Positions 1 through 20,000 of a stretch of 20,000 nt of DNA are shown piece by piece (positions within the stretch are counted from its first letter, which is position 1; the number at the start of each line of letters is the position of its first letter). The notes beneath the pieces were generated by a model, which made no database searches, was not told the DNA's origin, and worked only from the letters and a program-made list of their open reading frames with translations. This DNA is from an uncultured virus (IMG/VR IMGVR_UViG_3300020057_000040). Its lineage: Duplodnaviria > Heunggongvirae > Uroviricota > Caudoviricetes. The DNA lies in IMG/VR virus record IMGVR_UViG_3300020057_000040, one strand, 5' to 3'. The translations under genes and the position numbers were made by a program.

Positions 1-418
1 GCAACACATTGATAGAAGCCGAATGATAATTAATATAATTCAAGCTAAAGGAAACAAAGATAGGCAAGTCGGATTAAATGATAAATTGATTAAGTTGTTA
101 GAGGATTATTATAAAGAATATAAACCAAAAGAATATATTTTGAACGGACAGTTTCCTGATAAGCAACTTAAATATTCTGATAGAAGTGTTGGAGAAGTTA
201 TCAAACAATTAGCTAAAAAATCAGGGATAACTAAAGGTGTTCACACACATTTAATTAGACATTGTTCTGCAACACACATGGTAGAATCGGGTGTTGATAT
301 TAATTTAATTCAAAAACTTTTAGGTCATGGGTCTGTTAAGACTACTAATATTTATTTACATATTTCGCATAATCACATCTCTAAAATACAATCTCTATTA
401 CAAAAAATTAGTTTATAG
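1..418 (+). CDS. Tyrosine recombinase/integrase, C-terminal catalytic part (5' truncated by window edge)
   Basis: Frame is open from base 2 (QHIDRSRMIINIIQAKGNKDRQV). Catalytic motifs: KGxKxR, HLIRH (H-x-x-R) and LLGH...TTNIY (catalytic Tyr). Confidence 0.93.
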   Translation, partial: QHIDRSRMIINIIQAKGNKDRQVGLNDKLIKLLEDYYKEYKPKEYILNGQFPDKQLKYSDRSVGEVIKQLAKKSGITKGVHTHLIRHCSATHMVESGVDINLIQKLLGHGSVKTTNIYLHISHNHISKIQSLLQKISL

Positions 419-422
419 AAAT

Positions 423-1625
423 ATGAAAAAAATAAAAATAATTGTTGGCTTAAATTTTGGTGATGAAGGAAAAGGATTAACAGTATCGTATCTTTGTAAC
501 CAATCTAAAAACCCTTTAGTAATTCGTTTCTCAGGTGGACAACAAGCAGGTCATACAGTTGTTCACGAAGGAAATCGTCATGTGTTCTCAAATTTCGGTA
601 GCGGTACAATGCAAGGTCATCCGACTTATTGGAGTGAGTATTGCACTTTCAGTCCGCTCGGTGTTTTGAATGAACACAACGCCTTGAAAAAAATAAAAGG
701 TTTAGAACCTAAATTATTTGTTCATCCTTTATGTCCCGTTACTACACCTTATGACCGTGTGTTTAATTGTCAGTTGGAAAAATCAAATCAACACGGCTCT
801 TGCGGTGTCGGTGTAGGTTCAACAATCCAAAGGCAAGAAGATTATTATAAACTTTTTGTTCAGGATTTATTTCACGAAAACGTATTAATTCAAAAATTGC
901 AAAATATAAAAAATTATTATGCAAAGAAACTTGCTATTTCAAACCCATACATTGATGAAAAAATGGGTGTGAATATGGATGATTTTATTCACATAGTTAA
1001 TGAAGTGAAAAAAATTATTACTGTTGATAATGGTAGTGAACTTTTATCACAGAATGGTTACGATTTAATTTTTGAAGGTTCACAAGGAATTTTGCTTGAC
1101 CAAGATTTCGGTTTCTTTCCTAATGTAACACGTAGTAATACCACTTCAAAAAATGCTCTTTCGATTATCAATAACGATAAATATTTAAGCATGATAAATA
1201 AAAGTGATATTGAAATTTATTATATCACTCGTTCTTATCAAACCCGTCACGGTAACGGTTATATGAGTAACGAAAATTTATTCGGTGAATTGAATTTAAA
1301 AAATAACGAACTCGAAACAAACGTAACAAACGAATGGCAGGGTAATTTCAGAAAATCTGTTTTGGATATAGATTTATTGAAGTACGCTTTTCAATGCGAT
1401 TCAAATTTCTCTCATGGTATAACAAAACATTTAGTTGTAACTTGTGTTGACCAAACGGGAGATATTATTCCTGTAACTATTAATAACGGTGATAATAATA
1501 TTTTATATAATATTCATATCGAAGAATTACCAACCCGTTTACCTGTAAATTTTAAAAATGTTTATATCAGTCGTGGAGATACAACCGATAAGATGTCAGT
1601 TATTTATTTAAATAATCATATATGA
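423..1625 (+). CDS. purA: Adenylosuccinate synthetase-like protein (PurA family)
   Basis: ATG at 423 gives MKKIKIIVGLNFGDEGKG; also RFSGGQQAGHTV, HGSCGVGVG, FEGSQGILLD, FPNVTRSNT and TNVTNEWQGNFR. The ORF-track start at 327 overlaps the integrase and is unlikely. Confidence 0.88.
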   Translation: MKKIKIIVGLNFGDEGKGLTVSYLCNQSKNPLVIRFSGGQQAGHTVVHEGNRHVFSNFGSGTMQGHPTYWSEYCTFSPLGVLNEHNALKKIKGLEPKLFVHPLCPVTTPYDRVFNCQLEKSNQHGSCGVGVGSTIQRQEDYYKLFVQDLFHENVLIQKLQNIKNYYAKKLAISNPYIDEKMGVNMDDFIHIVNEVKKIITVDNGSELLSQNGYDLIFEGSQGILLDQDFGFFPNVTRSNTTSKNALSIINNDKYLSMINKSDIEIYYITRSYQTRHGNGYMSNENLFGELNLKNNELETNVTNEWQGNFRKSVLDIDLLKYAFQCDSNFSHGITKHLVVTCVDQTGDIIPVTINNGDNNILYNIHIEELPTRLPVNFKNVYISRGDTTDKMSVIYLNNHI

Positions 1626-1849
1626 AAAAAAGGTACGCAATATATTTTGAAGGTGTTTTTGAAATCGGTTATGTTAAAGCATCATTATTAAAAAAATCAA
1701 AAAGTATAAAAATTAATACTATTGATGAATCAAAAAAAATTGCAACAAAATTTAATTCAAAATTTATAGCAAATTTATTTTGTAAAATGTGTAATTGGAT
1801 TAGCGAAACTAATTGTGATTTAAGAACTTATAAGGTGGTTGAATTGTGA
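1622..1849 (+). CDS. Hypothetical protein (75 aa)
   Basis: ORF whose ATG overlaps the purA-like stop (ATGA), suggesting translational coupling. Confidence 0.6.
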   Translation: MKKRYAIYFEGVFEIGYVKASLLKKSKSIKINTIDESKKIATKFNSKFIANLFCKMCNWISETNCDLRTYKVVEL

Positions 1850-1859
1850 ATATTACTAC

Positions 1860-2435
1860 CTACCTACCGTAAACCACAGTCATATTAACTACCGTGTTAG
1901 GGTTAATGCTGTATTTTAAAAAGCACTCACCGTTTATTATCATGTTATCAGGATTAACGGTTGTGATTCCACTTTGAAATTGCATTGTACTTACTCTTGG
2001 ATACCAAAATTCTTCCTGTAATTGTCCCGTAGCATCTTTGCAGATTTTAGTGATTACATTTTGTGATTGACCCGCATTAGTATTAAATGAGATACTGATA
2101 ATCTTTTTAGGCTCTGTGGCGAGAGTTCTATTGAAAAATGGCATAGATACAGGGGATGATACTCCAACATTAGGATTGCCTATACCTGCACCTAAAGTCC
2201 ATGCTTTAAATAAATTTATAATTTGGTTTTGTGATGTATTGTTTGTGAATGTGAATTGAATTGTGTTAAGTTCAAGATTACCGTTACCATCAACTCCTGT
2301 TTTATTTTCTTTATCCTTTTCTTTTTCAGTTATTTGCTTCTTTTGAAAATCACTAAGTTTTTTTAATCCATAAATTAACCCAATAGTTATTCCTATTGCT
2401 GTAATTGGTTTCCAATGTTTTTTTAAAAAATTCAT
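1860..2435 (-). CDS. Hypothetical protein with N-terminal membrane anchor
   Basis: 191-aa ORF with hydrophobic segment PITAIGITIGLIYGL followed by a Lys-rich stretch; start overlaps the stop of the upstream ORF. Confidence 0.7.
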   Translation of the reverse strand: MNFLKKHWKPITAIGITIGLIYGLKKLSDFQKKQITEKEKDKENKTGVDGNGNLELNTIQFTFTNNTSQNQIINLFKAWTLGAGIGNPNVGVSSPVSMPFFNRTLATEPKKIISISFNTNAGQSQNVITKICKDATGQLQEEFWYPRVSTMQFQSGITTVNPDNMIINGECFLKYSINPNTVVNMTVVYGR

Positions 2436-2695
2436 TTTTGTTTGTATTCAAGTTTTAGACTTAATTCATTTATATCTAAAATATTATCTCTCAATTTTAA
2501 TATCAATTTAAGTTGATTTAATTTTGCTTCGTTTAATTTCTGAATTTGATTGTGATTATTTGGATTTAGTACGGCAGTAATTTCACATAACTGATATTGT
2601 TCACTAATTTCTTTTAATTTATCTAATAAATATTTATCATTTAATGAAATAGCTATTATTTGAATTTGTAATAGTTTTTGTTCGTTGTTTGACAT
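2432..2695 (-). CDS. Hypothetical protein (87 aa, helical/coiled-coil-like)
   Basis: ORF whose stop overlaps the start of 1860..2435. Confidence 0.6.
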   Translation of the reverse strand: MSNNEQKLLQIQIIAISLNDKYLLDKLKEISEQYQLCEITAVLNPNNHNQIQKLNEAKLNQLKLILKLRDNILDINELSLKLEYKQK

Positions 2696-2715
2696 TTTTT
2701 TATTTTAAGTGATTT

Positions 2716-2755
2716 AAAAAAAAGCAGAATAAATTTCTCTAATCTGCCTTTTTTT
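2716..2755 (-). terminator. Intrinsic terminator after the 324-aa ORF (possibly bidirectional)
   Basis: Minus strand reads GCAGA-T-TAGA-GAAA-TTTA-T-TCTGC followed by T8; the + strand also has a T-tract after the stem. Confidence 0.6.
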
Positions 2756-2770
2756 ATTTTTAGTTAGTTA

Positions 2771-3745
2771 TTAAGATATTTTTTCAATTGTCATGTGTGA
2801 TGATATTGCGTGAGTACCTGAACCACCTGCTGCTATTGTTAATGCCGTTGGGTTTCCAATAGCATTTGCAATCCTTACTAATTGATTCGGTATAGTTGTA
2901 GTTACATAAGCTGAACCAATTATTTGACTTGCTCCAACAGCACGACCAAATAATGTTGAATCAGATGTAGGAACAAAAGATGCCCAAGTTATTCCATTAT
3001 CAACTGATGTTTCAATGTTTAATTGTCCCGCTTCTGCAATATTACTAATATTGAATCCAATTTTGTATGTGCCTACTGTTGTAATTTGAACACTATCTTT
3101 TCTAACTGTCGGTTGAGTGAAAACACCACCTGAATTAATTGTAAATCTTGGGAAAGGAATACCTTGATTGATAATACCTGTTGATACAGGAATTGTAGCA
3201 GCGTAATCATCAGCCCCACCATTCCCTGTTCCTGCCGTCAATCCAAAGAAATCAGCAATAGCACTTGAACCACCACCGAAAGTAATATTAGTTCTTTTGT
3301 TTTCGGGGTCATTTGTAACCGTAGCACCAATGAAATTTAAATTTGGTTGTTGAGGTAAGGCAGTACCACCACTCTGAACACCAACACCACCACCACCACT
3401 ACCTGCGATATTTGTTACTAATTCCCAATCGTTATCTCCAACAGGAACGATAGTTCCAATAATTCCGTTTGAAGATAATACTACTGTTGCGCTTCCACTA
3501 ATTTTATCACCATCTTGTGCGATAATAGTAATGTTGTTTGTACCTGACATACTGTAAACGTCAACGAATCTTATCCCGCTATAAGCAGAAAAAGAACCGT
3601 ATTGTCCTGCAATATATTTGTAAAGAGTTTCAAGTTTTGGTAATTGCAGACTAACTGCTCCTGTTCTCGTATCAATGTTTAGCTTGAACTCAGATAATGA
3701 CATCTCGTTAAAACCCGCTCCAATTGTTCTTGTTATATTGTCCAT
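2771..3745 (-). CDS. Gly/Thr-rich putative virion structural or fibre-like protein
   Basis: 324 aa with beta-rich composition, GSGGGG linkers and an LNFIGATVTND segment typical of phage fibre-like proteins. Function inferred from composition only. Confidence 0.55.
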   Translation of the reverse strand: MDNITRTIGAGFNEMSLSEFKLNIDTRTGAVSLQLPKLETLYKYIAGQYGSFSAYSGIRFVDVYSMSGTNNITIIAQDGDKISGSATVVLSSNGIIGTIVPVGDNDWELVTNIAGSGGGGVGVQSGGTALPQQPNLNFIGATVTNDPENKRTNITFGGGSSAIADFFGLTAGTGNGGADDYAATIPVSTGIINQGIPFPRFTINSGGVFTQPTVRKDSVQITTVGTYKIGFNISNIAEAGQLNIETSVDNGITWASFVPTSDSTLFGRAVGASQIIGSAYVTTTIPNQLVRIANAIGNPTALTIAAGGSGTHAISSHMTIEKIS

Positions 3746-3932
3746 GTTTTATATATTTTTTAAATTATAATTATTTAATTTTAAGTATAATAAAGGTATC
3801 TTTTAAATCAATGTACACTAAAAGTTTATGTTTGAGTAAACTGACGTGTAATAACAGCAGATTAAACAATGTTAATGATAATTAATTAGACTGATTTTCA
3901 ATTACTTAAATATTATTTTTAAAATAAATTTT

Positions 3933-3960
3933 TTTGTTAGGAATTAATAATTTAGTTTTG
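3933..3960 (+). promoter_or_regulatory. Bacteroidota-type housekeeping promoter (-33 TTTG / -7 TAnnTTTG) driving the leader and tRNA array
   Basis: TTTG at 3933-3936 and TAGTTTTG at 3953-3960, 7 nt upstream of the leader ATG (3968). Confidence 0.6.
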
Positions 3961-3967
3961 TGTCATT

Positions 3968-4039
3968 ATGAAGAATTTGAGTTTACATAGTTTATCGTAT
4001 CTGTACCTGTTAAAAGGTTCGGGTGATTCTCTATTGTAA
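3968..4039 (+). CDS. Putative attenuator leader peptide MKNLSLHSLSYLYLLKGSGDSLL
   Basis: 23 codons, 16 of them Leu/Ser/His/Tyr, including 12 consecutive ones. These match the six downstream tRNAs. Followed by a terminator. Not in the ORF track because it is too short. Confidence 0.75.
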   Translation: MKNLSLHSLSYLYLLKGSGDSLL

Positions 4040-4072
4040 ACATTATGATATAAAAATAATTAACTTACACGG

Positions 4073-4110
4073 AAAACCCTGAACCTAAAAAGTTCGGGGT
4101 TTTTTGTTTT
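4073..4110 (+). terminator. Intrinsic terminator (attenuator) upstream of the tRNA array
   Basis: Stem AAAACCCTGAAC (4073-4084) / GTTCGGGGTTTT (4092-4103), 7-nt loop, then a U-tract. The 5' arm can alternatively pair with AGGTTCGGG (4015-4023). Confidence 0.85.
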
Positions 4111-4140
4111 GTACTAATTCGTTCTTTAAAAAAAATATAT

Positions 4141-4215
4141 GGTGTTATTAGCTCAGTTGGTTAGAGTGCCTGATTGTGGTTCAGGAGGTCGTGGGGTCGT
4201 AGCCCACATAATACC
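4141..4215 (+). tRNA. tRNA-His (GTG)
   Basis: G-1, acceptor GTGTTAT/ATAATAC, discriminator C; anticodon arm CCTGA-TT-GTG-GT-TCAGG; atypical T-loop GTCGTAG. Confidence 0.88.
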
Positions 4216-4220
4216 CAAAA

Positions 4221-4313
4221 GGAGAAGTACCCAAGTTGGTTAAGGGGGCAGTTTGCTAAACTGTTAGGTCGTGTAAAAACGATGCGTGAGTTCGAGCCTC
4301 ACTTTCTCCGCCA
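4221..4313 (+). tRNA. tRNA-Ser (GCT)
   Basis: Acceptor GGAGAAG/TTTCTCC; anticodon arm GCAGT-TT-GCT-AA-ACTGT; long variable arm; TTCGAG T-loop; encoded G73-CCA. Confidence 0.93.
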
Positions 4314-4346
4314 AGAGTAAAAATGTTCTTTGAAAATGAATTTATT

Positions 4347-4429
4347 GGAGGGATGCGACCAACGGTGGTCAACTGCGTTTGAAGCGCAGGGCGGTCTTTA
4401 CGGACAGGGTTCGATTCCTAATCTCTCCG
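4347..4429 (+). tRNA. tRNA-Ser (TGA), non-canonical fold with 8-bp acceptor stem and short T-stem
   Basis: GGAGGGAT/ATCTCTCC pairing (8 bp); anticodon arm CTGCG-TT-TGA-AG-CGCAG; long variable arm; GGG-TTCGATT-CCT T-arm; G discriminator. Confidence 0.75.
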
Positions 4430-4443
4430 CAAAAATTAAATAA

Positions 4444-4527
4444 GGGAGTTTATCCAAGTGGTCAACGGGGACAGACTGTAAATCTGTTGGCTTTATGCCT
4501 TCGTAGGTTCAAATCCTACAACTCCCA
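4444..4527 (+). tRNA. tRNA-Tyr (GTA)
   Basis: Acceptor GGGAGTT/AACTCCC; anticodon arm ACAGA-CT-GTA-AA-TCTGT; T-arm GTAGG-TTCAAAT-CCTAC. Confidence 0.93.
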
Positions 4528-4540
4528 CAAAAATAAATAT

Positions 4541-4627
4541 GCCGATATGGTGAAATTGGACAAAGACACAACAGACTTAAAATCTGTCGCCTTCAATGGC
4601 ATCCCGATTCGAGTTCGGGTATCGGTA
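4541..4627 (+). tRNA. tRNA-Leu (TAA)
   Basis: Acceptor GCCGATA/TATCGGT; anticodon arm ACAGA-CT-TAA-AA-TCTGT; T-arm CCCGA-TTCGAGT-TCGGG; long D-loop. Confidence 0.88.
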
Positions 4628-4641
4628 CAAAAAATAAATAT

Positions 4642-4727
4642 GCGGGTATGGCGAAACTGGCTGATACGCACCTGTTTTAGAAACAGACGCTTTAAATGGC
4701 ATAAGGGTTCGACTCCCTTTACCCGCA
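4642..4727 (+). tRNA. tRNA-Leu (TAG)
   Basis: Acceptor GCGGGTA/TACCCGC; anticodon loop TT-TAG-AA closed by CTGT/ACAG; T-arm AAGGG-TTCGACT-CCCTT. Confidence 0.88.
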
Positions 4728-4809
4728 CAAAATAAAAATAGGTAACTATATATCTATTGGGACAAGGTTTAAAATTTTTAAGCCGTTTTTGTAGGAAATA
4801 ACAAACATT

Positions 4810-5310
4810 TTATTTTTTCACATACTTTTCTTTGTATTCTTGTTTAAGTTCTTCTTCGAGTTCAAACATCTTATCCCACTCAGGTAATTTTCTTAAATCA
4901 TCACGGCTTCCATTATCCCATAAAAAATGTTGGTTATACGTAATTAATTTTATATTTGGTTCATATAACTTGAATAATGGGTATCTGTTTTCTGCCTTTG
5001 GTAATACGTGTGAAAAATTACTAACACTAAATTTATAAATTGGTTCACCGTTAATAAATGATATGTGTTCCTTCATACTCTCCCACATGGATTGCATGAG
5101 TTGTAATTCTCCTGTCGGTACTCTTTTATAAGTTATAGGACTTTTCTTTAACTGTTTATAAACTTTCTTTGGCTTATCCTTATTTTTTTCTATTAATTTC
5201 TTTCTTTTTTCACCTGCATAATGATAACCGCATAACGGTGGATTTCGTTTTGATAATCGTTTTACTTTATCGTCTGTACACATACTGCATACACCTTCCA
5301 TTATTATCAT
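4810..5310 (-). CDS. Putative HNH-like (NinG/Ref-like) nuclease-fold protein
   Basis: N-terminal CxxC...CxxH; C-terminal FSHVLPK...NIKLI...QHFLWD resembles a degenerate H-N-H motif. Confidence 0.5.
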   Translation of the reverse strand: MIIMEGVCSMCTDDKVKRLSKRNPPLCGYHYAGEKRKKLIEKNKDKPKKVYKQLKKSPITYKRVPTGELQLMQSMWESMKEHISFINGEPIYKFSVSNFSHVLPKAENRYPLFKLYEPNIKLITYNQHFLWDNGSRDDLRKLPEWDKMFELEEELKQEYKEKYVKK

Positions 5311-5325
5311 AACGATAATGTTATT

Positions 5326-5580
5326 TTAAATTTTACAGTAAATATTTTCTTTAATATCAGTAATTTTTAATTTTTCAATTATTTTCTCCATACTTTCAAT
5401 ACCCGTAGGTGCAAGTGTGAACCTTTCAACCTCAATTCCTTTATCGTTACAACAAAGTAAAGTCCAAACCATATTATTACCTAATGCAATTAATTTATAA
5501 CTACTGTATCGTTCCGTTTTTAATTCGTGTACCCTATCTTCAAACCAATCGGATACATCTACGGTTATTCTTATTTTCAT
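5326..5580 (-). CDS. Hypothetical protein (84 aa)
   Basis: ORF in a tightly packed minus-strand run. Confidence 0.6.
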   Translation of the reverse strand: MKIRITVDVSDWFEDRVHELKTERYSSYKLIALGNNMVWTLLCCNDKGIEVERFTLAPTGIESMEKIIEKLKITDIKENIYCKI

Positions 5581-5597
5581 AAAATATTTTATAATTT

Positions 5598-5930
5598 TTA
5601 ATTACTCCAATTGAATGTAAATGAATCTACTGTATTTAATTTTTTGAATTTATCACCGAATGTTTCTTTAGCATAATTTTCTAACTTATCATATAGTTCA
5701 TCATATTTTATTAATGTATCACTAACTGTTTTTACTGATTGCTTAGTATTCCTGTATGATAAACTTGATTGTACCCAACCTTTAAAGTAAGTATCTATGT
5801 AATCAAAGCAGCTATTCCTATTTAAAAAAACACCATGCCAAATAGAAACAACAATATCATCATCCAATATGTAAGCGACAGTATTCCATTCTTTAATGAA
5901 AACAATTTCTAATATTTTTTTTATATCCAT
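5598..5930 (-). CDS. Hypothetical protein (110 aa)
   Basis: ORF in a tightly packed minus-strand run. Confidence 0.6.
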   Translation of the reverse strand: MDIKKILEIVFIKEWNTVAYILDDDIVVSIWHGVFLNRNSCFDYIDTYFKGWVQSSLSYRNTKQSVKTVSDTLIKYDELYDKLENYAKETFGDKFKKLNTVDSFTFNWSN

Positions 5931-6063
5931 TATGATTAAATTTCAGTTTAAGCCTTTTTACCGAATATGACATTACTCTCAAATATATCTTTTTTTAAAT
6001 GATAACACTCATTTTTTATTACCCGAATAATAACATCTGCTAATAAATCGTTTTAGTTTTTAA

Positions 6064-6576
6064 TTAACTTCTTGTTGCAAATGGTGATTCGTTTTTTACC
6101 ATTCCGAAATTATAAATCTTATGTTTCTCAGCAATATCTGAAATTTCATCACGGGTCATTGTTTCTAATAATTGATTACGTGCGACACAAACAGTATCAA
6201 ACAAAATTAAGTTCGCCTGACCTTCCGTTAAGTTGTCTATGGTGTATTTCAAATAACGTTCAGGAGTAAATTCTTCATAGTAAATACCTGTAATTATAAT
6301 TTTTACTTTCCTTAGTTTATCCTTATCGGTTACTTTACCGAAAAAGTATTTATCAAATTTTTTACCTTGTTCTTTTTGTTCGGATTTTGGCATAATCTTT
6401 TGCAATCTGTTTCGGATGTTAATACATATCTCGTGGCATATAACCAATACATCAATGGTAGTTAATTCATTTCCTTTTTCTTCACCGTCAACAAATAGTA
6501 ACATCTTACGGTCAGGGTGTGGTACATCACAGAAGTCACCTGATATTTCTAATTTAAACGGCTTTAGTGTTTTCAT
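6064..6576 (-). CDS. Hypothetical protein with apparent internal duplication
   Basis: 170 aa; NELTTIDVLVICHEICINIRNRL...KYFFGKV resembles DNLTEGQANLILFDTVCVARNQL...IYNFGMV. Confidence 0.65.
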   Translation of the reverse strand: MKTLKPFKLEISGDFCDVPHPDRKMLLFVDGEEKGNELTTIDVLVICHEICINIRNRLQKIMPKSEQKEQGKKFDKYFFGKVTDKDKLRKVKIIITGIYYEEFTPERYLKYTIDNLTEGQANLILFDTVCVARNQLLETMTRDEISDIAEKHKIYNFGMVKNESPFATRS

Positions 6577-6585
6577 ATTTTGACA

Positions 6586-6747
6586 TTAAATCATAAATTC
6601 TTTTGCTAATTTACTACATAATGAAGTGAGTTCTTTTTCGCCTGAAATATTTTCAGTTGTTTTGTCATCAACTCTGCGGTATAATGCGTTTATTATAGCC
6701 GTTTTTTCTTTTTCATTAAAAATAAAATTGAATATAAATTTTCTCAT
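6586..6747 (-). CDS. Small hypothetical protein (53 aa), not in ORF track
   Basis: MRKFIFNFIFNEKEKTAIINALYRRVDDKTTENISGEKELTSLCSKLAKEFMI*; fills the gap between neighbouring genes and has an A-rich upstream region. Confidence 0.55.
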   Translation of the reverse strand: MRKFIFNFIFNEKEKTAIINALYRRVDDKTTENISGEKELTSLCSKLAKEFMI

Positions 6748-6845
6748 GTTAATTTTTTTTTTAAAACGTTAAACCAATCAGTAAATTTTTTATTTTGTAT
6801 TTTTTTTATGTTTGCAATTAAAATGTTTTGGTCTTACAGATTCCA

Positions 6846-7325
6846 TTATTTTTTTAGTTTATTATTAATAAAAACATATTCAGCGTGTGAAAGTGCTTGA
6901 TGGTATTTTTTAACCGACTTAATGAAACCAAAGAAAGCCATTTTGCTAACACCAACATATTCGTTACCATAATCCAAAGGTTCTCTTTCTGTTTTAGGAA
7001 ATATTTTTTCCGTGTTAGAATCCATAGAGTTTTTAAGCAACTCGTATTCGGCTGCATTTAAAGCAAAGTGATATTTATTCATAACAGATAATAAGTGTTT
7101 AAAACTATTACCTGAATCAAACTTCTTTTTGTAAATACCATCTTTAACTCTATTCCTAACAGGAAATATTTTTATTGATTCCATTGCTTCTGTAATTTTA
7201 TCAACTTTTTTTTCTACTGCTTCTGCCATCTTACGAAGCAACTCCAAAGTTTCAGGTGAACAATTGGGACTGACTGTTGCAACTGACTTTGAAGTTACCC
7301 GTATATGGCGGTGGTCATCAAACAT
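6846..7325 (-). CDS. Hypothetical protein with short internal repeat
   Basis: Start overlaps the NAMPT-like stop (TAATG); KYHFALNAAEY and KYHQALSHAEY repeat. Confidence 0.65.
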   Translation of the reverse strand: MFDDHRHIRVTSKSVATVSPNCSPETLELLRKMAEAVEKKVDKITEAMESIKIFPVRNRVKDGIYKKKFDSGNSFKHLLSVMNKYHFALNAAEYELLKNSMDSNTEKIFPKTEREPLDYGNEYVGVSKMAFFGFIKSVKKYHQALSHAEYVFINNKLKK

Positions 7326-8842
7326 TAATCTAATTTTTTTATTCGTTCACGTATTTGCTCTAAAGTAGTTTCATTAAAAAATTTACCATCTTCATAAATT
7401 ACTTTAAGCATACCTTTAGATTCTTCTTCGTGAGTACATTGAGTTTTTACCTCATAGTTTTCTGTAACCTGAATCAATCCTTTTAAAGATTTTTTAGTTC
7501 CGTCATCAGTTATAGGGTCTTTATAAATATCGTACTCTTTACCATCGGCTTCAAACCACGCTCCTTTAGCAGCGAAACCTAGTGAATCCCTTGTAACATA
7601 TCTGTATGTATAAGAACCAACACCTAAAACAATATTTGTTGAAGCAAATCCTTTAGCAGCTAACCTTTCATAAATTTTAATCTGTCTGTCTAAGGTTATA
7701 GAATCACCATACAGTACGCCAATGTGAGGGTCAAGAACTTTGTAACCTTGATTATTTATAGTACCACCGAATATATCCCAAAGTAATTCTATAACGCCTT
7801 TACAGGCAGGAATATCCTTATCAGCTATTGGACTGTCTTTCATAAATCTATTATCTAAAGTAAAATACTTTCCATCTTCTACAATAAATTCTTCATGTCC
7901 ACAAATAATATCAATAGGATTACCACTATCAGGACGGATAACTAATTTACCATCACGACCCATAATTTCAGATTTCAAGGCAATCAAATAAACGGTAATT
8001 AATTTCCACAAATCGAATGTGTCTGCTACGATAGATAAAATACCTTTATCAAATTCTTTTAACCAATCTGCTATCATTTGTTGTTCTCCTACTGTAAATA
8101 TCTTTGTGGTAGATACAGAGTGTTCAGAAGCGTTAACTGAATTAATACAAACTTTATCTTCGGGTTCACCGTAGAAATATCTTGCTGCAAGAATTACAAT
8201 TAATGTATCAGAACCCCTGTGGCTTGTTGCATGACCCATGCCACTTGAAATCATATCAAATGGCGACATACCCCTTGCGCTAAAATCATGGCACATATAA
8301 TCAATGAGCCAAGCATTTGTAGGGTCTGTTTTCATAACCCAATGTTTCGCATTTCTTCTGTATTGTAAAGCCGTTGTTGCTGATGTAGATGAAACCCAAG
8401 CTAAACTTGAAACAATTGTTTCCAAGTATAATGTTAACCACGCAAAACCACTTTTTGTATTTATAAAAGTCATGTGTGGTACGTTAGGGTTTGTTTCTAT
8501 TCCTTCGGGTAAACTTTTTGCTTTAATAGGCAAATAACCGACTTTATGTAATTCTTCAAAATGTGAAGCATTAAAATCCTGCATGAGATATAAACTCATG
8601 TCTTTACCGAATTTCATTGCTTGTTCTAATGGTAGTTTAAAGAAATTTTCCGTAAACTCATCATGTAGCCATCTCCAAGTCAATTGTTGACCGAATGATA
8701 AAATTTTAGTTATGCCTTTGTTAGCGTGTTTGATGCTTCTTGGTATCCAAGTACCGTATAGAAAATTAGTGTTTGGTGCTAACATTCTTTTGTGTCCTAC
8801 TTTATATCCATCGGAATAGTAGAGTGAGTTTGGTCTAAACAT
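7325..8842 (-). CDS. nadV: Nicotinamide phosphoribosyltransferase-family protein (NadV/NAMPT; possibly Namat-type)
   Basis: SDGYKVGH, HDFSARG, SEHSV, SIVADTFD, LVIRPDSG, YGDSIT, GVGSYTY and KDPITDDGTKKSLKG motifs of the NAMPT family. Confidence 0.92.
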   Translation of the reverse strand: MFRPNSLYYSDGYKVGHKRMLAPNTNFLYGTWIPRSIKHANKGITKILSFGQQLTWRWLHDEFTENFFKLPLEQAMKFGKDMSLYLMQDFNASHFEELHKVGYLPIKAKSLPEGIETNPNVPHMTFINTKSGFAWLTLYLETIVSSLAWVSSTSATTALQYRRNAKHWVMKTDPTNAWLIDYMCHDFSARGMSPFDMISSGMGHATSHRGSDTLIVILAARYFYGEPEDKVCINSVNASEHSVSTTKIFTVGEQQMIADWLKEFDKGILSIVADTFDLWKLITVYLIALKSEIMGRDGKLVIRPDSGNPIDIICGHEEFIVEDGKYFTLDNRFMKDSPIADKDIPACKGVIELLWDIFGGTINNQGYKVLDPHIGVLYGDSITLDRQIKIYERLAAKGFASTNIVLGVGSYTYRYVTRDSLGFAAKGAWFEADGKEYDIYKDPITDDGTKKSLKGLIQVTENYEVKTQCTHEEESKGMLKVIYEDGKFFNETTLEQIRERIKKLD

Positions 8843-8918
8843 ATTATTTATTTTTATTGGTTTTTAATTTTGTTAATTGTTTTATTGATTCATTAATTTA
8901 TAGCGAATTTTACCTCCA

Positions 8919-9368
8919 TTAGTCTTGTTCTTTGTGTAATTTTTTTTGTGTGTATTCAATTGCTTTATCGAAATCAATGAAAAGAGGAATACTAAATCTT
9001 TCACACATGATGTGTATGTTCTCAGACCTGTAAAATTGTTTAGGACAACAAACTATCAACTTACCTGACTTGTAGTGCATACCAAATTCCAATAACGTAA
9101 TTGGTGATTTACTATCGGGTAATATGTTCATAAAAATATATTTTGATTTTTCCATTGCATCTATTTCCCAATTAACTTGTTCATCAGAATTAACGTTATC
9201 AAAATTTGTACGACGTGGATTGTAAATATCATAATCTAATCCGCTTAATTTGTAAATGGCTATTTGCTGCCAATCAACACTTTTTCCCATTTCAATTGTA
9301 CCTGCTAAGAAGATACCTTTTCTTTCTGTATTCAGAATGTAGTCGGGGGCTGTAAATACTTTTCTCAT
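8919..9368 (-). CDS. Nucleoside 2-deoxyribosyltransferase-like protein
   Basis: IFLAGTI...DWQ...YNPRR...QVNWE...SPITLLEFG pattern of the NDT-like family. Confidence 0.8.
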   Translation of the reverse strand: MRKVFTAPDYILNTERKGIFLAGTIEMGKSVDWQQIAIYKLSGLDYDIYNPRRTNFDNVNSDEQVNWEIDAMEKSKYIFMNILPDSKSPITLLEFGMHYKSGKLIVCCPKQFYRSENIHIMCERFSIPLFIDFDKAIEYTQKKLHKEQD

Positions 9369-9500
9369 TTTTATTTATTTAGTTATATGTTGGTTACAAG
9401 GCTTTAAATTTCTCATTTAGTTGGCTTTTTAAAACCATTTTACCCTACTTTTTGGGATTTTCGTGGACAAGAGAAATTCAAATAATTTGTTATTGCTTTA

Positions 9501-10820
9501 TTAATCAAATAAACCTCCTTGATTTGTTTTTTGTATTTTTGCTTCTTTAAAATTTAAATTATCAAATTCAACGCTCGGCTTCCCTTTGGCATTGAGTTCT
9601 TTTACAATTATTGTTCTCTTAAATTTATATTTGTTACTCACGACAGGGCGATAACTACATTGTAATAATTTATAGCCACTGTTTAATATGCCGTTTTTTA
9701 TAGGACTAACCGAAATTGCAAATGGTTTGTAATAATCACTTGGAACAAAATTGTCCACTACAAGCATACCTTTCTCATCATAATATTGTTTGGGTATTTC
9801 TTTCAAAGGTTTTATTTTGTCTGTTTTGTGTTTTTGATGTTTATTTGTATAAACGTAAGTTTTAGCCCTTTTTTTCTTGTATGTTGGTGTTAAAAACCAA
9901 TTAAATTCAAACGGAATAACTGATATTTTTTTGTTTTGCCAAAGTTCTTTTGTCCATTTATATTGAACTGCTGCCCCATTTCCAAAGCAAATAACATCTT
10001 TTCCTGTTGATTGCATACATTTAAAAAAATGTTCAAATTTTGAAAACGGTGGGTTTGTAATGATAATATCAGCTTCATTATTTGCAATATTCATACATTC
10101 TTTGTCAGAATATGAGCCGTGAAAATTTGACTTAGTTCCAACAGGCGGGATTCTTAATATCTTTTTGCCATCATATTTCACAATAAATCCATCGTATTCA
10201 TTCCATTGATTACTGAAAAGAGAACCCGAAAAGTCCAATTTAGAGCCGTCAAAACGTGTTGAAATAATTTGTTTTAATTTTAATTTTTTAAAATTATTGT
10301 AAAAGTAAATCCAAAATGCCGATTGCCCTGCATCATCACAGTTCATATAAATTACTTTATTTTTCCAATAATCTGTTCCAAAATGCTCTACAATTGTTTC
10401 TACATCTTGATAGAAAGTATAACATTCATCGCTTTCAATAGAAACCATATCATCATCATCATTGTATCTTCCTTTGGTTCTTGTTTTGTTAAGTCGCTCT
10501 AAATCTGTTAAACTACCACTTTCATTAACTTGTGGCAAATCGTTTATCGAAATCAAAGGAAATATTTTTTGCCAAATTGCAGAACGTAATTCTTTACTGT
10601 CATAACTACATTCTTTGCCTTTGCCTACACTATTCCATTCGGGCAGGTTGTAAATAATTTTTAAAACTTCGTCTGCGTTGTCTTTAACTATTATTGGCAA
10701 AATCCATTCAACTTTTTTACCTTTTTGTCCTTTCCAAGCATAACCACCACGACCTCTGTGTAATTCAAGTTGTCCATCACAACTTTCTAAAATAACATAG
10801 TCAATTTTACTCTTTGCCAT
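9501..10820 (-). CDS. EcoRI-family adenine-specific DNA methyltransferase with N-terminal extension
   Basis: SDECYT...VIYMNCDD...SAFWIYFYNNF...LKQIIST and ADIIITNPPFS (motif IV). No cognate restriction enzyme is recognisable nearby. Confidence 0.8.
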   Translation of the reverse strand: MAKSKIDYVILESCDGQLELHRGRGGYAWKGQKGKKVEWILPIIVKDNADEVLKIIYNLPEWNSVGKGKECSYDSKELRSAIWQKIFPLISINDLPQVNESGSLTDLERLNKTRTKGRYNDDDDMVSIESDECYTFYQDVETIVEHFGTDYWKNKVIYMNCDDAGQSAFWIYFYNNFKKLKLKQIISTRFDGSKLDFSGSLFSNQWNEYDGFIVKYDGKKILRIPPVGTKSNFHGSYSDKECMNIANNEADIIITNPPFSKFEHFFKCMQSTGKDVICFGNGAAVQYKWTKELWQNKKISVIPFEFNWFLTPTYKKKRAKTYVYTNKHQKHKTDKIKPLKEIPKQYYDEKGMLVVDNFVPSDYYKPFAISVSPIKNGILNSGYKLLQCSYRPVVSNKYKFKRTIIVKELNAKGKPSVEFDNLNFKEAKIQKTNQGGLFD

Positions 10821-10837
10821 AAATATTTATTTTTTAA

Positions 10838-11203
10838 TTATTTATTTAGTTTATTATCATTAATATATTTAAATACTCTTTTTATTCCGATTTGATTAGC
10901 CTTATAATTGTTTTTATTTTTTAATTCGTGATAAGCCAATCTGTTTATTATAGGGTAATAACACGTTACCTTTCGGTAAGCAATCCATAAATTAACTTCG
11001 TATTTTTTTTTCAGCCAATTAATTAATTGTTCATTTGTTGGTGCTGCTGTTGCCCATTGAGGTAATGTATTATTGGTAAAACTTAAAATAAGTTTTTTAT
11101 CTTGATTTTCGTAATAACCAAGACACTCACCGTCAAATCCATGCTTCTTAGCTAAAACAGCATTTTTATAACTCACAAATAATTCTTGTAATTCTTTTTC
11201 CAT
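10838..11203 (-). CDS. Phage hypothetical protein
   Basis: FVSYxxAxLAKxxGFD..C...APT...WL pattern that I recognise as common in Bacteroidota phage ORFs. Confidence 0.65.
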   Translation of the reverse strand: MEKELQELFVSYKNAVLAKKHGFDGECLGYYENQDKKLILSFTNNTLPQWATAAPTNEQLINWLKKKYEVNLWIAYRKVTCYYPIINRLAYHELKNKNNYKANQIGIKRVFKYINDNKLNK

Positions 11204-11278
11204 TTTATTTTATCTTTTTGAGCGTAAAACCCCTACGCCTTTAGGCTAGGGGATGTAAGCGAACCCAACGCTTTCATT

Positions 11279-12523
11279 TTAGTTTAAATTTAATTTTTGT
11301 GTATCAATAATCCAACTTTTTCTTGCACTAACTCGTTTCATTTTTTCAAACTTAGGAATTGGTTTTAGTTCAACTTTTTTGTTATCAATGTTCATTAGTA
11401 TGGCGTATCCTGTTGCCATTCTACCTTTGATAAAATATATTTTTCCTTCGTATTCAACCTTGTCAAATTTTCTGAATCCTTTGATTTTTCCAACAGGAAT
11501 AATTTGTTCAGAGCGCACTCCTTTTCTTAATTGAAAATCTCCATCTGAAATACACCTCTTTAAAATAATTTCATTTGTTTTAAAAGTAACAGGATTTCCA
11601 TTGCTACCAATTGCAACAGCATCAAAATAATGTTCTTTTGGCAAACCAATTAATTGTCGGTGTTCTTTTGTAATGTATCCAAAAGTTTCTTCTGCATTTG
11701 AAAGTCGTTTTAATAATTGAACACGAATTGAGTTCATTTGTGTAGCATGATTTAATTGACCTTTCTTTTTACCTTTTAATTTAAGAATAATTTTTCCTGA
11801 GTGTAAATCTTCATGGCAAGTATCGTGCAAGGTTATTAGATTTTTTTCATCATCAGAACCACCTTCACTTTTAAAAATAATATGATGAACTTCTAATTTT
11901 TTGTTTTCTGTTTTCTTTTTACAATGTTGACAAATATAATTATCACGGTGCAAAACATAGGATTTTGTATTTGCGAAACCATAGTTAATTCCTTTTTGAT
12001 ATAACGAATTATTTTTTAAAACATCAGGGTTTTTTAGTGCGTGTGTGTCAAAAGTTGCTGTTTCAATTTTTAATTTTGTAATAGGTAAAATTGATTTTAC
12101 AAATTTAATTTCCTTTAAATGAGAATTAATTTTACTTGTCATTGTTGGTGAAAATCTGTCAGTTCTGATACTGTTTTTTCTATTGTCGAATCTTGGTTTT
12201 CTGTATCTTGTATTTTTGTTTCTGCGAAACCTTCGATACTTTGAACGCTGTGTCATTTTTTCTGAAACATCATTTCTGATTGTAATTTCAGAAACATAAA
12301 CAACTTCATTTTTTTCATTCAAAACTGCACTTCCAACAACCGAACTTCCTGAATCAATATCATGTTCTAAATCTTGTTTGTAGTCGGTTGTTTCATAATT
12401 TAATTGAATTGTAAAAGGCGTAGTCATTACTACTTTCGCCTTGTTTTGTTTAAGCAAAATTCTTCCAATTGCCGAACAGCATGGCATCAGAGGATTTTTT
12501 TCTTTGCTTAAAACGTAAACCAT
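11279..12523 (-). CDS. iscB: RNA-guided endonuclease IscB
   Basis: N-terminal PLMP; RuvC-I DIDSGS; Arg-rich bridge helix RRFRRNKNTRYRKPRFDNR; RuvC-II ETATFD; HNH CQHC...HHIIFKSEGGSDDEKNLITL...H; RuvC-III HYFDAVAI. Confidence 0.95.
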   Translation of the reverse strand: MVYVLSKEKNPLMPCCSAIGRILLKQNKAKVVMTTPFTIQLNYETTDYKQDLEHDIDSGSSVVGSAVLNEKNEVVYVSEITIRNDVSEKMTQRSKYRRFRRNKNTRYRKPRFDNRKNSIRTDRFSPTMTSKINSHLKEIKFVKSILPITKLKIETATFDTHALKNPDVLKNNSLYQKGINYGFANTKSYVLHRDNYICQHCKKKTENKKLEVHHIIFKSEGGSDDEKNLITLHDTCHEDLHSGKIILKLKGKKKGQLNHATQMNSIRVQLLKRLSNAEETFGYITKEHRQLIGLPKEHYFDAVAIGSNGNPVTFKTNEIILKRCISDGDFQLRKGVRSEQIIPVGKIKGFRKFDKVEYEGKIYFIKGRMATGYAILMNIDNKKVELKPIPKFEKMKRVSARKSWIIDTQKLNLN

Positions 12524-12544
12524 TTTTTTCCTTTCTTTTTTTAA

Positions 12545-12832
12545 ATTTGTTAAACAAATAAATACTCTACTTGCGTAGGTAATGCGTATTTTGAAACTGT
12601 AACCATTTCAAAAATCCGACTTCATCTCGACAAAGATAATCAGGTTTTTTACACTTATTTCACCGAACTTTTCCCTCAGTTCTTCTTAAAAATAAGCGAC
12701 AGAGCAACGGTCTGATGCGTCAACCGTTGGTATCATATTCCTGACTATCGTAGCTCTCATTTCTGAGGCTTAGTCTTGTGAACTTGGGCTTCGTTTCCGA
12801 AGCCCCTACCTTTTAAGGTAGGGGTAGTTCAC
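12545..12832 (-). ncRNA. IscB omegaRNA scaffold (3' boundary approximate; guide expected from flank ~12833-12850)
   Basis: ~300-nt structured non-coding region upstream of iscB with nested hairpins (CCCCTACC/GGTAGGGG, GGGCTTCG/CGAAGCCC, GTGAAC/GTTCAC, CAACGGT/ACCGTTG), matching the HEARO/omegaRNA architecture. Confidence 0.85.
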
Positions 12833-13255
12833 TTCACATTTATATTTAATCAAAAACATATTTTCGTAAATATTACCAACTATTTCAGTAACGTCATCCG
12901 AAGCTATATTATAAAGTTTATCGTCATCATTATTTATAATCCAAAATCTTTCAGCGTAATTTATTTTATCTGTGAATCCTTTAATTTCCATATCAGATAA
13001 ACGTGCTACTACTTTACCTTTATATGAAAATGTTTTTTCGTCATAAATTATTTCATACAAATAATTATTACGTTTATAATAATCACCAATATAACCCTTT
13101 TTACCGTTCTTATCCACTAAGCCAATAAATAACATAGGTGGAGAACATTTATGGTTTTCAAACCAATGCCAAAAGGTTGTGGTGTTTTCATCAGCTAACT
13201 GATAAATCATTTTCTCAGTTGCTCTGTGGTACGCTCTTACTAATACATCAATCAT
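12806..13255 (-). CDS. YopX-family phage protein; last 8 residues supplied by the IS left end
   Basis: MLFIGLVDKNGKKGYIGD and EIVGNIYEN YopX motifs; terminal VNYPYLKR* is encoded by the IS end. Confidence 0.8.
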   Translation of the reverse strand: MIDVLVRAYHRATEKMIYQLADENTTTFWHWFENHKCSPPMLFIGLVDKNGKKGYIGDYYKRNNYLYEIIYDEKTFSYKGKVVARLSDMEIKGFTDKINYAERFWIINNDDDKLYNIASDDVTEIVGNIYENMFLIKYKCEVNYPYLKR

Positions 13256-13263
13256 AATTAAAT

Positions 13264-13512
13264 TTATTTCTTTATTTTATTTTCAATTGTTCTTACTAAT
13301 CTATAAGCCTTAACAGGAAATAAATTATTATCACGGGCATACATGAAGTCTTCACCTATGGTAAGCGTGTTACCTTTTATATCAACGCAAATTATTTTTT
13401 GTTCTTTTCTGAATCCACCTATTCGGGATGTTGCTTTATTAACCCATTCCTGAAAATCATGGAATGTAGTTACTTCTTCTGCAATTAATGTTATTTTTTC
13501 TTGTCCTTCCAT
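13264..13512 (-). CDS. Hypothetical protein (82 aa)
   Basis: Well-formed ORF in operon context. Confidence 0.65.
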   Translation of the reverse strand: MEGQEKITLIAEEVTTFHDFQEWVNKATSRIGGFRKEQKIICVDIKGNTLTIGEDFMYARDNNLFPVKAYRLVRTIENKIKK

Positions 13513-13530
13513 TATTTATGTTTTTTTTAT

Positions 13531-13576
13531 CTATTTGAGCGTAAAACCCCTACGCTTTAGGGTAGTGGTGATTGAC
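13531..13576 (-). mobile_element. 46-bp collapsed IS200/IS605 (IscB-type) remnant: left end fused to right end
   Basis: Minus strand GTCAATCACCACTACCCTAAAG (left-end-like) + CGTAGGGGTTTTACGCTCAAATAG (near-identical to the right end at 11214-11237), again followed by ATAAA. Confidence 0.75.
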
Positions 13577-13583
13577 GCTATTT

Positions 13584-14549
13584 TTAATCATACAAATCAA
13601 TAAAATCTCCAAATGGAATTACTGTAACTAAGTTTCCGTAAGTACCGATTGTATTTTCTACCTTGCCTATTGATGGTGTTGTGTACACACGCTCAATACC
13701 GCTATCTTTTAAAGAGTTTACGTCTGATGAATTTTCATAATGGCTCACAATTAGATAAATTTTACCTGCATTACGTTTCTTTAATTCTTTTGCTAATCCA
13801 ATAAACGTTCCGCCCTTAGAACAAATATCATCTATAATGACTACATCACGTCCTTCCAAATCCTGTTTATCAACGGTATAAGCTATTATTTTTCCGTCAT
13901 TAAGATTACGGGCTTTATTACATAGGATAATATCGTCTTTGTAATTTAATTCACCTGCTAACTTAAATATTTTTTTGAAAGCACCTGAATCGGGAGAAAC
14001 AAATAACGGGCTACCTTTTAGAGTGGCTTTAAATTCATTTTCACTAACCCCTTTATCATTTTGTGCGTAACCATGAAGACCAACAATGTGAGTTAACGCT
14101 TCATAAACAAACGCTTTGTTACTTATTACATGAATGTTATGTTCTAATAGAGTAGGCGTTATATCCGAATGAGCATCGAGAACAAAAATTCTATGGAACT
14201 CACATGATTTAAGCATATCAGTCACTACCTTCAATGAGAATGGTTCACCATCTACCATAACCCTGTCCTGACGGGCATAAGGCATATATGGCATGAATAA
14301 GTCAATCTTTTCGTAACCCATGCGTTTTAGAGCATCATTAGTTAATAGGATACTAATTAAATCATCCGAGCTATTAGCGTGAGCGTAAATAGTTACTGCG
14401 GTTGTTTCAATTTTAGGTTCGCTGTCTTTAATCTTAACATGGACTTCCCCACCTAAGAAATTAAATTGCTCTGAGGTTAATGCAGATTCAATTGCTTCTC
14501 CATCTTTATTGGTTATTGGAGTGAACCCGTTTATAAATATTGTTTCCAT
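13584..14549 (-). CDS. prs: Ribose-phosphate pyrophosphokinase (PRPP synthetase)-family protein, possibly Adps-type
   Basis: FLGGEVHVKI, MPYMPYARQDRVM..GEPFSLKV, LDAHS, VSPDSGAFKK and VVIIDDICSKGGTF (PRTase motif). Confidence 0.9.
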   Translation of the reverse strand: METIFINGFTPITNKDGEAIESALTSEQFNFLGGEVHVKIKDSEPKIETTAVTIYAHANSSDDLISILLTNDALKRMGYEKIDLFMPYMPYARQDRVMVDGEPFSLKVVTDMLKSCEFHRIFVLDAHSDITPTLLEHNIHVISNKAFVYEALTHIVGLHGYAQNDKGVSENEFKATLKGSPLFVSPDSGAFKKIFKLAGELNYKDDIILCNKARNLNDGKIIAYTVDKQDLEGRDVVIIDDICSKGGTFIGLAKELKKRNAGKIYLIVSHYENSSDVNSLKDSGIERVYTTPSIGKVENTIGTYGNLVTVIPFGDFIDLYD

Positions 14550-14572
14550 CGTTTTATTTTTTTTAGTTTTTT

Positions 14573-14977
14573 TTAGCGTATTTCAATTGGTAACGATTCC
14601 TTGTGTTGGTCAATGTAAATGTTTTGCAGTTCGTGTAAATAATCTATTTGACAAACAGTTTTACCCTGATTACTATAATCCCAATAACCACCATTTCTTT
14701 TATTTTTTGATAAGGTGAATGAAGGTGATACTTTTTTAGTGAACTGTGAATCAAAATCACCTATAACATCATCAATCTTTAAAATAAATTCATTGGTTAA
14801 TTTTATTGGTTTTATTTTATCAATACTAATCCATTCTTTATACCTTGTTCCATTCAACATTACTTTATGGTTCACGCCATCAATAGCAACAACGGTATAA
14901 ATATTATTATCGTTTGAAATCTTGCATTTTACAATATTTCCAATTCTGAGTACGTAAATTAAATCGCTATTATCCAT
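14573..14977 (-). CDS. Phage hypothetical protein
   Basis: LRIGN...IKPIKLT...YLHELQNIY pattern that I recognise as common in Bacteroidota phages. Confidence 0.7.
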   Translation of the reverse strand: MDNSDLIYVLRIGNIVKCKISNDNNIYTVVAIDGVNHKVMLNGTRYKEWISIDKIKPIKLTNEFILKIDDVIGDFDSQFTKKVSPSFTLSKNKRNGGYWDYSNQGKTVCQIDYLHELQNIYIDQHKESLPIEIR

Positions 14978-14989
14978 AATTCGGTTTTT

Positions 14990-15430
14990 TTAAAAAGGCA
15001 AGTTGTCGTTGTTATCTTGGTTACTATTACCGCCACCGTTATTATTGTTTGGTGTAGTGGTATTTGAGTTAGTATTATCGTTACTTTGATTTTCTTTTTT
15101 CTGACCTTGACCTAATTCAATTTCTTTAACCTCAATTTTCATTTGAGAAACATTTTTACCTTCCTTGTCAGTATAAGCGTGTATATCGGGTACTCCTTCA
15201 ACAACAACGTATGTTCCTTTTTTTAGGTATTCAGCCAATTTCGTCTTTCCTTTTTCTTTCCAGTAAGCACAGGTAAAAAAATAAGCTCTCTCATTTTTAT
15301 TTCCCTGCTTATCCAAAAAACGTTCATTTACAGCAACAGTAAAATTAATACACGCTCTTGTTTCTGAATTTTGTGGAGTGTAAATTGTTGCATCTGCTGT
15401 CAGGTTTCCCGAAATAATAATTTTTCTCAT
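14990..15430 (-). CDS. ssb: Single-stranded DNA-binding protein
   Basis: ISGNLTADA, NFTVAVN, YLKKGTYVVVEG OB-fold motifs; low-complexity linker; C-terminal DNLPF. Confidence 0.95.
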   Translation of the reverse strand: MRKIIISGNLTADATIYTPQNSETRACINFTVAVNERFLDKQGNKNERAYFFTCAYWKEKGKTKLAEYLKKGTYVVVEGVPDIHAYTDKEGKNVSQMKIEVKEIELGQGQKKENQSNDNTNSNTTTPNNNNGGGNSNQDNNDNLPF

Positions 15431-15442
15431 ATTTATTTTTTT

Positions 15443-16063
15443 TTAGTTGTTATCAAAAAAGTTTTCTAAGTACATAATCATTGGAGCGTATTTATCACCT
15501 GATTTACGGTATCTCAAATAATCTTTACTGCCCATTAATAAGTGAATTACGTGTTGGTGAACCTCATACCATTCAGGCTTAATTAATTTCCAAATGAAAT
15601 TAGCATTTTCTTGTCTGTACTTAACAAACATACTCTCTCCTTTATATGCGTGTCTTTTTTCGTAAGAGTATTTTACGTTAGCTATGCGGTCAGCTAACTT
15701 AATGAATTTAGCAAATGGAGTTCTACGGATACCTCTGTAATATTTTGAATTTGCTCTTTCGGCTCTGTTTTTACCTTTCTCGTTTGTTACAGCATAAGCA
15801 AGTTCAGCAACTTGTTTGTTAGTTGCTTTCATAACATTATTAAATGTTTGACGGCAATCCTCGCAACAATCATGTGTCCAAATACCACCACGAACATTAT
15901 TTTGATGCGTTGCAGGAATTAAGTCAATAAACGTATCTCCAATATCATCAACCATTTCTAAATGGAATGTGTATGGTTGGTCTTGATACGTGTGGTTTGT
16001 TTCAGTATGGCATTTTACAGCATACTCTTTTGCAATCTCGGCAATATTTCTTTCGCTTTCCAT
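15443..16063 (-). CDS. RelA/SpoT-type HD hydrolase (small alarmone hydrolase/Mesh1-like)
   Basis: AVKCH...PYTFHL...WTHDCCED...KLADRIAN. Confidence 0.78.
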   Translation of the reverse strand: MESERNIAEIAKEYAVKCHTETNHTYQDQPYTFHLEMVDDIGDTFIDLIPATHQNNVRGGIWTHDCCEDCRQTFNNVMKATNKQVAELAYAVTNEKGKNRAERANSKYYRGIRRTPFAKFIKLADRIANVKYSYEKRHAYKGESMFVKYRQENANFIWKLIKPEWYEVHQHVIHLLMGSKDYLRYRKSGDKYAPMIMYLENFFDNN

Positions 16064-16065
16064 AA

Positions 16066-16302
16066 TTATTTTTTTTTATAGCTATTTAAGTAAATAGAAA
16101 AATCTAAGTTATTCGGGTGAGTTATGAAACTTTTTATTTCTTTAATTTCATTGTATGAAACTTGAAAAACTTTACCATTTTTATCCATACAAATGTAAAT
16201 GGTTGGACTTGCATTGTTACAATATCCACGAGCCTTATCAATAATAATACCTTCTTCGTTTTTTGAGGAGATAATTACTGCTCCTATGATTGATGTTTCC
16301 AT
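16066..16302 (-). CDS. Hypothetical protein (78 aa)
   Basis: ORF spaced 2 nt from both neighbours. Confidence 0.65.
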   Translation of the reverse strand: METSIIGAVIISSKNEEGIIIDKARGYCNNASPTIYICMDKNGKVFQVSYNEIKEIKSFITHPNNLDFSIYLNSYKKK

Positions 16303-16304
16303 AA

Positions 16305-17372
16305 TTACTCTTTTAATTTAATTTTATTAAAATCCAAATAACGTTCCTGTTCTTTTTTCGGTAATGTTTTTATTGCAGAACTTGAAATATGATTGTAGTT
16401 ACCATCACAGGTAATAAATACAATGGGTATATTACAACCTAAATCTTTTATGTATTGACACATGGTTAATTCATAATCTAAATCTTTAGCGTTCCTTAAA
16501 CCACGAACCAATGTTAGGTTGTCGTAATCCAATCCTTTTATGTAATCAGTAATAAGACCGTGATACATTTCTTGTTGATAATGATTTAAGCACATTGGTA
16601 ACATAGTAAAATCACCATTATTTTTACCCGCATTGATACCACGAGCAAGAATTACTTTATCAAAAATTTGTTCGGCTTTGTCCAATATATTTTTATGTCC
16701 AATGTGAAATGGATTAAAGCTACCTGCAAACACCGCTATCTTTGGTTTTAATGTTTTGAAGTATTCAATTAAATAACAGATGCCTGTGTACTTAGATGTG
16801 TTCCTTAAACCTTCTGCAAGTGTTTCTAATACTTCTAATCTTTTTGTACGGTATGTGTTCCAATCAACGAATTGATACTCTTTAAAAATTTGTTTGTCGT
16901 ATTCTATTATTTCCGAAAATGATTTTTCAAAAATATGCAGGTCTGCATTAATTAGAGATATTGAAAGGCAATAATACGTTTTATTTCGTGTATTGTTTGG
17001 TTTATGTGTTTTTGTATCCATAATCAAATCGTAAATTACCATTCCTTCTGCTGTTTCTCCCTTCCAATCGTTCTTAAATTGTTCGGCAGATTTTTCTTCA
17101 TTATTATTTGCCTTCGGGTCATAAACGTAATCGTGATAAACGGTAGCGATAATTATTTCATCATCCGTTTGTTCCATATCAACCAAATACATTACCATAT
17201 CCTCGATGTGTTTCCAAGTATGATAATGACGATGCGGTTGAGAATAAGCAGCTTCAAATTTAGTTATATCAAAACCCATTTTATGATTTAAAAACGATTG
17301 GCGTATAATCATATAAACTACTTGCTCTTTTGGAGTGTACGTTAATAAATGATTTATTTCTTCTTTTGTCAT
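16305..17372 (-). CDS. Fusion of an HD-like metal-dependent phosphohydrolase and a CoaD/PPAT-like nucleotidyltransferase
   Basis: N-half YSQPHRHYHTWKHI...YHDYVYDPKANNNEEKSA...ADL; C-half AVFAGSFNPFHIGH (HIGH), RGLRNAKDLDYE, ISSSAIK. Confidence 0.82.
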   Translation of the reverse strand: MTKEEINHLLTYTPKEQVVYMIIRQSFLNHKMGFDITKFEAAYSQPHRHYHTWKHIEDMVMYLVDMEQTDDEIIIATVYHDYVYDPKANNNEEKSAEQFKNDWKGETAEGMVIYDLIMDTKTHKPNNTRNKTYYCLSISLINADLHIFEKSFSEIIEYDKQIFKEYQFVDWNTYRTKRLEVLETLAEGLRNTSKYTGICYLIEYFKTLKPKIAVFAGSFNPFHIGHKNILDKAEQIFDKVILARGINAGKNNGDFTMLPMCLNHYQQEMYHGLITDYIKGLDYDNLTLVRGLRNAKDLDYELTMCQYIKDLGCNIPIVFITCDGNYNHISSSAIKTLPKKEQERYLDFNKIKLKE

Positions 17373-17704
17373 GCAGATTTTTCTTGTTTAGAATTATAAC
17401 ATTTGATAAATTCAATCACCGCTAAATAAACCTTGTCTATTTCGTAATCACGCATATAAGTTCCGATTTCACTTTCTAACCAATCCAAATTACTACAATG
17501 GTTTACGGTTGGTCTGTCGTGTTGGTTCATTGATATGTCAGCACATTTTTTGCAAACAGGAATTAACCAATTCCAGTCAATATGATATTGAACAGGATTA
17601 TACTGAGAGTTAAGAATAGGTGCATGAGGTATGTTTTGTTTCCATTCTTGACCCATAAAACACGATATGAGTTTATTTCCTTCTAATGTTTCTTCGTTAG
17701 TCAT
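17369..17704 (-). CDS. Phage hypothetical protein
   Basis: NKLIxxFMG...YHxDWNWLIPV pattern typical of phage ORFs. Confidence 0.65.
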   Translation of the reverse strand: MTNEETLEGNKLISCFMGQEWKQNIPHAPILNSQYNPVQYHIDWNWLIPVCKKCADISMNQHDRPTVNHCSNLDWLESEIGTYMRDYEIDKVYLAVIEFIKCYNSKQEKSA

Positions 17705-17705
17705 T

Positions 17706-18347
17706 TTATTTTTCTCCTATCGTTTGATGTTTACGTGCATATTCGGCATTTAAAAGAAAACGTGATACACCTTCCATTCGTTTCATTTTTATTATATGAG
17801 CCTCCAACTCTTTACTCATTTTATCTTGGTCGGCTTTTGATAATTTGTTTTCCATTTTATCAACCCTTAATTGAGCTTTTTGCAAGTCCTCATTAACTTG
17901 ATGTTTATCACGCCACTTTGTACGGGTACGTTCATCAGGTTGAAAAAAATCTTTGTGCTTATGAAAGAAAGAATCCATTAGTAATTGCTTTTCTATTTTA
18001 TGTAATTTTGAAAAGTATTTAAACTTCTCAATCACTTCAAAATAATCTTCGTTATCCAAATCAACCTTAATAGCATCTTTTAATTGGATTGTTTGAGTGA
18101 AAGGATTTACAGATAAAATTACATTTGTAATAATTATTAAATCATCTAAAGACTTTACTCTGAATTTACGGGTGTTAGAGGAAGCATCTATCTCTCCCAT
18201 TTCTAATCCGTACTTCTCCATGTGTTCCTTAAACTTATTTTGGGAATTTGTTTTCTCACCGCCTACACCTCTCTTAGAAAGTTCAAGTAACTTACGTGCT
18301 TTAACGATGTGTTTTTCCCGATTAGTATTATCTTTTACTTCACTCAT
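17706..18347 (-). CDS. DUF2786-like domain phage protein
   Basis: N-terminal KARKLLELSKRGVGGEKTNS...MEKYGL resembles DUF2786. Confidence 0.55.
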   Translation of the reverse strand: MSEVKDNTNREKHIVKARKLLELSKRGVGGEKTNSQNKFKEHMEKYGLEMGEIDASSNTRKFRVKSLDDLIIITNVILSVNPFTQTIQLKDAIKVDLDNEDYFEVIEKFKYFSKLHKIEKQLLMDSFFHKHKDFFQPDERTRTKWRDKHQVNEDLQKAQLRVDKMENKLSKADQDKMSKELEAHIIKMKRMEGVSRFLLNAEYARKHQTIGEK

Positions 18348-18351
18348 GTTC

Positions 18352-18627
18352 TTACGCTTCTGTGTTATTTGAAATTACAACCTTCTCTTTATATTTTAAT
18401 TTTTTAGGCTTGAAAACCTTTTTAAATGACTTTACAAGGTCTTTAGGTACATCCTTACCATTCTTCTTAACACAACGTCTTAATACGTCATAAACAAAGC
18501 GTTTATCTTTGCTGAAATGTTTTGATGCTGCTGTTATCGTTATACCTTTTTTATCAGCGTATGCGATAATTTTATTTGCGAGTGTTATCCTTGATATTTT
18601 CTGTTGTAATGTTAATTTTTGGTTCAT
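18352..18627 (-). CDS. Basic hypothetical protein, possible HTH DNA-binding
   Basis: Lys-rich; GITITAASKHFSKDKRFVYDV is HTH-like. Confidence 0.5.
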   Translation of the reverse strand: MNQKLTLQQKISRITLANKIIAYADKKGITITAASKHFSKDKRFVYDVLRRCVKKNGKDVPKDLVKSFKKVFKPKKLKYKEKVVISNNTEA

Positions 18628-18681
18628 GTATTTCGTTTTTTTTAATAATCTATTTTATATTTTTGAAATTCTTTTTATTTT

Positions 18682-19053
18682 CTAATGGGTTACCCCTTTT
18701 ATATTAAGATGTTCTTCCACCGCCTGACAAGTAATGTTGAAGAAGAAGCTGGGTGTTACCCCCTTCATATTAAGATGTTCTTCCACCATATCCTTTATAA
18801 AGCCTTGTATTTGCTTGTAGTTCATGCCAAATTGCGATTCAAAAACTGACCAAATATTATGATAATCGCACCATAAATTCGATTTTTCTAATTCTAAAAA
18901 ACACTTTTTATCTTTAATAAAAAATACTGAATCAGGACGTTCTTTTTTAAATGTTTCTGTGTCAATTGTAAGCCCGTTAATCATTTCCAAAAAAACTTCT
19001 TCTTTTGTTTTTTTAGGTATTAGATTTTCAGATTTGTTTTCTTCGTTGCTCAT
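18682..19053 (-). CDS. Array-associated small protein, paralog A
   Basis: Near-identical to the two upstream paralogs; C-terminus encoded by repeat-spacer-repeat (VEEHLNMKGVTP-SFFFNITCQA-VEEHLNIKGVTH). Confidence 0.8.
   Translation of the reverse strand: MSNEENKSENLIPKKTKEEVFLEMINGLTIDTETFKKERPDSVFFIKDKKCFLELEKSNLWCDYHNIWSVFESQFGMNYKQIQGFIKDMVEEHLNMKGVTPSFFFNITCQAVEEHLNIKGVTH
18686..18787 (-). CRISPR. CRISPR-like mini-array A (2 repeats, one 30-nt spacer)
   Basis: Repeats at 18686-18721 (degenerate) and 18752-18787; spacer 18722-18751. Confidence 0.65.
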
Positions 19054-19089
19054 TTTTTTTATATTTTTTAAATTCTTGTTATTTTCTAA

Positions 19090-19259
19090 TGTGTTACCCC
19101 ATTCATATTAAGGTGTTATTCCAACACTTTATGTAACAGGGTAGCGTTGCTTATGCGGTGTTACTCCCTTCATATTAAGATGTTCTTCCACTAGTCACAG
19201 AAAACAGAAGCGGAAATTGAAGTGGTGTTACCCCATTCATATTAAGATGTTCTTCCACC
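19090..19259 (-). CRISPR. CRISPR-like mini-array B (3 repeats, two 31-nt spacers)
   Basis: Repeats at 19090-19125 (degenerate), 19157-19192 and 19224-19259; unique spacers 19126-19156 and 19193-19223. Confidence 0.7.
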
Positions 19260-19579
19260 ATATCCTTTATAAAGTCTTGTATTTGCTTGTAGTTCATGTC
19301 AAATTGCGATTCAAAAACTGACCAAATATTATCATAATCGCACAATAAATCCGATTTTTTTAATTCTAAAAAACACTTTTTATCTTTAATAAAAAACTTA
19401 GAATTAGGATGACTTTTCTTAAATGTTTCCGTGTCAATTGTAAGCCCATTAATCATTTCCAAAAAAACTTCTTCTTTTGTTTTTTTAGGTATTATATTTT
19501 CAGCTTCAATTAATTTTCTTAGTTCGCTAACTTCATTTTCTAATTCGGTTAATCTTTTTTTGTTTTCTTCGCTGCTCAT
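19175..19579 (-). CDS. Array-associated small protein, paralog B (extra N-terminal coiled-coil)
   Basis: Same core as paralog A plus KKRLTELENEVSELRKLIEA; ends inside the second repeat (SGRTS*). Confidence 0.8.
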   Translation of the reverse strand: MSSEENKKRLTELENEVSELRKLIEAENIIPKKTKEEVFLEMINGLTIDTETFKKSHPNSKFFIKDKKCFLELKKSDLLCDYDNIWSVFESQFDMNYKQIQDFIKDMVEEHLNMNGVTPLQFPLLFSVTSGRTS

Positions 19580-19615
19580 TTTTTTTATATTTTTTAAATT
19601 CTTGTTATTTTCTAA

Positions 19616-19850
19616 TGTGTTACCCCTTTTATATTAAGATGTTCTTCCACCCCGTTAGTTTTACTTTCGGCAATGTAATCGGGTGTTACCCCCTTCATAT
19701 TAAGATGTTCTTTCACCATATTTTACTTTCAAAAGTAGATGTAGAACGGGTCTTACCCCCTTCATGTTAAGATGTTCTTCCACCAAGGAGGCATTTAAAG
19801 AATAATAAATTCGGGGTGTTACCCCCTTCATATTAAGATGTTCTTCCACC
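19616..19850 (-). CRISPR. CRISPR-like mini-array C (4 repeats, spacers 30/31/30 nt)
   Basis: Repeats at 19616-19651 (degenerate), 19682-19717, 19749-19784 and 19815-19850; consensus (minus strand) GGTGGAAGAACATCTTAATATGAAGGGGGTAACACC. Confidence 0.75.
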
Positions 19851-20000
19851 ATATCCTTTATAAAGTCTTGTATTTGCTTGTAGTTCATGTCAAATTGCGA
19901 TTCAAAAACTGACCAAATATTATCGTAATCGCACCATAAATCCGATTTTTCTAATTCTAAAAAACACTTTTTATCTTTAATAAAAAACTTAGAATTAGGA
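19700..20000 (-). CDS. Array-associated small protein, paralog C (5' end outside window)
   Basis: Frame is open to the window edge (PNSKFFIKDKKCFLELEKSDLWCDYDNIWSVFESQFDMNYKQ...); the ORF-track start at 19888 is an internal Met. Confidence 0.8.
   Translation of the reverse strand, partial: PNSKFFIKDKKCFLELEKSDLWCDYDNIWSVFESQFDMNYKQIQDFIKDMVEEHLNMKGVTPRIYYSLNASLVEEHLNMKGVRPVLHLLLKVKYGERTS

What the first reader, a model, noticed from the sequence alone, without database searches (positions are those of the whole stretch)
3933..4727. Leader-peptide attenuator whose codons match the downstream phage tRNA array: a tRNA-shortage sensor
Seen: after a Bacteroidota-type promoter comes ATG AAG AAT TTG AGT TTA CAT AGT TTA TCG TAT CTG TAC CTG TTA AAA GGT TCG GGT GAT TCT CTA TTG TAA (3968-4039). 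Codons 4-15 are exclusively Leu/Ser/His/Tyr, and every downstream tRNA is represented: TTA/TTG (Leu-UAA), CTG/CTA (Leu-UAG), AGT (Ser-GCU), TCG (Ser-UGA), CAT (His-GUG), TAT/TAC (Tyr-GUA). Right after this run, AGGTTCGGG (4015-4023) can pair with CCTGAACCT (4078-4086), overlapping the 5' arm of a strong terminator (4073-4110) that sits before the first tRNA. Established: this is the logic of ribosome-mediated attenuation in amino-acid biosynthesis operons (trp, his, ilv). Inference: a ribosome stalled in the run leaves the antiterminator free, so the tRNAs are transcribed only when those host tRNAs are depleted, for example by anticodon-nuclease defences or starvation. I am not aware of this being described for phage tRNA arrays.
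Basis: partly seen in the sequence, partly recalled or inferred. Interest (0 to 1): 0.9.

Follow-up and report, generated by a model that had tools for sequence, protein, structure and literature searches.

The report
Codon-matched leader attenuator gating phage tRNAs
A tiny translated gene written in the very codons that the downstream phage tRNAs read, wired to a stop/go RNA switch, probably lets this phage make those tRNAs when ribosomes decode their codons slowly, a control known for amino-acid genes that my searches did not find described for tRNA genes.

Summary
At 3968-4039 a 23-codon ORF (MKNLSLHSLSYLYLLKGSGDSLL) precedes an intrinsic terminator (4071-4105) and a tRNA array: His, Ser-GCU, Ser-UGA-like, Tyr, Leu-UAA, Leu-UAG.

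Codons 4-15 are all read by those tRNAs. This is the longest such run in any frame of the window, and 0 of 20,000 simulated regions reached it.

I found 15 further distinct homologous leaders in viral, metagenome and MAG contigs. All have three helices:
- a 1:2 hairpin inside the ORF;
- a 2:3 antiterminator (85% of cells paired, 6 of 9 pairs changed on both sides, 0 of 500 shuffles as high);
- a 3:4 terminator.

That is a trp-like four-segment attenuator.

Leader codons follow the arrays. Pro, Gln and Arg codons appear where those tRNAs join the array. Two other leader families match a Pro/Phe/Gln array and a 13-amino-acid array (13 of 13).

Best reading (about 0.8): ribosome stalling on cognate codons lets transcription run into the tRNAs, giving a tRNA-supply feedback loop. 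Translation, read-through and the trigger are untested.

Seven literature searches found no description of this. This scan has noted the same kind of element before on other DNA.

The parts
3933..3936 (+). TTTG, candidate -33 element of a Bacteroidota-type promoter
   Evidence: Read. An AAATAAATTTTG-like stretch recurs about 16-20 nt before the -7 box in relatives. This is a consensus match only.
3953..3960 (+). TAGTTTTG, candidate -7 box. The predicted start of transcription is near 3965, giving a 5'UTR of about 3 nt (near-leaderless mRNA).
   Evidence: Exact TAnnTTTG match, though the motif is not enriched in the window (36 found, 37.4 expected). A box scoring 5-6 of 6 lies 4-8 nt before the ATG in 8 of 16 family-A and 3 of 3 family-B leaders. 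The box sits at -12 to -5 of the start site in Flavobacterium psychrophilum (PMC9723704, passages read). The start site itself is inferred.
3968..4039 (+). Leader ORF, 23 codons plus TAA: MKNLSLHSLSYLYLLKGSGDSLL
   Evidence: The ORF is kept in 16 of 16 distinct homologues at 22-33 codons. For codons 9 to the end, 106 of 215 are cognate in frame, against 34 of 215 and 21 of 215 in the other frames (13 leaders with complete arrays).
3977..4012 (+). Regulatory run: 12 consecutive codons read by the six downstream tRNAs
   Evidence: longest such run in all six frames, and 0 of 20,000 simulations reach 12.
3981..4008 (+). Segment 1: the 5' strand of the 1:2 hairpin, overlapping the codon run and including the conserved TTACATAG
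   Evidence: Minimum-free-energy fold. RNAalifold recovers the helix on 16 sequences, with compensatory changes such as columns 32/65 (AU 6, CG 5) and 47/56 (CG 5, UA 4, AU 3).
4015..4041 (+). Segment 2: the 3' strand of the 1:2 hairpin. Its core at 4015-4023 (AGGTTCGGG) is also the antiterminator strand.
4078..4086 (+). Segment 3 core (CCTGAACCT): part of the terminator 5' arm and loop, pairing alternatively with segment 2
   Evidence: On alignment A1 the 2:3 helix has 85.1% of cells paired, 6 of 9 pairs changed on both sides, and 0 of 500 shuffles as high. Sliding the partner by one column drops pairing to 53%.
4071..4105 (+). Intrinsic terminator (3:4): arms 4071-4084 and 4092-4105, loop 4085-4091, T-tract from 4100
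   Evidence: One search places it at 4069-4107 with 16 pairs. One search gives -17.0 kcal/mol. A terminator is present in 16 of 16 homologues.
4115..4132 (+). Conserved spacer TAATTCGTTCTTTAAAAA, containing the GTTCTTTAA motif at 4121-4129. Role unknown: processing signal or internal promoter.
   Evidence: Identical in the window and L001. The motif lies 10-19 nt before several tRNAs, including between tRNAs.
4142..4216 (+). tRNA-His (GUG)
4221..4313 (+). tRNA-Ser (GCU)
4347..4430 (+). tRNA-Ser (UGA)-like gene, sub-threshold
   Evidence: 24.9 bits, to the tRNA-Sec model only. ARAGORN calls it at 80% thresholds. It folds as a cloverleaf. Relatives have a called Ser-UGA at this place.
4444..4528 (+). 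tRNA-Tyr (GUA)
4541..4628 (+). tRNA-Leu (UAA)
4642..4728 (+). tRNA-Leu (UAG), last gene of the unit. The next gene (4810-5310) is on the other strand.

Best explanation
This is a ribosome-mediated, leader-peptide transcription attenuator that gates a phage tRNA sub-array.

Proposed mechanism:
1. A promoter just upstream makes a nearly leaderless mRNA whose 23-codon ORF is translated at once.
2. Codons 4-15 are those read by the six downstream tRNAs. They also form the 5' strand (segment 1) of a hairpin with segment 2.
3. When decoding is fast, the ribosome passes over segment 2 or lets the 1:2 hairpin re-form. The 3:4 terminator then folds and transcription stops at 4105.
4. When any of these codons is read slowly, because cognate charged tRNA is short, the ribosome sits on segment 1. 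Segment 2 (4015-4023) pairs with the terminator's 5' arm (4078-4086), the terminator cannot form, and RNA polymerase runs into the tRNA genes.
5. The new tRNAs relieve the stall, which closes a negative feedback loop on tRNA supply.

Shown here: the elements, their conservation, helix covariation and codon/anticodon co-variation.

Inferred: translation of the ORF, the start of transcription, the direction of the switch in vivo, and the natural trigger (host tRNA cleavage, host shut-off or starvation).
For: Chance excluded in the window:
- The 12-codon cognate run is the longest in six frames, and 0 of 20,000 simulations reach it.
- 15 of 22 codons are cognate, P = 3e-7, against 3/22 and 0/22 in the other frames.

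Conservation:
- The leader pattern found true homologues with tRNAs directly downstream in 4 of 31 viral loci and 15 of 29 metagenome loci, plus a sixteenth cut off by its contig end (L091), and 1 of 8 genome loci.
- This gives 16 distinct leaders including the window.

Structure:
- All 16 fold into a 1:2 hairpin plus a terminator.
- RNAalifold finds both helices, with 9 of 23 pairs compensatory.
- The 2:3 helix has 85.1% of cells paired, 6 of 9 pairs changed on both sides, and 0 of 500 shuffles as high. Slid controls give 53% or less.
- The 2:3 duplex beats at least 95% of shuffled ORFs in 13 of 16 leaders.
- Terminators of quite different sequence (L032, L033, L069, L079, L082) each have a matching segment 2.

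Switch geometry:
- With a ribosome footprint whose A site lies at codons 4-13, the nascent RNA pairs 7-14 bases of the terminator's 5' arm and the loop next to it with the ORF in all 16 leaders.
- From about codon 15 to the stop this falls to 0 in the window apart from 3 at codon 22, and to 0 in most other leaders.

Codon/anticodon tracking:
- Every array anticodon is represented in 14 of 16 leaders.
- Leaders of arrays that also hold Pro, Gln and, in one case, Arg tRNAs carry those codons: L033 ...SRPYQQ..., L069 ...QPQYQ..., L079 ...TQYPQ....
- Family-B leaders rich in Phe, Pro and Gln precede Pro or Pro/Phe/Gln arrays.
- A family-C leader uses, in its first 24 residues, exactly the 13 amino acids of its 14-tRNA array.
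- Swapping leaders between arrays within a locus gives 15/22 own against 1/22 other for L083_A, and 19/27 against 3/27 for G003_C.

No bypass in compact loci: the T-tract ends 6-9 nt before the first tRNA in L068, L033, L079 and L065.

Leader-peptide attenuation is reported as likely in flavobacteria for amino-acid operons (PMC9723704, passage read).
Against: - There are no expression data. No RNA run holds the DNA, so translation, the transcription start and read-through are all unproven.
- The -7 box motif is as common as chance in this AT-rich window (36 found, 37.4 expected).
- Without a ribosome, the thermodynamic fold of the nascent RNA already prefers the antiterminator in 10 of 16 leaders, including the window. 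Termination in the replete state must therefore rest on kinetics or on ribosome cover of segment 2.
- The window's 1:2 fold alone is only marginally better than shuffles (18 of 300 as good).
- A conserved GTTCTTTRA motif 10-19 nt before the first tRNA and some internal tRNAs could be an internal promoter or processing site.
- The correspondence is imperfect. Lys and Asn codons 2-3 are conserved without such tRNAs in the array. Pro codons occur in four leaders (L065, L071, L078, L084) where no Pro tRNA was seen in the array (L084's is cut by the contig end). They can pair with segment 2 instead, which I read from the sequences.
- L032 has Leu and His codons, but its contiguous array shows only Tyr and Ser tRNAs; the His and Leu tRNAs lie about 0.9 kb further on.
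- The Glu tRNA of G003 is not represented in its leader. Strict-wobble matches are modest in some leaders (9/24 in G001_A, 9/22 in L089).
- The search pattern fixed codons 1-3 and 6-8, and the relatives share ancestry, so the counts are not independent events.
- Not every sub-array has a detectable leader. No qualifying ORF was found before the other terminator-preceded sub-arrays: Ile in L093, Ile/Asn/Asp/Trp in L065 (that locus starts just upstream, so an ORF there could be cut off) and Arg in L068. No leader was seen before the Glu-to-Arg blocks of L065, L068, L081 and L083 either.
Confidence: 0.8

Rival explanations
1. The promoter, small ORF and terminator form a separate short transcription unit (a small protein or small RNA). 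The tRNAs are transcribed from their own start in the 4106-4141 spacer, so the terminator does not gate them.
For: The conserved spacer motif GTTCTTTAA sits 12 nt before tRNA-His and recurs 10-19 nt before other tRNAs, including internal ones. The stop-to-terminator spacing is that of an ordinary small gene.
Against: - No TAnnTTTG box lies on the + strand between 3961 and 4950.
- In L068, L033, L079 and L065 only 6-9 nt separate the T-tract from the first tRNA, and the motif is absent there.
- This reading does not explain why leader codons follow the arrays in three leader families, or why segment 2 co-varies with the terminator's 5' arm.
Confidence: 0.08
2. The region is an untranslated structured 5' leader, serving for example in processing or stability of the tRNA precursor. 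The open frame and its composition are by-products of the hairpin sequence.
For: The most conserved stretches, TTACATAG and CTATTGTAA, pair with each other. Part of the 3' end of the ORF is conserved as nucleotides but read in different frames in the window and L001.
Against: - An ATG-to-stop frame of 22-33 codons is kept in 16 of 16 leaders despite insertions and deletions.
- Ser is kept across codon boxes: AGT in the window, TCA in L001, L032 and L033.
- Cognate codons run at 49% in frame against 16% and 10% out of frame.
- Families B and C have different hairpin sequences, yet their amino-acid sets match their own arrays.
Confidence: 0.05
3. The attenuator is real, but it senses general translation capacity or amino-acid starvation, or simply balances the phage's own tRNA output. 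It is not a response to host anticodon-nuclease defences.
For: The mechanism reads decoding speed and cannot tell cleaved tRNA from uncharged or merely scarce tRNA. Relatives gate sub-arrays covering up to 13 amino acids, which looks like general supply control.
Against: Nothing here separates the triggers. Phage tRNAs are reported to counter tRNA-targeting defences (PMC10264068 and PMC11555353; only the titles and the start of each abstract were seen).
Confidence: 0.4

Closest known systems
Leader-peptide transcription attenuators of amino-acid biosynthesis operons (trpL, hisL, leuL, pheL; the multivalent thrL and ilvL). These are recalled textbook systems. Rfam Thr_leader gave only a sub-threshold hit here.
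   Same: A short ORF with a run of regulatory codons lying in segment 1, alternative 1:2, 2:3 and 3:4 helices, and an intrinsic terminator before the regulated genes. As in ilv and thr, several amino acids are sensed at once.
   Different: The regulated genes are the tRNAs that read the regulatory codons, not enzymes, so the product itself relieves the stall. The element is phage-borne, probably nearly leaderless and of Bacteroidota type. It has no sequence relation to the known families: Thr_leader scored 33.1 bits against a cut-off of 55 and covered only the terminator.
The pheST attenuator of E. coli with the pheM leader (recalled)
   Same: Attenuation by cognate codons controls a component of the decoding machinery for that amino acid.
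   Different: It controls an aminoacyl-tRNA synthetase, senses one amino acid, and is cellular. Here tRNA genes themselves are controlled, for four to thirteen amino acids.
T-box riboswitches (recalled)
   Same: They sense tRNA status and act through a terminator/antiterminator choice.
   Different: A T-box binds uncharged tRNA directly, without translation, and controls synthetase, amino-acid biosynthesis and transport genes. No T-box match appeared in the Rfam scan at E up to 1, and the present element depends on an ORF.
Phage tRNA arrays as codon compensation or counter-defence (PMC10264068 and PMC11555353; titles and the start of each abstract seen)
   Same: The same class of cargo, phage-encoded tRNAs thought to replace depleted host tRNAs.
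   Different: Going by their titles and the start of their abstracts, those papers concern what the tRNAs do. I saw nothing in them about a sensor controlling tRNA transcription.

Membership tests
Ribosome-mediated (leader-peptide) transcription attenuator | Short ORF with a run of codons for the sensed amino acid(s) | tested here: met
   23-codon ORF with 12 consecutive cognate codons, 0 of 20,000 simulations as long. Kept in 16 of 16 homologues.
Ribosome-mediated (leader-peptide) transcription attenuator | Intrinsic terminator between the leader ORF and the regulated genes | tested here: met
   Terminator at 4069-4107, -17.0 kcal/mol. Present in 16 of 16 homologues.
Ribosome-mediated (leader-peptide) transcription attenuator | Antiterminator helix (2:3) mutually exclusive with the terminator | tested here: met
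   4015-4023 pairs with 4078-4086. On the alignment 85.1% of cells are paired, 6 of 9 pairs are changed on both sides, and 0 of 500 shuffles are as high. The duplex is better than all 300 shuffles in the window.
Ribosome-mediated (leader-peptide) transcription attenuator | Segment 1 carrying the regulatory codons pairs with segment 2 (anti-antiterminator) | tested here: met
   A 1:2 hairpin appears in all 16 minimum-free-energy folds and in the RNAalifold consensus, with compensatory pairs. In the window alone it is only marginal against shuffles (18 of 300 as good).
Ribosome-mediated (leader-peptide) transcription attenuator | The leader is translated, and read-through rises when cognate charged tRNA is short | not testable with these tools
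   No RNA run holds the DNA. Only in-silico footprint modelling is available.
Ribosome-mediated (leader-peptide) transcription attenuator | Regulated genes are functionally tied to the sensed codons | tested here: met
   6 of 6 array anticodons are represented in the window's leader, and all anticodons in 14 of 16 leaders. Leader codons co-vary with array content.
Rfam Thr_leader (RF00506) | Score at or above the gathering cut-off of 55 bits | tested here: not met
   33.1 bits at 4040-4108, covering the terminator part only.
T-box riboswitch | Match to the T-box covariance model, with specifier loop and T-box sequence | tested here: not met
   No T-box match among the 11 Rfam matches at E up to 1 in 3500-5000.

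The most novel reading that the evidence does not exclude
Phages of this group organise their tRNA genes into modules. Each module sits behind a leader ORF spelled in the codons its tRNAs read, with a terminator/antiterminator switch. The phage thus measures codon by codon whether the infected cell can still decode, and tops up exactly the tRNA set that is limiting. This would be a product-feedback tRNA homeostat that could also serve as an automatic countermeasure to tRNA-cleaving defences.
Probability: 0.6. Interest if true: 0.9.

Novelty: new variant of a known kind. Interest (0 to 1): 0.85.

Why it matters
Why phages carry tRNAs, and how those genes are controlled, remains an open question. 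Current ideas are codon compensation and escape from tRNA-targeting defences.

If this switch works as proposed, expression of the tRNAs is conditional on decoding trouble at the very codons they read. That would favour the replacement or rescue role over simple constitutive codon supplementation.

It would also extend a classic bacterial control logic to non-coding RNA genes, to phages and to Bacteroidota-type hosts. In practical terms it would provide natural, compact, multi-codon sensors of tRNA availability that could be used as reporters.

Tried and rejected
- Own genome: none is held.
- Relatives through the flanking 324-aa protein: none found.
- Exact 39-base start of tRNA-His in viral contigs: none found.
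- 18-base spacer motif: 30 loci, of which only the one on L001's own contig was a true homologue.
- Terminator-plus-spacer pattern: found only that same contig.
- Cultured phages: blastn matched only individual tRNAs. SSB and the PurZ-like protein reach only about 33-40% identity to phages of many different hosts, so they say nothing about the host.
One had a tRNA within 300 nt, and it was not a leader.
- Expression: no RNA holder was listed. The DNA is held by microbial-mat metagenome runs, and none was laid.
- Rfam: Thr_leader, ohsC and MicC matches at 4006-4115 are all below their cut-offs and cover the terminator. I rejected them as family assignments.
- Further leaders: candidates before Arg-UCU (an Arg-rich ORF) and before Glu (a Glu-rich ORF running into the tRNA) lack a canonical terminator and were not counted.
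- Promoter: the -7 box cannot be called from the window alone, because the motif is at chance frequency.
- Earlier notes of this scan: none resembles this stretch by sequence.
Full report
**What is in the window**

An ATG at 3968 opens a 23-codon frame, MKNLSLHSLSYLYLLKGSGDSLL, ending at TAA 4037-4039.
- A strong intrinsic terminator follows. One search places it at 4069-4107. In the folds its arms are 4071-4084 and 4092-4105.
- After a 36-nt spacer comes a same-strand tRNA array. ARAGORN and Rfam call His-GUG, Ser-GCU, Tyr-GUA, Leu-UAA and Leu-UAG.
It scores 24.9 bits, to the tRNA-Sec model only, and ARAGORN calls it only at 80% thresholds. It folds as a cloverleaf, and relatives have a normally called Ser-UGA at that place.
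- The upstream gene (2771-3745) and the downstream gene (4810-5310) are on the other strand. The unit therefore holds only the leader and the tRNAs.
- The surrounding genes are phage-like: an integrase fragment, a PurZ/PurA-like synthetase, NadV, a Prs-like protein, SSB and an HNH endonuclease.

**Is it more than chance?**

- Codons 4-15 all belong to the 12 codons read, under strict wobble, by the six anticodons. This is the longest such run in all six frames of the window (next longest 7).
- None of 20,000 Markov simulations of the 396-nt upstream region reached 12.
- Over the whole ORF, 15 of 22 codons are cognate against a background of 0.18 (P = 3e-7). The other two frames give 3/22 and 0/22.
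- The proposed antiterminator pairing, 4015-4023 with 4078-4086, gives a best duplex of -17.1 kcal/mol, against -9.1 +/- 2.3 for shuffled ORFs. None of 300 shuffles was as good.

**Relatives**

- Protein and exact-DNA anchors gave one homologous locus, L001, on a 169.7-kb viral contig.
- Comparing it with the window gave a leader pattern that fixes only codons 1-3 and 6-8.
- That pattern found loci with tRNAs directly downstream in 4 of 31 viral loci and 15 of 29 metagenome loci, plus a sixteenth copy cut off by its contig end (L091), and 1 of 8 genome loci. The genome locus is a contig binned with a Bacteroidia MAG. The remaining loci were chance matches without tRNAs.
- Counting the window, this gives 16 distinct leader sequences.

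**Architecture**

- In all 16, the full-length minimum-free-energy fold is a long hairpin inside the ORF plus the terminator.
- In that hairpin, segment 1 is the codon run and includes the conserved TTACATAG. Segment 2 is GGTTCRGG through the conserved CTATTGTAA at the stop.
- RNAalifold recovers both helices on a plain MAFFT alignment, and 9 of 23 pairs carry compensatory changes.
- For the 2:3 antiterminator helix on the same alignment, 85.1% of cells pair and 6 of 9 pairs are changed on both sides. None of 500 shuffles is as high on the percentage paired, the number of such pairs or the covariation score. Sliding the partner by one column drops pairing to 53%.
- Terminators of quite different sequence (L032, L033, L069, L079) each have a matching segment 2. 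In L082 one base pair is missing from segment 2 and from both terminator arms together.
- This is the classical four-segment layout.

**Codons follow the arrays**

- In 14 of 16 leaders every array anticodon has at least one cognate codon.
- In the part of the leaders that the search pattern did not fix (codon 9 to the end, 13 leaders with complete arrays), 106 of 215 codons are cognate in frame. The other frames give 34 and 21 of 215.
- Three lineages whose contiguous arrays also carry Pro and Gln tRNAs (and Arg-ACG in L033) have those codons in the run: SRPYQQ, QPQYQ and TQYPQ.
- My hand count and the arrays set out, over the 13 complete arrays: Gln codons with a Gln tRNA in 3 leaders, Gln codons without one in 1 (L001), neither in 9.
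- A scan for terminators lying close upstream of tRNAs found two further leader families.
- Family B: QQFFPQQPQF, FSFPFQQFPQ and FFQFQQPQF precede Pro or Pro/Phe/Gln arrays. They have the same 1:2 and 2:3 switch.
- Family C: in one 42-kb contig, MMMNNWFNIIDTAFATRNCGKVGI... precedes Ala, Asp, Asn, Trp, Thr, Arg, Met, Lys, Ile, Met, Phe, Val, Gly and Cys tRNAs. The 13 amino acids of the array are exactly the 13 used in the leader's first 24 residues. The Trp tRNA was missed by default ARAGORN.
- Swapping leaders between arrays within a locus gives 15/22 own against 1/22 other for L083_A, 19/27 against 3/27 for G003_C, and 11/29 against 4/29 for G001_B.

**Start of the transcript**

- A TAnnTTTG box lies at 3953-3960. 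The motif alone means little here, because it is at chance frequency in the window.
- However, a box scoring 5-6 of 6 sits 4-8 nt before the ATG in 8 of 16 family-A leaders and 3 of 3 family-B leaders.
- In Flavobacterium psychrophilum this box lies at -12 to -5 of mapped start sites (PMC9723704, passages read).
- That puts the start near 3965, three bases before the AUG, so the mRNA is predicted to be nearly leaderless. This is inference.

**How it most likely works**

- I modelled a ribosome footprint on the nascent RNA at the point where the 5' arm has been made and the 3' arm has not.
- With the A site at codons 4-13, 7-14 bases of the terminator's 5' arm and the loop next to it pair with the ORF in all 16 leaders.
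- From about codon 15 to the stop this falls to zero in the window apart from 3 at codon 22, and to zero in most others.
- The stretch where stalling would give antitermination thus coincides with the cognate run.
- The reading is that slow decoding of any of these codons gives read-through into the tRNAs. The new tRNAs then restore fast decoding and termination, which makes a feedback loop.

**Against this reading, or left open**

- No RNA data exist for this DNA.
- Without a ribosome, thermodynamics already favours the antiterminator in 10 of 16 leaders, including the window. The off state therefore depends on co-transcriptional kinetics or on ribosome cover.
- A conserved GTTCTTTRA motif lies 10-19 nt before the first tRNA and some internal tRNAs. 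It might be a promoter or a processing site. Loci with only 6-9 nt between the T-tract and the first tRNA lack it.
- The correspondence has exceptions: the conserved Lys and Asn codons 2-3, stray Pro codons, the Leu and His codons of L032, and a Glu tRNA that is not represented.
- Several sub-arrays have no detectable leader.
- The relatives are not independent samples.

**Comparison with what is known, and novelty**

- The element works like the trp, his, leu, thr and ilv attenuators (recalled) and meets every structural criterion I could test.
- It is not a member of any Rfam family. Thr_leader scored 33.1 bits against a cut-off of 55, and there was no T-box match.
- Seven full-text searches found no account of leader-peptide attenuation of tRNA genes. 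From those papers I saw only listings and the start of abstracts, except PMC9723704, where I read passages.
- This scan's own earlier notes describe the same kind of element before phage tRNA arrays in at least 71 other genomes. None resembles this locus by sequence. I formed my reading before seeing them and did not test them.

**Verdict**

This is a real, conserved feature. It is a new variant of a known regulatory kind and is of high interest.

Noticed in passing
window 4121-4129 and 4325-4333; L093, L078, L089, L071 and others: A motif GTTCTTTRA(AA) lies 10-19 nt before several tRNA 5' ends, both after the attenuator terminator and between tRNAs. It occurs only once elsewhere in the window (17525, as the variant GTTCATTGA). 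It could be a processing signal or a tRNA-specific promoter.
   Followed up: partly
L093 (G001 contig), gaps between tRNA sub-arrays: ORFs with paired-cysteine motifs that look HNH/zinc-finger-like to my eye (not searched) sit between tRNA groups, for example between Pro and Phe/Gln. They split arrays that are contiguous in relatives such as L083. This looks like invasion of the tRNA region by homing endonucleases.
   Followed up: no
L093 5815-5877 and L083 1270-1335 (coordinates in the array's orientation, as): A conserved short ORF ending in Arg-rich codons (MLTTRHIKTFFTSRRLRRGR and MLVTRHIRFSFSFSELRRSRR) lies directly before tRNA-Arg(UCU), but there is no canonical terminator. It may be another kind of leader.
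   Followed up: no
L093 3644-3699 and L065 about 728-763 (array orientation): A conserved Glu/Asp-rich ORF (MKTKLEKTESDEAFEV... and MKTLNTKSDEPAEQ...) runs into tRNA-Glu without an intervening terminator.
   Followed up: no
window 327-1625 (+): A 432-aa adenylosuccinate-synthetase-like protein matches the PHROG annotated as '2-aminooxy adenylosuccinate synthetase' (E = 2.4e-63). That label made me recall PurZ, so the phage might use a modified purine. I did not distinguish PurZ from PurA.
   Followed up: no
window 7325-8842, 13584-14549 and 16305-17372 (all -): NadV-like nicotinamide phosphoribosyltransferase, a Prs-like pyrophosphokinase, and a phosphohydrolase with a cytidylyltransferase/NMNAT-like domain lie together. 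This is a NAD-salvage or NAD-rebuilding gene set, reminiscent (from memory) of phage counter-measures to NAD-depleting defences.
   Followed up: no
window 18682-19999 (-): Three tandem paralogous small ORFs share the block ...FFIKDKKCFLELEKS...WSVFESQF.MNYKQIQ.FIKDMVEEHLNMKGVTP...
   Followed up: no
L069 and L086, 878-1234: ARAGORN calls a permuted tmRNA-like gene (tag peptide ...PAMRMAA*) about 570 nt upstream of the leader in this phage lineage.
   Followed up: no
L094 (G003), 2709-2722 in array orientation: The family-C leader starts only 14 nt after tRNA-Glu and has no promoter box of its own. This attenuator would therefore act inside a running polycistronic tRNA transcript.
   Followed up: partly

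Follow-up and report, generated by a model that had tools for sequence, protein, structure and literature searches.

Virus-borne CRISPR mini-arrays that lack cas genes were reportedly described by Faure et al. and by Medvedeva et al. in 2019. According to a later source, such arrays hold 1-3 spacers that match related viruses or local DNA, carry repeats identical to those of their hosts, and are presumed to rely on host Cas proteins (PMC11656645). A survey of viral repeats masked ORFs and found every CRISPR type except VI, and repeats embedded in genes would therefore have escaped it; the same source describes Racrs, solitary repeat units that can occupy an effector and lower defence when expressed by an invader (PMC10651486). 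For type VI-B, a preprint gives a repeat length of 36 nt with 5′-GUUG and CAAC-3′ as its ends, spacers of 30 nt and a crRNA of 66 nt (10.1101/092577). A leader-plus-first-repeat RNA was found to sequester Cas13b upon over-expression, with lowered phage defence, and a first repeat with a guide that does not stem from the invader, the extraneous crRNA (ecrRNA) of Cas13b systems, can likewise take up the effector (PMC13187072). The VI-B arrays of Flavobacterium columnare gain their spacers in trans through the II-C Cas1, with phage and host DNA both serving as sources, so many of these spacers cannot target mRNA (PMC8092290).

Gene-plus-array cassettes in the window

The window (the whole 20,000-nt stretch of DNA that was analysed) stems from a large, lytic, uncultured phage and holds on its minus strand nine copies of a 36-nt repeat and six unique spacers 30-31 nt in length, arranged in three gene-plus-array cassettes (Table 1). 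An initial annotation of this DNA had already counted these repeats and spacers, with spacer lengths of 30, 31, 31, 30, 31 and 30 nt along the plus strand and arrays of 2, 3 and 4 repeats, and this count was confirmed by mismatch searches and shuffles. Specifically, an approximate-match search of the window revealed seven repeat copies at ≤3 mismatches and none in 200 shuffles, and all nine were recovered by a script that allowed ≤8 mismatches. The most degenerate repeat was the last one in each array, in line with the degenerate 3′-most repeats that had been noted, and the AT-rich trailer said to be shared among the arrays was recovered behind each of them as repeat family D4. The same polarity was seen in an ATAAAA variant, which was present in the trailer-end repeats of the window and corresponded to the gene-end repeat of sister cassettes in a related locus (L002). 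While the repeats were 86-100% identical, the six spacers displayed no similarity to one another or to the rest of the window at ≤7 mismatches. In their geometry, their polarity and the turnover of their spacers, the arrays resemble CRISPR arrays. An inverted repeat between S4 and 18352-18372 (81% of 21 nt) was judged to be a chance occurrence, and a sigma-70 promoter scan yielded sites no more numerous than in shuffles.

Table 1. Positions of the cassette features in the window.
Feature	Position	Strand	Remarks
Unit 3 gene, 3′ part	19815-20000	-	ORF 19700-19999; 5′ end beyond window; last 12 codons are R1
Array 3	19616-19850	-	4 repeats; spacers 30, 31, 30 nt
Array 3 R1	19815-19850	-	
Array 3 S1	19785-19814	-	
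Array 3 R2	19749-19784	-	
Array 3 S2	19718-19748	-	
Array 3 R3	19682-19717	-	
Array 3 S3	19652-19681	-	
Array 3 R4	19616-19651	-	degenerate, 3 mismatches
Array 3 AT-rich trailer	19580-19615	-	up to unit 2 start codon; repeat family D4
Unit 2 gene	19224-19579	-	ORF 19175-19579, 134 aa with read-through tail; conserved protein ends at 19224
Array 2	19090-19259	-	3 repeats; spacers 31, 31 nt
Array 2 R1	19224-19259	-	
Array 2 S4	19193-19223	-	
Array 2 R2	19157-19192	-	
Array 2 S5	19126-19156	-	
Array 2 R3	19090-19125	-	degenerate, 5 mismatches
Array 2 AT-rich trailer	19054-19089	-	repeat family D4
Unit 1 gene	18752-19053	-	ORF 18682-19053, 123 aa, in frame through S6 and last repeat
Array 1	18686-18787	-	2 repeats; one 30-nt spacer
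Array 1 R1	18752-18787	-	
Array 1 S6	18722-18751	-	
Array 1 R2	18686-18721	-	degenerate, 4 mismatches
Array 1 trailer	18628-18685	-	up to next gene 18352-18627; repeat family D4

Each gene had been described as running directly into its own array. This needs correcting, as the gene does not end ahead of its array: the last 12 codons of each gene (VEEHLNMKGVTP) are the first repeat of its array, which encodes the last 12 residues, and the reading frame continues past this repeat into the first spacer. Stop codons are present in both other frames of the repeat. The repeat is codon sequence and array repeat at once, and gene and array overlap rather than lie side by side. The first repeats of six cassettes differed mainly at the third codon position (76 differences, against 40 at the first and 48 at the second), and in 4 of 10 distinct first spacers a stop codon cuts the protein tail short. 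Among the three genes, identity amounts to 93-98% over 186-283 nt (repeat families D1 and D3). The full ORF of unit 3 could be read from locus L003 (2817-3251; 144 aa), and since unrelated genes lie upstream of it there, the phage carries exactly three units; the initial annotation was thus right about three tandem copies, but its "at least" did not hold.

An AlphaFold (AF2) model predicted the small protein to be well folded with a long N-terminal helix (pLDDT 90.7; 96 for residues 101-110 and 90 for residues 111-120), and the residues encoded by the repeat (108-119) would lie inside the folded domain. This model yielded nothing at E≤0.001 with Foldseek against the PDB, a top Z of 4.2 matching no known fold in a wide VIA-align search, and solely uncharacterised uncultured-phage proteins at E≥0.015 in BFVD, and a query of the ESM Atlas with the protein gave no usable match. 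Pfam and PHROGs revealed no match for units 1 and 2, the two complete cassette ORFs scanned.

A family of such genes was assembled with phmmer (E≤0.001), amounting to 558 representatives (sequence clusters) that diverge down to 30-45% protein identity. Among the best 150 of these 558 proteins, 44 contained an in-frame second repeat copy ~22 aa downstream of the first (21-23 aa allowed), and 17 contained a frame-shifted second copy (WKNI-type tails) by regex, ca. 15 of which were convincing. The remainder of the best 150 comprised 64 proteins that end too early to judge and 25 that were negative by regex, at least 3 of the latter being positive by eye. The period was exactly 22 aa in 42 of the 43 proteins with a strict in-frame repeat, and in P0010 (588 aa) and P0011 (760 aa) five domains and their repeats are read in one frame. 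At the DNA level, arrays of the same kind were found in all gene copies with readable DNA (at least 13); homologs generally lacking arrays had been put forward as a sign of ordinary duplication. Distant relatives (L005, L006 with two genes, L007, L009 and L010) had identical 36-nt unit boundaries with periods of 65-69 nt, and arrays in the window and related loci were composed of 2-4 repeats. The gene-plus-array architecture is family-wide.

Cassette-bearing relatives had a genome GC content of 30-61%, and across the related loci inspected no conserved neighbour gene besides the cassette was seen. The locus search was built on a 12-member alignment, as the 45-member family alignment was too diverse. 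A third cluster with a 66-nt period in one genome (G002) proved to be a low-complexity ORF rich in Gly, Tyr and Asp, with no relation to the cassettes. A protein-pattern scan of GTDB genomes matched 44 stretches, none of which was a family relative, and GenBank phages returned nothing upon megablast of positions 15000-20000 or tblastn of the protein. Blastn of the window and L007 arrays against plasmids gave chance matches only.

Spacer sources and turnover

The 19 distinct spacers of the window and related loci measured 30 nt (12), 31 nt (4), 29 nt (2) or 33 nt (1). In Logan contigs from four microbial-mat DNA runs, copies of S1 (30/30), S2 (30/31) and S4 (31/31) were located in non-array contigs with flanks that are not repeat, which may be this phage's own or another genome's (e.g. 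X11 record 20, 1458 nt, match at 579-608). The sources of these window spacers were AT-rich and phage-like, and one was an intergenic stretch beside an apparent tRNA gene start. In a complete 51-kb relative (L006), spacer a1 matched the phage's own tail-like ORF (28/30 or 29/33), and 2 mismatches in 30 to its own genome is the pattern that would be expected for a guide against a close relative. These matches show the spacers to be captured DNA, whose originals occur in other sequences of the same communities or within the genome of the phage itself. The initial annotation had proposed to look for database matches of the spacers and for a shared flanking motif: matches were found in the mat metagenomes, whereas the spacer cores of S9, S5, S4 and S1 had 0 matches each in IMG/VR, blastn of the arrays against GenBank phages remained at chance level (E≥0.1), and neither a shared motif nor the F. 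columnare motif TTTANNNNN was seen in the flanks of the small set of four protospacers.

Two of the four sourced spacers (S2 and L006 a1) had the same sense as the apparent ORF, as judged by eye from 30-nt flanks, and so no pairing with its mRNA would be possible. Two phages of 31% GC carried spacers of 60% and 63% GC, which rank in the top 0.08% and 0.2% of the 30-mers of their own genomes. Different spacers were present behind 80-95% identical genes in L002 and in the homologs P0001, P0004, P0006 and P0008. Furthermore, a near-identical strain in run X10 had 4 listed differing sites in 17710-18681, yet was different throughout 18682-18753 (the last repeat and S6), and the same run contained a joint skipping 707 nt. 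The related phage L004 had a single hybrid unit. By these alignments, the arrays turn over between near-identical strains, and the earlier claim that spacers change independently of gene duplication is supported by the contrast between 93-98% gene identity and the mutually unrelated spacers.

Likeness to type VI repeats and searches for cas genes

The cassette repeats agree with type VI (Cas13b-clade) repeats in three respects, namely length, spacing and the pairing of the ends, and the VI-B-like geometry proposed at the outset agrees with the published type VI repeats. The repeat ends are GGTG...CACC in the window and L005 and GTTG...CAAC in L007, with imperfect end stems in L009 (GGTG...CAAC) and L006b (GGTA...CACC); the GGTG...CACC ends of the window repeat are shared by 9 of 15 first repeats of VI-I (Dataset EV1, PMC13187072). 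In ungapped hand counts, which gave 47-67% identity against rows chosen by motif search among 212, the window repeat matched VI-I row 193 at 22/36 positions (Dataset EV1 of PMC13187072) and the B. zoohelcum or P. gingivalis VI-B repeat at 17/36, and the L007 repeat matched that of Bergeyella zoohelcum VI-B at 24/36, with both ends and TGGAGGGTA in register. L007 encodes KWRVETT where the window has NMKGVTP, yet GGAGGGTA is retained. The centre of the repeat is A/U-rich (CUUAAUAU) and not poly-U. The predicted repeat fold had the topology expected for type VI with a stability no better than shuffles (z -0.16 to -0.44); the pairing probability of the end stem in context was ≤0.14, and folding of guide-plus-repeat RNA was uninformative. 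Rfam at E≤10 revealed no CRISPR-DR or other relevant family in the arrays of the window, L002, L007, L009 and L010.

The absence of cas genes from the window, as initially annotated, was borne out by a scan of 25 window ORFs against Pfam and PHROGs, in which no Cas family was found, and it extended to the complete relative. A search for Cas1 (PF01867) in five related viral records, one of them 100% and another 92% complete, gave no match, and no cas13, csx27/28 or cas1/2 was seen near the cassettes or in the complete related phage. The PADLOC-DB collection contains cas models, and none of these matched the 109 ORFs of the 100%- and 92%-complete relatives. By these profile searches, the cassette phages encode no Cas1.

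A host array was sought in one genome each of 185,579 species (GTDB) with a near-exact 28-nt repeat pattern, which gave 0 matches; this pattern tolerated only four variable positions and would therefore have missed a host array with even one change elsewhere in its repeat, and the true host may lie outside this set of species. The exact repeat likewise had 0 matches in IMG/VR. The window contains an IscB-like RRXRR+HNH gene at 11279-12523, and an IscB/OMEGA-type nuclease was considered as a reader of the cassettes and set aside: PF14239 was present in 0 of 5 related records, a weak result since control genomes were also blank.

Candidate explanations and comparison with known systems

On balance, we lean towards the view that these are genuine cas-less CRISPR mini-arrays of a phage, seeded on a dual-coding gene end, filled in trans by a host integrase and giving rise to decoy or hijacking crRNAs. 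As the repeats resemble those read by Cas13, the phage probably feeds guide-like RNAs of its own into the host defence. During infection, a Cas1-Cas2-type integrase of the host would act in trans to duplicate the gene-end repeat and insert ~30 bp, and the array would grow at its gene-proximal side while the oldest, degenerate repeat remains at the trailer. Transcription of the gene would continue through the array, and a Cas13b-like host enzyme might then cut the transcript into 66-nt units, each with 30 nt of guide and 36 nt of repeat; the first of these would be constant and target-less, being made from the gene's own last codons. These cassette RNAs could occupy the host effector, where their main role would be to weaken Cas13 defence as decoys; they might also serve as guides directed at rival phages.

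Guide feeding to a host effector and RNA decoys, both suggested by the initial annotation, remain the two best functional readings. What speaks against the favoured view is that the near-exact pattern turned up no host array, that Rfam and folding gave no signal, that the identity to type VI repeats is moderate, and that 2 of the 4 sourced spacers lie in sense orientation. A Cas13 guide that finds its target in an infected cell triggers collateral cleavage of RNA; the phage would suffer as well, which argues for decoys rather than weapons. The usual carriers of Cas13b are Bacteroidota, and with relatives at 30-61% GC the hosts may be more diverse than this phylum. A more far-reaching version, which we regard as possible though doubtful, is dual-coding Cas13-repeat mimicry in which target-less decoys flood the effector while the host integrase writes heritable records of co-resident DNA into the phage genome, a virus-side adaptive memory that could also turn host immunity on rival phages. 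A bolder variant would make the small protein itself the repeat-recognising factor.

The strongest rival holds that the arrays are a functionless by-product ("neo-CRISPR"), in which the gene end happens to resemble a host repeat, the integrase errs and the resulting arrays are tolerated without benefit to the phage. Off-target integration has reportedly been seen to create new arrays (Nivala et al., 2018), and such an origin is consistent with the lack of strand choice in the spacer sources (2/4 sense), with the early tail stops from 4/10 distinct first spacers, which cause no apparent harm, with the shortness of the arrays (2-4 repeats), and with the removal of units by recombination (the L004 hybrid unit and the X10 joint). 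Against it, the arrangement persists at 30-45% protein identity and across phages of 30-61% GC, with 36-nt unit boundaries that are constant everywhere examined, and a costly accident would be expected to be lost by synonymous change of the 12 codons. Moreover, type VI-like ends and core are retained despite different amino acids in L007 and the window. We therefore consider a mere by-product rather unlikely.

Improbable in our estimate is a phage-autonomous module in which the small protein recognises the repeat RNA or DNA and either processes guide-like RNAs or aids spacer insertion. The strict coupling of gene and repeat in all cases examined would fit, as would the lack of another conserved neighbour, the lack of cas genes in complete or near-complete genomes, and a protein predicted to be well folded and devoid of known function. 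However, the overlap explains this coupling trivially, as the gene itself ends in the repeat; moreover, a known host system has similar repeats, and the ~110-aa domain bears no likeness to nucleases, integrases or RNA-binding proteins (VIA-align, Foldseek PDB, BFVD). Binding or processing of repeat RNA by the protein, one of the options in the initial annotation, is not supported; its confident model matches no known fold.

We deem it highly improbable that the units are a protein-level device, i.e. silent or translated alternative C-terminal cassettes that provide a hypervariable tail or RiPP-precursor-like peptide modules. A 66-nt unit does equal 22 codons, the length of 13/19 distinct spacers is divisible by 3, and the exact 22-aa period and the in-frame read-through of P0010 and P0011 point the same way. 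Nevertheless, 6/19 spacers disrupt the frame with their 29 or 31 nt, stops occur in the other two repeat frames and in 4/10 first spacers, translated spacers resemble random sequence, and the spacers copy unrelated DNA, including the intergenic stretch by the apparent tRNA gene start. Ordinary intragenic tandem duplication of the gene 3′ end followed by drift, the initial annotation's own refuting scenario, is excluded: the gene end is indeed the origin of the repeats, and the gene occurs in tandem copies, but the spacers are unrelated next to repeats of 86-100% identity, their length is held at 29-33 nt, and their exact or near-exact sources elsewhere refute it.

Viruses are known to carry cas-less mini-arrays and RNA anti-CRISPRs, yet we know of no report of either for type VI systems, and our literature search found neither gene-fused arrays nor type VI viral arrays. 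If the favoured explanation of phage mini-arrays filled by the host is true, a large family of uncultured phages (558 clusters) would counter or exploit Cas13 immunity by means of a codon-and-repeat sequence, and the genome of an infecting phage would be heritably edited by a host integrase. Array finders that reject ORF-overlapping arrays would then miss a real class, and the cassettes would offer a natural test bed for Cas13 decoy RNAs, in-trans adaptation and the sharing of 36 nucleotides by a protein and an RNA signal.

Like viral mini-arrays, the cassettes are short and cas-less, with spacers matching local DNA. Unlike these, they have arrays that begin with a repeat forming the coding end of genes from a conserved family, they occur as tandem copies, and their repeats are type VI-like, with no identical host repeat among the 185,579 species genomes. 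With VI-B and VI-I arrays they share the 36-nt repeat, the ~30-nt spacers and the 66-nt unit, and they resemble VI-I in their complementary GGUG/CACC ends (window) and VI-B in their GUUG/CAAC ends (L007). Further likenesses to type VI are a GAAGGG / GGAGGGUA core within the 3′-terminal third of the repeat and 22-24/36 identity to individual repeats, although this identity is moderate and the middle of the cassette repeat is A/U-mixed without a U run. As in Cas13b-clade arrays, the degenerate repeat is the last one, on the side remote from where transcription begins; in contrast to them, the "leader" is a protein-coding gene and cas genes are absent.

Compared with Racrs, which are solitary, intergenic and non-coding, the present repeats are arrayed and the first one is coding, and their link to a Cas protein is putative. 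The F. columnare VI-B system would be analogous in having an array that gains ~30-nt spacers without its own integrase; that array is chromosomal and beside cas13b, whereas here acquisition would need to take place on an infecting phage genome, with packaging into progeny. As for the Cas13b ecrRNA, the gene-end repeat together with the preceding 30 nt reproduces its exact layout.

Gene ends that double as array repeats

The repeat-spacer organisation described in the initial annotation was recovered, with nine 36-nt repeats lying on the minus strand in arrays of 4, 3 and 2 repeats (spacers of 30/31/30, 31/31 and 30 nt, respectively). Seven of the nine repeats were found with at most 3 mismatches (0 in 200 shuffles), and all nine once up to 8 mismatches were allowed. 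The most divergent copy was the last one in every array and an AT-rich trailer common to all three followed directly, so that the degenerate terminal repeat and shared trailer noted earlier both stand. The spacers bore no likeness to any other part of the window.

Each gene had been thought to run directly into its array. The array does follow the gene, but the two in fact overlap: the last 12 codons of each unit's gene, VEEHLNMKGVTP, are the first repeat of the array, and the reading frame goes on past this repeat into the first spacer, up to a stop. Because stop codons occur in both remaining frames of the repeat, out-of-frame read-through terminates within the following repeat and leaves tails such as ...GRTS. 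The repeat is genuinely dual-coding. The residues it encodes (108–119) lie within the folded domain (AlphaFold model, pLDDT 90.7), and differences among the first repeats of six cassettes concentrate at codon position 3 (40, 48 and 76 at positions 1, 2 and 3). Nucleotide features of the repeat outlast amino-acid change: in the distant relative L007 it codes for KWRVETT where that of the window codes for NMKGVTP, yet GGAGGGTA and the ACAAC end are kept. No relative of known fold or function was detectable for the small protein (Foldseek PDB, VIA-align, BFVD, ESM Atlas).

Locus L003 identifies unit 3 as the last unit of the window phage, while in L004, a related phage sampled in a different metagenome, there is one hybrid unit only, and a third contig (L002) has four or more units, with different spacers. 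The ATAAAA variant of the window's trailer-end repeats is the gene-end repeat in L002, which fits new units entering gene-proximally while the oldest repeat remains at the trailer. A word-based search returned close relatives only; beyond the conserved ...GVTP their tails differ from one another, and so, accordingly, do their first spacers. With phmmer (E ≤ 0.001), the family grew to 558 representatives, mostly of 100–150 aa and with a C-terminal VEEHFKxKGxTP-like motif. Among the best 150 of these 558, an in-frame second motif copy ~22 residues downstream (21–23 allowed) was present in 44 and a frame-shifted second-copy tail (WKNI and similar) was found by regular expression in 17 (~15 convincing), while 64 ended too soon to judge. 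Regular expressions revealed no second copy in 25 of the 150, at least three of which have one by eye. All gene copies read as DNA carried arrays. Unit boundaries were identical in IMG/VR DNA of the distant relatives L005, L006 (two genes), L007, L009 and L010, and the repeat-spacer period in these loci was 65–69 nt, mostly 66; L005 and both L006 genes were located by protein pattern, and L007, L009 and L010 by a tandem DNA pattern that is biased towards arrays. Cassette-bearing phages range from 30 to 61% GC.

In the complete 51-kb phage (L006, 460–1221 and 1155–2072), the family domain is C-terminal in 253- and 305-aa proteins encoded by overlapping genes, and the family proteins P0010 (588 aa) and P0011 (760 aa) each combine five family domains and repeats in one ORF. 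Upstream of the cassettes in L003 (2–1366) and L004 (11833–12867) lies a protein with many 23-residue leucine-rich-type repeats (LTSVTLNKATxFGSxCFxxNxK), whose number differs (at least 454 aa in L003 versus 344 aa in L004). A 66-nt period at ~36290–36850 of record G002 (L012; record coordinates) was rejected, as it belongs to two small Gly/Tyr/Asp-repeat ORFs (GYGDGDGYG...) unrelated to the cassettes.

No Cas family matched any window ORF scanned, in line with the initial annotation. Cas1 was likewise absent from all five related viral records, of which one is 100% and another 92% complete, and PADLOC cas models gave no match among the 109 ORFs of these two. No conserved neighbour gene surrounded the cassettes in the loci compared.

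Origin and turnover of the spacers

The spacers are captured DNA. Contigs of four microbial-mat DNA runs were aligned to the array region, and non-array contigs held exact copies of S1 (array 3; 30/30, in all four runs), S2 (array 3; 30/31, two runs) and S4 (array 2; 31/31, two runs), with AT-rich flanks that are unrelated (e.g. a 1458-nt contig matching at 579–608 and a 1893-nt contig matching at 554–583). Judged by eye from 30-nt flanks, the S1 source adjoins an apparent tRNA gene start, and the S2 and S4 sources are coding-like. The apparent tRNA gene beside the S1 source, in another contig, differs from the five of the window. One L006 spacer agreed with a tail-like ORF of its own 51-kb phage in 28 of 30 bases. 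The lone spacers of two phages with 31% GC have 60% and 63% GC themselves and are foreign, because they rank within the highest 0.08% and 0.2% of own-genome 30-mers. Relative to the apparent transcript, two of the four spacers of known source are antisense and two sense.

The 19 distinct spacers across loci measured 30 (n=12), 31 (n=4), 29 (n=2) or 33 nt (n=1). In spacers above 30 nt with known source, the surplus bases were gene-proximal (1 nt in S2, window 19718–19748; 3 nt in spacer a1 of L006, 924–956), as if insertion had slipped on the gene-proximal side. Arrays also turn over: a strain in mat run X10 has four listed differing sites in 17710–18681, yet its last repeat and S6 (array 1) are different throughout, and the mat runs contained further alternative spacers and unit-deletion joints.

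The phage behind the window

The window is part of the genome of a large lytic phage in an uncultured community; nearly all its genes lie on the minus strand, with products including an SSB, an EcoRI-type methylase, an RRXRR+HNH nuclease and a PurZ-like adenylosuccinate synthetase (Pfam/PHROGs). The nearest relatives of its nicotinamide phosphoribosyltransferase (Leptolyngbya phage, 63.6%; Tenacibaculum phages, 63.3%; Bacteroides crAss-like phages, ~43%), together with a GC content of 31%, point weakly to a Bacteroidota host. The combination of PurZ-like synthetase and HD-domain phosphohydrolase hints that adenine in this phage's DNA may be replaced by 2-aminoadenine, in which case DNA-targeting defences would be blunted and RNA-targeting Cas13 would be the more relevant threat. 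The RRXRR+HNH protein shares its domain composition with IscB-like nucleases and is probably unrelated to the arrays, since five records of related phages with cassettes gave no hit for it. The NAD-salvage set is similar to phage pathways that rebuild NAD+, which counters NAD-depleting defences. The tRNA cluster lies on the strand opposite to almost every protein gene.

Features of the window outside the cassettes
Feature	Position	Strand	Matches and remarks
PurZ-like adenylosuccinate synthetase	327-1625	+	phrog_1211 E 2.4e-63; Pfam Adenylsucc_synt 1.2e-45
Five tRNA genes (His, Ser, Tyr, Leu-taa, Leu-tag)	4142-4728	+	
NAD-salvage set: nicotinamide phosphoribosyltransferase, ribose-phosphate pyrophosphokinase, phosphohydrolase + cytidylyltransferase-like protein	7325-8842, 13584-14549, 16305-17372	all -	
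RRXRR + HNH protein, 414 aa	11279-12523	-	PF14239 3.8e-53; HNH 7e-11
HD-domain phosphohydrolase	15443-16063	-	phrog_990; reported as near the PurZ-like gene

Candidate roles and comparison with type VI arrays

Given the lack of cas genes and of a conserved neighbour, the host would have to supply the insertion machinery and any reader, barring an unforeseen activity of the small protein. A cas1-less VI-B array of Flavobacterium columnare is reported to be filled in trans via II-C Cas1, from both phage and host DNA, so that many spacers are unable to target mRNA (PMC8092290). Similar in-trans integration by the host at the repeat-like gene end of an infecting phage genome would produce a duplicated 36-nt unit, a ~30-nt insert, polarity and mixed orientations, all as observed. 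When over-expressed, RNA of leader and first repeat (ecrRNA) is reported to sequester Cas13b and reduce phage defence, and host arrays of guide-then-repeat type VI are described as holding it down by a leader-repeat hairpin (PMC13187072). We favour a decoy role for the cassettes, because a phage gene ending in a repeat could be a natural source of ecrRNA-like RNA in quantity, to which appended spacer-repeat units might add more. As a second, less favoured role, the cassettes may guide a host effector against rival phages, a reading weakened because collateral damage from triggered Cas13 would also harm the resident phage.

The mixed spacer orientations and the short, unstable arrays would suit a functionless by-product of mis-targeted integration, but this reading, which we consider unlikely, fits poorly with persistence through a deeply diverged family and with repeat-like nucleotides kept despite changed amino acids. 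A phage-autonomous system centred on the small protein, the one exception to a host supply, seems more doubtful still. The idea of a cassette device at the protein level conflicts with three observations: 6 of 19 spacers break the frame, 4 of 10 first spacers hold stops, and spacers are copies of unrelated DNA. Simple tandem duplication, the alternative raised in the initial annotation, is refuted.

Viral cas-less mini-arrays and solitary repeats are already known (PMC11656645, PMC10651486), and a large viral repeat survey that masked ORFs is reported to have recovered all CRISPR types but VI (PMC10651486). In the literature searched, we found no account of arrays joined to the end of a gene, nor of phage arrays resembling type VI, and a strict-pattern scan of 185,579 species genomes yielded no array with the window repeat. 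Type VI-B arrays are described as having 36-nt repeats with complementary GUUG/CAAC ends and a U-rich open loop, 30-nt spacers and a 66-nt crRNA with the guide before the repeat (10.1101/092577; PMC11662929). Against published repeats (Dataset EV1 of PMC13187072; rows chosen by motif search, ungapped identities counted by hand), the window repeat shares 22/36 positions with VI-I row MENH01000096 and 17/36 with Bergeyella zoohelcum or P. gingivalis VI-B; its GGTG start and CACC end recur in 9 of 15 VI-I first repeats (PMC13187072). Its centre is A/U-mixed whereas that of VI-B is U-rich, and its hairpin is thermodynamically not distinctive; given these features and the motif-picked rows, the likeness to type VI repeats appears real but moderate, with class membership unproven. 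The L007 repeat matches that of B. zoohelcum VI-B at 24/36 positions, the two having in common GTTGGAA, TGGAGGGTA at equal positions and ACAAC (Dataset EV1, PMC13187072).

Follow-up and report, generated by a model that had tools for sequence, protein, structure and literature searches.

Is a repeat array that forms the ends of three viral genes kept for the peptides it encodes or for the DNA it takes up? In the 20,000-nucleotide stretch of viral DNA analysed here (the window), nine 36-nt repeats were found on the minus strand, arranged in three arrays of four, three and two copies (A, B and C) with 0–5 mismatches to the copy at 18752–18787. At an array pitch of 66–67 nt, these nine near-identical 36-mers lie far above chance expectation. 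Three paralogous ORFs each have the start of one array within their 3′ end; the ORFs are identical at 139–147 of the last 150 nt before the repeat, and the six spacers are mutually unrelated. The first repeat is in frame and encodes VEEHLNM[K/N]GVTP; it begins one base ahead of the Val codon, and the Pro codon is completed by the first base of the spacer. As the overall best explanation we propose, with moderate confidence, a CRISPR-type mini-array that is built into the gene end and written by a host integrase.

All array features lie on the minus strand. ORF A (19700–20000, its 5′ end outside the window; the 138-aa protein P0003 has an identical end) is a family paralog ending in GVTP-RIYYSLNASL-VEEHLNMKGVRP-VLHLLLKVKY-GERTS-stop. 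Its last four codons before the repeat (19851–19862) would form the coding leader-side junction, a role suggested by a family-wide synonymous bias, and are followed by the in-frame repeat A1 (19815–19850, VEEHLNMKGVTP), the putative insertion site, and by the in-frame 30-nt spacer A1 (19785–19814, RIYYSLNASL), presumably the newest. Downstream lie the in-frame repeat A2 (19749–19784), the frame-shifting 31-nt spacer A2 (19718–19748), repeat A3 (19682–19717), which is out of register and read as ERTS-stop, the 30-nt spacer A3 beyond the stop (19652–19681) and the terminal repeat A4 (19616–19651) with three mismatches. ORF B (19175–19579, 134 aa), also a family paralog, ends in GVTP-LQFPLLFSVT-SGRTS-stop and comprises the in-frame repeat B1 (19224–19259, VEEHLNMNGVTP), the frame-shifting 31-nt spacer B1 (19193–19223) and repeat B2 (19157–19192), read as GRTS-stop; the 31-nt spacer B2 (19126–19156) lies beyond the stop and is followed by the terminal repeat B3 (19090–19125) with five mismatches and a stop in its own register. 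ORF C (18682–19053, 123 aa) contains the in-frame repeat C1 (18752–18787), the in-frame 30-nt spacer C1 (18722–18751, SFFFNITCQA) and the terminal repeat C2 (18686–18721), in frame with GVTH and then TAG, so that its end reads GVTP-SFFFNITCQA-VEEHLNIKGVTH-stop.

An earlier note on this DNA had described the arrays with their in-frame first repeats, and parsing of the window found all its translations correct. The rule that 30-nt spacers keep the frame and 31-nt spacers shift it to (G/E)RTS-stop was confirmed in ORFs A, B and C, as was the count of four spacers translated within ORFs and two past the stop, where "translated" rests on ORF structure and on the family statistics given below. The note had also let the terminal repeats of arrays A and C read GVTH-TAG; this stands in frame for array C, but in A4 it exists only in the repeat's own register because ORF A has already ended at 19700.

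The window resembles part of a large phage: it is AT-rich and carries five tRNAs, an integrase, NAD-salvage genes and T4-like genes. The tRNAs (His, Ser, Tyr, Leu and Leu) are located at 4142–4728 on the plus strand. NAMPT-like, PRPP-synthetase-like and cytidylyltransferase-like genes (7325–8842, 13584–14549 and 16305–17372, all on the minus strand) represent the NAD-salvage set, and NAD salvage is a counter to NAD-depleting defences. A tyrosine integrase fragment (2–418), an adenylosuccinate synthetase-like gene (327–1625), an EcoRI-type adenine methylase (9501–10820) and a nucleoside deoxyribosyltransferase-like gene (8919–9368) were also found. An IscB-like protein with RRXRR and HNH is encoded at 11279–12523 on the minus strand and is flanked by a 38-nt direct repeat (11204–11241 and 13521–13558, 2.3 kb apart), possibly the ends of a mobile element. 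The largest ORF of the window has 505 aa, none is of cas13b size, and the arrays sit at the window edge. An Rfam search of the window gave no match.

The proteins of ORFs A, B and C belong to a family of 765 clusters at 50 % identity (E ≤ 0.001). For sampling its DNA, a search pattern was used that reaches no further than the final base of the first repeat and is thus blind to the spacers; 60 of 150 family proteins conform to it, these being the best 150 of the 765 clusters. It yielded 26 viral and at least 121 metagenome stretches, and flanks were taken for 80 of the latter; five matches came from a genome collection, and none of these was seen among the parsed arrays. With a core profile, 171 ORF ends were located, lying in 126 of the 158 sequences. 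Once two ends that scored less than 30 bits had been discarded and those with the same first spacer combined, 120 distinct ends were left. Arrays are present at 101 of the 120, with two to seven repeats and 208 distinct spacers. Spacer length is 30 nt in 153, 29 nt in 37 and 31 nt in 10 of the 208, giving a unit of 65–67 nt; five spacers outside 28–32 nt did not enter the codon tests. Of the 101 ORFs, 57 continue in frame through the first spacer, 21 end at a stop within it and 23 have their frame shifted by it.

Searches of Pfam and PHROGs placed the three ORFs in no family beyond weak chance matches; among 127 alignment members at most two share one Pfam family and one matches a PHROG. No relative was found by sequence search of the PDB or in an annotated phage collection, the ESM Atlas gave no usable match, and BFVD gave one at E ≤ 0.001, to uncharacterised phage proteins. 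A first search of viral contigs for related loci found none, and the exact window repeat was absent from viral contigs. AlphaFold2 predicts for the ORF C protein a confident domain of about 90 residues (mean pLDDT 83) with a helix, four strands, two helices and a strand at 100–104; in this model repeat C1 codes for the end of helix 79–94 and the start of strand 100–104, and the second repeat is of low confidence. A second model, of a six-repeat member, has the same core; there the first repeat is not followed by a strand, and the tails are for the most part of low confidence. The best hit of a fold search reached Z 3.9 and none reached 5, which is not proof of a new fold. Among 158 proteins the repeat peptides are spaced by 22 aa in 76 of 92 distances. 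A word search, weak evidence on this point, returned no longer fused forms, yet the family list has multi-domain members, P0010 and P0011; the latter (760 aa) carries 12 in-frame repeat peptides among several family domains. Up to ten paralogs with mostly different tails occur per locus, and in L042 ten tandem paralogs lie within 12 kb.

Whether the spacer is read as protein can be judged from its stop codons, a check that the earlier note had proposed for the first spacers of homologs. Stops are depleted overall, as 21 of 98 first spacers contain one in frame against 35–42 in the other five frames (p = 0.0007). However, the deficit is confined to codons 1–3 of the spacer (7/609 vs 84/1218 off-frame, p = 5e-9; first spacers 2/294 vs 38/588, later spacers 5/315 vs 46/630), and codons 4–9 are at background (63/1218 vs 133/2233, p = 0.36). 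When each of 39 relatedness groups is represented by a single array, the median p for codons 1–3 is 0.001 and the worst 0.07; in 905 spacers of host type II-C arrays, stops are not depleted at these offsets (160/2715 vs 289/5430). Because the depletion ends after three codons, it is best read as a protein that continues into the spacer, where roughly three residues after GVTP are required, the tail beyond them not being curated. These residues might complete the last strand (100–104 in the first model, absent from the second); alternatively, they might avoid a Pro-stop end, and such ends can stall ribosomes. Of the two options in the earlier note, tails as tolerated by-products of an RNA array thus fit better, with the reservation that the first three codons are strongly depleted of stops.

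Could the tails nevertheless be the product for which the system exists? An integrase-driven peptide diversifier would let captured DNA write random 10-residue tails onto a multi-copy scaffold, from which rare binders of host or defence targets would be selected. This would account for a protein that extends into the spacer and is under selection in that part, for the many paralogs with different tails and for tails that are replaced more quickly than the body changes: spacer 1 differs in 14 of 15 near-identical pairs, counted after identical records had been collapsed, and P0029/P0162/P0163 are a further instance. It could also draw on the 12 in-frame repeats of P0011, on the fast amino-acid change of the ORF body (dN/dS ~0.7) and on the 64 translated internal repeats, none of which has a stop where 2.8 were simulated (P = 0.04), which weakly suggests that longer tails are selected. 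However, stops at codons 4–9 follow the background and the amino-acid classes of first spacers do not differ between frames; in later spacers acidic residues do (p = 0.001, uncorrected, one among several tests). Moreover, spacers of 30 nt, which keep the frame, make up a smaller share than they do in host arrays (153/205, 75 %, vs 761/928, 82 %, p = 0.02), 44 of the 101 ORFs are truncated or frame-shifted at spacer 1, and the extra repeat-peptide units are of low confidence in both structural models. Together with the captured phage DNA described below, this speaks against the earlier note's other option, cassettes that diversify the C-terminus. We regard the diversifier as unlikely, and as similarly doubtful its extended form, a host integrase turned protein diversifier whose transcript may also give guides, so that constraints from protein, integrase and RNA would act at once.

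The repeat itself is constrained at the level of DNA. With one sequence from each of 47 groups, whose proteins are only ~30–50 % identical, particular codons are fixed at repeat positions: Val is GTR in 33 of 33 (background 0.31), Phe TTC in 26 of 30 (0.14), Lys AAG in 20 of 22 (0.17) and Thr ACA in 43 of 43 (0.48). The base before the repeat is G in 18 of 19 (background 0.18), and the four codons ahead of it show a weaker synonymous bias. Against a blanket constraint, synonymous change in close pairs is 0.18 both in the repeat and in the ORF body. In type II-A systems about 10 bp are required on either side of the leader-repeat junction, according to the available text of PMC4330368. Internal repeats are identical to the first in 80 of 116 cases, and terminal repeats often keep 18–27 of their 5′ bases, although the parser favours such stubs. 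A conserved hairpin or covariation was not detected: RNAalifold gave 0 pairs on both strands, and named structures were no better than shuffles.

The direction of growth can be read from the arrays. In 31 of them the first repeat has 0.5 mismatches to the internal consensus and the last 4.5. The pairs L028/L078 and L077/L126 have all downstream spacers in common, their differences being confined to the ORF side; in L022 a new spacer precedes the one that stands first in L034. Furthermore, 57 later spacers that are untranslated in their own array are still poor in stops at codons 1–3 (3/171 vs 28/342, p = 0.003) and therefore once occupied the first place. These comparisons demonstrate that the arrays grow from the ORF side, older spacers moving downstream; the ORF therefore acts as the leader. 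The earlier note's statement that there is no separate leader and that the ORF holds its position is borne out by this ORF-side entry and by the decayed terminal repeat. In contigs from related runs, breaks fall at the borders of repeats, beyond which other spacers follow.

Protospacer matches, which the earlier note had named as a sign of RNA guides, were found for six of the 208 spacers and for 0/208 in each of ten shuffled sets; 202 spacers have no match in the fetched DNA (1.93 Mb), and none was found for the six of the window. Five match non-array DNA with 0, 0, 1, 1 and 3 mismatches; the match of the sixth lies on its own contig and has a 2-nt insertion. The targets are phage-type genes on contigs that bear the same gene family at 75–89 % nucleotide identity, so they belong to kin or to the same phage, which are indistinguishable here. 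Three protospacers are in sense orientation, two are antisense and one lies outside an ORF; their six flanks show no clear PAM. At the level of sequence, these matches establish the capture of phage DNA as spacers. A spacer of L042 matches another repeated gene family in L068 and L082 with 3–5 mismatches. ORF-less copies of the repeat exist too: a solitary one with ~26 upstream bases in L006 (~4970–5035; G009 near 42568), 7.4 kb from a family gene, and a pair 60 nt apart in L194 (G002 16575–16670); these are possibly moved junctions or single repeat units.

The phage junctions might be decoys that soak up prespacer complexes of the host Cas1-Cas2, so that spacers of phage origin would end up in the phage instead of the host array; the spacers would then be footprints with no role as guides. 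A constraint at fixed DNA positions and at the junction in the absence of an RNA hairpin would suit such a role, as would spacers from both strands of phage DNA and one from its own contig, the multi-copy tandem units and the solitary repeat with 26 upstream bases in G009. Integration alone, however, needs neither the intact internal repeats nor the 5′ bases kept in terminal ones (the latter with the parser's preference for stubs in mind), and we consider decoys distinctly improbable.

Which host could supply the writing enzyme? In the viral records, all of them fragments of 5–83 % completeness, no gene passed the cut-off for cas1 (0/19), cas2 (0/17) or cas9 (0/5), and reverse transcriptase was not found in five incomplete ones (0/5). 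No neighbouring gene is conserved among 86 loci, many of which are short. The motif TAnnTTTG stands upstream of 29 of 80 ORFs against 7.1 ± 2.6 after shuffling and is known as a Bacteroidota promoter motif (PMC6847099); an antisense promoter downstream of the arrays is not clear (24 vs 17 ± 4). Among the NAMPT matches, a cyanophage and Tenacibaculum phages are level. A-rich starts and the promoter motif, and loosely the NAMPT matches, suggest a Bacteroidota host. A model of the repeat gave no array-like match in 151 Bacteroidota genomes, only partial ones at chance level.

The first cas2 loci sampled had mostly class 1 arrays, and 40 further regions gave arrays of type II-C. The latter have spacers of 30, 29 and 31 nt in 761, 109 and 35 of 928 cases and so share the ruler of the family. 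Their repeats end in an ACAAC-type motif away from cas2, as family repeats end in ACACC/ACAAC away from the ORF; the shared motif GTTGT is placed leader-distal in the available text of PMC8092290. On the family matrix II-C consensus repeats (37 of 40 cas2 regions) are mostly no better than their own shuffles and all score ≤−12, and type I and III repeats score ≤−27. Two repeats of Cas13b loci (36 nt, with 30-nt spacers) reach +1.6, where the shuffle maximum for L217 is −15.7; they have the length, the ends and the central TTCAAA motif of the family repeat, and the one of L216 is identical to the family consensus at 22 of 36 positions, the best identity among the repeats compared. The guide strand is unreadable from this likeness because the repeat is nearly palindromic. 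In the Cas13b-locus array of L216 (1153–1475) the last repeat retains its 5′ 25 bases and lacks the remainder, a pattern like that of many terminal repeats of the family.

In the CRISPR-type array proposed here, the last 12 codons of the gene serve also as the first repeat, and the codons ahead of them would serve as the leader junction. A host Cas1-Cas2 of the Bacteroidota II-C type, very probably the writer, would act in trans: from the DNA in the infected cell it would take pieces of 29–31 nt, insert them at the repeat on the ORF side and copy that repeat. Each insertion would rewrite the C-terminus of the protein and push older spacers downstream; the phage would survive it provided that no stop falls in the first three codons gained, and the tail past three residues would be a tolerated by-product. 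The transcript from the gene's promoter would then yield guide RNAs for a host effector, Cas13b-like by the shape of the repeat, against related co-infecting phages. To such use against kin phages we give about an even chance, and it is the likeliest reason why the site is kept.

Off-target spacer integration is known from the concept of neo-arrays, and a neutral accident of this kind, a gene end that resembles a repeat and takes up spacers without benefit, would fit the neutral content of the tails, the many unmatched spacers and the lack of cas genes and conserved neighbours. It is hardly reconcilable with rare codons fixed at five repeat positions in 47 groups, although insertions risk truncating the gene, or with arrays at 101 of 120 ends, and is very improbable. 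Least credible of all is cassette shuffling by ordinary recombination between repeats with no capture by CRISPR enzymes, since for all the mixed proteins (P0159, P0002 and P0006, each with the body of one paralog and the tail of another) and the spacers shared between paralogs within L042 and within L075, it cannot make 208 distinct ruler-length spacers or account for ORF-side polarity and for exact 30-nt matches to phage genes outside arrays. Recombination as the source of new spacers is largely refuted by the protospacer matches; between paralogs it may swap tails, and chimeric assembly could mimic the mixed proteins.

On balance the evidence points to a site of DNA capture built into a gene rather than to a library of designed peptides. 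It places a CRISPR-type leader and repeat inside coding sequence across a large phage family, where selection on the protein has left a measurable scar on captured spacers; the scar in the stop codons dates the order of spacers and reveals the growing end without experiments. No description of a protein-coding CRISPR repeat was found in the literature searched, mostly outside subscription journals and without supplements. If the host Cas1-Cas2 writes the array, large phages of lytic type can acquire spacers directly, a point left open in the mini-array literature as far as the available text of PMC7099407 goes. The family would also be a candidate model for how the end of a gene can give rise to arrays, and a naturally occurring scheme for recording DNA in frame. 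Should the tails be functional, they would represent a new way of diversifying proteins, a diversity-generating system driven by Cas1-Cas2.

Among known systems, diversity-generating retroelements likewise produce a variable C-terminal segment on a phage protein. They work with a pair of template and variable repeats and adenine-specific change, whereas here whole unrelated 29–31-mers stand between constant repeats and stops are not avoided past codon 3. TIGR-Tas arrays have 36-nt units with two short spacers each, in contrast to the family unit of 65–67 nt with one spacer of 29–31 nt. ART arrays, with units of ~200 nt and a reverse transcriptase in the source available, are a different thing. 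Bacteroidota type II-C arrays are alike in the spacer ruler (30 > 29 > 31) and the leader-distal ACAAC-type end and unlike in the body of the repeat. Type VI-B (Cas13b) arrays, from the available text of PMC8092290, agree in the 36-nt repeat, the 30-nt spacer, the G..C ends, the leader-distal ACAAC/GTTGT and the lack of their own adaptation genes, and are filled in trans by Cas1-Cas2 of type II-C; here, however, the array is embedded in an ORF, and there is no conserved stem-loop and, in the window, no ORF of cas13b size. The Cas-less arrays of huge phages (PMC7162821) are similarly compact and occur in large phages without acquisition genes, and the available text makes no mention of a coding repeat. 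Closest are the mini-arrays of viruses, which in the parts of PMC11656645 and PMC7099407 at hand are likewise short phage arrays with spacers against related phages, no cas genes having been found. Their repeats match the host's exactly, whereas for the family repeat no identical host repeat was found (best 22/36), and their leaders are unlike the host's and are likely to rule out adaptation, whereas here there are signs of direct, polar acquisition. In addition, the leader and first repeat are protein-coding here, the arrays hold one to six spacers and the repeat varies with the protein. Judged by sequence, the family works like a virus CRISPR mini-array and is a candidate member of that kind, its leader and repeat being, unusually, part of a gene.
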